This document shows positions 1 through 12,295 of a stretch of 12,295 nucleotides of DNA, in pieces (positions within the stretch are counted from its first letter, which is position 1; every line of letters begins with the position of its first letter). The notes under the pieces were generated by a model. That model saw only the letters and a list, made by a program, of their open reading frames with translations. It did no database searches and was not told where the DNA came from. The translations under genes were made by a program, and so were the position numbers. The DNA is from a virus (Duplodnaviria > Heunggongvirae > Uroviricota > Caudoviricetes). The DNA lies in the IMG/VR virus record IMGVR_UViG_2529292735_000007; one strand, given 5' to 3'.

Positions 1-31
1 TATCGCACACGCAAATAACGGAGATACAAAA

Positions 32-442
32 ATGCACGCAAAAGAAGAAGGTATCATCAGAGCACTGAAAGAAATTTCAAAGACAGAAAACGAAGTAGCG
101 AAAAAAGCCGTGGCAAATGCACATATGGACGTCGCAACCCACACACTGATAGTCGCAAGAGTCACGGCAGAAGCAGCCGAAATTATCGCAAAACAGGATG
201 CTGAACTGGCGGTTCTCAGAACACAACCAGTCACCGGACTGGATTTGTCTAACACCGGACGCCTTATTTACACAATTGGCTCGGAGCTACAGCGATACAC
301 CATTATCGCCGGATTACAGGATAAATACCTGATCACTCCTCACCCCATAAGGGAATCAGAAATTCTGACAAATCTCCGCCTGATAGAGCGCTCTCAAGTC
401 GCATTCATTGATGACGCACAGCGCACCGTATTTAACGCATAG
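32..442 (+). CDS. hypothetical protein, first gene of the plus-strand small-gene operon
   Basis: 136-aa ORF from the six-frame track; ATG at 32 preceded by a GGAG-containing stretch; no recognisable catalytic or DNA-binding motif by eye. Confidence 0.45.
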   Translation: MHAKEEGIIRALKEISKTENEVAKKAVANAHMDVATHTLIVARVTAEAAEIIAKQDAELAVLRTQPVTGLDLSNTGRLIYTIGSELQRYTIIAGLQDKYLITPHPIRESEILTNLRLIERSQVAFIDDAQRTVFNA

Positions 443-465
443 GGTTACTGGACAAAGGGGGCGCA

Positions 466-669
466 GTGGCAATTAAGCGTTTTTCCGTCATTCGTTTCAC
501 CTCCAGAGGGCGTGAATACGAAGTTGACGAACGGCTGATTAAAACGATCGACCGTCACCGTTCGCAACCTGACGCGCATCACATTTATCTCACTGACGAC
601 ACTTACTTCTGCGCCACCAACGTGGTGCAGGTGAATCTTATCAGACTGGTACAGGAGTCACGCAGATGA
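466..669 (+). CDS. small hypothetical protein (67 aa)
   Basis: GTG start at 466 with AAGGGGG Shine-Dalgarno about 6 nt upstream; stop TGA overlaps the ATG of the next ORF (ATGA at 666-669), suggesting translational coupling. Confidence 0.4.
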   Translation: MAIKRFSVIRFTSRGREYEVDERLIKTIDRHRSQPDAHHIYLTDDTYFCATNVVQVNLIRLVQESRR

Positions 670-911
670 CCATTCTGGACTACATCGCCGCCAATCCGGG
701 TTGTAGCGGTGGAGAAATCGCCGCAGCACTGAATACCCCAACCACAGCCATTAATGCGGAGTTACGCCGACTCTGGCGCAGCGGTTCAGTCATAAGAAAA
801 GAGCGCAAAACAGGTGGTCGCTTTTCTTACCAGATAAACCCGATGCCGTTCGGGTGCGGCAATCCACTTACCAACATGTTTAACCAGCTACTGAAGGAAG
901 CCAGAGCATGA
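666..911 (+). CDS. putative winged-helix DNA-binding protein (81 aa)
   Basis: Translation LDYIAANPGCSGGEIAAALNTPTTAINAELRRLWRSGSVIRKERKTGGRFSYQI has the helix / helix-turn-helix / beta-wing layout typical of small winged-helix regulators; start and stop both overlap neighbours by ATGA. Confidence 0.5.
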   Translation: MTILDYIAANPGCSGGEIAAALNTPTTAINAELRRLWRSGSVIRKERKTGGRFSYQINPMPFGCGNPLTNMFNQLLKEARA

Positions 912-1207
912 GCACCATCAACCACCAGGAACTACGCGAACTGGCGACTGACCTGCAACGAATGGCAACGCATCAAAAATTACTGGCGTTTCGCGCAATG
1001 CTCTCGCCATCTGCCGTGCTGGCACTGCTGGATGAGCTGGAGCACGCCAGAACCATGGCTCCTGCCATTCGTCTGACGCTCCATCATGAAATCAAGGATT
1101 TCTGCGCGACGCTGGAGTCACCAGGTGAATCAGAAACGCCGGAAGCAATGCAGCAGGAGCTGCTGCAACGCATCGACAACGTTTTCGATTTTTTCCTTAA
1201 CCAGTAA
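908..1207 (+). CDS. hypothetical protein (99 aa)
   Basis: ORF translationally coupled to the upstream gene (ATGA at 908-911); helical, acidic C-terminus; no motif recognised. Confidence 0.45.
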   Translation: MSTINHQELRELATDLQRMATHQKLLAFRAMLSPSAVLALLDELEHARTMAPAIRLTLHHEIKDFCATLESPGESETPEAMQQELLQRIDNVFDFFLNQ

Positions 1208-1221
1208 GGGAGTAAATCACA

Positions 1222-1773
1222 ATGAAACTCAAACCAATGGGTACACCTGGTGTGGCTCCGGCACATGTAAAACCATGGACACAGCAGGAGGATGAACTTT
1301 TAGCCACGTTATACCACTCCCACACAGCGCCGGAGCTGACAAAGCACCTTCAGAGAACCGAGTCAGCAATACGAAGTCGCATCCGTCTTTTGCTCTCTCA
1401 GGGGGTTATTCACGCCAAACGCCCCCACCTGAGCACAAAAGAACTCAGCATGCTCATCAGGAATCGCCACACAAAAACTATCCGGGAACTCGCGAATGAG
1501 CTGGGGCGCTCGCCATCCACGGTGGAACTGAACCTGAGAAAAAGAGGGTATCGGTTCAGGAAATACGGGGAACTCCACCACAGAACCAGATACAGCGATC
1601 ACCTGGTGGAGTTGGTAACTGAACTGCGTGATGAGAAGGGGATGACATTCAGCGAAATCAGGAAGCACATCCGGGACACAGCCGGGATATCCCTTAAAAG
1701 ATGGGTTCCCGCCCGGCTTTACGCACGATATACCGCCGCTGACACCGTGCTTTGCGAACTGCTACCGGACTGA
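1222..1773 (+). CDS. hypothetical DNA-binding protein with three tandem HTH-like repeats (183 aa)
   Basis: ATG at 1222 preceded by AAGGGAG; three roughly 45-aa segments each carrying a T-x-x-E-[LI]-x-x-x-[LIH]-x-R-[ST]-x-x-[ST]-[IV] pattern (TAPELTKHLQRTESAIRSRI, TIRELANELGRSPSTVELNL, TFSEIRKHIRDTAGISLKRW). Confidence 0.5.
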   Translation: MKLKPMGTPGVAPAHVKPWTQQEDELLATLYHSHTAPELTKHLQRTESAIRSRIRLLLSQGVIHAKRPHLSTKELSMLIRNRHTKTIRELANELGRSPSTVELNLRKRGYRFRKYGELHHRTRYSDHLVELVTELRDEKGMTFSEIRKHIRDTAGISLKRWVPARLYARYTAADTVLCELLPD

Positions 1774-2093
1774 GTAACCACTATGCACACACAAAAAAAC
1801 CGCTTGCCATGCCGCAATCAGTCAGGTTACATTTCCGCTGCGCCTCATAAAACGGGTGCCGGGATTGGAACCCCGCTGACAACCAAAGCGCACAACCGCG
1901 CCAGCGGTTTTTTTGTGCGTACCGTATCGCCACGTCTTTTTCGCACACGAATTATGGTGAGGCGTACGGGGCCGACTTCGGTCGGGCCGGGTTCTTTGGT
2001 TGCCGGTAGTTCCAACCCTGTACGTCTCACCACCCCGAGCTTGGAACCTCTGGATGGTGAGTTTTCAAAACTTACAACCAAAGAGGCCACACC
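1774..2093 (+). promoter_or_regulatory. structured non-coding region (candidate small RNA, attenuator or leader) between the small-gene operon and the replication module
   Basis: No ORF with protein-like composition or Shine-Dalgarno; contains a GC hairpin with UUCG loop (CCGAC-TTCG-GTCGG, about 1970..1988), complementary segments GTTCCAACC (about 2009..2017) / TTGGAACC (2041..2048) and CTCACCA (about 2029..2035) / TGGTGAG (about 2055..2061), and repeated CAACCAAAG. Confidence 0.3.
1893..1915 (+). terminator. putative rho-independent terminator
   Basis: ACCGC-gcca-GCGGT hairpin (1895..1908) immediately followed by a run of 7 T (1908..1914); lies about 120 nt downstream of the stop at 1773. 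Confidence 0.4.
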
Positions 2094-2324
2094 ATGGCAA
2101 ACCGCAAACAGCACCGCGCTATCGCGGAGCGTCGTCACATCCAGACTGAAATCGATCGCAGACTCACCCGCGCCGCACACATCGCCTTTATCATGCAATC
2201 CAACACATTGCACAGACTCAACAGCACTATTTCAGCCGACTACTGCGCCGCTGTATTCAGCTATCTGGCGGAAGACCTCCTGTCTCTTCAGGATCTCATC
2301 CAGCAGCAAAACAAACTCCATTAA
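2094..2324 (+). CDS. small hypothetical protein (76 aa)
   Basis: ATG at 2094 with AAGAGG Shine-Dalgarno 7 nt upstream; helical, protein-like composition (MANRKQHRAIAERRHIQTEIDRRLTRAAH...), unlike the overlapping low-complexity 205-aa ORF. Confidence 0.4.
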   Translation: MANRKQHRAIAERRHIQTEIDRRLTRAAHIAFIMQSNTLHRLNSTISADYCAAVFSYLAEDLLSLQDLIQQQNKLH

Positions 2325-2396
2325 TTCCTGTTCCGGGCCTTTCCTGCACCTTGCGGCGGGAGGCCTTCGCACATCTGTAACCAGAGGATTGCCGCA

Positions 2397-2762
2397 ATGA
2401 TTCTCGCCAACGACTTTCTTGAATACCTGCTCAACACAGAGCGTGATCTTGCCGTTCGCGTGCGTGACCGTTATGACATGTACCTGAAATCCCTGCCTGT
2501 ACCGCAGCTCGCTGACGGAAAGATTGTTATTGATGGCCGCTACATGATTGACAGCCACGAGGGAAATTACAGGCTTTACCGCATTGAAGGTGGCACCCCG
2601 TCCGTTATTGGCATTTACCAGCGCCCATCCTCTGCAATCGTCGATGTGATTGCCGACAGCATCCGCATCACACATCGCCATGCCGACACAGAAGACACCG
2701 TGCTGGAAATTCAGCGGCTGGCTGCCGTCTGCCGCGACACCCTGAATGGCATGACGAAGTAA
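2397..2762 (+). CDS. hypothetical protein (121 aa) immediately upstream of the replication initiator
   Basis: ATG at 2397 with AGAGGA upstream; ends 6 nt before the start of the rep gene, consistent with co-transcription; no motif recognised. Confidence 0.5.
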   Translation: MILANDFLEYLLNTERDLAVRVRDRYDMYLKSLPVPQLADGKIVIDGRYMIDSHEGNYRLYRIEGGTPSVIGIYQRPSSAIVDVIADSIRITHRHADTEDTVLEIQRLAAVCRDTLNGMTK

Positions 2763-2768
2763 ATCACT

Positions 2769-5591
2769 ATGACGGCAGAGTACATCAGGGACTGGCAACA
2801 ACCGCGCCACGCGGTGGGGCGTGAAGGAACGGGGATCCCCGCTCCTGAATCCGCGCTTTCCTCCTGGCTGGGTGCCTACCGGGTAGAGAACGAGCGCCGC
2901 CAGGAAATGGCTGATGCGGCGTTCTCCGCCACGCCGCTGGGCAACCTGATTAATAAAAGCCTGGACGCACAGAAAAAACAGGACAAAACCATCACACTGG
3001 CAGGAGACGCCAGAAAACAGGCACGCGGCGCGGTGGATGAAGCCATGGCCTCGCTGCGCCTGCTGCCGTCCTATCTGCGCGATCCGCTTATTCGCCACCT
3101 CTCCTTCCTGCGCAAAAAACAGGAAGCCGATCGCCGGAAAGGCAAAAAGAGCTGGCAGGCGGAACGCTATGCACGCGGAACCCTGCGCAAAATATTCGAA
3201 CGTCTGGACCGCACTGATCACCGCTGGCTGACACCGGATTATCGCTCCCTTGCTGGACGCGAACGCCTGGACGATTTGCTTTACCTGCCGCAGCTCAACA
3301 AACACCAGATACAGACGCTGGCCACCATGACGGCGGCGATGTTCAGCAGCACCTTCGAAAAACTCTGCGATGGCTTTGGCGCGACTGATGGCGAACTGAC
3401 CATGGATGTAACGCTGAAGGCGTATCAGATGCTGGCCCGCATGGCGTTACACCTGCACGCCATGCCTCCACATTATGACGCACTGACAACAGACAAAGAC
3501 CGGAGGAACGAACCGGACACAGAGCTGCTGCCGGGCGCAATCCTTCGCCTGACCTGTGCGGAATGGTGGAAACGCAAACTATGGCTGTTACGTTGCGAGT
3601 GGAGAGAAGAACAACTCCGCGCCGCCTGTCTGGTTTCCAGAAAAACATCGCCCTATCTGAGCCAGGACGCGTTAAGCGAGTTTCGCGCACAGCGCGAGAA
3701 AACACGCGATTTCCTGAAAAGTTTCATGCTGGAAAACGAAGACGGGTTCACGATTGATCTCGAGACAGTGTATTACGCGGGAGTAAGTAACCCGGTTCAC
3801 CGTAAGGCAGAAATGATGGCCACCATGAAGGGACTGGAACTTCTGGCCGAAGCCCGTGGCGACAGAGCGGTGTTTCTGACTGTCACCTGCCCGTCAAAAT
3901 ACCACGCAACAACGGAGAACGGTCATCCGAACCCCAAATGGAACGGGGCCACCATGCGCGACTCCAGCGATTACCTGGTTAACACGTTTTTTGCGGCGGT
4001 CCGCAAAAAACTGAACCGCGACGGCCTGCGCTGGTATGGCATCCGCACGGTGGAGCCTCACCATGACGGCACCGTGCACTGGCATATGATGGTCTTTGCT
4101 CATCCGGAAGAAATCGACACCATTGTGTCCCACGTCCGCGATATTGCCATTCAGGAAGACCGCCACGAGCTGGGCAATGATATTACTCCACGCTTTAAAG
4201 TGGAGTATGTCGACGGCTCAAAAGGCACACCAACCAGCTATATCGCGACCTACATCGGGAAAAACCTGGACAGCCGCGCCGTGGATGGCATCGACCCGAA
4301 AACGGGCAAACCACGCGTTGACCACGAAACCGGAAAATCAATGGCCGAGAGCGTGGAGCGCGCCATCGGTTGGGCACGCCTTCACCGGGTCCGCCAGTTC
4401 CAGTTCTTTGGCATCCCCTCCCGTCAGGTGTGGCGTGAACTCCGCCGCCTTGCCAGCCAGATGGCACGCAACCCGGAAGGCCCGCAACGGCTGAAGGATG
4501 ACGCAATGGATGCGGTACTCGCTGCCGCTGATGCCGGATGTTTTGCCACCTACATAGAGAAACAGGGCGGCGTACTTGTTCCACGCAAAGACTACCTGAT
4601 TCGCACCGCCTACGACCTCGCCGATGAGCTGAACGATTACGGCGAACAGAGTGTACAGATTTACGGGATCTGGTCACCACTCATCGGGGAATCCTCCCGT
4701 GTGTGCACGCACCCGGATAACTGGAAGCTGGTAAGACGTAAACCGGAACAGGAAGGCAGCGCCCACGAAAATGGTTTTGACCTTCAGGGCGGCCCTGCCG
4801 CCCCTTGGACTCGTGGCAATAACTGTCCCAGTGTACAGGAAACAGACAACAACGGGACAGAACAGCCGGAAGAACGGCCAGCACCGTGGCCGCAGCTTCC
4901 TGACGGCATTGAAGTGAATGAATGGATGCACTCACTGAAACGGCACGAACGCCGGGCGCTGATGCGTTCGCTGCGTGACAAACAGGCCAAAAACAGCAGC
5001 GATGAAATGCAGAACTGGACGCAGAGCCGCAAACAGCCGCGGCCTTTGCCTGATAACCACGAGTTACTCGCTAAAGAATGGCGGGAGTCTGCTGAATCTC
5101 TCGGCCTGCATATTGGTGAACAGCAGATGCAGCACCTGTTACGGGGCGGCAGTCTGTACGTTGACGGCAGCATCATTGCACCGCAGGGATTTGAAATTGT
5201 ACGCAAACCGGATACCCGCCCGGACAGCCGAATCACGCAGCTCTGGCAGCGCCTGAGCCGTAATCACGGCGTAAGCAGCACGGAGATCCGCCATAACCCG
5301 GTCGCCAGCTATCTGGAACAGCTGGGGGCATCAGACCCTGAAGCCGCCGCACGCCTGGCATCCACACTTCAGCAGGACCAGAACACCATGAAAACACCCG
5401 TTACCGTGCTTTCTGACATGCTGCGCGCCATCCGCGACGCAGAGCACGCACAGAGAATCAGTGAAACCACTGAACGCGCCCGCCGCAAAGCAGACCTGCT
5501 GCGGGGTGGCCTGACCAGTGGAAACAAAAAACAGACAGAAACGGGATTCACAAATCCCGTAAATGAGCAAAAAACGCGCCGCGATATATGA
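2769..5591 (+). CDS. A: rolling-circle replication initiator (HUH-type endonuclease, P2 gpA / phiX174 gpA superfamily I), 940 aa
   Basis: Translation contains EPHHDGTVHWHMMVFAHPEE (HWH at nt 4077..4085) and the paired active-site tyrosines in SYIATYIGKN (Tyr codons 4239..4241 and 4251..4253, Y-x3-Y spacing as in phiX174 gpA YVAKYV); position upstream of the Q-P-O head genes matches P2-like prophage order. Confidence 0.85.
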   Translation: MTAEYIRDWQQPRHAVGREGTGIPAPESALSSWLGAYRVENERRQEMADAAFSATPLGNLINKSLDAQKKQDKTITLAGDARKQARGAVDEAMASLRLLPSYLRDPLIRHLSFLRKKQEADRRKGKKSWQAERYARGTLRKIFERLDRTDHRWLTPDYRSLAGRERLDDLLYLPQLNKHQIQTLATMTAAMFSSTFEKLCDGFGATDGELTMDVTLKAYQMLARMALHLHAMPPHYDALTTDKDRRNEPDTELLPGAILRLTCAEWWKRKLWLLRCEWREEQLRAACLVSRKTSPYLSQDALSEFRAQREKTRDFLKSFMLENEDGFTIDLETVYYAGVSNPVHRKAEMMATMKGLELLAEARGDRAVFLTVTCPSKYHATTENGHPNPKWNGATMRDSSDYLVNTFFAAVRKKLNRDGLRWYGIRTVEPHHDGTVHWHMMVFAHPEEIDTIVSHVRDIAIQEDRHELGNDITPRFKVEYVDGSKGTPTSYIATYIGKNLDSRAVDGIDPKTGKPRVDHETGKSMAESVERAIGWARLHRVRQFQFFGIPSRQVWRELRRLASQMARNPEGPQRLKDDAMDAVLAAADAGCFATYIEKQGGVLVPRKDYLIRTAYDLADELNDYGEQSVQIYGIWSPLIGESSRVCTHPDNWKLVRRKPEQEGSAHENGFDLQGGPAAPWTRGNNCPSVQETDNNGTEQPEERPAPWPQLPDGIEVNEWMHSLKRHERRALMRSLRDKQAKNSSDEMQNWTQSRKQPRPLPDNHELLAKEWRESAESLGLHIGEQQMQHLLRGGSLYVDGSIIAPQGFEIVRKPDTRPDSRITQLWQRLSRNHGVSSTEIRHNPVASYLEQLGASDPEAAARLASTLQQDQNTMKTPVTVLSDMLRAIRDAEHAQRISETTERARRKADLLRGGLTSGNKKQTETGFTNPVNEQKTRRDI

Positions 5592-5636
5592 AGCGCGCAC
5601 AAAACAGGCAAAAACGGGATTTCAGAATCCCGTAAA
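5538..5636. promoter_or_regulatory. parC-like operator/centromere: two copies of a 20-bp palindrome upstream of parM
   Basis: AAACGGGATTcacaAATCCCGTAAA (palindrome 5541..5560) and AAACGGGATTtcagAATCCCGTAAA (palindrome 5614..5633), 73 bp apart centre to centre, flanked by CAAAAAAC-type A-tracts; the first copy lies inside the 3' end of the rep CDS. Confidence 0.45.
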
Positions 5637-5667
5637 CGATTAATTAATCAACATAAGGAAAAGCGAC

Positions 5668-6627
5668 ATGAAAATTTGTATCGACGACGGCTCCACCAAC
5701 ATCAAGCTGGCATGGACTGAGAACGGCGAACGCCGCAACGCCATCAGCCCGAACAGCTTCAAGTCGGAATGGTCTGCGCCGTTCGGTGGCACGCAGCCCG
5801 CGAACTACATGCTTGATGGCGTGCGCTATGGTTTTGATCCGGTCAGCGATCGCTTTGTCCAGACGACCGACACGCAATACCAGTACAGTGATGTGAATGT
5901 CATTGCCATTCATCACGCACTGGTCAAATCAGGCATCACGCCACAGGAGGTGGATGTGGTTGTCACCCTGCCACTGAGCGAGTATTTCGACACAAACGCA
6001 CAGCCGGACATGGCCAACATCAACCGCAAAAAAGCGAACGTTATGCGCCCGGTGGAGTACCAGAACGGCGAAGCATTCACTATCCGTAACGTGCGGGTTA
6101 TGCCTGAATCCATTCCGGCTGGCTTTAAAGCACTGGCTGACATGAGTCCGTTTGAATCCCTGCTGATTGTGGATTTAGGCGGAACCACGCTGGATGTGGC
6201 AAAGGTTCAGGGACAACTGGCAGGTATCAGCCAGGTGTTTTGCGATCCACACGTAGGCGTTTCCCTGATGGCCGATGCCGTACTGTCGGTGATGGCCACT
6301 AACGGTATGCGTACCAGTCACCACATCGCCAATACCATTATCGAACATCGCCATGATGAAGCCTGGTTGCGCCAACACATCCACAATGACGCGCATTACG
6401 CCAGCCTGATGGCGGTTATTCGTGAAAAGGAAGAAACACTGAAACAACGCGTGATCCGCGCGCTGGCGGGTTTTTCGGGTTACGGACGGGTGATGGTTGT
6501 CGGTGGTGGGGCGGAGATTGTGGCACCCGCTATCCGCGAAGCCTGCGGAGTTAATGCGACTTTCATCGCGGACGGGGTGCCACAGTTTGCTCTGGTTAAT
6601 GGGCTGTACGCAATGGACAAGGAGTAA
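5668..6627 (+). CDS. parM: ParM/StbA-family actin-like segregation ATPase (type II partition), 319 aa
   Basis: AAGGAAAA Shine-Dalgarno then ATG; translation matches plasmid R1 ParM as recalled from memory along its length (ICIDDGSTNIKLAW, ISPNSFK, QYSDVNVIAIHHAL, VMPESIPAGF, LLIVDLGGTTLDV, GVSL, VVGGGAE, LVNGLYA). Confidence 0.9.
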   Translation: MKICIDDGSTNIKLAWTENGERRNAISPNSFKSEWSAPFGGTQPANYMLDGVRYGFDPVSDRFVQTTDTQYQYSDVNVIAIHHALVKSGITPQEVDVVVTLPLSEYFDTNAQPDMANINRKKANVMRPVEYQNGEAFTIRNVRVMPESIPAGFKALADMSPFESLLIVDLGGTTLDVAKVQGQLAGISQVFCDPHVGVSLMADAVLSVMATNGMRTSHHIANTIIEHRHDEAWLRQHIHNDAHYASLMAVIREKEETLKQRVIRALAGFSGYGRVMVVGGGAEIVAPAIREACGVNATFIADGVPQFALVNGLYAMDKE

Positions 6628-6631
6628 ACCA

Positions 6632-6946
6632 ATGACGACACCAACCAGACGGATAAGTTTCTATCTGAAGCCCGCCGCCGTCAATAGTGAACGGAAGGCG
6701 TGTAATTACCTCGACAGCCTGCCAGCCTCTGAACGCAGCCGCGCGCAACGCGCGGCCTTTCTGGCCGGGCTGGCACTCATAAAACGCGATCCTGCATTTG
6801 CCTATTGGTTGGCCGAATGGCCGGAAGAAGGAGCTGCGCCAGCAAAGAATAATATTCAGAGTAAATATGCCAGCACACCTGCCACCGGAAGCAATCACAG
6901 CACTAGCGAGATAAGAAAGAACATTCAGTCATTTTTCCCGGAGTGA
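6632..6946 (+). CDS. parR: ParR-like ribbon-helix-helix centromere-binding protein / partition adaptor, about 105 aa
   Basis: ATG at 6632, 4 nt after the parM stop; N-terminus RRISFYLKPAAVNSERKACNYLDSLPASERSRAQRAAFLAGLALIKRDP resembles R1 ParR (RTIAFKLNPDVNQ...LDSIPQGERSRLNRAALTAGLALYRQDP, from memory); the track ORF 6497..6946 is the same frame extended upstream. Confidence 0.75.
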   Translation: MTTPTRRISFYLKPAAVNSERKACNYLDSLPASERSRAQRAAFLAGLALIKRDPAFAYWLAEWPEEGAAPAKNNIQSKYASTPATGSNHSTSEIRKNIQSFFPE

Positions 6947-6965
6947 AAACAGGAGAGGTGCATCT

Positions 6966-7397
6966 ATGGCAACTATTCCCAAAAAATGGTTACAACGCAA
7001 AATCGCAGACCTTGAATCGTGTCGTGAAGACATCCCATTTGGCCTTGATGAAAACGATCACAATATGTTAATCGCACTGAAAATCGCACTCACATCGCTG
7101 GAAGCGAAACCTGTTGCATGGACTGATGATGAGGAACTGCGTGATGTCAAGCAGTATGGTTTCGGTGAGATATTTCAGTGTCCGCCAGATAAATACGCGG
7201 ACCCGCGCCGTGTTATCCCTATGTATCAAGAGCCGCCAGCGCCAGCAGTACCAGATGGGCTGGTTAGAGCGGTGCGTTTCTATGAACAGGTTAAGCGTGA
7301 AAATCCGCCAGCCGAAACCGGAGCATGGAAAGACGCTGTTGACTGGGTGCTCAAAGAGGCTTGCCAAGCTGTAAACATTGGCATCAAAGGAGAGTGA
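6966..7397 (+). CDS. hypothetical protein (143 aa), accessory-locus cargo gene 1
   Basis: ATG at 6966 with AGGAGAGG Shine-Dalgarno 7 nt upstream; contains the motif IALTSLEAKPVAW shared with the gene at 7690; proline-rich middle (YQEPPAPAVPDG). Confidence 0.6.
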   Translation: MATIPKKWLQRKIADLESCREDIPFGLDENDHNMLIALKIALTSLEAKPVAWTDDEELRDVKQYGFGEIFQCPPDKYADPRRVIPMYQEPPAPAVPDGLVRAVRFYEQVKRENPPAETGAWKDAVDWVLKEACQAVNIGIKGE

Positions 7398-7398
7398 T

Positions 7399-7686
7399 AT
7401 GGCAACTTTGCAGGAATTAATCGACCTGACGCCAGAACAGGAAAAAGCGTGGAATCGCCTTGTGAAGGCTGTAAAGGATTTCAGGGCAGCCGGAGGAAAG
7501 TTTTATAGCGTCCTGGACACGCTGAGCGCATACAACGGCGAGCACGTAGCCAGCATTGATAACGATAAGGGCTACCACACTGCAAGCGTTTATATGCCTA
7601 GCATTGATGCGCCAGGGCTAACCAGTTGGGCTGATGATTGGCACGGCATCACGCTGAAAGATGGCGTTGAAGTGGATGAGGACTAA
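7399..7686 (+). CDS. hypothetical protein (95 aa), accessory-locus cargo gene 2
   Basis: ATG at 7399 (1 nt after the previous stop) with AAAGGAGAG Shine-Dalgarno; acidic C-terminus; the track ORF 7378..7686 is the same frame with an alternative upstream start. Confidence 0.55.
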   Translation: MATLQELIDLTPEQEKAWNRLVKAVKDFRAAGGKFYSVLDTLSAYNGEHVASIDNDKGYHTASVYMPSIDAPGLTSWADDWHGITLKDGVEVDED

Positions 7687-7689
7687 CAC

Positions 7690-7950
7690 ATGACAACTTT
7701 CACCGACAAAGAACTGATTAAAGAAATCAAAGAGCGCATAGGTAGCCTGGACGTGAGAGACAATATTGAACGCCGTGCTTATGAAATTGCTCTGGTATCG
7801 CTGGAAGCAGAGCCAGTAGCATGGATGCATGTAAATAACGGCATCGGAATACCAGCAATAACAATGAGTAAAGAGGTTGCAGAGAGTTGGTTATCAAAAG
7901 GCTGGTATGTCCAACCCTTACATCTAGCCCAGCCTGCATCAAAGCTATAG
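7690..7950 (+). CDS. hypothetical protein (86 aa), accessory-locus cargo gene 3, paralogous motif to gene 1
   Basis: ATG at 7690 with GAGGA 7 nt upstream; contains IALVSLEAEPVAW (compare IALTSLEAKPVAW in 6966..7397); followed by a terminator hairpin. Confidence 0.55.
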   Translation: MTTFTDKELIKEIKERIGSLDVRDNIERRAYEIALVSLEAEPVAWMHVNNGIGIPAITMSKEVAESWLSKGWYVQPLHLAQPASKL

Positions 7951-7960
7951 AAATGAGCCA

Positions 7961-7983
7961 AAACGCCCTCTTCCAGGGCGTTT
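7961..7983 (+). terminator. rho-independent terminator closing the accessory operon
   Basis: AAACGCCCT-cttcc-AGGGCGTTT hairpin followed by ATTTCAA; begins 11 nt after the stop at 7950. Confidence 0.5.
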
Positions 7984-7990
7984 ATTTCAA

Positions 7991-8017
7991 TGCACAATAG
8001 TGCACAAATTTGCACAA
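7991..8017. repeat. three direct repeats of TGCACAA at exact 10-bp phasing
   Basis: TGCACAA at 7991, 8001 and 8011 (tgcacaaTAGtgcacaaATTtgcacaa), one helical turn apart, followed by a T7 run; looks like a phased protein-binding array. Confidence 0.6.
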
Positions 8018-8029
8018 TTTTTTTGAACG

Positions 8030-8441
8030 ACTTTTTGCCCTTCCGGCCCGCGGGGCGACTGGATCCGTCAAGGATCCGTGCGTGCACAAAAAAACGCGTT
8101 TTTTCTGCGCGCAGGTGACGGGGGAACAGCCCGCGTTTCAGGGGGTAAATAGCGTTCCCTTAACGATGTCGCAGCGACACGACAGAATGGCCGTATTTCT
8201 CACGCTGAGCGTGAAAAATACGTGAGGGCTTTTGATTTGATGGGGTGAAAGGTAAGGCCGTCAAAATCGCACTGAGGCGGCGAGAACATGCAGTCAGCGC
8301 AGTGGGATTGCGTAAGAGTCTGACCGTCGATGATGGCAATAAGCAGGAAAGCGTCGTGAAATTATCTGACTGATACAGGAGCTGGAGAGTCGGGGCATAA
8401 ATTTTTTATGCCCCGGCGAAGCAGCAGACAAGCGAAGCGCG
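8030..8441. other. non-coding region downstream of portal gene Q; expected location of cos and packaging signals
   Basis: No credible ORF; contains GGATCCGT direct repeats (about 8062..8079), the perfect palindrome AAAAAACGCGTTTTTT (8089..8104) and a GCGGGG-containing stretch (about 8047..8056) only loosely similar to the P2/186 cohesive-end sequence as recalled; the exact cos site could not be identified. Confidence 0.3.
8392..8414. terminator. palindromic hairpin about 28 nt downstream of the Q stop (possible bidirectional terminator)
   Basis: GGGGCATAAA-ttt-TTTATGCCCC perfect inverted repeat; lacks a clean external U-tract on either strand, so the terminator call is tentative. Confidence 0.35.
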
Positions 8442-9461
8442 TCAGGATGTGGGCTGGGTGTCTAACAGTGCGTAAGGGTTAAAGCGGATCACCTCTTCGC
8501 CAAGCCAGTCATTGATGTGCTTCATGGCCTCCATGACGGGCATCAGCTCGTTAATTGCGTAAACCCGCGCGGCCTTCTCCACATCACCAAGCGCACTTTT
8601 TTCGCCCGGCATCGCCCCCATCAGTTGCGGCGGAACGCGGTGCGCAGCCAGCACATCATCACGGGATGCCGCCTTAACATTCATGAACTCATCTTTTGCG
8701 GTGATCTGCTGGAACGGCAAAATTTGCACCCCCTCTTTGCCCCCGTTGGGCGCATGAATGAGCACGTTTTTAAACGCACCACCACCACGTGCACCCTGTA
8801 GCGTTTCTTTCAGGGAGTCCATGCTTTCGCGGTTTACCTGCGCTGCACCGATGTAGATGATGCACCCGGCGTGGGATCCGTTGTCGTAATACAGTTTTCT
8901 GAACATGTCCGCCGAATGAGACAGGCTGGCCGAGAGTAATGCGCCGAGATATTCCGGCATGCCGTAGATTTCCTGGTTAATGTCAGGATTCATCAGGTGG
9001 CACACTTTGCCAGGGCGAAACTGAAACGCGTCCTTGCCATCCTGCACATACCACCATGATTCAAGATCGCTTCCGCGTCGCATGTATTTCGCCAGGGCGT
9101 GCCGTAATTTAAGCGGTTCGCCGAGCATATTACTCCGAAGCTCAAGGAATGCGTTACCGAACACAAAACAGTCCAGCGCCAGCGCCGAGAAATCCTGCCG
9201 GGAAAGCAGCGGGTGCGGGATGTAGCAACCGAGTAATACATTGCGCTTAAAGTAAAGCGCAGACTGATGCCAGGACGTTTGCCGGGCAGCTCTTGCCAGA
9301 CCGTACCAGTCCACCGGGGTTTCATACCACCGCCCGTTATCAGCACAGTACATATTGTCCAGCAGGTCATGCCCGGTCAGGCGATAAGGCCCATCAAATG
9401 TGAATGCACTGAGCGACGATTCATTCCTGAGCGCATCAGCGAGATCAATGCGTGAACTCAT
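8442..9461 (-). CDS. Q: portal protein (P2 gpQ-like), about 339 aa
   Basis: Long minus-strand ORF directly downstream of the terminase large subunit gene and divergent from scaffold/capsid genes, as in P2 (Q-P leftward, O-N rightward); size matches gpQ; start placed at the first ATG (9461..9459, MSSRIDLADAL...), whereas the track ORF extends to 9572 via a non-ATG start. Confidence 0.8.
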   Translation of the reverse strand: MSSRIDLADALRNESSLSAFTFDGPYRLTGHDLLDNMYCADNGRWYETPVDWYGLARAARQTSWHQSALYFKRNVLLGCYIPHPLLSRQDFSALALDCFVFGNAFLELRSNMLGEPLKLRHALAKYMRRGSDLESWWYVQDGKDAFQFRPGKVCHLMNPDINQEIYGMPEYLGALLSASLSHSADMFRKLYYDNGSHAGCIIYIGAAQVNRESMDSLKETLQGARGGGAFKNVLIHAPNGGKEGVQILPFQQITAKDEFMNVKAASRDDVLAAHRVPPQLMGAMPGEKSALGDVEKAARVYAINELMPVMEAMKHINDWLGEEVIRFNPYALLDTQPTS

Positions 9462-9486
9462 GCGCACTTTTTTATTTTTCTGCTCA

Positions 9487-11240
9487 TCAGAACTCCATAA
9501 CCGTGAAACGCTCGTTTTCTCCTTCGCCGCCAATTGGTTCGTTAATGACAGCAAGCATGGTTGCCCACGCAAGGTCGCCGTGGCTGATCCCCCTCGCGCG
9601 GTCCGTTTCGTAAGTGATAAAGCCGCCCGGTGTTTTCACCTTACGCACGGCGTTAAAGGCTGCGACCAGTTCGCGTTCGGCGCGATCGTATTCCCACCGC
9701 CCGGCACGCATTATTTGCAGCATTTTCAGTACCAGCGACCGTTTTGATGACAGCGTGAAGGTGTACGGAATAGCAGCAGGGAAAAACCGTTTCACTATCT
9801 GATAAACAGCCTCCCGTTCCCGCCCGTCACATCAATGCCGATGTGTTCCACGTTGTAGCGACACGTGAACTCTTCAATGACTCTGGCCTGTTCTTCAAAC
9901 TCCAGCCCCTGAACGCGTCGCGTCTCCACCGTTCGAAAACGGCCACCAGGAACAGCCGGAGGGACCACCACGGACACCGCGCCGCTGTCGCCGTTGCCAC
10001 TGCTGCCGTTTGCGTCATACCCAATCCATACCGGGCGATTCCCCATCGGGCGGGGAGCAAAAGGTTTCCAGTCTTTCCAGTCGTCGTATCCGTCAACACC
10101 GCAGCCAATCAGGATATTCAGGTTAAATGCCGATTCCCCTTCGCGGACAAACTCACACATATAGAGATTGAGGAACTCGTCTTCGGTGTTTTCATCACGA
10201 ATTTCGTCGATATCGGTGTGTTTCCAGCCGTGATTAACCACATCTTCCAGCGTGACAATTTGCCGCCACGTCCGGTCAGGGCAGATAAGCCCGTTATGCA
10301 GCGTTTTCCAGTCCACAGAAAAACGCTGGCGTTTATGCGTGGCCTTTTCTCGTTCCAGCGGTCGCCGTTCCAGTAGGCGTATGCCTCGTGCGTTTCGGTG
10401 GATGGCGTGGAGAAGTAGGTGCGCCGCAGTCCGCTGAGGGTTGCCATAGCGCCAGCCACCTTGCGCAGTTCAGCAAAGCGACTAACCCAGAAAAATTCAT
10501 CAAAATAAAAATTGCCCGTATAGGACTGTGCCGACGCAGCAGAAGTGCCGAGAAAATGCAGCTCTGCGCCGTTTGAGAGGATGATTTTATCGCCCCCTTT
10601 CAGCTCCACATCAACTTCAGCCGCGGCCTTCTGAATAATGCTTTTAAACTGGAACGCCTGACGACGCGACGCAGACAAAAAAATCTGGTTACGCTGGTAA
10701 GGTTGCGCCACATCGTCACGCAGCGCCATCAGCAGTGCTTCCTGTGCAAAATACCAGGTCGCCCCAATCTGTCGGGATTTCAGGATCATCCTGTTACGTA
10801 TCCCGGCTTCCCTGCAAAGGGTCAGGGCGTCAAACCAGCCCCGCTGATGCCACTCCAGCCTGCTGATGATTTTTTCCCGCAGTGCGGCAATCTTGTTCCG
10901 GCGTGAAATGATTTTTTAAGTTTTTTTCGCCCCGGCTTTTCTTTCCTGTGGCCGTCGCATCCGGCTGGTCATTATGCAGTTTTTTAAGCTGCCGGGTCAG
11001 CAGGTCTATTTCCTTGAAGTCACCACCTGTTTTATTCTGTTTTTCAGTAAGCTGGATGAGGCGCGCATCGATGGACTGCGTGACACGCTGCACGGGTGGC
11101 GTTTCATCCCACTGATCGCGTTTTTTCCACGCATAAATCGTGTTCGGGTTTATTCCCATCAGACGTGATATTTCTGCGGGCGGATAACCCTGCCAGTAAA
11201 GTTGTCGCGCACGCTGGCGCACAAAAGCGTCCTGAATCAT
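9487..11240 (-). pseudogene. P: terminase large subunit (P2 gpP-like) split into four reading frames by at least three frameshifts
   Basis: Four consecutive minus-strand ORFs (10830..11240, 10118..10789, 9795..10316, 9487..9795) together span about 588 codons; the N-terminal HTH (YWQGYPPAEISRLMGINPNTIYAWKK), ATPase-like core (LSNGAELHFLGTSAASAQSYTGNFYFDEFFW) and nuclease-like IGIDVTGG sit in different frames; junctions lie at homopolymer runs. Confidence 0.75.
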
Positions 11241-11401
11241 TGCTCCCCCTGAGTAATTACAGGAAGATTACCCGCGCGCGAAACCGTTCTCCTTAACCCC
11301 CTGTTCTGGCTGTTTTCTTACAACAAAAGCCCTTTGTATCAGCCTGTTACGCTTTGCCATCATGACTGAAGAACCAGTCAGAGGGGCAAAAACTATGGCT
11401 A

Positions 11402-12230
11402 ATGAAAAAGACATCCCGCAAAAAGTTTCGCGTGGCTGTCTCCGGATCAACTGTTGATGGACGCGAAATCAGCCCGGTACATCTGCGTGAAGCCGCCGAG
11501 AACTTCAACCCGGATGTTTACGCTGCCCGCGTGAACGTTGAGCACTATCTCTCGCCATGCCCGTCAAGCGAATTTTCCGCAATGGGCGATGTCACCGCAC
11601 TGAGTACGGAAGATATTACGGAAGGCCCGCTGGCCGGACGTACTGCGCTGTATGCAGAAATCGAACCGACCGAGCGCATGAAGCAGCTTGTCGCTGACGG
11701 CAAGAAAATCTATTCCAGTATCGAACTGCACCCGCAGTTCTCCGTTAACGGGCGCGCCTATCTGGTCGGGCTGGCGATGACCGACACCCGGCAAGCCTCG
11801 GGCACTGAGCGCCTGAAATTCACGGCACAGCAACGTCAGGCGGTGATGACGTTCAACAGTGTCCAGGGTGAGGCACCGCTTATTTCCGAAGCCATCGAGT
11901 CTGAAATCATCGAAATGGCAGAACAACGCCAGGAAGAAGGCACCCAGTGGTTTAACCGCGTAATGGGGATTATTGGTCGTGGCCGCAAAAGCGGATGACG
12001 CCAGTTTCTCCCGTATTCAGGAAGCGGTGGAAGGCGTCGCAACGTCACAGGCCGACATTATCGACCGTTTTAATGTGCTGGAAACCCGCCATCAGCAGGA
12101 CCGCCAGAAAATCACGTCACTGACCACAGAGCTGGCAGCACTGAAGGAAAAACTGCGCACGCAGGACGGCGATCCGCAGAACCGCTTCACCGCAACAGGT
12201 GCAGCCTCCGACCAGCTGGCTGACTTCTGA
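11402..12230 (+). pseudogene. O: capsid scaffold protein (P2 gpO-like), interrupted by a frameshift near 11990
   Basis: N-terminus MKKTSRKKFRVAVSGSTVDGREIS and internal YLVGLAMTD resemble P2 gpO as recalled (…FRIGVEGDTCDGRVIS…, …YLVGLAVTD…); the frame stops at 11998 and the homologous C-terminal part (AAKADDASFSRIQEAV…) continues in another frame to 12230; an ATG at 11395 with better Shine-Dalgarno spacing (GAGGGG) is out of frame, suggesting a second indel at the start. Confidence 0.7.
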
Positions 12231-12253
12231 TAAGACAAAGGAGCAAATTTTTT

Positions 12254-12295
12254 ATGAATCTGGTGATGTCAGATATTACCCGCAACAAGCTGGGT
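12254..12295 (+). CDS. 5' end of the next head gene (major capsid gpN expected by synteny), truncated by the window edge
   Basis: AAGGAG Shine-Dalgarno then ATG at 12254, 24 nt after the scaffold stop; only 14 codons visible, so identity rests on gene order alone. Confidence 0.35.
   Translation, partial: MNLVMSDITRNKLG

Follow-up and report, generated by a model that had tools for sequence, protein, structure and literature searches.

The closest described counterparts of the locus studied here are found in several phages. The immunity region of the satellite phage P4 consists of the promoter PLE, seqA, CI (with seqB) and seqC, the genes kil and eta, which are nested, the Rho-dependent terminator timm, and then epsilon, orf151 and alpha, with timm located directly past seqC (X51522, positions 8365-8209). 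The eta/kil/timm model is summarized in PMC10111431 and PMC3177188; in the account of Forti et al. 1999 that is given in PMC10111431, eta is translated from an upstream promoter, and an internal promoter makes the RNAs. The small RNA IsrK is the counterpart of seqA, and C4 is the counterpart of CI (PMC3632133). For Gifsy-1 (isrK, orf45/STnc1160, anrP), the mechanism of IsrK has been described, and for this locus only, binding of Hfq and activation in trans of the ORF that follows have been shown experimentally (PMC4825925). In lambdoid Stx and mEp460-type phages, the isrK-C4 pair lies within an "Ash-Rha antirepressor" gene. Another system is the immI region of P1 and P7, reportedly described by Citron and Schuster in 1990, with the c4 antisense RNA, icd and ant.

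We analyzed a window of 12,295 nucleotides, i.e., the whole stretch of DNA at hand, which is 99.7% identical to Citrobacter phage Shae_phiSM and belongs to a P88-like (Xuanwuvirus, P2-family) prophage. All features described below are on the plus strand, unless stated otherwise. The interval 1774-2093 is bounded by the stop codon of a 183-aa ORF (1773) and the ATG of a 76-aa ORF (2094). The initial annotation had delimited this interval correctly, every feature that it listed is indeed there, and it had described the interval as a non-coding stretch with a small regulatory RNA or an attenuator acting on replication genes. In essence, that proposal is supported: matches to the Rfam families isrK and C4, the pair that forms the seqA/CI immunity system of P4, exceed their gathering scores. 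However, the single element proposed is in fact a pair of RNAs transcribed from a promoter of their own, and the stretch is not simply non-coding, as discussed below. It is highly probable that this stretch is an RNA-based immunity module with the same architecture as seqA-CI-seqC in P4 and as the Gifsy-1 locus of IsrK. The ordered isrK-C4 pair is common to P4, P88-like phages and lambdoid Stx phages, and here it is followed by an epsilon-like gene, a 121-aa ORF and gene A, which encodes the replication endonuclease. It should be noted that a tRNA/tmRNA search found none; therefore, an attachment-site reading of the stretch does not apply and was ruled out.

The first RNA is an IsrK/seqA-type small RNA (1840-1914), which matches RF01394 (isrK) full-length, over model positions 1-77 of 77, with 66.6 bits (gathering score 50); the same model also matches P4 and nine further relatives. 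The RNA consists of two hairpins, the second of which carries box a1 in its loop, the single-stranded box b1, and an intrinsic terminator, AACCGC-GCCA-GCGGTT followed by a T-run (1894-1914), which was found by a terminator scan and is the terminal hairpin of the isrK model. This is the terminator-like ACCGC/GCGGT hairpin with a tail of seven T that had been recognized earlier. IsrK alone folds no better than shuffled sequences (z = -1.1), so its identification comes from the covariance model and synteny, not from thermodynamics. The RNA is preceded by a sigma-70-type promoter, TTGCCA-18-TACATT (1804-1833), with a putative start site near 1840; a short RNA bounded by its own promoter and an intrinsic terminator is what characterizes RF01394 members. 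The promoter matches P4 PLE and the Gifsy-1 isrK promoter in position, its -35 and -10 hexamers align across the P4, lambdoid and P88-like loci, and the -10 hexamer keeps its offset in 41 of the 42 distinct segments that were compared upstream of isrK. It is the only site that a promoter scan of 1500-2500 detected, with none between the 76-aa, 121-aa and A genes. No LexA box was found near the promoter; even the best matches to CTG-N10-CAG are weak, and they are located in other places.

The second RNA is a C4 (CI-type) antisense RNA at 1950-2037, which matches RF01695 with 85.3 bits (gathering score 45) over model positions 1-87 of 87. The Rfam scan proposed in the initial annotation thus recovered both RNAs full-length, with E-values of 4e-16 and 9e-13 (4.4e-16 for C4). 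A closing stem of 17 bp (1955-1971 with 2016-2032), supported by the fold and the covariance model, surrounds two hairpins predicted by folding: hairpin 1, CCGAC-UUCG-GUCGG (1972-1985), which is the GC hairpin with a UUCG tetraloop noticed previously, and hairpin 2 (1986-2007), which carries the segment b'. The minimum free energy is -47 kcal/mol (z = -4.6; none of 200 shuffles was equal), and the minimum-free-energy structure is identical to the model structure. The comparative analysis, suggested earlier together with the folding, included 76 distinct relatives. In these, pairing is retained in 99.8% of cells, and 12 of the 27 pairs changed on both sides, i.e., in a compensatory manner, compared to 1 to 5 when partners were slid. 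Thus, the long closing stem around two hairpins that defines RF01695 is present and backed by covariation. We also observed that C4 has a tRNA-acceptor-like stem, followed by CCACC, the one indirect sign of the RNase P maturation, from a longer transcript to a stable RNA of about 77 nt, that is typical of the family. In addition to its own fold, the 3' arm of C4 can pair with a second copy of the 5' arm that is located further downstream (2026-2034 with 2053-2061). This alternative hairpin (2026-2061) has box a2 in its loop and is followed by UUUUCAAAA; its fold has -16.2 kcal/mol (z = -2.2), and in the 76 relatives 94.4% of cells are paired, with five of nine pairs compensatory, compared to 29-56% for slid controls. 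The closing stem and this alternative pairing account for the nested complementary segments that had been reported for the interval.

Two segments of C4 are exposed, a' (GUUCCAA, 2009-2015) in the unpaired junction and b' (UCUUUGGUUG, 1993-2002) in the 12-nt loop of hairpin 2, and both complementarity and covariation identify them as specificity determinants. IsrK contains box a1 (UUGGAAC, 1865-1871), an exact 7-nt complement of a', and box b1 (CAACCAAAG, 1880-1888), an exact 9-nt complement of the b' loop. Downstream of C4, box a2 (UUGGAAC, 2041-2047) is again a complement of a', and box b2 (CAACCAAAGA, 2075-2084, entered as a feature at 2075-2086) is an exact 10-nt complement of b' that overlaps the Shine-Dalgarno sequence AAAGAGG (2080-2086) of the 76-aa gene. 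Such complementarity between exposed segments and target boxes of a single transcript is another property of the RF01695 family. The 9-mer CAACCAAAG or its complement occurs three times within 200 nt, whereas 0.13 occurrences are expected in the whole window, and the composite TTGGAAC...CAACCAAAG occurs twice, compared to an expectation of 0.

Relatives were sought using a degenerate C4 DNA pattern on viral contigs (a scan of genome contigs with the 76-aa protein yielded one locus only), and covariation of the boxes was studied in 110 distinct related loci. MAFFT lost the register of a2 and b2 between phage classes; therefore, intermolecular covariation was measured by a script that compares cognate pairings to non-cognate pairings, the latter serving as control. 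There are 18 distinct a' and 39 distinct b' variants, found in 57 combinations. A perfect complement of at least 7 nt to a' is present in the cognate upstream flank of 107 and the cognate downstream flank of 108 of the 110 loci; for b', the corresponding numbers are 81 and 91. Non-cognate pairings average 3.7-4.4 nt (mean of 4.3 nt for b2). The boxes a and b in IsrK, in C4 and downstream change together across the 110 loci.

These data bear on two simple explanations of the hairpins. GC-rich spacers often fold, and the structures could be chance hairpins in an intergenic spacer; considering the E-values of both Rfam matches, the shuffle controls, and a match with at least 80% identity in 1291 of the 5426 complete genomes of E. 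coli, this is scarcely credible, and the hairpin and repeat features listed above exceed chance. A plain cis-acting terminator or attenuator that closes the block of accessory genes upstream and involves no RNA acting in trans would fit the location of the intrinsic terminator, about 120 nt past the 183-aa gene, and the second hairpin with its trailing U-tract at 2026-2070. However, it leaves unexplained the conserved isrK promoter, the full-length C4 match and the three-way covariation over 57 combinations, and we regard it as very improbable. Of the attenuator suggested initially, the idea of control is retained, but its form is different: an antisense RNA, C4, directed at two boxes, one of them over a Shine-Dalgarno sequence.

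Two long ORFs overlap the interval, as listed in the initial annotation: a 122-aa ORF on the minus strand (1845-2213) and a 205-codon read-through ORF on the plus strand (1783-2400), which is the positional counterpart of P4 eta. The latter had been dismissed, a view that we cannot share, because its product matches Pfam PF10554 (Phage_ASH) above threshold (33.2 bits, cutoff 26; aa 16-107, i.e., nt 1828-2103) and its openness is kept across the family. This ORF extends across the promoter, the genes of both RNAs and the target boxes as well as, in another frame, the entire epsilon-like gene, and terminates in ATGA (2397-2400), overlapping the start codon of the next gene. It should be noted that the +1 frame of the 76-aa gene remains open in 4-74% of synonymous-codon shuffles, so an open frame is weak evidence for any single sequence. 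An ORF open by chance was considered and set aside on the family-wide pattern. The frame of the long ORF is stop-free in 102 of 109 related loci, compared to 4 and 2 for the other two frames. All spacer length classes (96, 99, 105, 120, 135, 153, 171 and 180 nt) are multiples of three. There are no in-frame stops in this frame among 41 b' strings and 17 a' strings, whereas in frame 1 stops are present in 20 of the b' and none of the a' strings, and in frame 2 the numbers of such strings are 7 and 9, respectively. The ATGA junction recurs in at least six different junction sequences.

The open frame and the Pfam match could mean that the ORF encodes a genuine "Ash family" regulatory protein, and that the hairpins are incidental to coding. 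The frame being open family-wide, its ATGA end on the next gene, PHROG matches annotated as "transcriptional regulator" and the RefSeq name "ash family protein" are all in line with such a protein. However, the Phage_ASH match coincides exactly with isrK, C4 and their target boxes, changes within C4 compensate each other with respect to RNA pairing, and the hypervariable a' and b' segments alter amino acids freely. The amino-acid sequence of the ORF is not conserved. The ratio of synonymous to non-synonymous changes over the overlap with the 76-aa gene is 441:1782, the same as in the closed frame; where it can be tested, there is no synonymous excess, and hence no sign of constraint or selection at the protein level that membership in PF10554 implies. 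Furthermore, there is no Shine-Dalgarno sequence ahead of the ATG at 1783, and BLASTP detected no significant similarity to the product of the P4 eta frame (E = 0.14). A genuine Ash protein is thus very unlikely: the Pfam Ash domain is a conceptual translation of the isrK and C4 RNA genes, and selection appears to act on the openness of the frame alone, not on its product. The initial annotation had also taken translation of the 205-aa ORF as grounds to reject a regulatory RNA. This does not follow, since P4 eta, in the account available in PMC10111431, is translated and the RNAs are made nevertheless; our comparative data point in the same direction, that translation of the ORF is compatible with the RNAs.

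The first gene downstream of the RNAs, the 76-aa gene (2094-2324), encodes a homologue of the P4 epsilon derepression protein. BLASTP shows 29% identity to P4 epsilon over 66 aa, from residue 1 (E = 2e-8), and phrog_3688 is matched with 128 bits. The match to Pfam PF25738 (Derepression) has 22.1 bits, below the cutoff of 27; given this score and the BLASTP E-value, the protein is a distant epsilon homologue, not a curated member of the family. The gene has a clear coding signature, with 28, 29 and 52 variable columns by codon position and a synonymous to non-synonymous ratio of 1322:901. Judging from the position of b2, it is probably the first gene under C4 control. A C-rich, G-poor tract (2163-2352) is located within and just past this gene; its C/G ratios (3.10 at 2163-2240, 2.80 at 2275-2352) exceed all others in the window, and the GC-skew minimum (-0.25) is at 2101-2400; base composition and the analogy to P4 suggest a candidate Rho-loading region. 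Next are the 121-aa ORF (2397-2762), which matches phrog_3237, has an ATG overlapping the stop of the long ORF and shows no similarity to P4 orf151 (E = 0.17), and a replication endonuclease of the P2 gene A family (2769-5591; Pfam Phage_GPA, 435 bits, and the record annotation). The three genes are closely spaced on one strand, and gene A is likely to be the downstream gene ultimately controlled by the module. The initial proposal, which named the replication genes, needs correction in this respect: the first controlled gene is the homologue of the derepression protein, and the replication genes are behind it.

We suggest the following mechanism. The promoter at 1804-1833 would be constitutive and initiate transcription near 1840, and the majority of transcripts would end at the 1894-1914 terminator, yielding an IsrK/seqA RNA of about 75 nt. 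Read-through transcripts would carry C4 (1950-2037), which is presumably excised as a stable RNA, with RNase P assumed to be responsible, by analogy to P1 C4 and P4 CI. The b' loop and the unpaired a' junction would then pair with boxes b2 and a2 just downstream, b2 pairing would mask the Shine-Dalgarno sequence of the 76-aa gene and block translation, and the untranslated C-rich RNA would undergo premature, probably Rho-dependent, termination. In the lysogen, the 121-aa gene and replication gene A would be kept off. Boxes a1 and b1 of IsrK are the same as the targets, and IsrK may compete for C4 as a decoy or activator. Transcripts from an upstream early promoter, outside the window, would include the ATG at 1783; ribosomes in the 205-codon frame would cross the terminator, C4 and the target boxes, with a handover at the ATGA overlap. 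Translation of the long frame may thereby make lytic transcription insensitive to C4, as has been shown for P4 eta.

This scheme is similar to that of P4 in many respects. Both RF01394 and RF01695 match P4 in the same order and orientation, the promoter aligns, boxes a and b are found on both sides of the antisense RNA, and the downstream b box (seqC) covers the site at which ribosomes bind to translate the first gene; the order promoter, seqA/isrK, CI/C4, seqC of the P4-type operon is thus reproduced. In addition, the long ORF starts ahead of the internal promoter and continues across both RNAs (its translation is predicted), an epsilon-type gene is followed by a replication gene, and the C-rich tract is at the position of timm. 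There are also differences. The prophage is a complete P2-family phage, whereas P4 is a satellite; it has an A-type endonuclease of P2 instead of the alpha primase-helicase, and the isrK-C4 spacer is 35 nt, compared to 107 nt in P4. There is no kil, and the epsilon-like gene directly follows b2. An in-frame nested first gene of the P4 type was not found: from the invariant AUG at 1954 to 2094 there are 140 nt, and the frame is different. The long ORF overlaps the whole epsilon-like gene out of frame, whereas kil of P4 is in frame with eta, so the P4 model is not transferable one-to-one.

The Gifsy-1 locus shares with this module an RNA of the IsrK family that has a promoter of its own and a terminator that is leaky, a (here presumably) processed downstream RNA that has complementarity in common with IsrK, an AUG-started ORF in the region with translation coupled to the next gene, and control of an anti-repressor-type protein. 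However, that ORF has 45 codons and ends at anrP, compared to the 148 codons of the frame from AUG 1954 here, and the activating role of IsrK is experimental in Gifsy-1, whereas here it is suggested by likeness. In lambdoid phages, the alignment includes the promoter, both RNAs and the boxes, with 72-75% identity, and the long ORF is joined to the upstream gene by an ATGA overlap; in contrast to the present locus, where the long frame overlaps the controlled gene in another frame, it is continuous with a Rha-type antirepressor (about 383 aa; Pfam Ash and Phage_pRha). As for P1 and P7, immI has the same family, RF01695, and the same a1 b1 / a' b' / a2 b2 logic, with a downstream target that covers a ribosome-binding site and an antirepressor-type function under control; the downstream genes are not known to be related (icd/ant versus epsilon-like/A).

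This last comparison raises the possibility that control is of the P1/P7 type only, i.e., that C4 blocks translation of an epsilon-like antirepressor, with the aim of derepressing a P2-type C repressor, its own or that of a co-resident phage, and not of regulating transcription of the replication genes. The layout of boxes, with b2 on the ribosome-binding site, resembles that of P1 c4-icd-ant, and the first controlled gene is the epsilon homologue. In Gifsy-1, the same pair of RNAs gates a prophage-inducing antirepressor (PMC4825925). Conversely, the genes are densely packed on one strand and the scan of 1500-2500 detected no internal promoter, so polarity on the replication genes is hard to avoid, and both the C-rich tract and the P4 timm precedent point to termination. 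We consider this narrower control possible, but rather unlikely; it overlaps the explanation that includes termination and does not exclude it.

The immunity module with control extending to the replication genes is a known kind of phage switch, this assignment is well supported, and the present copy is an additional member. It has practical consequences for annotation. Public records label this locus as a pseudogene of an "ash family protein" or as encoding a hypothetical protein, contain no RNA gene, and can be corrected directly by the addition of two RNA genes. One survey took the Ash domain as a marker of P4 epsilon (PMC8628076); since Ash is a translation of the RNA genes, Ash-based surveys detect the immunity region, not epsilon. 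The module is present, at 80% identity or more, in the E. coli genomes counted above, and it decides whether the derepression and replication genes of a widespread prophage family are silent. The a' and b' boxes, with their 57 combinations, probably allow the immunity type to be read from sequence alone. Finally, we tentatively propose, as a speculative extension, that in P88-like phages of the P2 family the promoter in use determines how one stretch of RNA is decoded, with two readings that exclude each other: as the 205-codon frame from the early promoter, and as IsrK and C4 from the internal one. The early-promoter frame would then, through the ATGA junction, pass ribosomes on to the replication genes and bypass both the control by C4 and the synthesis of epsilon. 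Transcripts from the internal promoter would not be translated but would mature into the two RNAs, which would jointly gate translation of the epsilon-like protein; under this RNA control, the protein would be an antirepressor directed at the P2-type C repressor of the phage itself. If this is true, this P2 lineage would have a route of induction that is lacking in P2 itself.

When the whole window was scanned with Rfam models at their curated thresholds, two matches were returned in all, both full-length, on the plus strand and inside the interval 1774-2093: isrK (RF01394, 1840-1914, 66.6 bits) and the C4 antisense RNA (RF01695, 1950-2037, 85.3 bits). The interval is bordered on its 5' side by the stop codon of a 183-aa DNA-binding-type ORF (1222-1773), and on its 3' side by the ATG of a 76-aa ORF (2094-2324). 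The initial annotation had called a regulatory RNA or attenuator here, and this call was right, given the matches to two curated families. The elements it listed can now be assigned: the UUCG hairpin is hairpin 1 of C4 (1972-1985), the ACCGC/GCGGT hairpin with its tail of seven T residues is the intrinsic terminator of IsrK (1894-1914), and the nested complementary segments correspond to the closing stem of C4 (17 bp) together with an alternative pairing of its 3' arm. The fold of C4 is the Rfam model structure (-47 kcal/mol, z = -4.6), and 0 of 200 shuffles were equally good; the fold of IsrK alone is not thermodynamically unusual compared to shuffles (z = -1.1).

The sole promoter-like site found in a scan of 1500-2500 is TTGCCA-18-TACATT on the plus strand (1804-1833), 7 nt upstream of the isrK model start. 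In an alignment, its hexamers line up with the -35/-10 of P4 and lambdoid relatives; the -10 offset of the best match was identical in 41 of 42 distinct upstream segments, with scores exceeding those of shuffled controls. The spacer between IsrK and C4 (35 nt) is too short for a second promoter; thus, C4 must arise by read-through of the IsrK terminator, like in Gifsy-1 and P4. The closing stem of C4 carries at its 5' base an AUGG (AUG at 1954-1956) that is invariant in all 109 related loci; it may both start an orf45-like frame, as in Gifsy-1, and belong to the stem recognised as an RNase P substrate.

Two specificity segments of C4 are exposed: hairpin 2 carries b' (UCUUUGGUUG, 1993-2002) in its loop, and the unpaired junction holds a' (GUUCCAA, 2009-2015). 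Both have exact complements in IsrK (a1, 1865-1871, in a hairpin loop; b1, 1880-1888) and again downstream of C4 (a2, 2041-2047; b2, 2075-2084), with b2 overlapping AAAGAGG (2080-2086), the Shine-Dalgarno of the 76-aa gene. The box-b 9-mer occurs three times in 200 nt, versus 0.13 occurrences expected in the whole window, and the composite a...b pattern twice, versus 0 expected. A degenerate C4 pattern search yielded 120 viral contigs, which together with annotated phages gave 110 distinct loci, carrying 18 a' variants and 39 b' variants in 57 combinations. Perfect complements of at least 7 nt were found in the cognate flanks for a' (107 loci upstream, 108 downstream) and for b' (81 upstream, 91 downstream), whereas the non-cognate control, C4 segments against the flanks of other loci, gave a mean complement of 3.7-4.4 nt. 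The co-change of a and b boxes is also plain by eye in the alignment of relatives.

Internal pairing of C4 was retained in 99.8% of alignment cells, with 12 of 27 pairs changed on both sides, compared to 32-46% and 1-5 pairs when partners were shifted by 1-3 columns. In an alternative hairpin (2026-2061), the 3' stem arm of C4 (2026-2034) pairs with a second copy of the 5' arm located further downstream (2053-2061), with a2 in the loop and UUUUCAAAA after the hairpin; 94.4% of cells are paired, and five of nine pairs are compensatory. Across the 110 loci, a' and b' boxes reassort independently (e.g., loci L034, L062 and L110), the b' of the window being found alongside three different a' variants, a pattern that suggests modular immunity types.

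IsrK corresponds to seqA of P4, and C4 to the P4 CI immunity RNA (PMC3632133; PMC4825925). Rfam models detect the same ordered pair, isrK followed by C4, in all P88-like loci, in lambdoid Stx and mEp460-type phages, and in satellite phage P4 itself, where it lies within the old "cI ORF" and immediately 5' of epsilon. Similarity of the 76-aa protein to P4 epsilon begins at residue 1 (29% identity over 66 aa, E = 2e-8); the protein's score against the Pfam Derepression family (22.1 bits) is under the cutoff of 27. Because the RNA pair is the same and an epsilon homologue follows, the layout of the P4 left operon (immunity RNAs, epsilon, replication gene) is shared. Three features differ: the host here is a complete P2-family phage, its replication gene is P2 A-type, and the first controlled gene sits inside the long ORF in another frame, whereas kil of P4 is nested in frame within eta. 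The system works like the Gifsy-1 IsrK locus and P4 immunity, and like immI of P1. In one of the lambdoid relatives, the Stx2a phage Stx2_131990 (4064-4180, minus strand), an ALIL pseudoknot, a frameshift element of IS3-family insertion sequences, adjoins the immunity region; it has no relation to the isrK-C4 finding.

With Citrobacter phage Shae_phiSM the region shares 99.7% identity, and with other Xuanwuvirus phages (Peduoviridae, P2-family), Escherichia phage P88 among them, 84-88%; a copy with at least 80% identity is present in 1291 of 5426 complete E. coli genomes. In the phage genomes it lies in the rightward early operon, in the order cox, small accessory genes, the RNA stretch, the 76-aa gene, a 121-aa gene, endonuclease A (Pfam GPA, 435 bits) and parM/parR-like genes. 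The endonuclease (2769-5591) has 940 aa, with the GPA domain limited to aa 179-503; the Pfam search gave no family match for the first 178 aa or for the last ~440 aa. ParM (5668-6627) and ParR-like (~6632-6943) plasmid segregation genes directly 3' of gene A hint that the replicative state of this P2-family prophage is plasmid-like or actively partitioned. A strong hairpin without a U-tract (2335-2366, GGGCCUUUCCUGC...GCGGGAGGCC) lies 3' of the 76-aa stop codon and ahead of the 121-aa gene; it is near-invariant in P88-like loci, where the flanking coding sequence is variable.

The 205-aa ORF had been dismissed in the initial annotation as low-complexity and lacking a ribosome-binding site; the dismissal does not hold, as the ORF matches Pfam Phage_ASH (PF10554) above threshold and its frame looks constrained family-wide. 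The match (aa 16-107, nt 1828-2103) covers exactly both RNAs and their targets. In P4, Phage_ASH matches the old "cI ORF" (8168-8584, minus strand, 59.7 bits), and in lambdoid phages the N-terminal part of "antirepressor" ORFs, exactly at isrK and C4; in locus L008 the match is at 1994-2285. Because the matches coincide with isrK and C4 in P4 and in the lambdoid ORFs, the Ash domain is a conceptual translation of the isrK-C4-seqC RNA region.

The frame of the invariant AUG (1954) contains no stop codon over 252 nt in 102 of the 109 loci, compared to 4 and 2 for the other frames. The spacing between a conserved isrK motif and this AUG falls into eight classes (96, 99, 105, 120, 135, 153, 171 and 180 nt), every one a multiple of 3, with only two exceptions, which carry a compensated +1/-1 shift. 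In these, L004 (E. albertii) and L130, box a1 has gained one nucleotide and box a2 has lost one, shifting the frame across C4; the long frame is open throughout and returns to register. In-frame stops are absent from all 41 b' and 17 a' strings; the other frames often carry them. In P88-like loci the long frame extends over 148 codons and runs through the whole of the 76-aa gene, in the +1 frame of that gene. It terminates in an ATGA that includes the start codon of the following gene, and at least six different junction sequences show this arrangement (window 2397-2400; L018, L026, L052, L079, L098, L110), which suggests translational coupling into the replication genes. Within 2094-2324 the coding signature belongs to the 76-aa frame (28/29/52 variable columns by codon position; synonymous to non-synonymous changes, 1322:901); the amino acid sequence of the long frame is not conserved there (441:1782), like that of the closed frame (443:1545). 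When single sequences were shuffled synonymously, 4-74% of trials kept an open +1 frame; therefore, the argument for constraint rests on the family-wide pattern. This pattern fits the description of P4 eta, which, in the account of Forti et al. (1999) given in PMC10111431, starts upstream of the internal constitutive promoter, is translated only from an upstream promoter, and prevents termination by its translation.

In the lysogen, the internal promoter would give IsrK, ended at 1914, and by read-through C4, which would pair with a2 and b2 and block the ribosome-binding site of the epsilon-like gene. After b2, the RNA reaches a C/G ratio of 3.1 (2163-2240), the maximum for the window, at the same relative position as the Rho-dependent terminator timm of P4 (X51522, 8365-8209). 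Since this C-rich RNA would be untranslated, premature termination ahead of the 121-aa gene and gene A is likely. IsrK, bearing the same boxes, could compete for C4; in Gifsy-1, IsrK provided in trans switches on the downstream antirepressor and induces the prophage (PMC4825925). Early-promoter transcripts would be translated in the long frame and thereby escape C4 control. Four elements of this scheme are inferences: processing by RNase P, participation of Rho, IsrK acting as a decoy, and what the epsilon-like protein targets.

The Shae_phiSM, P88 and Xuanwuvirus records have no RNA gene annotated at this stretch, and label the 205-aa or 76-aa ORF as a hypothetical protein or "derepression protein". 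RefSeq E. coli genomes carry either an "ash family protein" pseudogene with "missing C-terminus" (e.g., MB06101, locus L132, 710-970) or just "derepression protein", and no ncRNA feature at the site, though both Rfam models score well above threshold. The Ash domain is without an assigned function (PMC8951638), and a survey of P4-like satellites took PF10554 as the "epsilon" marker (PMC8628076); P4 epsilon has no Phage_ASH match and its family is PF25738. Both RNAs belong to curated Rfam families, the biology is already known, and the interest of the finding is modest; its useful by-products are corrections of these annotations.

Follow-up and report, generated by a model that had tools for sequence, protein, structure and literature searches.

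The interval between replication gene A and portal gene Q of P2-like phages has been catalogued as a hotspot of defense genes (PMC9122126; NAR 2026, PMC13586616), and a partition system at this place has been reported for about one in four P2-like phages of E. coli (Rousset et al, 2022; PMC9122126). Actin-like proteins can also serve integrated prophages: in the CGP3 prophage of Corynebacterium glutamicum, the actin-like protein of the AlpAC/alpS system helps to transport viral DNA and to replicate it efficiently once the prophage is induced (PMC4446434). In lambdoid phages, the genes located between exo and xis (the "ea" region) are transcribed early from pL and modulate lysogeny (PMC8614690). 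Published functional work deals with orf60a, orf61, orf63, orf73, ea22, and ea8.5 rather than with the particular genes described below.

Here, we analyzed the gpA–gpQ interval in a 12,295-nucleotide stretch of viral DNA (IMG/VR record IMGVR_UViG_2529292735_000007), which we refer to in full as the window. The window belongs to a P88-like E. coli prophage (Xuanwuvirus, Peduoviridae; P2-like). On the left, the locus is bounded by gene A, whose product shares 31% identity with P2 A (E=5e-84), and the interval up to the stop of Q contains parM, parR, and three small ORFs, here called O3, O4, and O5, all on the plus strand (Table 1). Frameshifts were seen in the window at 9475–11987.

An earlier note on this DNA had described a complete parMRC-like cassette and a three-gene operon, read together as one block of accessory cargo at the position of P2 orf91, tin, and old. 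The sequence elements are real, but only half of this interpretation stands. Both flanks lie where the note had placed them, with the stops of A and Q at 5591 and 8442, and are confirmed by Pfam matches. Comparison with the P2 layout likewise bears out the position between A and the cos/Q end.

Table 1. Sequence features of the gpA–gpQ interval and its flanks (positions in the window).
Feature	Position	Strand	Evidence and remarks
Replication gene A, 940 aa	2769..5591	+	PF05840, E=1e-130; phrog_91, "nicking at origin of replication"
Candidate parC	5525..5639	.	Two 42-nt direct repeats, 5525–5566 and 5598–5639, 81% alike, 73 nt apart
parM, actin-like partition ATPase, 319 aa	5668..6627	+	PF06406, E=2e-82; PF21523, E=1e-68
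parR, ribbon–helix–helix centromere-binding adaptor, 104 aa	6632..6946	+	PF10784, E=6e-26
O3, acidic mosaic protein, 143 aa	6966..7397	+	phrog_660 and phrog_26213, function unknown
O4, acidic protein, pI 4.5, 95 aa	7399..7686	+	phrog_2821; same gene as 933W L0066
O5, 86 aa	7690..7950	+	Corresponds to EaA/DUF551-type lambdoid proteins in their N-terminal and middle modules; no DUF551 domain
Hairpin AAACGCCCT-cttcc-AGGGCGTTT	7961..7983	+	3' of O5; probable terminator, part of the cassette
Conserved non-coding block	7991..8441	.	Right hotspot boundary; begins with three TGCACAA repeats (TRF)
Portal gene Q	8442..9488	-	PF04860; right flank; portal in the EcPF14 and P88 annotations

A type II partition module on the phage backbone

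The order of candidate centromere, parM, and parR is that of the R1 ParMRC system. ParM contains both StbA/ParM domains, which are characteristic of type II partition ATPases, and aligns over its whole length with R1 ParM (1MWK; E=9e-93, residues 2–316), with the motifs IDDGSTNIKL and DLGGTTLD covered. It is 41–52% identical to thousands of ParM proteins of conjugative plasmids, and its gene has a dN/dS of 0.05 compared with EcPF14. The small ribbon–helix–helix adaptor ParR is encoded directly downstream, 5 nt past the parM stop. We place its start at position 6632 (ATG), following the EcPF14 annotation; the automatic ORF call (6497–6946) is too long. Residues 6–61 match the ribbon–helix–helix domain of pB171 ParR (2JD3; E=0.004). 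Within the lineage, ParR falls into two allele classes that are about 50% identical and stand beside an invariant ParM, a feature that separates the module from R1 ParMRC; the window carries the rarer class. An N-terminal TRRISFYLKP and a C-terminal NIxxxFPE motif are kept across the otherwise divergent alleles. The full tail, (K/R)NI(Q/R)xxFPE, is retained in every full-length allele and sits where R1 ParR binds ParM. Judged by its sequence and position, the tail fits a ParM-engaging peptide.

The centromere is less typical. R1 parC consists of ten 11-bp iterons, whereas the window has two repeat units 35–127 nt upstream of parM, each holding a 20-bp palindrome, ACGGGATTnnnnAATCCCGT, at 5541–5560 and 5614–5633. 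The first palindrome lies within the last 50 nt of gene A, and the start coordinate chosen in the earlier note (5538) agrees with it. Two matches to the palindrome were observed, compared with 0.06 expected by chance, and no consensus promoter was detected. Both palindromes are conserved in the 81 compared upstream sequences, whichever ParR allele follows; they are the putative sites bound by ParR. Against the ten iterons of R1, a pair of palindromes is little, so the assignment as a centromere is tentative. Thus, the "complete" parMRC cassette is confirmed for parM and parR, while parC is a candidate that lacks a typical iteron array. A further difference from R1 is the setting, as the module resides in an integrating P2-like phage directly after the gene of a rolling-circle initiator.

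Comparison with related genomes shows that this module is not variable cargo. It is present in 80 of 80 viral relatives from IMG/VR, with ParM 99–100% identical in all of these loci. Of 5426 complete E. coli genomes, 1303 have it; there it always adjoins the replication endonuclease gene and occupies 1441 chromosomal but only two plasmid places. The partition module is therefore a conserved, core-like part of the backbone that is fixed within the P88-like lineage. It had been counted with the variable cargo, and the proposal of a single five-gene block fails with it: the palindromes and parM are invariant, and variation is confined to a segment that starts inside or past parR and reaches about 7990. 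Within the P88 lineage, two genes of the five thus behave as conserved core genes, and the other three do not. The presence of a partition system at the gpA–gpQ locus is itself previously published and not new.

Boundaries of the variable slot

The actual hotspot extends from the parR stop to about 7990. Among 57 loci, all with a ParM 99–100% identical, we found 29 gene architectures with a length of 535–3715 bp. The content thus turns over in 6947–7990, but not in parM and the palindromes, while parR is intermediate owing to its two allele classes. In relatives, the slot is occupied by IetAS, by an RmrA-like protein together with a PIN protein, or by PDC-M11. This alignment supports the view that the interval is a variable locus carrying anti-phage cargo, as far as the part past parR is concerned. 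As the hotspot has been described before, the locus is in this respect largely ordinary.

On the right, the hairpin at 7961–7983 still belongs to the variable part and is missing from most relatives, which become homologous to the window only at 7991. The adjoining block is 92–99% identical in about 50 loci with a full alignment and contains a terminator-like site, a hairpin plus T-run at 8000–8015. The cos site presumably lies within 7991–8441; the block has no similarity to P2 cos.

The locus shares with the orf91–tin–old region of P2 its position between A and cos/Q, a rapid turnover of cargo, and the presence of defense systems in relatives. It differs in that its variable part begins after or within parR and in that it contains no Old, Tin, or orf91 homologue. 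The P2 proteins gave tblastn E values of 0.15 or worse against the window, and no AAA or Toprim Pfam match was found in it. Together with the lack of a PADLOC match, this agrees with the claim that neither Old nor Tin is encoded here.

Three small genes from lambdoid early regions

The three cargo genes are mosaic cassettes of the exo–xis early region of lambdoid phages, brought in by recombination. O4 is 99% identical to 933W L0066 and 100% identical to a protein of Lederbergvirus 720R6. In both 933W and the P22-like 720R6, the homologue is flanked by an Ea22-type gene and an EaA/DUF551-type gene. The O4 family comprises 123 clusters at 50% identity, across which invariant residues are retained, and O4 itself is present in 104 phage records and 57 plasmids. 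More distant homologues belong to arrays in which small early genes are lined up, and one has a Lar restriction-alleviation gene as its neighbor. Residues 1–44 of O5 share 86–95% identity with the N-terminal ends of 933W L0065 and of the DUF551 protein of 720R6, and longer homologues run on into PF04448. O5 lacks this C-terminal domain and may be a truncated remnant; its 86-aa form recurs in clusters that are each found on dozens of contigs. O4 and O5 are thus orthologous to genes located between exo and xis in lambdoid phages.

O3 consists of three modules, namely a helical N-terminal part ending in ..ALTSLEAKPVAW, a swappable middle, and a C-terminal part AVRFYEQVKRENPP..KGE, and an alignment of its 1458 homologues displays shuffling of these modules. 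Nor is the trio fixed. EcPF14 shares O3 and O5 with the window, while its middle slot is filled by the 933W L0068 cassette. The cassette junctions (...KGE-stop-ATG) are the same as those of the lambdoid genes. The exact trio was found in none of the 5426 complete E. coli genomes (coverage at least 80%). The gp20 of P88 resembles the product of a deletion that joined O3 to the final 8 codons of O5. The cassettes differ from their lambdoid counterparts in that they lie behind the partition operon of a P2-like phage instead of in a pL operon, in that O5 lacks DUF551, and in that O3 and O5 fall below the Pfam Ead_Ea22 model.

None of the three proteins has a match in Pfam, NCBIfam, or PADLOC, in line with the description of small proteins without a recognizable enzymatic motif. 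Even at E≤10, they do not match the Pfam models Ead_Ea22 (PF13935) and DUF551 (PF04448); homologues have these domains in parts that are missing from the window proteins. The O4 family as a whole has no match in Pfam or the PDB, and the AF2 models of O3 and O4 (pLDDT 71 each) gave no PDB fold match, which is weak evidence because the confidence of the models is only moderate. All three ORFs are intact, have good ribosome-binding sites, and are under purifying selection, with dN/dS values of 0.04 for O4 and 0.06–0.19 for O5.

The three genes are not a separate operon. O3 starts 19 nt past parR and O3, O4, and O5 abut, a translationally tight arrangement, and a crude consensus search of 5300–8500 found no sigma-70-like promoter. 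Their position behind A and parMR and this absence of a promoter of their own suggest that they are expressed early. A weak or non-sigma-70 promoter may still exist, as may a ParR-regulated one at the second palindrome.

Possible functions of the module and its cargo

Our preferred explanation, to which we assign a probability of roughly 60%, is that the locus combines a type II partition module of the P88-like backbone with three lambdoid early accessory genes inserted in the hotspot. ParR dimers would bind the pair of palindromes on either side of the gene A stop, the conserved C-terminal tail of ParR would capture ParM filaments, and these filaments would push circular copies of the phage genome apart. 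As the phages are found almost only in integrated form and the module closes the early replication operon, partition would act on phage circles outside the chromosome, be it upon infection or induction or during a transient carrier state, and would not maintain a plasmid prophage. The favored working model, drawn by analogy, is a service to viral DNA like that of AlpAC. Both systems pair an actin-like protein with a DNA-binding adaptor in an integrated prophage, although they have no detectable sequence kinship beyond the actin fold and belong to different host phyla and phage types. O3–O5 would most likely be made together with the early genes and bind host or phage proteins, and so modulate host physiology or the lysis–lysogeny decision or act in counter-defense.

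The earlier note had seen the whole block as a candidate for an accessory function such as defense, anti-defense, or superinfection exclusion. In this rival reading, O3–O5, with or without parMR, would make up a new defense or superinfection-exclusion system expressed from the prophage. The location argues for this, because relatives carry bona fide systems (IetAS, RmrA-like plus PIN, PDC-M11) in the slot that O3–O5 occupy, and because screens of the gpA–gpQ hotspot validated, among other systems, a three-gene one without recognizable domains (PMC9122126). The intact reading frames and purifying selection would also be expected of a working system. On the other hand, no effector or enzymatic domain is recognizable in O3–O5, and none of the five proteins of the interval matched PADLOC-DB v2 at E≤1, in a search that did identify IetA/IetS, RmrA, and PDC-M11A/B in the cargo of relatives. 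Profile searches thus named ParM and ParR through Pfam and assigned no protein to defense. The arrangement is also unlike that of P2 old–tin, which is transcribed leftward from its own promoter, while O3–O5 are co-directional with A and follow parR after only 19 nt; in one relative, IetA starts 378 nt past parR, which leaves room for a promoter. Furthermore, O4 and O5 derive from a region of early pL transcription, and the trio is not a fixed set, its middle gene being swapped in EcPF14. The exo–xis origin and the absence of an own promoter point away from defense expressed by the prophage, so the three genes are probably not such a system, and we regard the proposal of an undescribed accessory defense block as unlikely.

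Still less likely is the suggestion of Rousset et al (2022; PMC9122126) that parMRC lets such phages persist as low-copy plasmid prophages. It is in keeping with a full-length R1-type ParM that is related to thousands of ParM proteins of conjugative plasmids, but the strongly chromosomal distribution of the module argues against it. PLSDB holds only six records with a ParM at least 99% identical, and one of these, a plasmid of 272 kb, does not have the size of a phage replicon. Moreover, gene A encodes a rolling-circle-type nicking initiator, and rolling-circle replication, as known from P2, offers no obvious basis for stable theta-type plasmid maintenance.

Finally, that O3–O5 are functionless hotspot passengers, selectively neutral and left over from recombination with lambdoid prophages, be it illegitimate or over short homologies, would account for the patchwork of O3, the loss of DUF551 from O5, the fusion-like gp20 of P88, the rapid turnover of the hotspot, and a possible decay of the prophage (frameshifts at 9475–11987), but is improbable in view of three intact ORFs with good ribosome-binding sites, low dN/dS values (0.04 for O4, 0.06–0.19 for O5), residues of the O4 family that are invariant across 123 clusters, and the recurrence of the 86-aa O5.

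Implications

The reading of a backbone partition module with lambdoid early cargo mostly rediscovers published knowledge, namely a catalogued gpA–gpQ hotspot and a partition system within it. What it adds are precise boundaries, with a P88-like variable slot that runs from after or within parR to the TGCACAA-repeat block at 7991. It also adds a testable question of function, that is, what a plasmid partition machine does in an integrating phage; this question arises because nearly every copy of the module lies in a chromosome (1441 places vs 2). As the cargo consists of lambdoid exo–xis cassettes, the locus further shows that P2-like hotspots, the early regions of lambdoid phages, and plasmids exchange genes directly. 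The family of O4 and 933W L0066 is found nearly unchanged in lambdoid phages, in this P2-like hotspot, and on conjugative or mobilizable plasmids. We put forward a speculative proposal only with reserve: O4, with or without O3 and O5, may be an undescribed establishment or counter-defense factor of many mobile elements entering cells and, separately, the lineage-fixed ParMRC may be the first actin-based system by which a temperate phage of Gram-negative bacteria positions its replicating DNA. If the former were true, it would provide a function for a gene that is present in most Stx2a phages.

Genomic identity and layout of the locus

We assign the window to a P88-like prophage of E. coli (genus Xuanwuvirus, family Peduoviridae). 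The interval 5538–8442 matches phage P88 and related phages at 94–98% over the common parts, and the closest chromosome, that of E. coli strain EcPF14, matches it at 98.7% with 91% of its length covered. In EcPF14, the annotated order is replication endonuclease, ParM, plasmid partitioning/stability protein, three hypothetical proteins, portal, and terminase. The coordinates given in an earlier note proved accurate: gene A, parM, parR, three small ORFs (O3, O4, and O5), and a hairpin follow one another here, and the note's analogy with the P2 old/tin locus is supported by a gene order that parallels P2 A, orf91/tin/old, cos, Q. It was also right that Old and Tin are absent: tblastn of the P2 proteins Old, Tin, and orf91 against the entire window detected no homologue (best E 0.15 or worse). 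There is no similarity to P2 cos within 7951–8460.

Features of the locus (window positions)
Feature	Position	Evidence or remark
gene A	2769–5591	PF05840 E=1e-130; 31% identity to P2 A
palindrome 1	5541–5560	within last codons of A
palindrome 2	5614–5633	35 nt upstream of parM
parM	5668–6627	both ParM Pfam domains, E=2e-82 and 1e-68
parR	6632–6946	104 aa; PF10784 E=6e-26; pB171 ParR ribbon-helix-helix domain 2JD3 E=0.004; longer ORF of the mechanical ORF list begins too early, 6632 used
O3	6966–7397	143 aa
…KGE-stop junction	7386–7401	also in 933W (L0068, L0069) and 720R6 (Ea22)
O4	7399–7686	95 aa
O5	7690–7950	86 aa
hairpin	7961–7983	after O5

Elsewhere in the window, the stretch 9475–11987, which spans the portal 5′ end, the terminase (9488–11240), and scaffold gpO (11402–12238), differs from EcPF14 by 11 indels of 1–2 bases, nearly all in homopolymer runs. 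These split the terminase into four ORFs, cut gpO in two, and displace the portal start; 3222–7403 has no such indels, although the two stretches have similar numbers of homopolymer runs of 4 or more (46 against 50). Either the packaging genes are decaying or assembly quality is poor here. The segment 1783–2402 is 83% identical to EcPF14, with many indels and no convincing plus-strand ORF, between flanks of 88–98%, and may be a further variable spot in the early region.

The partition module is shared across the lineage

The window ParM aligns end to end with ParM of plasmid R1 (PDB 1MWK, E=9e-93). A scan of IMG/VR with ParM gave 248 confirmed relatives, and in the best 80 of these, which were compared, ParM is 99–100% identical to that of the window, so that the earlier view of the partition cassette as variable cargo does not hold within the lineage. 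Of 5426 complete E. coli genomes, 1303 carry the stretch that reaches from the palindromes to parR, and it adjoins the replication endonuclease gene in all matches listed. As judged from these comparisons, the module is backbone of the P88-like lineage, not cargo, and the cassette is a known, lineage-fixed component; Rousset et al. (PMC9122126) had noted a partition system between gpA and gpQ in about a quarter of the P2-like phages of E. coli.

The cassette had also been described as complete and parMRC-like. Its parM and parR were matched, and the description is plausible, with a centromere that is putative and has two units only. The units are 42-nt direct repeats at a distance of 73 nt, and each of the two contains a perfect 8+4+8 palindrome, ACGGGATTnnnnAATCCCGT. 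The pattern occurs twice versus 0.06 occurrences expected by chance and is kept in all 81 upstream sequences compared, and the two palindromes are a natural candidate for parC. The parC of R1, in contrast, consists of ten iterons, and when extra half-sites were searched for (AATCCCGT, at most one mismatch), none were enriched apart from the four exact ones. A role of the palindromes as terminators was rejected: they are terminator-like on the minus strand only, with no minus-strand gene upstream of them.

ParR is encoded in 82 of 82 loci, most copies being about 50% identical to the window's allele, and nucleotide homology between P88 and the window is lost near 6684, at roughly the eighteenth codon of parR. 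The alignment separates two allele classes, which adjoin ParM proteins that are 99–100% identical. Both classes have an N-terminal strand, TRRISFYLKP, which corresponds to the DNA-reading element of ribbon-helix-helix proteins, and a C-terminal tail, NIxxxFPE, which presumably stands at the position of R1 ParR's contact with ParM; they differ in the helices and linker in between. The pattern fits one conserved centromere and one conserved motor with exchangeable adaptor bodies. It also places the left recombination boundary of the adjoining hotspot inside parR.

Contents of the hotspot in related phages

The hotspot between gpA and gpQ is itself known (PMC9122126; PMC13586616). Between the parR stop and position 7991, where the conserved right-hand block begins, we found inserts of 535–3715 bp with 29 gene architectures among the 57 loci that span both anchors. 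The proposal of a variable accessory locus therefore stands for this segment and fails for the partition module. The commonest arrangement contains an Ead/Ea22-like protein. In loci L069/L074/L079, L044/L052, and L064, which have identical ParM, the cargo is a recognised or candidate defence system: IetAS (an AAA ATPase and an S8 peptidase; E=4e-89 for IetA and 7e-41 for IetS), a PIN protein together with an RmrA-like HTH-M78 peptidase, or PDC-M11A/B, a candidate system.

Other relatives encode a small zinc-finger protein of the ClpX type. In P88 (gp19, 4470–4802 of its locus, L002) and 10 other loci, this is a 110-aa protein encoded by the first gene 3′ of parR, in which a helical N-terminus is joined to a C4 zinc finger like that of ClpX (PF06689 E=1e-17). 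Since this finger is the substrate/adaptor recognition domain of ClpX, the gp19-type protein may serve the phage as a ClpXP decoy or modulator. On its right side, the hotspot is bounded by three TGCACAA repeats (7991–8018), which overlap a hairpin and T-run (8000–8015) at the exact point where the relatives' homology resumes; they may form a common early-operon terminator or a protein-binding site.

O3, O4, and O5 are cassettes of the lambdoid exo-xis region

Sequence comparisons show that O3–O5 are real genes. O4 and L0066 of phage 933W are separated by seven synonymous differences and one non-synonymous difference (dN/dS 0.04), and dN/dS of O5 is 0.06–0.19. All three proteins are acidic (pI 4.5–5.6) and, as previously stated, lack enzymatic motifs. 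Of the HMM searches that had been proposed, Pfam matched ParM and ParR, and PADLOC gave no defence-model match for any of the five proteins. For O3–O5, Pfam returned no family at E up to 10, nor did NCBIfam, and PHROGs contained only families of function unknown. An O4 alignment profile, searched against 1.84 billion representatives, extended the family to 123 clusters (50% identity) of free-standing proteins, each about 100 aa long, with the conserved motifs LNG… and ADDxH and with no Pfam domain in any cluster. PDB sequence searches with O3, O4, O5, and a 51-member O4 profile matched designed TPR proteins only, which were judged spurious. AlphaFold2 models of O4 (33 sequences) and O3 (31 sequences) reached a pLDDT of about 71 and a pTM of 0.54 and 0.42, respectively; at this moderate confidence, Foldseek found no match in the PDB with E below 1.

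By their relatives, O3–O5 are exo-xis ("ea") cassettes of lambdoid phages. O4 shares 99% amino acid identity with 933W L0066 and 100% with a protein encoded by 720R6, a P22-like phage. Each of these counterparts lies between an Ea22-type and an EaA/DUF551-type gene in the stretch from exo/bet to xis/int, and residues 1–44 of O5 are 86–95% identical to the N-termini of those EaA/DUF551-type genes. Homologues 81–82% identical to full-length O5 run on into the DUF551 domain or other C-terminal modules, which O5 lacks. O3 is a mosaic of three modules, the N-terminal one related to that of O5 (E=9e-6), and its 1458 homologues combine modules differently, some with fusions to DUF551 or Ead_Ea22 domains.

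The exact trio was found in none of the 5426 complete E. coli genomes (coverage at least 80%), and adjacency of O4 and O5 was seen in two viral contigs. EcPF14 has the same O3 and O5, with the 933W L0068 cassette in the O4 slot. P88 gp20 (L002 4799–5137) resembles an O3-type protein that runs into the final eight codons of O5 (…GIKGD-LAQPASKL), which suggests that the deposited P88 genome has lost the O4–O5 segment. A terminal …KGE-stop is common to many exo-xis-type cassettes, and its codons (AAAGGAGAG) also serve the next gene as ribosome-binding site. This junction probably supplies short homology for cassette shuffling, through which P2-like hotspots, lambdoid phages, and plasmids could exchange cassettes. 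We found O4 in 104 phage records, which are mainly of Stx-converting lambdoid phages, and also in 57 PLSDB plasmids (25 conjugative, 27 non-mobilizable, and 5 mobilizable), often 100% identical, on enterobacterial plasmids of 56–60 kb and larger. In the 56-kb plasmid NZ_CP074935.1 (L091 5164–6268), it lies directly 3′ of an XF1762-family gene, inside a small-gene block divergent from the mobilisation genes. O3–O5 form a new combination of uncharacterised genes, each from a lambdoid accessory family that is widespread.

Predicted roles of the cargo and the partition module

O3 starts 19 nt after parR, and O3/O4 and O4/O5 abut. A crude scan of 5300–8500 detected no sigma-70-like promoter versus 2.7 expected by chance, and the first plus-strand terminators come after O5. 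The exo-xis genes are expressed early, under pL, and modulate the choice between lysis and lysogeny (PMC8614690). A distant O4 homologue lies in an array of small early genes beside a Lar restriction-alleviation gene. Together, these features lead us to favour an early-expressed accessory role of O3–O5 through protein binding, as host or developmental modulators or in counter-defence. P2 old-tin, in contrast to this cargo, is transcribed leftward from its own promoter, and in one relative, IetA starts 378 nt after parR. A prophage-expressed defence system appears less likely, although the hotspot has yielded domain-less defence systems and the promoter scan was crude.

Routine plasmid lysogeny, with P88-like phages as phage-plasmids (suggested in PMC9122126), was rejected as the usual state served by ParMRC, as the partition segment is almost always chromosomal in complete E. 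coli genomes (1441 places versus 2 on plasmids) and near-identical ParM occurs in only 6 PLSDB records, among the matches listed a 272-kb plasmid. Plasmid ParM proteins in PLSDB are 41–52% identical to that of the window. The module sits after the rolling-circle initiator gene in the early operon. Its best precedent in an integrating phage comes from the Corynebacterium prophage CGP3, whose AlpAC combines an actin-like protein with an adaptor and is needed for efficient viral DNA replication/transport after induction (PMC4446434). By this likeness, ParMR would position or separate circular phage genomes after infection or excision. The interest of the locus is modest and rests on the function of O4/L0066 and on what an actin-type partition system does for an integrating phage.

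Follow-up and report, generated by a model that had tools for sequence, protein, structure and literature searches.

In ParMRC, the standard example of plasmid segregation by an active machine, the centromere is normally seen as an extended series of direct iterons on which ParR builds a ring or helix. The parC of pB171 is built from 10-bp direct repeats and is not known to contain dyads, and intrinsic curvature with phased A-tracts has reportedly been found in R1 parC. The ParR sites of R1 lie upstream of parM, and R1 parC is a 159-bp region in which two sets of five 11-bp direct iterons surround a defined promoter (PMC2241845). Other arrangements have been described. In the integrative element SXT, SrpR binds two pairs of direct and inverted 13-bp repeats in srpC (PMC4489591). 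Palindromic ParR sites also exist, since Clostridium botulinum cParR binds cparC, which contains three palindromic repeats, in EMSA (PMC12270681). In the Corynebacterium prophage CGP3, the AlpAC/alpS system has been implicated in phage DNA transport and replication (PMC5539076).

The stretch of DNA analyzed here (the window, 12,295 bp) belongs to a P88-type P2-like prophage and represents its early region, in which the gpA replication endonuclease gene is followed by parM and parR. The gpA ORF spans 2769-5591 and comprises 940 codons (Pfam Phage_GPA, E = 1.3e-130). This prophage carries frameshifted late genes. The features around the junction of gpA and parM are as follows.

5514-5591, plus strand: 3′ tail of gpA (last ~25 codons, from translation), whose reading frame crosses site 1
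5525-5566, plus strand: first copy of a 42-nt direct repeat, made up of an A-rich 5′ flank, the dyad, and then GTAAATGA
5541-5560, no strand: distal dyad (site 1), ACGGGATT-CACA-AATCCCGT = ACGGGATTCACAAATCCCGT, core GGG-N10-CCC
5598-5639, plus strand: second copy of the 42-nt direct repeat, from the repeat search
5614-5633, no strand: proximal dyad (site 2), ACGGGATT-TCAG-AATCCCGT = ACGGGATTTCAGAATCCCGT, centered 44 bp 5′ of the parM ATG
5640-5667, plus strand: leader block TTAATTAATCAACATAAGGAAAAGCGAC, with ATTAATCAA and a Shine-Dalgarno sequence, and a possible weak -10 element
5668-6627, plus strand: parM, actin-like partition ATPase, 319 aa (Pfam StbA_N, E = 1.8e-82; ParM C-terminal domain, E = 1.3e-68)
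6632-6946, plus strand: parR, predicted ribbon-helix-helix adaptor, 104 aa (Pfam Plasmid_stab_B, PF10784, E = 5.9e-26)

The palindrome ACGGGATT-N4-AATCCCGT is present in two copies, at 5541-5560 and 5614-5633, which are 73 bp apart from start to start; this agrees with the twin palindromes that the initial annotation had placed just 5′ of parM. When up to three mismatches are allowed, these are the only two matches in the 12,295 bp, compared to 0.06 expected in the shuffled window, and two or more matches were obtained in 0 of 200 shuffles. Site 1 is located within the last gpA codons, 29-50 nt ahead of the gpA TGA stop, and site 2 is intergenic, ending 35 nt 5′ of the parM ATG (5668). Each palindrome forms the core of the 42-nt direct repeat (family D1), the copies of which are 81% identical at a spacing of 73. 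The conserved flanks claimed for the palindromes are thus real, and longer than first noted. Together, the dyads and the 42-nt units span -127 to -35 relative to the parM ATG. A repeat search of the region returned the dyads as the sole significant repeat upstream of parM-parR, and the core GGG-N10-CCC has no further occurrence in the 12.3-kb window beyond this pair.

Plasmid R1 ParMRC is among the closest known systems. The window ParM matches R1 ParM structures over residues 2-316 (E = 9e-93), and R1-type plasmid ParMs are approximately 46-47% identical to it by tblastn. The order of cis site, parM, and parR is the same in both, both ParR proteins belong to family PF10784, and the parR ORF here begins 5 nt past the parM stop. 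In alignments, the N-terminal strand (TRRISFYLKP) and the C-terminal tail (N..FFPE) of ParR are conserved, and the linker is hypervariable. No solved structure other than that of pB171 ParR (PDB 2jd3, deposited as StbB protein) was detected by sequence; similarity is low (E = 0.0044), with N-terminal residues 6-61 aligned. In pB171 ParR, this part is the ribbon-helix-helix DNA-binding domain. A predicted ParM ATPase, a downstream ParR, and repeated upstream cis sites are thus all present, and on sequence grounds the cassette is assigned to type II (ParMRC), in the R1/pB171 lineage.

The cis site resembles R1 parC in its bipartite layout, with two blocks around an unbound spacer (39 bp in R1, PMC2241845; 53 bp here). 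However, the blocks here are two 20-bp dyads, which amount to four half-sites, and they come with neither tandem iterons nor a recognizable consensus promoter. The repeat search found no tandem iterons upstream of parM, only the two dyads 73 bp apart, and so the R1-type architecture of clustered 10-11-bp direct iterons does not apply. Iteron arrays were plainly visible in other parM loci under the same examination. Phased A-tracts or curvature are likewise rejected, as the phase coherence of A3+ runs at 10-11.5 bp (0.55) equals the background-window median. The dyad region is A-rich and T-poor (A 41.5%, T 14%). The genetic context also differs from R1, being that of a P2-like phage with a rolling-circle endonuclease that is mostly chromosomally integrated.

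The SXT/R391 SrpMRC system is the closest functional analogue in layout and lifestyle: it is integrative, it replicates by rolling circle once excised, and it carries a ParM-type partition locus. It differs in that its repeat sequences are unrelated and it is an ICE, not a phage. Moreover, SrpR has no homology with known ParR according to its authors, whereas the ParR of this cassette clearly falls within PF10784. The cParCMR locus of Clostridium botulinum is similarly a chromosome-borne ParMR with a palindromic site, but it comes from a distant Firmicute with a different type of ParM filament. AlpAC/alpS of CGP3 shares the combination of a prophage actin-like protein, a DNA-binding adaptor, and specific sites, but its protein families are unrelated at the sequence level and its phage is of another type. 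Finally, other plasmid parM genes have two to four palindromic repeat copies upstream. Among them are loci with two to four TACTCA-N3/4-TGAGTA dyads upstream of parM-parR (L126, L129, and pK218-KPC), of which L126 and L129 have exactly two, ~45-50 bp apart. These are plasmids and not phages, with another half-site and ParMs that are only ~40-42% identical. The earlier suggestion of a distinct architecture therefore holds with respect to the ten 11-bp iterons of R1 (PMC2241845), but needs qualifying more broadly, as dyad or inverted ParR-type sites have precedent (PMC4489591, PMC12270681). What is new here is the unusually small two-dyad layout of a putative centromere in a P2-like prophage, dyad-type ParR sites being already known from SXT srpC and cparC.

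The dyads travel with the cassette. The 151-nt dyad region occurs in 1303 of 5426 complete E. coli genomes (about a quarter), with a median of 1 place per genome, and among the full-length matches listed, all nine lie between the replication endonuclease and ParM. Of 79 viral contigs with the exact palindrome, 77 have it in the same sequence context. This rules out a dispersed host repeat of the REP or MITE kind, given the median of 1 place per genome and the gpA-parM context throughout the matches listed. The search for the palindrome elsewhere that had been called for, in E. coli genomes and viral contigs, thus shows a cassette-specific element and no widespread host repeat. In complete E. 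coli genomes, 1440 of 1442 places are chromosomal, which leaves excised or replicating circles as the sole possible substrates of a partition function. A 34.5-kb circular plasmid in at least one complete assembly is an entire P88-like genome.

The core of the dyads is retained in more distant P2-like prophages. Those of Plesiomonas (ParM 63% and ParR 46% identical to the window proteins) and Hafnia (ParM 62%, ParR 47%) each contain GGG-N10-CCC exactly twice, at a spacing of 72 bp in Plesiomonas and 73 bp in Hafnia. In these orthologous loci (L152 and L153), the distal sites are centered -120 to -123 from parM and the proximal sites -47 to -51 (Plesiomonas -51, Hafnia -47). ATTAATCAA..TAAGGA is common to E. 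coli, Plesiomonas, and Hafnia, and the remainder of the upstream region cannot be aligned. The neighboring early genes vary as well, with a 167-aa ORF in Hafnia and none in Plesiomonas. The predicted DNA-reading strand of ParR, TRR(I/V)SFYL, does not vary among the E. coli alleles, Plesiomonas, and Hafnia, exactly the lineages with the site pair, although the linker is hypervariable. Moreover, the two sites of one genome are more alike than sites between genomes, as expected if one co-evolving protein reads both. In the closest sister clade, Serratia/Enterobacter, ParR has NRKISFYL and a different cis layout, and no GGG-N10-CCC pair is found. None of 48 parM loci of other lineages has GGG-N10-CCC, for which the background rate is 0.19 per kb. 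The Plesiomonas and Hafnia clades rest on 1-2 genomes each, because IMG/VR scans with their ParMs added almost no further members.

ParM is 99-100% conserved over hundreds of prophages, and variation in the dyad region within the E. coli clade was examined in 121 distinct relatives. GG/CC pairs 4-5 of site 1 are G-C in 120 of them, the exception being an outlier row with unrelated sequence there, and pairs 4, 5, 7, and 8 of site 2 are invariant in all 121. Within this clade, the dyads show no clear excess conservation over their flanks: the exceptions are the GG/CC core and the ATTAATCAA leader, and the leader at 5640-5667 is the least variable stretch among the 121 relatives. Approximately 45% of the sequence variants have one or two broken dyad pairs. 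A comparison of ParR alleles with dyad variants within E. coli was uninformative, since the β-strand does not vary there and dyad variants occur with either major ParR allele.

The reading favored here, with some reserve, is that the dyads are the ParR-binding sites of a prophage ParMRC cassette and would serve as its centromere (parC), and probably as an operator too. The parC-like label of the initial annotation is upheld in part, by the cassette specificity, the GGG-N10-CCC core, the 72-73 bp spacing, and a distance to parM that is kept in distant prophages; a literature search found no published ParR binding, footprint, or stability experiment for the P88-type phage cassette. The small number of half-sites, four compared to ten iterons in R1, counts against a partition site, as so small a complex may not engage ParM filaments. 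The broken pairs and the lack of clear excess conservation within the E. coli clade, the missing GGG-N10-CCC pair in Serratia/Enterobacter, and the almost exclusively chromosomal location also weigh against it.

All steps of the mechanism proposed for such a site are inferred. The N-terminal β-ribbon (TRRISFYL) of a ParR dimer would enter the major groove at every GGGA/TCCC half-site. As the half-sites are 13 bp apart center to center, each dyad would take a pair of dimers, and since the 73-bp spacing of the dyads is about seven helical turns, both would lie on the same DNA face, which may permit one cooperative, bent or looped ParR complex. The conserved C-terminal tails of ParR in this complex would then capture the growing ends of ParM filaments, and ParM would push apart circular phage genomes, whether excised, replicating, or episomal. 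In addition, the proximal dyad, 35 bp 5′ of the parM start, would overlap the -35 position of a possible weak promoter, so that bound ParR could throttle parMR expression or early-operon read-through. A promoter scan found no sigma-70 consensus promoter in 5200-7200, including at and between the dyads, and the case for an operator role is weak for this reason. Weak promoter candidates visible by eye are TTCAGA-16 nt-ATTAAT, overlapping site 2, and ATGAGC-16 nt-TATATG, between the sites.

The overlap of site 1 with gpA had been taken to place a palindrome in the coding sequence of a replication initiator and possibly to couple replication-gene expression to partition control. The overlap is real, but gpA is a P2-type rolling-circle replication endonuclease (Phage_GPA, E = 1.3e-130) and not a plasmid-type initiator. 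Coupling through the overlap is not supported, because in Hafnia the ORF overlapping the site is a different gene, not gpA, the gpA tails of Plesiomonas and E. coli that overlap the distal site are not homologous, and in close E. coli relatives the tail accumulates frameshifting indels (in A-runs) and non-synonymous changes. The tail across site 1 is, as far as these alignments indicate, weakly constrained coding sequence. Since the overlapped ORF differs or is non-homologous across clades and the tail is frameshifted in relatives, the overlap appears to be incidental, arising where a DNA site is held fixed in a compact genome. A gene fusion as the source of the long gpA tail is rejected, because the tail does not resemble the extra ORFs found in Hafnia or Serratia.

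A broader and doubtful version of the partition reading holds that a minimal centromere, with two dyads held exactly seven helical turns apart and read by a canonical ParR, actively segregates or positions phage genomes that are episomal or replicate by rolling circle. With the distal site located in the early (replication) operon, loading of ParR would also physically gate transcription through the gpA end. Replication would thereby be linked to partition and perhaps to whether the phage is carried integrated or like a plasmid.

If the dyads are indeed a working centromere, two sites at 72-73 bp would considerably lower the minimum needed for a ParR-ParM coupling complex. The presence of the cassette in an integrating rolling-circle P2-like prophage raises the question of what role an actin-type partition system has there. 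Possible roles are the stabilization of excised circles, as has been proposed for SXT ICEs, occasional plasmid-like carriage, and the organization of replicating genomes in lytic growth.

It is also conceivable, if unlikely, that ParR binds the dyads as an autoregulatory operator only, in a cassette that has lost DNA partition or never performed it, with a degenerate or repurposed ParMR that perhaps positions replication or packaging. The almost exclusively chromosomal location (1440 of 1442 copies), the presence of just four half-sites, and the frameshifted late genes of this prophage would fit such a reading, and non-partition roles have been proposed for chromosome-encoded ParMs (PMC12270681). 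However, ParM is 99-100% conserved over hundreds of prophages, and so is the ParR C-terminal tail, the presumed ParM-binding part by analogy with R1. Moreover, the P88-like genome recorded as a 34.5-kb circular plasmid in at least one complete assembly counts against this reading, and integrative elements with rolling-circle replication do make use of ParMRC-like systems when excised (PMC4489591).

Dyad symmetry and fixed spacing are generic for dimeric regulators, and the window encodes several small helix-turn-helix proteins (e.g., ORFs 666-911 and 1222-1773). The dyads could thus be operators or sites for a phage early or host protein other than ParR, which would control parMR or the last part of the early operon with no centromere involved. 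This seems quite unlikely, because the site pair travels with parMR and the invariant ParR β-strand across clades in which the neighboring early genes differ. The dyads are unlike the P2 repressor operators annotated in NC_001895. The P2 late-promoter element, TGT-N12-ACA, is also absent.

The palindromes might instead act as RNA or DNA hairpins and not as protein sites, either as early-mRNA stabilizing hairpins or as a pair of minus-strand terminators, in which an 8-bp stem followed by a T-run would halt antisense transcription from the late genes. Both sites do come up as minus-strand terminators in a terminator scan (e.g., ACGGGATTCTGAAATCCCGT then TTTTTGCCTGT), each hairpin has a free energy of -10.7 kcal/mol (z about -3.8), and an unrelated viral contig (L195) has the same palindrome followed by T7. 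Nevertheless, this is improbable. In Plesiomonas and Hafnia the hairpin is lost: the sites keep only GGG/CCC around a 10-nt loop, with -4.2 to -4.9 kcal/mol and z of -0.3 to -1.8. A Rho-independent terminator is disfavored on the same evidence: the minus-strand hairpin with its T-run is found in the E. coli clade, and the stem is lost in the orthologous sites. Furthermore, there are no compensatory changes among the 121 E. coli-clade variants. At the broken pairs, site 1 has A.C and site 2 has G.T, which leaves no single strand with both hairpins. The plus strand lacks a T-run, and the nearest minus-strand gene is ~2.8 kb away, beyond five plus-strand ORFs.

That the palindromes are part of a P2-like replication origin, as a gpA nick or accessory site, is highly improbable: gene A of P2 does contain the origin (annotated nick site), and gpA here contains site 1, but the gpA tail that carries dyads here is absent from P2, the Hafnia site falls in a different ORF, and the P2 nick site GCCGCGCCTCGGAGTCCTGTCAATAACTGT has a clear homologue, GCCGCCCCTTGGACTCGTGGCAATAACTGT, at equivalent gpA residues (4796-4827), ~730 bp upstream of the dyads.

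The dyads upstream of parM sit at the junction of a replication endonuclease gene and a type II partition cassette, in a region with 95–99% identity to Escherichia phage P88 and to further Xuanwuvirus/Peduoviridae genomes.

Features of the dyad region (window coordinates)
2769-5591, gpA, P2-type replication endonuclease (Pfam Phage_GPA, E = 1.3e-130)
5525-5566 and 5598-5639, 42-nt direct repeat, copies 81% identical, a palindrome at the core of each (repeat finder)
5541-5560, site 1, palindrome ACGGGATTCACAAATCCCGT as read in the window sequence
5614-5633, site 2, palindrome ACGGGATTTCAGAATCCCGT as read in the window sequence
5668-6627, parM (Pfam StbA_N, E = 1.8e-82; R1 ParM structures, E = 9e-93)
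6632-6946, parR (ParR family domain PF10784, E = 5.9e-26)

Both ParM and ParR are placed in the type II families by family tests. parR starts 5 nt past the parM stop, as it is placed in annotated relatives, and pB171 ParR (2jd3) matches the N-terminal part of the protein (residues 6-61, E = 0.0044).

The palindrome pair is real and non-random. The dyad starts are 73 bp apart, and sites 1 and 2 are the only matches to the palindrome pattern in the 12,295-bp window when up to three mismatches are allowed; 200 shuffled windows averaged 0.06 matches each, never as many as two. The flank conservation of the initial annotation extends somewhat further than first described, as the palindromes are the cores of the 42-nt repeat, with an A-rich flank 5′ and GTAAA(T/C)GA 3′ of each dyad. 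Within one genome the two sites are more alike than either is to the sites of other genomes, as expected for repeats that one protein reads. The spacer is mosaic, and in some close relatives GCGCCGCGATATATGAAGCGCGC around the gpA stop is replaced by GCCATAAAACATGAAGTGCGC (window 5475-5600).

By identity, the ParM homologues separate into the P88 lineage, at no less than 99%, and plasmid ParMs, at no more than 52%. Intermediate relatives then emerged from a protein search and from a scan of one genome per species; they are likewise P2-like prophages with parMR after gpA.

ParM identity and GGG-N10-CCC sites upstream of parM (centres relative to the parM ATG)
E. coli (window): spacing 73 bp, centres -117 and -44
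Plesiomonas (locus L152): ParM identity 63%, spacing 72 bp, centres -123 and -51
Hafnia (locus L153): ParM identity 62%, spacing 73 bp, centres -120 and -47
Serratia (locus L086): ParM identity 58%
Enterobacter (locus L155): ParM identity 54%

Upstream of parM, the Plesiomonas and Hafnia sequences cannot be aligned with E. coli save for a block, ATTAATCAA..TAAGGA, by the start codon, and each has exactly two GGG-N10-CCC sites. This motif has a background frequency of 0.19 per kb, occurs in the whole window only at sites 1 and 2, and was not found within 250 nt upstream of parM at 48 loci from other lineages. That the pair, its spacing and its position are kept within otherwise diverged DNA speaks strongly for a cis element that is functional and belongs with parMR. 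The block common to the three genera (window 5640-5662), which in E. coli includes the 8-bp palindrome TTAATTAA, is a candidate -10 element, leader or translation signal.

It could be proposed that the dyads function as hairpins, since those of the E. coli clade are each predicted to fold at -10.7 kcal/mol (z about -3.8) and, with a T-run after each on the minus strand, score as terminator-like. However, in Plesiomonas and Hafnia the orthologous sites retain just the outer GGG/CCC, with 10 unpaired nt between, and fold at -4.2 to -4.9 kcal/mol, no different from shuffles. Moreover, 121 distinct E. coli-clade upstream sequences contain no compensatory double change, and in about 45% of the variants one pair or two pairs are broken. 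Site 1 breaks mostly as A.C and site 2 as G.T, so that neither strand would keep both hairpins. At site 2, pairs 4-5 (GG/CC) are G-C throughout the 121 sequences; at site 1 they are G-C in 120, all but one outlier row. Several results thus argue against hairpins and for dyads that would be read as double-stranded DNA, via two GGGA/TCCC half-sites 13 bp apart.

The initial annotation had also raised the concern of a widespread host repeat. Of 5426 complete E. coli genomes, 1303 carry the 151-nt dyad region, which is chromosomal at 1440 of 1442 places and plasmid-borne at only 2; among the matches listed all nine full-length ones sit between the replication endonuclease and ParM. A dispersed repeat is ruled out, since a genome has the region at a median of one place and 77 of 79 readable loci in an exact-pattern scan of IMG/VR show the same sequence context, the remaining two being unrelated chance or terminator occurrences. 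A replication origin at the dyads is rejected on the strength of the clear homologue (GCCGCCCCTTGGACTCGTGGCAATAACTGT, window 4796-4827) of the annotated P2 nick site (contained in GCCGCGCCTCGGAGTCCTGTCAATAACTGT), which lies inside gpA about 730 bp upstream, at residues aligning with the P2 nick-site region.

The first palindrome does fall in the last codons of the replication gene: site 1 lies within gpA codons ACG GGA TTC ACA AAT CCC GTA, 29-50 nt before the TGA stop, and site 2 is intergenic. The proposed coupling of replication-gene expression to partition is not supported. Homology between E. coli and Plesiomonas gpA stops near residue 696 of 940, beyond which the tails are unrelated, and in Hafnia both sites are inside a separate 167-aa ORF dissimilar to the E. 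coli gpA tail. In addition, close E. coli relatives have non-synonymous changes inside site 1 and frame-shifting indels in A-runs of the tail. The unrelated tails, the other ORF and the frameshifts indicate that the DNA site is probably the constrained feature and the coding overlap incidental. Directly 3′ of site 1, GTAAATGA places stops in both other frames. Over its C-terminal ~240 residues (~697-940; window ~4860-5591), gpA matches no Pfam domain and nothing in the gpA of P2 or Plesiomonas; these residues form a lineage-specific tail that reads across site 1.

ParR is built in the usual three parts: a strand and helices at the N-terminus, a linker that is hypervariable and, conserved at the C-terminus, an N..(F/L)FP tail. 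E. coli alleles (window 6632-6946; relatives P0121-P0196) go down to ~45-50% identity, with ParM at 99-100%; there are two major helix-region alleles, and only the strand and the tail are fixed. Every E. coli allele has the same strand, TRR(I/V)SFYL, as do Plesiomonas and Hafnia. In the Serratia/Enterobacter clade (L086, L155, L278-L280, L360) it is NRKISFYL, not TRRISFYL, and no GGG-N10-CCC pair was found upstream of parM. Instead, 40-130 nt upstream, these loci have a ~19-bp inverted repeat with complementary arms, in the layout GGGAACGA.A.AGAAAAAT, ~30 nt, ATTTTTCT.TTTCGTTCCC, then a TTTAAACGGC element. This is a modest covariation of ParR strand and cis site across clades.

Taken from sequence comparison, the dyad pair is fairly likely to be the ParR-binding centromere and operator of the prophage ParMRC cassette, in what would be a minimal layout of two dyads whose spacing, seven helical turns, is conserved. 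The parC-like reading has thus gained comparative support, in that the pair is cassette-specific and kept across clades, and has lost the replication-gene coupling. As first noted, the layout is unlike R1 parC, whose 159 bp comprise a 39-bp promoter core between two blocks of five 11-bp iterons (PMC2241845); the bipartite plan is common to both, but two dyads stand here in place of ten iterons. Dyad-type sites are already known and not unprecedented: one, SXT/R391 srpC, is on an integrative element with rolling-circle replication after excision (PMC4489591), and C. botulinum cParR binds three palindromic repeats in cparC (PMC12270681). By eye, the diverse plasmid loci L087-L150 display at least three parC layouts within 250 nt upstream of parM, namely R1-type AAACCC iterons, TTCTC-type 10-11-bp iterons flanking a TTGAC..TATAAT promoter, and, at several loci, two to four TACTCA-N3/4-TGAGTA palindromes, whose half-site resembles the TTCTCA iteron. 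No published description of the P88-type phage ParMRC was found; it goes unanalysed in the papers on P88 and phiSM, of which the latter names a plasmid stability/partitioning protein in a table only.

A scan of 5200-7200 found no consensus sigma-70 promoter, and inspection by eye yields just weak candidates, for example TTCAGA, 16 nt, ATTAAT, which overlaps site 2. parMR may be transcribed by read-through from the early operon, or may use a weak promoter that ParR would occlude.

Relative to phage P88, the large terminase subunit is broken into four reading-frame segments and capsid scaffold gpO is split over two (9490-11240, minus strand, and 11405-12227, plus strand), which reflects either a defective prophage or indel errors in the sequence. 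The complete E. coli assembly NZ_CP148288.1 holds an apparent whole P88-like genome as a separate 34,461-bp circular "plasmid," which may be a sign of an extrachromosomal state.

Follow-up and report, generated by a model that had tools for sequence, protein, structure and literature searches.

Gene A of a P88-type P2-like prophage is very probably an ordinary long-form replication initiator with exchangeable ends

The 940-codon open reading frame studied here, which lies in a 12,295-nucleotide stretch of viral DNA (the window), is very probably the ordinary long-form gene A initiator of a P88-type (Xuanwuvirus) P2-like Escherichia coli prophage, with its extra length derived from swappable ends and its tail incidental. 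The original prediction had described the protein as about 180 residues longer than P2 gpA, and the comparison bore this out: the gene A product has 940 aa, 179 more than P2 gpA (761 aa, NC_070904), and 186 A has 694 aa. The long form of GpA is already known, being annotated in thousands of genomes, and is not a new invention. The coordinates of all features are collected in Table 1.

Table 1. Features of gene A and its surroundings (positions in the window; aa, residues of the gene A product)
Feature	Position	Strand	Basis
Gene A, P2-family rolling-circle replication initiator (replication endonuclease)	2769..5591	+	single open frame, 940 codons + stop
Variable N-terminal insert, about aa 17-98, swapped block in relatives	2817..3062	+	alignment, DNA breakpoint near 3072
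Phage_GPA catalytic core (Pfam), aa 179-503	3303..4277	+	PF05840 match
HUH metal-binding motif H437-W-H439	4077..4085	+	H437 and H439 invariant in alignment with P2 and 186
Catalytic tyrosine pair Y491-I-A-T-Y495	4239..4253	+	Y491 and Y495 invariant in alignment with P2 and 186
Predicted origin of replication within the ORF, encoding aa 673-690	4777..4826	+	homology to rep_origin inside 186 gene A
TTGACnTT box of the origin	4777-4784	+	conserved origin motif
Origin GC hairpin GGGCGGC-CCT-GCCGCCC	4787-4803	+	predicted by folding
Nick-region motif CTTGGACTCGTGGCAATAACTGT	4804-4826	+	homologous to 186 rep_origin
Acidic, proline-rich disordered linker QETDNNGTEQPEERPAPWPQLPDG, aa 691-715 (quoted peptide aa 690-713)	4839..4913	+	composition, low pLDDT
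Basic helix LKRHERRALMRSLRDK, aa 716-740, family-wide including 186	4914..4988	+	AlphaFold model, hhalign, alignments
Conserved C-terminal domain, ~115 aa, about aa 764-880	5058..5408	+	AF2 model, homologs
Long single helix, aa 857-913	5337..5507	+	AlphaFold model
Cargo-encoded ORF end, about aa 909-940 + stop	5492..5591	+	L012 homology ends at 5491
gpA-gpQ variable cargo island, left edge in gene A	5492-7990		homology with L012 lost at 5491, back at 7991
parC-like repeat 1 (42 nt), palindrome ACGGGATTCACAAATCCCGT at 5541-5560, in the last gene A codons	5525..5566	.	sequence repeat
parC-like repeat 2 (42 nt), palindrome ACGGGATTTCAGAATCCCGT at 5614-5633, intergenic, before the parM ribosome-binding site	5598..5639	.	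sequence repeat
parM, actin-like segregation ATPase, first cargo gene	5668..6627	+	PF06406 E 1.8e-82, PF21523 E 1.3e-68
parR/stbB-like adaptor gene	6632..6946	+	PF10784 E 2.6e-26

The assignment of gene A was based on profile and database comparisons. The Pfam family Phage_GPA (PF05840) matched the catalytic core with an E-value of 1.3e-130 and a score of 435.5 bits (cut-off 31.4), and PHROG 91, 'nicking at origin of replication', matched aa 3-940 (E 4e-276). The exact protein is present in E. coli DEC14C (EHX89561.1) and belongs to a 90% cluster of 16,881 sequences. At the nucleotide level, gene A was 99% identical to the 'replication endonuclease' gene of Citrobacter phage Shae_phiSM and 97% identical to that of phage P88. 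The endonucleases of P88 and Shae_phiSM (Xuanwuvirus, Peduoviridae) are likewise 940 aa long, share 96.9-98.7% protein identity with the gene A product over the full length and are encoded in the same setting, after a cox/C/int early region and ahead of parM-parR, with no substantive difference. On the Shae_phiSM map the 99%-identical gene stands between the cox/C/int early region and the cargo hotspot, which is followed by the portal; the portal/terminase genes downstream are annotated on the opposite strand. A 34.5-kb circular 'plasmid' copy of a P88-type phage also exists. Homologs of similar length are indeed common, as clusters of GpA-type proteins 940-946 aa long contain 16,881, 3,025 and 707 sequences. 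The core of gene A was found in 1,327 of the 5,426 complete E. coli genomes, and the C-terminal region together with the parC junction in 1,292 of them (about 24%). With the C-terminal domain also found on other GpA proteins, the extra region largely proved to be an ordinary part of the family.

The catalytic motifs lie where they had been predicted, near residues 437 to 495 of a GpA-family protein (H437-W-H439 and Y491/Y495, within PF05840). In phiX174 gpA and other HUH two-tyrosine initiators, both tyrosines lie on one helix face next to the HUH metal site, and these enzymes attach covalently to the 5' end and show a cis preference. phiX174 gpA is much smaller than the gene A product and, to our knowledge, has no comparable C-terminal module. 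From the P2/186/phiX174 paradigm and the conserved motifs in gene A we infer that the H437/H439 HUH site, together with Y491/Y495, would nick one strand at the origin; homology to the site annotated in 186 puts the predicted nick near nt 4808. GpA would then remain covalently bound to the 5' end and prime rolling-circle replication. By homology to P2 and 186, it may act preferentially in cis.

The additional residues were expected at the C-terminus, which was correct for about two thirds of them. The region downstream of the origin comprises 258 aa in the gene A product in comparison to 139 aa in P2 (~119 extra), while the part preceding the origin comprises 682 aa versus 622 aa in P2 and accounts for the remaining ~60 residues. 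The bulk of the latter corresponds to the N-terminal insert, which sits between the conserved WxWNxPRxA and LPxYLR motifs. The insert shared only 21-23% amino acid identity with the corresponding region of the relatives L006 and L008, though their cores were 92-94% identical; as judged from these alignments, it is hypervariable and exchanged by recombination. The post-origin part consists of the acidic linker, the basic helix, the ~115-aa domain, the long helix and ~32 residues supplied by the cargo.

The predicted origin of replication is embedded in the coding sequence. Its motif was identical in five diverged relatives (L003, L006, L008, L010 and L011) and is conserved in P2, 186 and SW5; the arms of the hairpin vary between phages and remain self-complementary. 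In comparison to the Hafnia homolog, dS was 0.065 in the origin codons versus 1.0-2.1 in the other segments of gene A. On these substitution rates, the synonymous sites over the origin are frozen and the sequence of the origin codons appears to be fixed at the DNA level. Another motif resembling the origin, at 7844, carried five mismatches and was taken as a chance occurrence.

The charged low-complexity segment described in the original prediction is present. Residues 691-715 have a net charge of -6, and 84% of them are polar or disorder-promoting; the AlphaFold pLDDT fell below 50 at aa 683-704 and 741-753 and averaged 61 over aa 703-712. The proposed interaction domain is not supported for this segment, as it starts at the embedded origin with its frozen synonymous sites and continues as a disordered linker. 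The basic helix segment that follows was aligned with the post-origin segment of 186 (hhalign E 6.5e-5). The idea of an added interaction domain survived only in part: there are an extra folded domain of ~115 aa and a long helix, neither of which has a clear counterpart in P2 or 186, but the idea is not supported for the low-complexity segment or the extreme tail.

The C-terminal domain was modelled as two helices, three strands and four helices with a pLDDT of about 80-90. In a search of 1.84 billion representatives it was confined to the C-terminal ends of GpA-family proteins (about 835-880 aa) or to fragments thereof, and it had no match in Pfam, NCBIfam, PDB or BFVD. Word-indexed protein searches with the C-terminal region yielded mostly fragments and contributed little more than this exhaustive search. 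The post-origin region alone yielded nothing in Pfam and NCBIfam but a sub-threshold Death-domain hit (E 0.059), and a sequence search of PDB chains with the whole gene A protein gave no meaningful match. The dN/dS of the domain against the Hafnia homolog was 0.26. Because it appears to be under purifying selection and occurs on GpA proteins only, the domain probably serves as an accessory module that binds DNA or a host factor. The long helix was predicted with a pLDDT of 72-88. Beyond about aa 881 it was restricted to the P88/Hafnia lineage, with only near-identical relatives recovered among the 1.84 billion representatives, and among phage records it was found in just 14, all P88-like (Xuanwuvirus and closely related Escherichia/Citrobacter phages). 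The dN/dS of this lineage-specific helix was 0.61, a value obtained from only 34 codons with lowered dS.

The end of gene A coincides with the edge of a variable cargo region. Homology was lost at 5491 with L012, at 5005 with L006 and at 6828 with L010, and was regained at approximately 7991 in all three. The homology with L008 broke at 4862, and L011, which has a 186/Fels-2-like early region, was 92% identical at the nucleotide level over 4509-6828 only. An exact coincidence of the breakpoints with the nick site was rejected, as they (4509, 4862, 5005 and 5491) are scattered across the last third of the gene. The cargo differs between relatives and includes parMR, a methylase with an AAA ATPase (L012) and Fic/antitoxin genes. 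P2-like phages are known to accommodate cargo at a hotspot between gpA and gpQ (Rousset et al. 2022; PMC9122126), and a putative partition system occupies this locus in about a quarter of them (PMC9122126). Because the left edge of the hotspot falls within the gpA frame, the last ~30 residues of GpA and the stop codon change with the cargo. The terminal ~32 residues and the stop codon would thus be contributed by whichever cargo fills the gpA-gpQ hotspot, in this case parC-parM-parR.

In the window, the ParM ATPase and ParR/StbB adaptor genes stand in tandem, an arrangement expected of a type II (ParMRC) cassette; in the Shae_phiSM annotation, parM is likewise followed by a partitioning/stability protein gene. 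The parC-like repeats are limited to two sites, 73 nt apart, each with a 20-nt palindrome, and on the minus strand they also resemble terminators. The palindrome core was retained in the Hafnia relative (75% identical overall). As had been noticed from the sequence, the tail of gene A does run into the parC-like palindrome, and its last codons overlap the first 42-nt repeat. Owing to a 1-nt indel, L011 and L010 read the DNA of the tail (the last ~20 residues) in another frame, with the palindrome DNA kept. The suggested interaction domain is not supported for the extreme tail either, since the parMR cargo cassette supplies its coding DNA and close relatives read this DNA in another frame. The overlap of the tail with the first parC-like palindrome is incidental because the hotspot boundary falls within the ORF; it is a by-product of that boundary and not a designed interaction domain. 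When positions 5150-6950 were compared with plasmid DNA, only the parM coding sequence was matched (67% identity, 5674-6282) and nothing upstream of it, so that no source of the tail was found in this comparison.

Comparison with other phages placed the variable parts in the context of the family, in which the post-origin region ranges from ~80 to 258 aa. P2 gpA belongs to the same Pfam family, has invariant HUH and Y-x3-Y motifs and was 31% identical over aa 77-744. The P2 origin likewise lies within the 3' third of gene A and shares the TTGAC box, the GC hairpin and the ...GGAnTnnTGnCAATAAC motif, and P2 gene A is also followed by the gpA-gpQ cargo hotspot. In contrast, P2 gpA lacks the ~59-aa N-terminal insert, the long helix and the tail, and has the shorter post-origin region given above. 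A truncated C-terminal domain in P2 is not claimed, as the hhalign result was marginal (E 0.029, probability 1.7%, 40 columns at the domain start). The 186 A protein showed 35% identity in the core and shares the post-origin basic helix, and the homologous motif within its gene carries the rep_origin annotation, but the protein ends about 80 aa past the origin, without the C-terminal domain. The same C-terminal domain follows the origin and linker in the replication endonuclease of the Salmonella phages SW5, SW3 and SI7 (Irrigatiovirus; 878 aa) and in GpA proteins from prophages (835-880 aa). Neither group has the lineage-specific long helix or the tail encoded by parC, and other cargo lies downstream.

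Several other explanations of the extra region were considered. The long helix and the parC-overlapping tail might form an added interaction domain that couples the initiator to ParM/ParR, e.g., by handing circles to ParR-parC. The homologs with helix plus tail (the window, Hafnia L010 and Fels-2-like L011, i.e. three lineages) all carry parM and parR directly downstream, while the 830-aa and 879-aa forms without helix plus tail are followed by other genes; moreover, the block from the origin to parR moves as a unit between unrelated P2-like backbones, and the long helix is predicted with good pLDDT values. However, this co-occurrence is explained by physical linkage in one recombination block. 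In L012 the helix is kept to about aa 908, yet the methylase/ATPase cargo takes the place of parMR; the tails of L011 and L010 are frame-shifted while the DNA palindrome is conserved; and the C-terminal domain is also present in phages without parMR (SW5 and L006). We thus regard this coupling as decidedly unlikely, with some functional link between the helix-plus-tail forms and parMR still conceivable. A related proposal, that the ~115-aa domain and the long helix together constitute an exchangeable GpA accessory module that recruits a host factor (e.g., Rep helicase) or ties replication to ParMRC, is in our judgement unlikely, and its ParMR-coupling version is disfavoured because of the frame-shifted tails and the variant without parMR.

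It is very unlikely that the post-origin module, or the ~100 pre-origin residues travelling with it, determines origin or host-factor specificity and is exchanged because protein and site must match. The breakpoints in four relatives between 4509 and 5491 show that exchange affects the final third of the gene but spares the core, and the purifying selection on the C-terminal domain would fit such a role. On the other hand, the nick motif is identical despite very different post-origin regions in L003, L006, L008, L010 and L011, hence no co-variation of site and protein is visible, and the C-terminal domain is entirely absent from 186 and from the Salmonella forms of 761-765 aa. That gpA was joined to a separate downstream gene when a stop codon was lost or the frame shifted, whether as an artefact or in evolution, is scarcely credible; the extra region would in that case be a second protein. 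The post-origin region is modular and set off from the core by a disordered linker, and short database entries with the C-terminal part only do exist, but these either carry a 'partial' label or come from the ends of contigs. The frame is uninterrupted in over 1,290 complete genomes as well as in 62%-identical relatives, P2 and 186 likewise run 80-139 aa beyond the embedded origin, and the 1.84 billion representatives contained no free-standing gene for the C-terminal domain, only full-length GpA or fragments. The reading of gene A as an ordinary long-form initiator with swappable ends is preferred over all of these.

As a discovery, gene A carries little weight, as it encodes an annotated and extremely common prophage replication endonuclease. 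The analysis nevertheless indicates that differences in GpA length arise mostly from the variable post-origin region and the variable N-terminal insert, and it allows the replication origin of P88-type prophages to be located inside gene A, at 4777-4826. If the proposal of an accessory module that recruits a host factor or ties replication to ParMRC were true, P88-type phages would be able to persist as plasmids. The position of the hotspot boundary inside the ORF matters for the delimitation of cargo by gene boundaries and for the interpretation of GpA C-termini.

Gene A (nt 2769..5591, plus strand) was one uninterrupted ORF of 940 codons, and its product, GpA, belonged to the P2-family replication initiators. 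The Phage_GPA family (PF05840) was matched at aa 179-503 (Pfam, E 1.3e-130), and PHROG 91 ('nicking at origin of replication') aligned over aa 3-940. The HUH motif (H437-W-H439) and the tyrosine pair (Y491-IAT-Y495) were identified; both histidines, Y491 and Y495 were invariant in the alignment including P2 gpA and 186 A. At the nucleotide level, gene A was 99.0% identical to the 'replication endonuclease' of Citrobacter phage Shae_phiSM and approximately 97% identical to its counterparts in Escherichia phage P88 and further Xuanwuvirus records. The identical protein EHX89561.1 (E. coli DEC14C) fell into a cluster of 16,881 sequences at 90% identity, and the sister clusters of 940-946 aa forms comprised 3,025 and 707 sequences. 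The gene A core (3100-4780, at least 80% coverage) and the C-terminal part plus parC junction (4866-5660) were found in 1,327 and 1,292, respectively, of 5,426 complete E. coli genomes, nearly all copies being chromosomal. The long GpA is therefore the usual form in a type of prophage present in about one quarter of E. coli genomes. The original prediction was right that there is real extra C-terminal material; the form itself, however, is an already known, annotated and very common protein, and its most conspicuous features, the low-complexity stretch and a tail that enters the palindrome, have ordinary explanations.

P2 gpA comprises 761 aa in NC_070904 (186 A, 694 aa), so the stated P2 length and the predicted excess of about 180 residues (exactly 179) were correct. 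The embedded origin motif (G683-N-N-C in the window, V623-N-N-C in P2) served as the anchor for dividing this excess. The pre-origin part consisted mainly of an insert of ~59 aa between the N-terminal WxWNxPRxA and LPxYLR motifs, along with a few short inserts. This N-terminal insert was hypervariable (21-23% identity to relatives with 92-94% identical cores), with a DNA homology breakpoint near nt 3072. The first 300 nt of gene A and the upstream ORF 2397-2762 (weak DUF5405-like match) made up a second swapped block (2391-3071), and the comparison loci L006, L008 and L013 regained >90% identity to the window only from nt 3072 on. The upstream early-region ORFs 1222-1773 and 1783-2400 both had family matches: one showed multiple weak HTH/winged-helix matches and carries the label 'DNA binding protein' in the Shae_phiSM annotation, and the other was an Ash-family protein (PF10554, E 7.5e-8). 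The post-origin length was ~80 aa in 186 and in Salmonella forms of 761-765 aa, 139 aa in P2, 142-204 aa in various prophages and SW5, and 240-258 aa in the window's lineage.

The 186 record annotates a rep_origin within gene A (codon 611). The homologous motif of the window recurred unchanged in SopEphi, the Hafnia relative and three further loci, although these sequences are otherwise 65-92% identical; the hairpin arms in P2, 186 and SW5 differed in sequence and kept their self-complementarity. Compared with the Hafnia homolog, dS was 0.065 over the origin codons versus 1.0-2.1 in other gene A segments, and the origin embedded in gene A is therefore constrained at the DNA level. By the P2/186/phiX174 paradigm, GpA would nick near nt 4808 through its HUH/tyrosine centre, become covalently attached and initiate rolling-circle replication in cis. 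A weak origin-like sequence at 7844-7862 (TCGGAATACCAGCAATAAC) differed from the 186 nick motif at 5 positions, had no adjacent hairpin and is probably due to chance.

Features of gene A, GpA and the homologous loci (nt positions refer to the window)
Feature	Position	Remarks
TTGACnTT box	4777-4784	homologous to 186 origin sequence
GC hairpin GGGCGGC-CCT-GCCGCCC	4787-4803	origin part
Origin motif CTTGGACTCGTGGCAATAACTGT	4804-4826	homologous to 186 origin sequence
Pre-origin residues		window 682 aa, P2 622 aa (+60)
Post-origin residues		window 258 aa, P2 139 aa (+119)
Acidic linker, disordered	aa 691-715	AlphaFold, alignments
Basic helix	aa 716-740	common to 186 (hhalign E 6.5e-5)
Polar spacer	aa 741-763	AlphaFold, alignments
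Compact domain, helix-helix-three-strand-helices	aa 764 to ~880	pLDDT ~80-90
Long helix	ends aa 913	AlphaFold
Disordered end	aa 917-940	AlphaFold
20-nt palindromes, one per 42-nt repeat	5541-5560, 5614-5633	directly upstream of parM (5668)
L011 homology	4509-6828 only	92% nt identity (L011:5750-8044)
L008 homology	stops at 4862	
L006 homology	stops at 5005	
L012 homology	stops at 5491, restarts at 7991	

The post-origin region was mapped from AlphaFold models and the protein alignments A1 and A2. The predicted charged low-complexity segment and its peptide (aa 690-713) were present, aa 691-715 having a net charge of -6 and 84% polar residues. Given the origin location and the modelled disorder, this segment begins at the origin and runs on into a largely disordered linker, which does not favour its reading as an interaction domain. 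When 1.84 billion representatives were searched exhaustively by HMMER using aa 700-940, only 26 proteins were returned; the informative matches were all GpA-family proteins or their fragments, in which the compact domain was C-terminal, and for the last ~60 residues all matches were near-identical. In a tblastn search of deposited phage genomes, the compact domain occurred only in 14 P88-like records (Xuanwuvirus and closely related Escherichia/Citrobacter phages) and four Irrigatiovirus-type Salmonella phage records (SW3, SW5, SI7), whereas the tail was confined to the 14 P88-like ones. One 373-aa protein from a Logan assembly (P0129) combined a terminase-like N-terminal portion (PF17289) with GpA aa 585 to ~840, most likely reflecting a misassembly or a rearranged defective prophage.

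The tail does reach the parC-like palindrome, as predicted: of two 42-nt direct repeats, the first is overlapped by the last codons of gene A. Its role as an interaction domain was not upheld: due to a 1-nt indel in the A-run ahead of palindrome 1, L011 (a prophage with a Fels-2/186-like early region) and the Hafnia relative L010 read the palindrome in another frame, ending in ...NKNRQKRDSQIP and ...NNKQKRDS, versus ...NKKQTETGFTNPVNEQKTRRDI in the window. The palindrome DNA was conserved throughout all three despite the frame difference, and the very end of the tail therefore reflects incidental reading of the ORF into parC-like DNA. Both palindromes were followed by T-rich runs on the minus strand and so scored as intrinsic-terminator-like (3 such sites found versus 0.9 expected). 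No convergent minus-strand gene was located near the palindromes, so that candidate ParR operators seem more likely than terminators. Neither a sigma-70-like promoter nor a plus-strand terminator was detected between the gene A end and parM (5474-5600), so that parM transcription may depend on read-through out of the early operon or on a non-consensus promoter located between the two palindromes.

Coupling of the extra C-terminal region to ParMR had some support, as homologs with the long helix and tail (L010, L011) carried parM and parR directly downstream and the 879-aa and 830-aa forms did not. However, three findings contradicted it: a parMR-less variant retained the long helix, the tails were frame-shifted, and the C-terminal domain also occurred in phages without parMR. 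A gene-fusion artefact was likewise contradicted, since the continuous frame was conserved and a free-standing version of the extra region was absent among the 1.84 billion representatives scanned. A specificity module matched to the origin was contradicted by identical nick motifs in lineages with different post-origin regions. We tentatively regard the conserved C-terminal domain as an accessory DNA-binding or host-factor-binding module, possibly not needed for catalysis, given that it is missing from 186 and the short Salmonella forms.

The E. coli 'plasmid' record L013 (NZ_CP148288.1; 34,461 bp, circular) corresponded to an entire P88-like phage genome, its genes including integrase, C/cox, gene A, parM/parR, terminase and capsid. 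It fits the published suggestion that parMR might allow plasmid persistence of such phages; counter to this reading, 1,532 of the 1,534 locations found in complete E. coli genomes were chromosomal.

The homology gap in L012 delimits a variable island at 5492-7990, with its left edge within gene A at ~codon 908. This island is the gpA-gpQ hotspot of Rousset et al. 2022 (PMC9122126), a site at which a putative partition system is reported for approximately one quarter of P2-like phages. It contained the parC-like repeats, parM, the parR/stbB-like gene and three small ORFs (6966-7397, 7378-7686, 7690-7950) without a family match. In relatives, the same slot held either a Dam-like methylase together with an AAA_15/21 ATPase or a Fic protein and an antitoxin; L012 carried a methyltransferase and an AAA ATPase in place of parMR. 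L011, whose early region is 186/Fels-2-like (CI repressor, CP76, Fil, DksA-like, Dam), shared with the window the last third of gene A and parC-parM-parR, the remainder of its gene A being only ~56-65% identical, a clear mosaic junction within the initiator gene. The gpA-gpQ cargo boundary thus lies inside the gene A ORF, and gene A is modular and mosaic.

Follow-up and report, generated by a model that had tools for sequence, protein, structure and literature searches.

A conserved ParM–ParR cassette with a candidate two-site centromere in P88-like integrating phages

Phages related to Escherichia phage P88 carry, directly downstream of their rolling-circle replication gene, a two-gene cassette encoding an actin-type ParM and its ParR adaptor, preceded by a pair of palindromic sites that we propose as a centromere. 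As parMR is an intact and conserved part of the replication module of integrating phages, it most likely moves free circular DNA rather than serving plasmid upkeep. On balance we favor, by a modest degree of belief, a functional ParMRC-type segregation machine with a two-site centromere that acts on the excised or infecting circular phage DNA. Among the options raised in an earlier note on this DNA, the positioning of phage DNA fits the evidence best.

The window (the whole stretch of DNA analysed, 12,295 nt) is 98.7% identical to Citrobacter phage Shae_phiSM (phiSM) over 89% of its length and about 96–97% identical to P88 and its relatives (P88: 97% over 83% of the window). These similarities, like the protein-family matches given below, go far beyond what chance would yield, and they assign it to a P88/phiSM-like P2-like temperate phage (Xuanwuvirus, Peduoviridae), of which it is a part. 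From left to right, the + strand holds small early genes, gpA, parM, parR, three small open reading frames (ORFs) and a non-coding stretch, to the right of which the portal and large terminase genes lie on the minus strand, followed by a scaffold gene on the + strand. The P2-like context that the earlier note had recognized is thus borne out by the gpA, portal, terminase and scaffold genes as well as by the near-identity to phiSM and P88. The window's own late genes appear damaged, with 12 apparent homopolymer indels over 7991–12295. Both int and att lie outside the window, which does not reach the ends of the element. The features considered here are the following.

2769..5591, + strand: gpA, rolling-circle replication initiator, 940 aa (PF05840, E = 1.3e-130); the conserved neighbor upstream of parM, in the same orientation
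5525..5566, no strand assigned: first copy of a 42-nt direct repeat, with palindromic site 1, ACGGGATTCACAAATCCCGT (5541–5560); candidate ParR-binding site that would form one half of a minimal parC
5598..5639, no strand assigned: second copy of the 42-nt direct repeat, with palindromic site 2, ACGGGATTTCAGAATCCCGT (5614–5633); candidate ParR-binding site and operator
5668..6627, + strand: parM, actin-fold ATPase, predicted to form the filaments of a type II partition system as its motor, 319 aa (StbA_N and PF21523)
6632..6946, + strand: parR (stbB), predicted ribbon-helix-helix centromere-binding adaptor, 104 aa (PF10784)
6966..7950, + strand: three small ORFs (143, 102 and 86 aa), function unassigned; variable cargo outside the partition system, of which they mark the right-hand boundary

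The ParM protein matches Pfam StbA_N over residues 1–157 (E = 1.8e-82) and the ParM C-terminal domain PF21523 over residues 159–316 (E = 1.3e-68), and it aligns end to end with the sequence of the solved R1 ParM structure (1mwk, E = 9e-93), with 46.5% identity to R1 ParM over 318 aa. The strong match along the whole protein reported in the earlier note therefore holds, and the coordinates it gave for the gene pair (5668–6946) are exact. That note would have abandoned its reading had the nucleotide-binding residues proved missing on careful alignment. We found the nucleotide-binding motifs IDDGSTNIK, VMPESIPAG, VDLGGTTLD and GGGAE intact, and residues D6, D7, G8, S9, T10, E147, D169, G171, G172, T173, T174 and G279–G281 invariant across the phage clade. 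ParM is accordingly an actin-fold ATPase with the phosphate-binding and catalytic motifs that define the motor of a type II partition system.

The second component that defines such systems, a downstream ParR adaptor gene with an N-terminal ribbon-helix-helix domain, is likewise present. The parR ATG (6632) lies 4 nt past the parM stop, and its Shine-Dalgarno sequence, AAGGAG, sits within the 3’ end of parM. The predicted protein falls in the StbB/ParR family by its match to PF10784 (Plasmid_stab_B; E = 2.6e-26). It also gives a weak hit to pB171 ParR, in the ribbon-helix-helix domain (2jd3; E = 0.0044, residues 6–61), and both results agree with the type II gene pair first proposed from the sequence. 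The N-terminal strand reads TRRISFYLKP, and the C-terminal tail, SEIRKNIQSFFPE, carries an N-[AI]-x-x-[LMF]-F motif common to plasmid and integrative and conjugative element (ICE) ParRs. This motif is kept at the extreme C terminus of all 14 aligned phage, ICE and plasmid ParRs, which argues for a DNA–ParR–ParM linkage. PHROGs holds families for both proteins labelled ‘partition protein’, and RefSeq/GenBank records name them ParM and plasmid partitioning/stability protein.

ParMs at least 99% identical to that of the window occur in only 6 records of the plasmid collection, all of them copies of the prophage itself, and the remaining matches there (at least 4994 records) are all below 60% identity, with a maximum of about 52%. 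In the phage collection, ParM was confined to 14 P88-like records and the phage-plasmid D6 (47.8% identity). Intermediate ParMs were found in a large protein collection, from Plesiomonas (63%), Hafnia (62%), Serratia (57–58%) and Enterobacter ludwigii (54%), and all of these loci lie in P2-like prophages, with int, C and cox present wherever the locus extends far enough (the Enterobacter locus ends before that side). In these P2-like prophages the gene order is constant, with gpA followed by parM, parR, a set of variable genes and finally portal and terminase. When one genome per species was scanned, E. albertii, Salmonella and a further Serratia joined the list, and every ParM at or below 52.5% identity in that scan was without gpA and portal genes nearby. 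Two relatives at 49–50% identity reside one in an ICE and one in an integrated plasmid.

The gpA-linked ParMs are 54–100% identical and come from Escherichia, Citrobacter, Salmonella, Plesiomonas, Hafnia, Serratia and Enterobacter; a neighbor-joining tree unites them in a single clade, supported by 146 of 200 bootstraps. We reject a recent capture from a plasmid, since the phage ParMs are monophyletic and the plasmid collection contains none at 60–99% identity. On a 44-kb Apirhabdus plasmid, a ParM fragment with 62% identity was discarded as a candidate, its parM being frameshifted and without phage genes nearby. Purifying selection on parM is strong: pairwise dN/dS against the window is 0–0.10 in all pairs, and the E. 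albertii copy differs from that of the window by 26 synonymous changes and 1 non-synonymous change. Among close relatives ParM is 98–100% identical, as conserved as the portal protein, whereas gpA is only 82–98% identical.

The genes 3’ of parR behave differently. The window and the prophage of E. coli EcPF14 have the three small ORFs at this place, P88 and phiSM have others, a Serratia prophage has HicAB and the Enterobacter prophage has a KAP NTPase. This variation from phage to phage indicates that the variable region starts after parR. Variable cargo changes its occupancy among related phages; parMR stays fixed beside the replication module across genera, and it shows no likeness to a known defense family in PADLOC. 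By these measures the cassette is old, conserved phage backbone rather than cargo or a recent plasmid capture.

ParR itself is mosaic, with at least three types standing beside ParMs that are 98–100% identical: one in the window and EcPF14, one in P88 and phiSM (about 52% identical) and one in E. albertii (65%). DNA homology between the window and most E. coli copies stops within parR, at about 6684–6828. All phage types nevertheless keep the N-terminal strand (T)RRISFYLKP and a C-terminal N-I-x-x-[FL]-F-P tail, and plasmid and ICE ParRs end in the related motif N-A-x-x-M-F.

We then asked what ParR might bind. Each copy of the 42-nt direct repeat contains a 20-nt palindrome, ACGGGATT-N4-AATCCCGT, with the pattern GGGATT-N4-AATCCC. 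Site 1 lies 125 nt upstream of the parM ATG, within the last gpA codons, and site 2 lies 52 nt upstream of it, 73 bp (seven helical turns) from site 1. The palindrome has 2 matches in the window where 0.06 would be expected by chance, and four complete phage genomes contain no other sites of this kind. The arms of the proximal site (site 2) are unchanged in 8 close relatives, in which changes are confined to the central 4 nt. The single arm change that we saw, in P88, is uncompensated.

Equivalent sites are present in more distant phages. The Hafnia phage has them at −128 and −55, with one and two mismatches, and the Plesiomonas phage has a 26-nt repeat, GCGGGACAACA..AACCC, at the equivalent place with 72-bp spacing, so that the paired sites keep their position and their 72–73-bp spacing in three lineages. 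Serratia and Enterobacter phages have one long inverted repeat instead, with arms of 14–20 nt set 26–28 nt apart. In the Hafnia phage a 167-aa ORF lies between gpA and parM and the sites remain beside parM, and in the Enterobacter phage two genes lie between them and the inverted repeat is directly upstream of parM. Because the sites follow parM and not gpA in both, we assign them to the par operon and reject the alternative that the palindromes are part of the gpA origin.

The palindromes fold strongly as RNA in the window (z = −6.8), but only because the two are complementary to each other, and the Hafnia and Plesiomonas equivalents fold no better than shuffled sequences (z = −0.8 and −1.8, respectively). 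We reject a conserved RNA structure on this basis; it is the paired GGG-N10-CCC sites that are conserved and no hairpin. Nor did the phage sites resemble the iterons in those plasmid and ICE relatives that we examined. The integrated-plasmid relative has a multi-copy array of TTATCTC-type iterons, similar copies of which are readable upstream of the ICE copy. R1 parC has its 11-bp iterons in two sets of five, placed around the promoter. Set against these arrays, the two phage sites suggest that the cis element was reduced to two in the phage lineage, and we regard them as a candidate for a small ParR-bound centromere.

The position of the cassette bears on its expression. parM follows gpA at a distance of 76 bp and points the same way, no terminator was found on the + strand between the two genes and a scan of 5300–8500 detected no consensus promoter, which together fit co-expression with the early replication operon. 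From these absent signals we infer that parMR is expressed with that operon once the phage infects or is induced. The palindromes have a terminator-like score on the minus strand.

In the proposed mechanism, the pair of GGGATT-N4-AATCCC sites in front of parM would be occupied by ParR dimers, whose C-terminal tails would catch ATP-driven ParM filaments at their ends; the filaments would drive the phage DNA circles away from each other. The machine would act on free circular phage genomes and not on the integrated prophage. P2-type replication produces monomeric double-stranded circles, and a free circle is available between infection and integration, and again after excision, during gpA rolling-circle replication into monomeric circles. 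The phage might gain in two ways: circles could replicate more efficiently and be better distributed, as for AlpAC of prophage CGP3, or a copy could reach both daughter cells before it integrates or is lost, as for SrpMRC of SXT/R391 ICEs. Two observations sit awkwardly with this model, namely that there are two sites here against ten iterons in R1 parC, and that high-copy rolling-circle replication in a cell bound for lysis has no obvious need of partition. P2 and 186 have no known parMR, and the ParM matches in the phage collection were confined to P88-like records and D6; the cassette therefore appears non-essential to the P2 way of life.

Whether the element instead lives as a plasmid can be judged from where the cassette is found. 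The earlier note had suggested extrachromosomal upkeep as a phage-plasmid. We surveyed 5426 complete E. coli genomes with a query comprising the last 92 nt of gpA and parMR, and found the cassette in 1304 of them (about 24%), at 1442 chromosomal places and at 2 on plasmids; the query was covered to at least 80% in 1278 of 1305 matching records. Both P88 and phiSM encode a tyrosine integrase, a C repressor and Cox. E. coli EcPF14 carries a 99.5%-identical cassette in a prophage that adjoins pdxB, with int at the junction. A query across the attP junction of one integrase type (pdxB-type) matched 442 genomes, and none of the 442 spans the junction as an intact attP would; all matches listed end at one base, beside pdxB where that gene is annotated. 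These results agree with experiment, as P88 came by induction from a prophage in the chromosome that had attL and attR (PMC5285337), and phiSM forms lysogens of E. coli K-12 by way of a defined attB (PMC6456863). The inspection of flanking att sites called for earlier therefore yielded chromosomal junctions for the relatives, whereas the window itself stops short of the element's ends; that its own element is integrated we infer from these relatives.

In favor of a low-copy extrachromosomal replicon, inherited through ParMRC as the normal state, stand a circular 34,461-bp record filed as a plasmid (NZ_CP148288) that is a complete P88-like genome, and the ParM homologue of phage-plasmid D6. However, this circle itself encodes int, it is equally explained as an excised replicating phage genome that was assembled separately, and most simply it is an excised copy. 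The window, P88 and phiSM are moreover without a plasmid-type replication initiator and have the rolling-circle gpA only, and the relatives retain int, C and cox together with a defined pdxB junction. From the replicon counts, what we saw of integrase and att, and the search across the attP junction, we are led to reject the phage-plasmid reading as the usual state and to hold it highly improbable, and the earlier suggestion of plasmid upkeep falls with it. A facultative second mode of persistence, in which ParMRC would partition a P88-like circle as an episome over a number of generations (pseudolysogeny, or a carrier state), is unlikely in our view, though less remote; its sole hint is the 34.4-kb circular copy deposited as a plasmid, and integration is the norm. 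Were such a phase to exist, P88-like phages would bridge integrating phages and phage-plasmids.

Other readings keep the integrated state and give the cassette a different task. P2 carries tin and old in the A-to-Q region, and parMR, placed between gpA and the portal gene and followed by genes that vary (HicAB, KAP NTPase, small ORFs), could similarly be repurposed cargo expressed from the lysogen for defense, superinfection exclusion or plasmid incompatibility. Against this, ParM, ParR and the three downstream ORFs have no PADLOC match (E <= 0.01), the fixed position and monophyly across genera are unlike hotspot cargo, the variable part begins only after parR or inside its 3’ half, and a consensus promoter of the cassette's own was not found. 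Because the phage sites are unlike the plasmid and ICE iterons examined, cross-binding is also unlikely, and the incompatibility or exclusion role floated in the earlier note finds no footing in a cassette that looks like conserved backbone. The missing PADLOC matches and the conserved position lead us to reject defense cargo, and we give the cargo reading in general little credence. Slightly more doubtful still is that ParR is mainly a transcriptional regulator at the end of the early operon, with ParM filaments acting on the host cell, for instance on its shape or division, and not on phage DNA. R1 ParR does double as an autorepressor, and the phage has two operator-like sites only, near the parM start, but this reading leaves unexplained the putative ParM-linking tail conserved in 14 of 14 ParRs, and the phage ParM is closely homologous to a motor dedicated to DNA segregation. 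The damaged look of the window's late genes could suggest a relic or hitch-hiker of past plasmid–phage recombination, which we consider very improbable given the parM dN/dS of 0–0.1, the retention of the cassette in about 98% of matching records and the age of the gpA-linked ParM clade. Just as improbable, and a separate matter, is that the palindromes serve as RNA hairpins or minus-strand terminators; the terminator-like score and the folding in the window would fit, yet in the Hafnia and Plesiomonas phages GGG-N10-CCC sites are still found at these positions, where the RNA folds no better than shuffled sequence, and the arm change in P88 has no compensating partner.

If parMR does act as a segregation machine on free phage circles, P88-like phages would offer a Gram-negative, genetically tractable, tailed integrating phage with an actin-like motor working on its own DNA. 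Their centromere would be much more compact than the one in R1 and would provide a minimal ParR–centromere complex for mechanistic work, and the picture from SXT/R391 and CGP3, of integrative elements that keep plasmid-like partition for their circular phase, would be extended. The cassette matters in a practical sense as well: roughly one in four complete E. coli genomes, with O157:H7, O104:H4 and ST131 strains among them, has it in a chromosomal prophage, and the automatic label ‘plasmid segregation protein’ can mislead plasmid detection and replicon calls. The paper on phiSM lists the partitioning protein as a ‘fitness’ factor (PMC6456863), and the literature we searched contained no functional study of ParM in a P88-like, Peduoviridae, Xuanwuvirus or CP-933T context. 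What is new here is an old, phage-specific ParM clade with its fixed link to gpA, a candidate centromere of two sites, the allelic types of ParR and a prevalence of about 24% among complete E. coli genomes.

Among the closest known systems are the ParMRC (StbA/StbB/parC) modules of R1 and other enterobacterial plasmids. The phage cassette shares with them a homologous ParM (46.5% full-length identity, same motifs), a PF10784 ParR with a ribbon-helix-helix N terminus and a conserved C-terminal tail, the same gene order and cis sites upstream of parM. Those modules belong to low-copy theta-type plasmids, whereas this one belongs to an integrating phage with a rolling-circle initiator; the phage has two palindromic sites 73 bp apart in place of two sets of five 11-bp iterons, its ParRs are shorter (102–104 aa versus 116–139 aa) and its ParMs form a clade of their own. 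The phage-plasmid D6, which is P1-like, also bears a ParM homologue at 47.8% identity, annotated ‘StbA type plasmid stability protein’ in a 91-kb phage record. D6 persists as a plasmid prophage, whereas P88-like phages integrate.

The premise of the earlier note that an integrated prophage has no need for partition is contradicted by two published precedents on integrating elements, SXT/R391 (PMC4489591) and CGP3 (PMC4446434). SrpMRC reduces loss of the excised SXT/R391 circle and stabilises a test plasmid, working through an srpC of four 13-bp repeats (PMC4489591). Like the phage cassette, it is an actin-type partition system on an integrated element with a transient circle that is replicated by a rolling-circle enzyme (PMC4489591). 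SrpM and SrpR are, however, described as only remote relatives of R1 ParM and ParR (PMC4489591), of which the phage proteins are close homologues; their host is a conjugative element and not a tailed phage, and function has been demonstrated for Srp, whereas the phage cassette is known from its sequence. AlpAC of the Corynebacterium glutamicum prophage CGP3 is induced early and is needed for efficient replication of the excised circular DNA (PMC4446434, PMC5539076). Here the likeness lies in an integrated prophage with an actin-like filament protein, a DNA-binding adaptor and sites (alpS) upstream of the operon. AlpAC probably belongs to another actin-like branch, with another adaptor, and its host is Gram-positive, and CGP3 is large and cryptic, whereas P88 and phiSM are plaque-forming P2-like phages.

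ParR occurs in at least three allele types among the window copy (6632-6946) and the related loci L001, L002, L003 and L012-L014, the other types being approximately 52% and 65% identical to that of the window. The ParM proteins adjoining these different alleles are 98-100% identical, and the break in DNA homology falls within parR itself. All of the ParR types retain both the strand that binds DNA and the motif in the C-terminal tail. Immediately downstream of parR lies a further variable segment of the window:

6966-7950, three small ORFs following parR

Positions 7264-7810, which comprise most of the last two of these ORFs, are approximately 96% identical to ORFs that lambdoid Stx phages carry in their Ea22/DUF551 region, and the first and third ORFs have a common N-terminal domain (phrog_660, 5117 and 60). 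This segment is cargo swapped between unrelated phage families.

On the upstream side, the Pfam GPA domain covers just residues 179-503 of the 940-residue gpA protein (2769-5591), and no domain match falls in the long C-terminal part. The first candidate ParR site, a palindrome upstream of parM, overlaps the final codons of gpA.

Comparison with three close relatives (Citrobacter phage Shae_phiSM, Escherichia phage P88 and the prophage of E. coli EcPF14) revealed 12 single-base indels within the portal, terminase and scaffold genes at 7991-12295, most of them located in homopolymer runs; no indels relative to phiSM were found in bases 3-6684. As a result of these changes the large terminase is broken into four frames and the scaffold ORF is truncated. 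Two readings fit: decay of the late genes in this copy, which would make it a defective prophage with gpA and parMR still intact, or a poorer assembly of this region.

One relative, L003, was deposited as a circular E. coli plasmid (pZ1323PEC0009-2, NZ_CP148288.1, 34,461 bp). Its sequence is the entire genome of a P88-like phage, including integrase, C, cox, gpA, parMR and the full set of late genes, and probably represents a phage circle that had been excised. This record is also the sole hint of an episomal state for P88-like phages.

Relatives of ParM were also found in other settings. On the chromosomes of Dickeya (L010) and Mangrovibacter (L011), ParM/ParR pairs share 49-50% identity with the query; the former pair lies within a conjugative element carrying TraG, TraU and an integrase, the latter within an integrated plasmid carrying Rep3 and ParAB. 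A classic array of TTATCTC-type iterons precedes the L011 pair, and similar copies can be discerned ahead of the L010 pair. The two loci are more examples of chromosome-borne type II partition genes. The 44-kb Apirhabdus apintestini plasmid (L039) encodes a parM (5992-7001) that shares 62% identity with the query over its N-terminal part and is split by a frameshift into two overlapping ORFs, with no gpA or portal gene within 6 kb. Locus L013 (NZ_JBQPOM010000071.1) bears the label of a Gram-positive genus (Vagococcus sp. WN89Y), yet its 226-kb contig contains the E. coli-type prophage, with 98% identity in ParM and 99% in the portal protein; the assembly is probably contaminated or wrongly labelled.

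The early region of the window includes an ORF-poor stretch in which Rfam reported two RNA matches, each above its gathering score:

1840-1914, + strand, isrK Hfq-binding sRNA (66.6 bits)
1950-2037, + strand, C4 antisense RNA (85.3 bits)

Directly downstream, a 76-residue ORF (2094-2324) occupies the same position as a P88 gene annotated 'derepression protein'. Together, these features suggest an RNA-based immunity or anti-repression module resembling that of P1 and P7.

Follow-up and report, generated by a model that had tools for sequence, protein, structure and literature searches.

Background

Cargo genes of the P2 hotspot, such as old and tin, are expressed in the lysogen. The comparative genomics of the lambdoid phages HK97, HK022 and HK620 has led to the proposal that conserved boundary (linker) sequences between genes act as sites of modular exchange. 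The gpA-gpQ site is the main variable and defence hotspot of P2-like phages, contains a partition system in about one-quarter of them, and is represented in the supplementary tables of hotspot surveys by loci of the type 'StbA + Plasmid_stab_B + hypothetical…/Ead_Ea22' (PMC9122126; PMC13586616). Ea22 is transcribed early from pL, has a pro-lysogenic effect, forms a tetramer and possesses portable, mosaic C-terminal domains; its pro-lysogenic phenotype is known only for the full-length proteins of lambda and Stx phages (PMC7093339; PMC10834534; PMC8614690), and the C-terminal domain of lambda Ea22 fails to reproduce the phenotype by itself (PMC10834534).

The three small genes described here (ORF1, ORF2 and ORF3) resemble the gpA-gpQ cargo of P2 (old, tin and the systems of Rousset et al. 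2022 and Moura de Sousa et al. 2026) in their location, with the replication gene on one side and the portal gene beside cos on the other, and in the differing content of the site among near-identical phages. They differ from that cargo in containing no recognisable defence gene, in coming from the lambdoid early-lytic accessory region, and in being co-oriented with the replication and partition genes rather than forming an autonomous moron.

Results

By its sequence, the window (the whole stretch of 12,295 nucleotides that was analysed) is recognisable as a P88-like prophage (Xuanwuvirus, P2-type): its coverage by P88 and Shae_phiSM is 83-89%, at 97-99% identity, and the backbone genes detected are gpA (PF05840, E = 1.3e-130 with the Pfam profile), ParM (PF06406, E = 1.8e-82), StbB (PF10784, Plasmid_stab_B, E = 2.8e-26), portal and terminase. 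The ORFs lie on the plus strand, with gpA, parM (5668-6627, plus strand) and a stbB/parR-like partition gene (6632..6946, plus strand; start set via an annotated 104-aa gene in locus L004) on one side and the portal gene on the other, which places them in the gpA-gpQ cargo hotspot; the portal and terminase genes are encoded on the minus strand.

ORF1 (6966..7397), ORF2 (7399..7686) and ORF3 (7690..7950) encode acidic proteins (pI 4.5-5.6) of 143, 95 and 86 aa, are separated by gaps of 1 nt and then 3 nt, and contain neither frameshifts nor internal stops. A purine-rich Shine-Dalgarno sequence stands 6-10 nt 5' of each: aggagagg for ORF1 (6951..6958, plus strand, read off the sequence), aaaggagag for ORF2 and gaggac for ORF3. 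Just 19 nt separate the end of stbB (6946) from ORF1, and a scan detected neither a promoter nor a terminator between them, so the transcription unit of the three genes probably extends back over parM and stbB; the promoter scan found no sigma-70-like promoter in the whole of 5400-8600. Downstream, folding against shuffles identified a terminator-like hairpin, AAACGCCCU-CUUCC-AGGGCGUUU followed by the U-tract AUUUCAAU (7961..7983, plus strand), which has a 9-bp GC-rich stem; the 91-nt stretch folded has a minimum free energy of -21 kcal/mol (z = -3.16 versus shuffles). A strict terminator scan lists a weaker site at 8000-8015 and misses this hairpin because its U-tract is short. The three genes of a preliminary description, made from the sequence alone, are real, tightly coupled and probably terminated, and probably belong to a larger unit. 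The AT-richness that it noted by eye is real but modest: GC content is 0.482 in 6966-7950 and 0.476 in 7400-8000, against 0.575 in rep, 0.538 in the portal gene and 0.538 in the window.

The stretch from 7250 to 7817 is 95-97% identical to mEp460, 720R6, 933W and about 158 phage records, and corresponds to the exo-xis or "ea" region of lambdoid and Stx phages; the matching lambdoid DNA carries Ea22, a 95-aa gene and DUF551/EaA genes. Homology to lambdoid DNA and to P88 gp20 begins within the second hinge of ORF1 (7250-7252) and ends at 7790-7817, and homology with all P88-like relatives returns at 7924-7991. Identity of about 96% to lambdoid/Stx phages on a P2-type backbone, at a site that varies between near-identical prophages, indicates that the block is horizontally acquired cargo, as had been suspected from its composition.

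PHROG matches and alignment divide ORF1 into an N-module (aa 1-52), a middle segment (53-89), hinge 2 (aa 90-99, PPAPAVPDGL, 7233..7262, plus strand, a conserved column block APPAPVVPEGL in the alignment) and an Ea22-type C-terminal domain (about 96-143) that ends in KGE. The protein matches phrog_660 (E = 2.6e-45), phrog_5117 (9.7e-9) and, at its C-terminus, phrog_26213 (E = 5e-33); it has 1458 homolog clusters and is present in 152 index blocks. ORF3 (phrog_5117, E = 2.9e-26; phrog_660, 2.5e-21) consists of an N-module (aa 1-45) and a middle segment, and ends at hinge 2 (HLAQPASKL and stop; alignment A4). This 86-aa form recurs in numerous assemblies of E. coli and Shigella, either without change or at 94-99% identity, the exact sequence in 143 index blocks. 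For both proteins the matches to PHROG families 660, 5117, 60 and 3323 start at residue 1, with E values between 3e-4 and 1e-45. They share 15 of 27 residues by BLASTP (E = 9e-6), and their profiles align (hhalign) from the N-helix to the second hinge with 99.8% probability, a score inflated by one chimeric row.

The motif that had been noticed in both proteins, IALxSLEAxPVAW, thus holds on careful alignment. It reads IALTSLEAKPVAW at aa 40-52 of ORF1 (7083..7121, plus strand) and IALVSLEAEPVAW at aa 33-45 of ORF3 (7786..7824, plus strand), where the lambdoid DNA identity stops. Both copies constitute hinge 1, which in the AF2 model of ORF1 (pLDDT 75; helices 6-22, 29-46, 55-64, 97-112 and 119-141) is predicted to close an N-terminal helical hairpin, spanning the end of helix 2 and the start of a short strand. 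The motif DNA, a 42-nt repeat (7081-7122 and 7784-7825), is 76% identical between the copies with many synonymous differences, and exists in ten nucleotide versions that differ by synonymous codons, a pattern consistent with conservation of the motif at the protein level, that is, with selection on the protein. At least seven different continuations follow SLEA, and the segment mosaic of the N-module family is visible in alignments A2, A4 and A5. On these alignments the family is a mosaic of segments with two conserved hinges, the motif being the first of them, and partner sequences diverge right after it. The duplicated domain of the preliminary description is accordingly a homologous module carried by diverged paralogues: the N-helices of ORF1 and ORF3 belong to different sequence types and the motif DNA matches at only 76%, with many synonymous differences, so the copies were united by recombination, and a recent duplication in place was rejected.

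ORF1 is a chimera of a DUF551/EaA-type N-module and a C-terminal domain known from genuine Ead/Ea22 proteins. None of the three ORFs matches PF13935 (Ead_Ea22) at E <= 1; the genes upstream of ORF2 in loci L013, L017 and L002 match it at 5e-28 to 9e-43, and residues ~96-143 of ORF1, which end in IKGE, align with the C-terminal ends of the PF13935 proteins from L013 and L017. ORF1 is like Ea22 (lambda; V1-V3 of Stx phages) in its neighbourhood in lambdoid phages (the exo-xis or early-left region), in its K/R-G-E tail, and in its mosaic, portable C-terminal domain, found on PF13935 proteins directly upstream of ORF2. It differs in lacking the Ead/Ea22 N-terminal or coiled-coil region and in its P2-type host, and its C-terminal domain matches no PDB chain by sequence, the solved lambda Ea22 C-terminal domain included. 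Transfer of Ea22 function to ORF1 is a weak analogy, because the Ead N-terminal/coiled-coil region is missing and the C-terminal domain alone is insufficient in lambda.

The counterparts of ORF3 are the DUF551-type proteins (P22 EaA, 933W L0065, E. coli CPS-53 YfdS; PF04448). Its first 40-45 residues are 86-95% identical to the N-termini of 933W L0065 and of the 720R6 DUF551 protein, relatives of ~150 aa are 85% identical over 95% of its length before continuing into DUF551, and its placement is alike, immediately behind the 95-aa gene and separated from it by 3 nt. Unlike these relatives, ORF3 ends at hinge 2, before the point where P0314-P0316 carry DUF551, and has no C-terminal domain, DUF551 or other; ORF1 joins the module to a different C-terminal domain, and neither ORF1 nor ORF3 matches PF04448. 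The N-module is also found fused to MazG-like dATP/dGTP pyrophosphohydrolase domains.

ORF2 (ATG start, pI 4.5) matches phrog_2821 over positions 1-95 of 95 (E = 6.9e-66), as do 66 of 66 aligned distant relatives. It is a standalone small phage protein, and public assemblies contain its exact sequence in 16,417 index blocks. A TTG-extended form of 102 aa also appears in the ORF list. The family comprises 119 representatives at 50% identity, with FYxVL…LNG…SWADDxH conserved. Compared with 933W L0066, from which it differs in one residue (99% identity; 99-100% in the comparison of the loci), ORF2 has the same flanking junctions, but its host phage is P2-type, not lambdoid/Stx. It has no Pfam, NCBIfam, PADLOC or PDB match (the PDB sequence search returned noise only), and its AF2 model (pLDDT 57) is unreliable and too poor for a fold search. 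A receiver-domain identity weakly suggested by the family profile against the PDB (2rjn, E = 0.0027) is distrusted, as the acidic residues of the pocket are missing from the family, and the other match is a repeat-protein artefact. Beside distant relatives, on short contigs, there is no conserved partner gene; the neighbours are unrelated small phage genes.

The junction between ORF1 and ORF2, …GGCATCAAAGGAGAGTGAtATGGCAACTTT (7376..7410, plus strand; also given as AAAGGAGAG), encodes the GIKGE tail, the ORF2 Shine-Dalgarno sequence, the stop codon, the 1-nt spacer and the ORF2 start, with a repeated unit of ~25 nt. It is common to 13 of 14 loci, behind at least four unrelated C-terminal domains. 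The 35-nt stretch recurs within L006, and in four-gene variants two junction copies, in L006, L029, L030 and L019, flank the XF1762 gene. Ea22 proteins would thus have their KGE tail because the Shine-Dalgarno sequence of the junction is translated; this "+GE" tail (K/R-G-E) has been described (PMC7093339) and is held unexplained in the literature.

At least seven distinct contents occupy the gpA-gpQ site among closely related phages, and the locus variants, named by protein length, include 143-95-86, 143-163-95-86, 143-163-87, 143-69-86, 143-87, the in-frame fusion P88 gp20, which is a deletion product of the ORF1-3 region, and unrelated cargo. From these comparisons the repeated ~25-nt junction appears to be the joint at which near-identical prophages swap, gain or lose the middle gene. 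Like the boundary sequences of lambdoid phages, it is a short stop/Shine-Dalgarno/start sequence that recurs between unrelated genes at mosaic breakpoints; the locus adds to these, at hinges 1 and 2, joints within coding sequence where protein segments are shuffled in frame. The middle gene is replaced, supplemented or missing in prophages otherwise 97-99% identical, which is evidence against an obligate three-component system, and the earlier notion of a dedicated three-gene unit was abandoned.

Discussion

Searches for function returned no defence, toxin or enzyme signature in ORF1-3 from Pfam, NCBIfam or PADLOC above noise; PADLOC-DB v2 gave no match at E <= 1 for ORF1-3, ParM or StbB, no toxin-antitoxin family profile matched ORF1-3, and the PDB sequence search gave nothing for ORF1 or ORF3. 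None of the three proteins showed homology to characterised structural or housekeeping phage proteins, which would have counted against the preliminary description. A fold search with the ORF1 model against the PDB and BFVD retrieved only generic helical hairpins and uncharacterised phage proteins. The best PDB match of an ORF1 hairpin (N- or C-terminal not distinguished) was Aqs1, the quorum-sensing anti-activator of phage DMS3 (PDB 6V7U; 44 residues, rmsd 1.3 Å, 25% identity), also a small helical hairpin; at E = 0.24, with a generic fold and no sequence family link, this is resemblance only.

What the analysis shows directly is how the genes are arranged, which families they belong to, their chimeric make-up, the breakpoints, the repeated junctions and the place in the hotspot. 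We consider, at a probability of roughly 0.6, that ORF1-3 are exchangeable accessory genes, coupled in translation, of the lambdoid exo-xis or "ea22-DUF551" type, housed in the P88-like gpA-gpQ hotspot and encoding putative modulators. The array would start directly after parM-stbB and close at the terminator-like hairpin, its genes exchanging independently; partner segments would swap at hinge 1, and whole genes at the repeated ~25-nt Shine-Dalgarno/stop/start junction. The proteins may be non-enzymatic, acidic, probably oligomeric binders made alongside the replication and partition genes, with the shared N-module as a common oligomerisation or adaptor element, and may influence the development of the phage or the functions of its host by contacting other proteins, by analogy with the pro-lysogenic, tetrameric Ea22 of lambda. 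They are probably modulators that are expressed early and bind proteins, acting either on lysogeny as Ea22 does or in counter-defence.

The specific proposal that ORF1-3 are counter-defence proteins, small acidic inhibitors that bind immune proteins of the host or of prophages and are shuffled in an arms race, is unlikely. The lambdoid source block adjoins the anti-host genes Gam, Abc2/anti-RecBCD and EaE, and a 2026 preprint describes an EaE-type protein, Oad2, which is encoded in the lambdoid "ea" region, is sometimes fused to EaD/Ea22 proteins and directly inhibits the OLD nuclease of P2; the same preprint suggests that the Oad2 region serves as a reservoir for anti-immunity proteins that evolve rapidly. 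The acidity of ORF2, the fusions of N-module proteins to MazG-like domains and the anti-activator role of Aqs1 point the same way, but the Aqs1 match is a non-significant one to a generic hairpin, and the argument as a whole is guilt by association: compared directly, ORF1-3 bear no similarity to EaE/Oad2-type neighbours, and an identity of that type was rejected. Moreover, known anti-defence genes are rare in P2-like phages (28 of 1511; PMC13586616).

A broader and still more doubtful extension holds that the hinges and the repeated junction form a plug-and-play system generating combinatorial early-protein diversity in temperate enterobacterial phages, and that the block is counter-defence rather than defence cargo. 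The conserved N-module would be a common adaptor or oligomerisation handle through which interchangeable effector domains (the Ea22 C-terminal domain, DUF551, MazG-like NTP pyrophosphohydrolase, exoribonuclease) reach a single shared target, host or immune, and copies without an effector, such as ORF3, would be decoys or regulators that co-assemble with ORF1-type proteins.

It is improbable that part of the block is evolutionary debris without current function, ORF3 being what truncation left of a DUF551-type gene and ORF1 a chance chimera, carried along by recombination at the junction repeats. ORF3 does end at hinge 2 where relatives run on into DUF551 or other domains, P88 gp20 did arise by in-frame deletion in this region, many fragmentary forms are present in databases, and the region is non-essential in lambda (PMC10834534). 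The 86-aa form, however, is intact, has a good Shine-Dalgarno sequence and recurs exactly in its 143 index blocks; ORF1 is likewise conserved (152 blocks), and the motif amino acids persist across synonymous change in genes free of frameshifts and internal stops.

A prophage-expressed anti-phage defence or superinfection-exclusion system like old/tin is very improbable, even though most catalogued cargo of the P2 hotspot is defence-related, a three-gene hotspot system without recognisable domains protected against P1 (PMC9122126), and the block has lower GC and variable content, because it has no PADLOC match and no enzymatic, nucleotide-binding or membrane domain, its homologs belong, in lambdoid phages, to the early-lytic pL operon and are not lysogen-expressed morons, near-identical prophages do without its middle gene or carry another in its place, and, with no promoter of its own detected, it is contiguous with the replication and partition genes on the same strand.

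Conclusions

At present the ORF1-3 block is ordinary mosaic accessory cargo, a set of interchangeable genes of putative function only. Its families are nevertheless among the commonest unexplained genes of E. coli, Shigella and Salmonella prophages, with carriers that include Stx phages and a P2-like prophage of the O104:H4 outbreak strain, and experimenters now have a domain map that runs from the N-helix through hinge 1, the middle segment and hinge 2 to the C-terminal domain of the family, and a simple account of the Ea22 "+GE" tail: the Shine-Dalgarno sequence within a conserved junction between genes is itself translated. The locus documents the movement of lambdoid early-region genes into the P2 hotspot; therefore, cargo at that site is not to be presumed defence. 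Should the proteins prove to modulate lysogeny or to inhibit immunity, they would be relevant to the induction of Stx prophages and to competition between phages.

Genomic setting and gene organization

The window belongs to a P88-like prophage (Xuanwuvirus, Peduoviridae, P2-type), with 83-89% of its length covered at 97-99% identity by Citrobacter phage Shae_phiSM and Escherichia phage P88. Genes for the gpA replication protein (940 aa), ParM and a StbB-type partition protein precede three plus-strand genes, ORF1 (6966-7397, 143 aa), ORF2 (7399-7686, 95 aa counted from the ATG) and ORF3 (7690-7950, 86 aa), beyond which lie the portal and terminase genes on the opposite strand and then the gpO scaffold gene. 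In P2-like phages the gpA-gpQ site is the principal hotspot for cargo and defence genes, and roughly one such phage in four has a partition system there (PMC9122126; PMC13586616).

The operon and the AT-richness proposed in the preliminary description are borne out: each gene follows a purine-rich Shine-Dalgarno site; the spacers are 1 nt (ORF1-ORF2) and 3 nt (ORF2-ORF3); a 9-bp GC-rich hairpin (7961-7983; z = -3.2 for folding versus shuffled sequence) is followed by AUUUCAAU, and is absent from a strict consensus terminator scan because its U-tract is short; and the GC content of the three genes is 0.482, compared with 0.575 for rep and 0.538 for both the portal gene and the entire window. 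The gap between stbB and ORF1 is only 19 nt and contains neither a promoter-like nor a terminator-like signal, which suggests that the transcription unit probably starts at or before parM. Just upstream of parM and straddling the end of gpA are two 42-nt direct repeats (5525-5566 and 5598-5639, 81% identical), each containing the 20-bp palindrome ACGGGATTnnnnAATCCCGT, which are candidates for a partition centromere or a ParR/StbB operator.

The early region, upstream of the gene called 'derepression protein' in P88, has plus-strand Rfam matches above gathering score to isrK (1840-1914, 66.6 bits) and to C4 antisense RNA (1950-2037, 85.3 bits), a P1/P7-type antisense immunity element; the mechanically predicted 205-aa ORF that overlaps them (1783-2400) is probably not a gene. 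A 99-aa early gene (908-1207, plus strand) is annotated in P88 and Shae_phiSM as 'ead/Ea22-like family protein', and its product matches PF13935 below threshold (E = 1.2e-4, 23 bits, cut-off 27); thus, the early operon of this P2-type phage has an Ea22-related gene of its own, in addition to the cargo described below. The stretch 7990-8440, which presumably holds cos, is non-coding in the window. In some locus variants it is occupied by a 174-aa gene, lacking any Pfam hit, that separates ORF3 from the portal gene (comparison loci L029 and L030, 4546-5070; L031, 4051-4575; L037-L039, 3328-3852).

Lambdoid origin of the cargo block and mosaic structure of ORF1 and ORF3

The suspected horizontal acquisition can be traced to a source: the DNA at 7250-7817 shares 95-97% identity with lambdoid and P22-like phages (158 records, including mEp460, vB_EcoP-720R6, 933W and many Stx phages) in their early-left "ea"/exo-xis region, where it spans a 95-aa gene (933W L0066) together with the flanking ends of an Ea22-type gene (3' end) and a DUF551/EaA-type gene (5' end). 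This homology runs from just past the second conserved hinge of ORF1 to the PVAW of ORF3, identifying the block at sequence level as an acquisition from another phage lineage.

The motif IALxSLEAxPVAW (hinge 1) reported to be common to ORF1 and ORF3 is genuine: the proteins align with 15/27 identities (E = 9e-6), share a 42-nt DNA repeat with copies 76% identical, both match PHROGs 660, 5117, 60 and 3323 from residue 1, and align in profile-profile comparison across the entire N-terminal ~90 residues, with a score inflated by one chimeric row. The motif occurs in 10 nucleotide versions that differ mainly synonymously around a nearly constant TCG-CTG-GAA core, a pattern indicating that the hinge is maintained as protein and not merely as identical DNA. 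In other prophages the shared N-terminal module (MTTFTDKELIKEI…SLE) is fused to dATP/dGTP pyrophosphohydrolase plus DUF551 or, within a single uninterrupted frame, to DUF551 and an Rv2179c-like 3'-5' exoribonuclease (L010, 4292-5107; L014 and L018, 4292-5875), and therefore also stands before enzymatic effectors.

The ORF1 family (1458 clusters, Enterobacteriaceae prophages) aligns as a segmental mosaic: an N-terminal helix with several alternative sequences, the conserved hinge ALASLEAEPVAW, a middle segment with several alternatives, a second conserved hinge (APPAPVVPEGL) and alternative C-terminal domains. The C-terminal domain of ORF1 (residues ~96-143) is also carried by bona fide Ead/Ea22 proteins (PF13935, E = 5e-28 to 9e-43) whose genes lie immediately upstream of ORF2 in other prophages, yet ORF1 does not match PF13935, which by sequence comparison makes it a chimera in which a DUF551-type N-module is joined to a variant Ea22 C-terminal domain. 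Structure prediction and fold searching, recommended in the preliminary description, gave an AF2 model of ORF1 (pLDDT 75) with helical hairpins towards both ends (N-terminal, 6-22 and 29-46; C-terminal, 97-112 and 119-141) and a small α/β segment between them. In this model helix 2 ends in the motif and the next strand begins there; the fold matches comprised nothing but uncharacterised viral proteins and generic hairpins, Aqs1 (E = 0.24) among the latter.

ORF3 consists of the N-terminal helix, hinge 1 and a middle segment, stopping at hinge 2 (HLAQPASKL*), while relatives of ~150 aa (85% identity across 95% of ORF3) go on to carry a further C-terminal domain, which is DUF551 or any of at least four others. 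That ORF3 has partially decayed is a less probable reading; the 86-aa form is intact and recurs in E. coli and Shigella assemblies. Several close relatives (P0313, P0319, P0320, P0323, P0337 and others) are named 'valyl-tRNA synthetase' at NCBI, evidently a propagated misannotation because these proteins are of the N-module type and just 117-140 aa long.

Gene exchange at a conserved junction

Near-identical P88-like prophages differ in gene content at this site: 143-95-86 aa (this window, L026-L028 and L031-L033), 143-163-95-86 aa (L029, L030 and L037-L039), 143-163-87 aa (strain N31), 143-69-86 aa (strain GDAR2-2), 143-87 aa (O104:H4 strains), gp19-gp20 in P88 and an unrelated gene in Shae_phiSM. 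GDAR2-2 loses identity with the window at 7403 and regains it at 7677, and therefore exactly one gene has been exchanged. P88 gp20 (L005, 7905-8243) is the product of an in-frame deletion, with a C-terminal domain like that of ORF1 running into the final eight codons of ORF3, and gp19 (7576-7908), in the same hotspot, contains what we take to be a close likeness of the ClpX N-terminal zinc-binding domain (CSFCNKSQYEV…YICNECVDLC). The 163-aa gene, of the 'XF1762 family', separates ORF1 from the gene that follows in some prophages and on ~56-kb E. coli plasmids (L006, 3300-3791; L029 and L030, 2935-3426; L019, 4164-4655).

The exchanges centre on a junction of Shine-Dalgarno site, stop, 1-nt spacer and start: 13 of 14 loci lead into ORF2 with GGCATYSGCATCAAAGGAGRGTGAT|ATG, behind at least four unrelated C-terminal domains, and the junction flanks the XF1762 gene on either side in the four-gene variants. 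After ORF2, 11 of 14 loci continue with CAC|ATGACNAC and the N-module; at or just past SLEA their sequences then branch in at least seven ways.

According to Dydecka et al. (PMC7093339), every Ea22 protein has K/R-G-E at its C-terminus, a feature to which they could attach no significance. Here the tail codons (AAA GGA GAG TGA t ATG) supply the junction with its Shine-Dalgarno site, stop and start, and K/R-G-E coincides with the Shine-Dalgarno AAAGGAGAG at 7386-7401 of the window and in the upstream-gene tails of L001, L002 and L009-L019. The 720R6 Ea22 protein has the same tail, as do the unrelated proteins XF1762 (as GIRIKGE) and 933W L0068 and L0069, so that the simplest explanation is probably that the tail is a translated Shine-Dalgarno site.

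ORF2 and possible functions

ORF2 is an acidic protein (pI 4.5) of phrog_2821 (E = 6.9e-66) and is very widespread, its exact sequence appearing in 16,417 index blocks. Exhaustive profile searching yielded 119 family representatives at 50% identity, almost all of them free-standing proteins 90-110 aa long that conserve FYxVL…LNG…SWADDxH; no relatives were found in Pfam, NCBIfam, PADLOC or PDB, nor any conserved neighbour around distant members, and the AF2 model is unreliable. The family profile weakly matches the response-regulator receiver domain of PDB 2rjn (E = 0.0027, most of both sequences covered), which we treat as a tentative lead because the family does not have the acidic pocket of receiver domains.

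Of the characterised relatives, the Ea22 proteins are the nearest; they are expressed from early pL transcripts, non-essential, pro-lysogenic and tetrameric, with portable dimeric C-terminal domains, and act via host partners (PMC7093339; PMC10834534; PMC8614690). A 2026 preprint reports that the P2 OLD nuclease is inhibited by Oad2, an EaE-type protein encoded in the same lambdoid region, and makes the case for this region as a store of rapidly evolving anti-immunity genes; ORF1-3 have no similarity to EaE-type proteins. The preliminary description stands as to genes, motif, GC content and horizontal acquisition, and its reading of the locus finds partial support; a three-gene defence system is unlikely, the proposed profile-HMM scans of the three proteins having found no defence, toxin, enzyme or DNA-binding signatures. 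ORF1-3 are probably small acidic modulators that bind other proteins and are co-expressed with the replication and partition genes; the N-module would be a common oligomerisation or adaptor element, and the target would lie in lysogeny control or host immunity. The functionally uncharacterised families and the hotspot were already known; the main value of this analysis is in a clean map of domains and junctions, an explanation of the KGE tail, and the recognition of lambdoid early-region genes moved into a P2 hotspot.

Follow-up and report, generated by a model that had tools for sequence, protein, structure and literature searches.

Genes and features at the locus

The window (the whole stretch of 12,295 nt of DNA that was analyzed) is from a P88-like prophage of the genus Xuanwuvirus in the P2-like family Peduoviridae, and its identity to Citrobacter phage Shae_phiSM, vB_EcoM-569R5 and P88 was 96-99%. 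A gpA-like replication gene (2769-5591) is followed by ParM (5668-6627) with a ParR-like gene beside it, about 1 kb to the left of the repeats described below. We note that this ParM/ParR-like partition cassette (5592-6946), found in 40 of 73 related loci, sits inside the cos-adjacent hotspot of an integrating P2-like phage. No parC-like iterons were visible upstream of parM in the window, so that the centromere of the cassette was not located. Further to the right, lambdoid-type cargo ORFs reach position 7950. Those at 7264-7950 (DUF551-like and Ea22-like) shared 94-97% identity with lambdoid and Stx-converting phage genes, indicating that modules are exchanged between P2-like and lambdoid prophages at the hotspot. 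The rightward cargo operon is closed by an intrinsic terminator on the plus strand (7961-7983), which has a 9-bp perfect stem (AAACGCCCT/AGGGCGTTT) and a T-rich tail (RNA fold -13.6 kcal/mol, z -3.8). With this terminator the cargo-specific sequence ends; the conserved cos module does not include it.

The heptamer TGCACAA follows on the plus strand at 7991-7997 (R3, the distal copy), 8001-8007 (R2) and 8011-8017 (R1), and R1 runs directly into a tract of seven T residues (8018-8024). The search of the window confirmed the three exact heptamers at 10-bp spacing that an earlier note had read from the same DNA. One more plus-strand copy (R0) is present at 8083-8089, and there is none elsewhere in the window. 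The heptamer is not enriched in number, with 4 copies against 3.27 expected in the window, but any heptamer repeated three times at a fixed spacing of 9-12 bp occurred in 0 of 2000 first-order Markov simulations of the window. It is therefore the arrangement of the array, not the copy number, that is unusual. A check for further TGCACAA arrays found none besides in the window. In the complete genome of P88, the heptamer was clustered at the array site only, and the 5 other copies were scattered singly, in about the number expected by chance.

To the right of the array, about 430 bp of non-coding DNA extend to the portal gene (P2 gpQ homologue; 8445-9482, minus strand; tblastn 98.8% identity to the P88 portal), the first conserved gene right of cos. 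Of 94 loci, 93 had a minus-strand portal gene to the right of cosN, at a distance of 218-955 bp. The large terminase gene comes after the portal gene, and the window stops short of the small terminase gene. The site of the array in the window is the gpA-gpQ cargo hotspot adjoining cos that was described by Rousset et al. (PMC9122126). Anti-phage defence genes have a major reservoir in such hotspots beside the cos of P2-like prophages and P4-like satellites.

We also note that the large terminase gene (9490-11240, minus strand) is broken over four reading frames and the scaffold gene gpO (11405-12227, plus strand) over two. The breaks are 1-nt indels relative to P88 at about 9811, 10345, 10893 and 11987, mostly in short homopolymer runs, and the protein identity of each fragment to P88 remains at 92-97%. 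The split genes reflect either homopolymer sequencing error or a non-inducible prophage in early decay.

The cosN homologue, a 19-nt cohesive-end sequence (GGTGACGGGGGAACAGCCC), was placed by homology at 8114-8132 on the plus strand, from which we infer the cut sites. The sequence resembles cosN of P2 (GGCGAGGCGGGGAAAGCAC), SEN4 (ggcgaggcgggggaacgag) and phiRSA1 (GGTGAGGCGGGGTCCAAC), and was also compared with that of 186. GCGCGCA precedes cosN in the window, SEN4 and phiRSA1, and the location of cosN relative to R0 and the portal gene is the same in relatives. With cosN at this position, R3, R2, R1 and R0 start at -123, -113, -103 and -31, respectively, and the earlier placement of the array between the terminator and the cos region turns out to be right.

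R0 continues into an A run (TGCACAAAAAAA, 8083-8094, plus strand) and is the counterpart of the P2/P4 sequence TGCATTAAAA, which is found at -29 in P2, 186 and P4 and opens the 55-bp P2/P4 core. The distance from R0 to cosN was 29-32 bp in the P88-type set. A perfect palindrome (AAAAAACG/CGTTTTTT, 8089-8104), enclosed by a longer imperfect inverted repeat (8079-8093/8099-8113), lies between R0 and cosN of the window, whereas P2, 186 and P4 have another short dyad (CCGCCC..GGGCGG) in its place.

A GC-rich block at 8037-8059, where the record of P88_4B11 starts and whose reverse complement loosely resembles P2 cos, was also tried as cosN. It was dropped because type-C relatives, SEN4 and phiRSA1 place the homologue at 8114-8132. 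P88_4B11 (NC_049391; L002 1-120, L004 1440-1501) is the only linear record of the genus. It starts at the equivalent of window position 8036, between the array and the GC-rich spacer, mismatching the predicted cosN nick, and where cosN as predicted has its right edge (equivalent of window 8114-8137) the record is short of 5 nt (CCCGC). The start may be arbitrary and the CCCGC deletion an assembly artefact at the physical ends, which would support cosN at 8114-8132. If the start is a true end, the geometry proposed here would need revision.

A conserved P2/P4 cos core of 55 bp with 19-nt cohesive ends goes back to Ziermann and Calendar (1990), in the form in which that work is cited in PMC5694545 and PMC9594776. 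The contiguous homology of P2 and P4 begins with the proximal repeat copy (TGCATTAAAACC in P2, 186 and P4) and, by our count, extends from -29 to about +26; it corresponds to the cited core. Since the 55-bp core starts at R0, the distal array is outside the part that is usually called the cos site.

Positional conservation of the repeats

Loci found with the array pattern itself are unsuitable for judging the conservation of the heptamers, because the reasoning would be circular. The array-pattern scan of IMG/VR was therefore left out of the conservation measure, and scans anchored in cosN were used instead. The P88-type set was collected from IMG/VR with a 24-nt string covering cosN only, and the P2-type set with the 19-mer of P2 cosN only, which gave 103 unique upstream sequences.

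All of the 122 cosN-anchored IMG/VR loci with enough flank had the three-heptamer array at -123 (within 1 bp). In 65 unique sequences, the mean entropy was 0.12 bit for the heptamers, 0.67 bit for the 3-nt spacers and 1.76 bit, a value typical of random sequence, for the 10 nt to the left. R1 was the most conserved copy (TGCACAA in 62 of 65 unique sequences), R2 had the exact heptamer in 59 of 65 with the cosN anchor, and R3 was the most variable (44 TGCACAA, 10 CGCACAA and 6 TGCACGA of 65). Occupancy in the 103 unique P2-type sequences was 102 for R0, 97 for R1, 84 for R2 and 73 for R3, against a background of 0.003 per position, and the 102 R0 copies were all at -29 (within 1 bp).

The same layout was found well beyond the P88-like phages. 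The window and phiT5282H have repeats (TGCAC) starting at -123, -113, -103 and -31, and TGCAT is found at -123, -111, -101 and -29 in P2, at -124, -111, -101 and -29 in both 186 and the satellite P4, and at -120, -111, -101 and -29 in PSP3. The copies at -111 and -101 in P2, 186 and P4 are the counterparts of R2 and R1, respectively. Among phages of Klebsiella, ST11-VIM1phi8.4 has five copies from -143 to -101 and two more at -35 and -29, Kp4873-2 has copies at -121, -111, -101, -38 and -29, and Kp4846-1 at -122, -112, -102, -35 and -31. The positions are -134, -121, -111, -101, -37 and -29 in Salmonella SEN4, -129, -110, -100, -35 and -29 in Ralstonia RSA1, and, in the form YGCAG, -109, -99, -83, -37 and -28 in Pseudomonas phiCTX. 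The comparison with cos-proximal sequences of P2-like phages thus found the position kept from P88-like phages to P2, 186, PSP3, P4, the Klebsiella and Salmonella phages, RSA1 and phiCTX. The reading of the heptamers as a cos-associated protein-binding array, as first put forward in the earlier note, is supported to the extent that their position relative to cosN is kept in every relative examined, which is evidence from sequence comparison.

The conserved cos module has its left limit exactly at the first base of R3. Typically, matches found by BLAST start at 7991, in phage records as well as in the 1100 matching genomes among 5426 complete E. coli genomes, and the sequence to the left of this position is wholly different between related loci; its randomness is explained by cargo that can be swapped. 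The exact cos module of the window was present in these 1100 of 5426 genomes, and in none of the 12 E. coli genome matches listed was it annotated. The coincidence of the array with the exact edge of the gpA-gpQ hotspot (Rousset et al.), where the matches in the 1100 E. coli genomes typically start, would also be expected if the array had no function and were conserved as a homology arm that resolves cargo-swap recombination beside cos. We nevertheless regard this explanation as very improbable, as under mere hitch-hiking the heptamers would not be five times better conserved than the 3-nt stretches that separate them, their positions would not be held through the changes from TGCACAA to TGCAT and YGCAG across genera, and a distance of 72 bp would not be fixed over a freely diverging spacer.

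Of 81 unique P88-type sequences, 79 had 72 bp from the start of R1 to the start of R0 and 2 had 71 bp, and the distance was also 71-72 bp in every other genus examined. Ungapped identity between loci of the spacer that separates R1 from R0 had a median of 52% and went down to 23%, a chance level. The fixed length of a divergent spacer indicates that its length is under selection and its sequence is not, which fits two sets of sites being held by one protein assembly. In the window, the spacer contains a GC-rich dyad region (8037-8077) of variable sequence and fixed length, with GCCC..GGGC followed by GGATCC-N5-GGATCC at 8061-8077. Other lineages have different dyads at the equivalent place, for example GCGCCAGAACTGGCGC or CCGCCctgtGGCGG. 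More generally, dyads and palindromes in the region equivalent to 8037-8113 (window, L003, L010, L057, L058, L126, P4 and 186) are lineage-specific in sequence and kept in position, examples being GGATCC-N5-GGATCC, GCGCCAGAACTGGCGC, CCGCGCC..GGCGCGG and AAAAAACGCGTTTTTT. The GC-rich dyads may provide a second binding site or influence the flexibility of the DNA.

Conservation of the region is not due to a protein-coding sequence. A 42-aa ORF (7990-8118) overlaps the array, but it is not conserved, and its ATG at 7990 is missing in most relatives. The coding reading was rejected because conservation in the array region follows a period of 10 nt and not 3 nt. In P88, the small hypothetical ORFs SF19_gp21 (10994-11137) and SF19_gp22 are annotated over R0, cosN and the spacer between cos and the portal gene; gp21, which runs across cosN, is likewise not conserved. 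SF19_gp21, SF19_gp22 and the ORF at 7990-8118 are probably spurious, and one of them covers the cohesive-end cut site.

We also considered that the array, as a GTGCAC..TGCAC hairpin with the T7 tract behind it, might be a terminator or insulator that shields cos from cargo read-through. A consensus scan indeed flagged 8000-8015 with the T run, and the T7 tract has near-zero entropy and is kept throughout the P88/Novemvirus/Reginaelenavirus group. However, one match in such a scan is what shuffled sequences give on average (mean 1.0), the array folds no better than shuffles (z -1.2), and a stable conserved hairpin with a U run, as intrinsic terminators have, was not found at the array. Conservation is concentrated on the heptamers and compensatory changes in a stem are absent, P2, 186 and P4 retain the repeats although the T run is missing, and a strong terminator is already in place at 7961-7983. 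Terminator or insulator function of the array is therefore barely credible.

Possible readers of the repeats

If the repeats are binding sites, the genes on either side of them offer different candidates for the protein that reads them. The earlier note had listed an operator for cargo genes and a site for the ParR-like protein among the options. ParM (5668-6627) and the ParR-like gene are about 1 kb to the left, and no iteron array was visible upstream of parM. The array might have been the centromere or an operator of the cassette, or an operator for the cargo genes. Both options had to be rejected. ParM and ParR were both absent, with gpA present, from 33 of the 73 array loci with at least 4 kb on the left, and P2, 186, P4, RSA1 and phiCTX share the layout without ParMR, which argues against a ParR site. 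Cargo to the left of the array is unrelated from locus to locus, so that the array is not an operator for it, and no sigma-70-like promoter was found in 7600-8500. We assign a negligible probability to a role of the array as centromere or operator of the cassette or as operator of the cargo genes. As a separate observation, the annotated minus-strand transcript starts of old-tin in P2 (L006 1425-1470; -152 to -105 from cos) put a -35 element (TTGAAT) over R3 (TGCATTCAA), showing that cargo promoters can overlap the outer repeat of the array.

Satellites provide a further argument. P4-like satellites have no genes in common with their helper and rely on the helper terminase for packaging. In the P2-type set, 22 loci had no portal gene right of cos, and a homologue of P4 Psu was located immediately left in 16 of them. 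The exact -124/-111/-101/-29 pattern was present in 14 of the 22 portal-less loci, and five further ones listed had the pattern plus extra copies. Retention of the array by satellites that lack helper genes argues for reading by the packaging machinery. Portal-less satellite-like loci made up 22 of 113 P2-type cos loci with enough flank and 1 of 94 P88-type loci (samples compared: IMG/VR L007-L166 versus L167-L286), a hint that cos in its TGCAT form is the one mostly used by P4-like satellites. The single P88-type locus (L126, IMGVR_UViG_2734482779_000006), a different element that encodes a capsid protein, has an array on the minus strand at about 4172-4199, with R0 and cosN identical to the P88 type, and no portal or terminase gene was found within 4.2 kb. 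Beside cos it carries a 236-aa ORF of unknown kind, a P2-family major capsid gene and a MazF toxin gene; an 82-aa ORF adjoining MazF is a candidate antitoxin. L126 could represent a satellite of P88-like helpers with a capsid gene, or else a prophage that has undergone deletion.

The distribution of repeat variants points in the same direction. P88, T5282H and Kp4873-2, whose small terminases are 55-66% and large terminases 68-75% identical to one another, all have TGCACAA, in Kp4873-2 despite a P2-like cosN. SEN4, which is intermediate in both terminase proteins, has mixed repeats. P2, whose small terminase is 37-39% identical to the others, uses TGCAT, although P2 and P88-like phages both infect E. 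coli. The repeat variant thus tracks the terminase lineage and not the host or cosN, which favours a phage-encoded reader, but common descent of the head module as a whole would give the same association, and the association does not discriminate between the small subunit, the large subunit and other phage proteins. In the small terminases of P88 and P2, the only domain matched was PF05944 (Phage_term_smal), and the small terminase would be the natural candidate for reading the repeats.

Because the TGCA core is common to phages of Escherichia, Klebsiella, Salmonella, Ralstonia and Pseudomonas, a conserved host protein is conceivable as the reader. An architectural or DNA-bending protein of this kind could bind the repeats and aid terminase, as IHF does at the lambda I1 site. 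The fixed 72-bp gap, suggestive of DNA bending, is in line with this idea, and retention of the repeats by P4, which encodes no terminase, would be equally expected for a host factor. Still, we consider host-protein binding unlikely. The variant differs between phages of the same host (TGCAT in P2 and TGCACAA in P88-like phages of E. coli) and is constant across hosts within one terminase lineage. IHF consensus sites with at most 1 mismatch are absent from 7985-8135, and a search with the consensus WATCAANNNNTTR at the same tolerance gave no match in 7905-11336. No E. coli nucleoid protein is known to recognize direct TGCAY repeats.

Taken together, we propose that the array is probably the distal recognition element of an extended P2-family cos that would be bound by terminase, most likely by a small subunit of the gpM type. 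The earlier suggestion of a cosB-like site for the small terminase subunit is supported by the comparison, with binding and the identity of the binder predicted from sequence. The full signal would comprise R3, R2 and R1 at -123, -113 and -103, the 72-bp R1-R0 distance, R0 with its A run at -31, the palindrome and cosN. An oligomer of terminase, most likely of the gpM-type small subunit (PF05944), would bind the four like-oriented TGCAY sites. R3, R2 and R1, one helical turn apart, would present one face of the DNA, and the invariant gap of 71-72 bp (about 7 turns) would allow bending or wrapping of the spacer, by which R0 would come into contact with the protein assembly on the other three. 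The large subunit would thereby be placed over cosN, about 30 bp from R0, where it would make staggered nicks on the circular monomer. TGCACAA would be the form read in the P88/Novemvirus/Reginaelenavirus terminase lineage, and TGCAT the form of P2, 186 and P4. As the cited core starts at R0, packaging may do without the distal array or be no more than stimulated by it.

The array could also belong to the packaging signal and act at the end of packaging, in the final cut or the release of terminase, rather than in initial recognition. In lambda, the equivalent side carries cosQ and not cosB. The array and the head genes are on opposite sides of cosN, and in the P2 map as drawn the array side forms the right end of the mature DNA. 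P2 packages circular monomers, so that one cos has to do for both the start and the finish. However, the 55-bp core is asymmetric, with about 29 bp on the array side and only about 7 bp on the other, suggesting that the main recognition contacts are on the array side. Moreover, cosQ of lambda is a single 7-bp element, to which four phased repeats distributed over 100 bp bear less resemblance than to a platform for assembly. Accordingly, we think a cosQ-like role decidedly improbable.

Recognition of the array by terminase would have consequences beyond the window. The TGCAY triplet, the 71-72 bp and R0 might together be an overlooked family-wide packaging component that sets specificity, with TGCAT and TGCACAA read by diverged small terminases, an idea that we put forward tentatively and regard as somewhat doubtful. 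If true, the repeat variants would define which satellites each helper can mobilize; P2-like prophages and P4-like satellites are among the commonest enterobacterial mobile elements. Knowing the true extent of the signal would fix where cargo can and cannot insert and would explain the sharp hotspot boundaries. It would be a sequence handle for predicting helper-satellite packaging pairs, and would be useful for engineering of P2/P4 cosmids and phage-like particles. In such engineering, packaging efficiency is reported to vary with the flanks of the 55-bp core, which are poorly defined. The 72-bp spacing is also a geometric prediction for a small-terminase family, PF05944, for which we found no solved structure of a homologue. 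In the open literature on P2/P4 cos that was reached, we found the 55-bp core only and no description of the distal repeats or the fixed 72-bp spacing. Literature searches on TGCAT with cos, on the direction of P2 packaging and on DNA binding by gpM returned nothing relevant.

Comparison with known packaging and partition sites

The parC site of the ParMRC system of plasmid R1 resembles the array in having short direct repeats about one helical turn apart near parM and parR. However, the iterons of parC are 11 bp long and form two sets of five upstream of parM, and parC is always accompanied by ParR. The array of the window has 3+1 copies, about 1 kb of cargo lies between it and parR, and many phages without ParMR have the array, so that the co-occurrence of iterons with adjoining parM/parR that marks parC was not found.

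With cosB of lambda, the array shares several short repeats flanking cosN and, by analogy, possibly the anchoring of small terminase and bending of DNA. The likeness would be functional only, since the array is on the other side of cosN, in a different geometry and with a different small-terminase family. The gpNu1-binding R elements of lambda (R3, R2 and R1) are 16 bp long, of mixed orientation and not spaced at 10 bp; they lie on the terminase-gene side of cosN, at the end which enters the head first, and an IHF site (I1) is needed. The repeats of the window are 5-7 bp long, all direct, and on the opposite side, with no IHF consensus among them. To the right of cosN, inspection by eye of 8133-8440 revealed no repeats, and the small terminases of P88 and P2 are of the PF05944 and not the gpNu1 family.

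The pac site of the Bacillus phage SPP1 has phased short boxes (pacL and pacR) that are bound by the oligomeric small terminase G1P, with bending or looping of the DNA between the separated boxes. SPP1 is a headful (pac) system, and its boxes bracket the cut site. In the window, by contrast, the four repeats are on one side of a cos-type staggered cut, and the proteins are unrelated.

The closest match is with the cos sites of P2, 186 and P4. As in these, a homologous, GC-rich 19-nt cosN is located between the gpA-side hotspot region and the minus-strand portal gene, and a proximal TGCAY with an A run is present about 29-31 bp to its left (around -30). Three like-oriented distal TGCAY repeats are separated from the proximal copy by 71-72 bp (72 bp from R1 to R0), a feature of P2-family cos that was defined in the present analysis and not taken from the literature. 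The window differs from P2, 186 and P4 in the repeat itself (TGCACAA, with 7 identical bases, instead of TGCAT), in the spacing of the distal copies (10/10 bp instead of 12-13/10 bp), in the T7 tract after R1, in the cosN sequence GGTGACGGGGGAACAGCCC and in the spacer dyads. The array is thus a TGCACAA lineage variant of a family-wide cos architecture that is unannotated in the records examined.

Follow-up and report, generated by a model that had tools for sequence, protein, structure and literature searches.

Homopolymer-length indels in the head genes of a P88-like prophage contig of Escherichia coli DEC14C: probable consensus error rather than gene decay

Background

The closest described relatives of the element analysed here belong to the P88 / Xuanwuvirus group: P88 itself (NC_026014), P88_4B11 (NC_049391) and Citrobacter phage Shae_phiSM (OR565851). 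In P88-type records a GPA-family rep gene is followed by parM with its partner gene and by a cargo slot; the portal gene Q and the terminase gene P then lie on one strand, and the scaffold gene O and capsid gene N on the other. Q, P and O are single open reading frames (ORFs) of 348, 583 and 278 aa. The stretch of DNA that we analysed, hereafter the window, is 12,295 bp long, has the same gene order and is 97.8-98.8% identical to these phages over portal, terminase and scaffold (for P88 and P88_4B11 this is nucleotide identity over 3.9 kb of structural genes). It differs from them by 11 indels spread across those three genes.

The original prediction, which drew attention to the broken frames, offered two readings: a cryptic prophage whose packaging genes have truly become pseudogenes while replication and partition persist, or localised homopolymer sequencing error. 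Both have counterparts elsewhere. Genuine prophage decay proceeds by IS insertions, large deletions and an accumulation of non-synonymous changes. Cryptic or defective P2-family prophages that have lost packaging are non-inducible and retain rep and par genes, and with packaging lost the element in the window would resemble them; however, its affected genes are without marks of decay once the indels are reverted. Pockets of residual homopolymer error, for their part, have been reported from repeat regions of polished long-read and hybrid assemblies (PMC8812927), and run-length variation in 454 data may be an artefact, for which Sanger confirmation is needed (PMC4746626). The window is like assemblies with such errors in that run lengths change by one or two bases in both directions, within one assembly and in otherwise perfectly conserved genes, and in that the pocket lies in sequence likely to be repeated within the genome. 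It is unlike them in one detail, an extra C at 11799 that extends no run.

The element and its genes

The window corresponds from end to end to contig AIHM01000044.1 in draft assembly GCA_000250455.2, which represents E. coli DEC14C, a strain in the 2012 DECA collection (announced by Hazen et al. 2012, J Bacteriol 194:3026); the GenBank proteins on it include EHX89571.1 and EHX89573.1. According to the ORF listing and similarity searches it carries part of a P88-like prophage (Xuanwuvirus, Peduoviridae, P2-family), and neither end of the contig reaches beyond the prophage. A GPA-family rep and a ParM-type partition module (PF05840, PF06406/PF21523, PF10784) stand upstream of the cargo slot. 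The head module is of the P2 type, portal and terminase on one strand and the gpO scaffold and capsid gene divergent from them, as judged by Pfam matches to Phage_portal, Terminase_5/6N/6C and Phage_GPO and by synteny with annotated relatives. Within the P88/Xuanwuvirus group the element is nothing out of the ordinary. Besides early genes, the prophage segment has the features listed below.

2769-5591, + strand: replication endonuclease rep, GPA family, 940 aa, intact (Pfam; no private indels)
5668-6627, + strand: ParM, 319 aa, intact (Pfam; no private indels)
6632-6946, + strand: Plasmid_stab_B partner of ParM, 104 aa, intact (Pfam; no private indels)
6778-7990: variable cargo slot
8442-9487, - strand: portal Q (gpQ homologue), 348 aa at intact length, native start out of frame
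9487-11240, - strand: terminase large subunit P (gpP homologue), 583 aa at intact length, four ORFs here
11395-12230, + strand: capsid scaffold/protease O (gpO homologue), 278 aa at intact length, two ORFs here
from near 12254, + strand: capsid gene N, first 42 nt only, truncated by the contig end

An exact look-up of the Rep protein returned AIHM01000044.1 as its sole carrier, with no copy of the prophage in a sister strain. The 143-aa cargo protein, looked up in the same exact way, led to ten more relatives, and in all of them Q, P and O are intact. Complete E. coli genomes hold up to 4 copies of the P2-family head module per genome.

Eleven private indels

The indels were placed by global and BLAST alignments to about 15 intact relatives (14-16 references): P88, P88_4B11, Shae_phiSM, two complete E. 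coli chromosomes and the ten prophages that share the cargo gene. A comparison with intact terminase and scaffold genes had been proposed at the outset, and it resolved the breaks into 11 private indel events, all between 9474 and 11987 (at 9474, 9812, 10344, 10893, 10912, 10921, 10930, 11404, 11786, 11799 and 11987). In the list below the coordinates are those of the altered bases, and the run length in the references is given before that in the window.

Indel 1, 9475-9479: T6 to T5, in codon 5 of portal Q (A6 to A5 on the coding strand)
Indel 2, 9813-9815: C4 to C3, in the C-terminal domain of terminase P
Indel 3, 10345-10348: T5 to T4, in terminase P
Indel 4, 10893: T to TT, in terminase P, shifting the frame
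Indel 5, 10912-10917: T5 to T6, in terminase P
Indel 6, 10921-10927: T6 to T7, in terminase P
Indel 7, 10930-10933: C3 to C4, in terminase P
Indel 8, 11405-11409: A7 to A5, a 2-nt deletion in codons 4-6 of scaffold O
Indel 9, 11787-11789: C4 to C3, in scaffold O
Indel 10, 11799: extra C extending no run, in scaffold O
Indel 11, 11987-11990: A3 to A4, in scaffold O, the frameshift that splits the gene

All events except the one at 11799 alter the length of a single-base run (10 of 11), so the impression that the breaks sit near homopolymers was accurate. Six are insertions and five are deletion events; 6 bases come in and 6 go out, and the net length is that of the references. Four single-base over-calls fall within 38 nt of P (10893-10933), and the insertions at 10930, 10921 and 10912, which come first in gene orientation and lie within a 19-nt stretch, add up to one additional codon. 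In O, the indels at 11787-11789 and 11799 form a -1/+1 pair, 13 nt apart, which scrambles 4 codons. These compensating indels, the triple insertion in P and the pair in O, had been overlooked in the original prediction.

Effects on the three genes

Terminase P is read on the - strand as four ORFs (10830-11240, 10118-10789, 9795-10316 and 9487-9795), which map colinearly onto the Pfam domains Terminase_5, Terminase_6N and Terminase_6C. The gene had been described as split across four frames; the four ORFs are indeed there, but they use three reading frames and not four. Intact 583-aa homologues of P occupy the same location in all relatives. For O, the reported split in two frames holds: the ORFs at 11402-11998 and 11973-12230 on the + strand divide Phage_GPO between them (2-189 and 188-267 of the Pfam model). 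A likely indel at the start of the scaffold gene had also been suspected, and this is the 2-nt deletion in the A7 run, which throws the native ATG at 11395 out of frame and leaves a new in-frame ATG at 11402.

We disagree with the statement that the portal gene is uninterrupted. A 1-nt deletion at codon 5 displaces its native ATG at 9487, from which only nine codons can now be read before a stop. The long portal ORF at 8442-9572 is open only by the chance openness of the upstream frame, and the GenBank call is a protein of 339 aa that starts at Met10, at 9461. The contrast originally drawn, with packaging genes broken but the portal whole, is therefore wrong, since one of the indels sits in portal codon 5. 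On the other hand, rep (2769-5591) and parM (5668-6627) are uninterrupted as stated, and there are 0 gaps between positions 3-6777 and Shae_phiSM.

Confinement of the indels to 2.5 kb

All 11 events fall within 2,514 nt of the 12.3 kb, which has a chance probability of about 1e-7. Among runs of at least 4 bases, 7 of 51 are altered inside this region versus 0 of 127 outside it (Fisher p = 1e-4). Such clustering is well beyond chance. The alignments to the references gave 0 private indels in the remaining ~9.7 kb: the part aligned with phage Shae_phiSM (3-6777) is free of gaps, positions 6778-7990 are 100% identical to four other prophages, and positions 7991-9473 contain 0 private indels. A generally low quality of the assembly was considered and rejected on the same ground, no private indel being found in those ~9.7 kb.

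Counted against the 14-16 references, private indel events in the affected region number 11 and private substitutions 1, which is synonymous; outside it, 0 private indels stand against 6 private substituted positions. Among spontaneous mutations of bacteria indels are the minority class, and a ratio of 11 indels to 1 substitution in 2.5 kb is unlike neutral decay.

The repaired proteins

Once the 11 indels are undone, the amino acid sequences of P (583 aa) and O (278 aa) match intact proteins of E. coli EC21Z-048 (WP_000613802.1 and WP_001262672.1) at 100% identity. At the nucleotide level there are 9 and 6 differences, and 15 of these 15 are synonymous. Purifying selection has acted in full on both genes until now. 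The usual signature of a pseudogene, with lesions spread over the genes and raised non-synonymous change, was not found in P and O, where amino acid changes number 0.

Search for the same indels elsewhere

The frameshifted protein fragments were found in this one contig alone among ~15 billion proteins, while 1092 full-length matches, the best at 99.0%, were found in complete E. coli genomes. Probes spanning four of the junctions (five indels) were compared with the 770-1081 complete E. coli genomes matched per probe. The junction of indel 2 (9813-9815) was seen in 0 of 1064 complete E. coli genomes, that of the indel 9/10 pair (11787-11799) in 0 of 843 and that of indel 11 (11987-11990) in 0 of 770. 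The junction of indel 3 (10345-10348) recurs in one complete genome out of 1081, that of DS26-1, in whose chromosome record the probe has two match sites. The exact 58-mer across the four insertions had 0 matches in the genome, viral and metagenome contig collections, and the plasmid collection returned solely relatives of the intact type, at most 98.1% identical.

The one genome that shares a junction deserves attention. In the P2-like prophage of E. coli DS26-1 (NZ_CP035879), homopolymers in P, O and N have lost a single base at nine places, and the NCBI annotation marks these three genes, together with M, as frameshifted; the portal gene and the chromosomal flanks are clean. This prophage belongs to the same family as the one in the window, and like it has terminase and scaffold genes broken by single-base indels; in DS26-1 the capsid gene is broken as well. 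Two RefSeq phages, 503458 and 500465-2 (NC_049341, NC_049343), likewise have terminase, scaffold and portal genes broken by single-base indels. In all three records, however, nearly all indels are deletions, and they lie at other sites than those of the window. The only runs altered in both DS26-1 and the window are the T5 at 10345 and the A7 at 11405. The DS26-1 pocket is of the kind known from repeats in polished long-read assemblies (PMC8812927).

The most probable explanation

In our opinion it is very probable that the 11 indels are consensus errors, confined to a single stretch of low quality close to the end of a short draft contig, and the Q, P and O genes of the underlying prophage are most likely intact. 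We favour an artefact because the indels are private, confined to 2.5 kb and of the run-length type, while the repaired proteins are identical to intact ones and substitutions are scarce. Of the two readings first offered, localised homopolymer error is thus the one we prefer, and the pocket is best filed as probable homopolymer-length error and not as a real biological feature.

As to how such errors could have arisen, over-calls and under-calls of run length may have survived where read support was thin or ambiguous. Mixed over- and under-calls are typical of flow-based chemistry, and with the burst of four over-calls and the -1/+1 pair they have the look of a weakly supported consensus of that type; the genomes of the DECA collection probably date from 454-era sequencing. 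The contig is short and begins and ends within the prophage, which suggests that the assembly broke where the sequence is common to a second P2-like prophage of DEC14C. In these phages no part is more conserved than the head module, so that reads would be thin or ambiguous there and miscalls could be retained. A uniform platform error rate alone leaves the restriction to 2.5 kb unexplained, and the account by low coverage or repeats is what we infer.

Alternative explanations

Real pseudogenisation would mean that packaging and head-assembly genes were lost by frameshift in a cryptic element that keeps replication and partition. The frameshifts are, after all, present in the deposited sequence, rep, parM and its partner are intact, homopolymer slippage is a genuine mutational mechanism, and the private substitutions in rep and portal are mostly non-synonymous. 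Nevertheless, we regard this reading as unlikely, and the evidence goes against it as it was originally put forward: the region shows no excess of substitutions, its 11 indels and single substitution stand beside ~9.7 kb free of indels, unlike neutral decay, and P and O, once repaired, do not differ from functional proteins by a single residue. Besides, compensating indels adjoin uncompensated ones, which is at odds with selection for compensation; the indels are absent from other assemblies, bar one site in the error-prone DS26-1 record; and the IS insertions and deletions typical of prophage decay were not seen in the window. Were the indels true, this would be an unusual case in which packaging was lost very recently and in a targeted manner while the rest of the prophage stayed intact; there is little support for it.

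The strong clustering of events at base runs could also be taken as the trace of a single mutational episode. In its most specific form, one burst of slippage, for instance in error-prone repair synthesis after a break at or near the adjacent cos site, would have inactivated Q, P and O at a stroke and made a pristine P88-like prophage non-packaging, with rep and ParM kept; this we hold to be very unlikely. More generally, error-prone repair of breaks near the cos/terminase cut or a defect in mismatch repair, to name two examples, would have caused localised slippage in the head module, and to this we give slightly less credence still. Here DS26-1 can be called upon, since homopolymer indels are likewise clustered there in P, O and N beside an intact portal, and if a burst were the true explanation, a second pocket in the same genes would hint at a recurrent process. 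However, DS26-1 has deletions only, whereas DEC14C has both insertions and deletions, and two sequencing chemistries fit this difference better than one biological process does. Nor does an excess of substitutions accompany the indels; the 1.0 kb of portal gene beside the presumed cos side is clean; and a mismatch-repair defect would be expected to act genome-wide and not on 2.5 kb. Functional recoding, in which programmed frameshifting or phase-variable homopolymer tracts would serve to express P and O, has in our view a negligible chance of being right. It is true that the shifts occur at base runs and that some of the indels compensate each other, but the runs are merely 3-7 nt long, and about six independent events in three genes would be required. 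Moreover, three of the four probed junctions are unshared in 770-1081 genomes and the fourth is found in one genome, so that there is no conserved split. Q, P and O are single ORFs (348, 583 and 278 aa) in all of the ~15 aligned relatives, and programmed frameshifting was rejected on this account.

Implications for surveys of prophages

The case calls for caution. In P2-family prophages, pockets of homopolymer error are present in draft-era contigs and even in some records that count as "complete" or RefSeq. Such pockets mimic pseudogenes, and surveys of prophage decay or domestication would therefore overcount defective prophages.

Private substitutions in rep and portal

Over the whole window, 5 of 6 private substitution events are non-synonymous, three in rep (E69K, G157D and T456V) and two in portal (W to C at 9168 and F to L at 8591). 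All five may be genuine rare variants or errors, or they may hint at relaxed selection across the prophage, with which the non-synonymous excess would also be compatible. Whatever their origin, the substitutions in rep and portal leave unexplained a cluster that consists of indels only and lies in perfectly conserved genes.

Frameshifted genes in related records

The portal, terminase and scaffold genes are also annotated as two to four pieces each in two RefSeq reference genomes of the same genus as the window prophage, Escherichia phage 503458 (NC_049341) and phage 500465-2 (NC_049343). Phage 503458 differs from the window by 31 indels, the window's own 11 included. Once these 11 are set aside, nearly every remaining difference is one base, in most cases a G, that is absent from 503458, and the missing bases are scattered across the whole 4 kb compared. 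This pattern looks like sequencing error extending throughout the 503458 record.

A further case is a P2-like prophage in a complete RefSeq chromosome, that of E. coli DS26-1 (NZ_CP035879, 5073109-5077762), where the genes for terminase, scaffold, capsid and small terminase are each annotated as frameshifted. The portal gene of that prophage and the chromosomal flanks are intact, and the alignment, which spans P, O and the beginning of N, places nine single-base homopolymer deletions in DS26-1. Indels of DS26-1 coincide with those of the window in two places, a T5 run (window position 10345) and an A7 run (11405).

Variation in the replication endonuclease and portal genes

The substitutions in rep that are private to the window (2973, 3238 and 4134-4135) are non-synonymous without exception. 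They give the amino-acid changes E69K, G157D and T456V, the last of which results from a dinucleotide change. When the exact sequence of the 940-aa Rep was looked up in a protein collection, no second contig was found to carry an identical protein. Among the relatives, rep varies in length by an in-frame 15 nt (window 3487-3511), which yields proteins of 935 or 940 aa. As this polymorphism shows, natural indels in this prophage come in multiples of three and lie outside base runs.

The portal gene, on the minus strand, has two non-synonymous substitutions that are private to the window when it is set against all 14 aligned references. At 9168 TGG has become TGT, so that a Trp found in every reference is replaced by Cys; at 8591 Phe is replaced by Leu. 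These may be either real variants or additional errors.

Cargo slot

6778-7990, cargo slot with three small ORFs, flanked by the partition module on one side and by the portal gene on the other
ORFs of 143, 95 and 86 aa in this slot, assigned to phrog_660, phrog_2821 and phrog_5117

None of the three ORFs has a match in Pfam or PADLOC. Several further E. coli prophages carry the slot at 100% identity, whereas in other relatives it holds a RelE/ParE toxin and HTH pair, an additional XF1762-family gene or a putative membrane protein.

Annotation and contig ends

Gene calls between 1222 and 2400 disagree between records. Where Shae_phiSM has a full DNA-binding protein of 183 aa (window 1222-1773), the DEC14C record has only a 55-aa gene (1606-1773). 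A regulator-like ORF of 205 aa at 1783-2400 (phrog_995/821) is uncalled in both records, which instead call an overlapping 76-aa ORF at 2094-2324; three relatives have the 205-aa gene called at the equivalent position.

Both ends of the contig (window 1 and 12254-12295) fall within the prophage, the 3' end 42 nt inside the P2-family capsid gene, which suggests assembly breaks at repeats that a second P2-like prophage in DEC14C shares.
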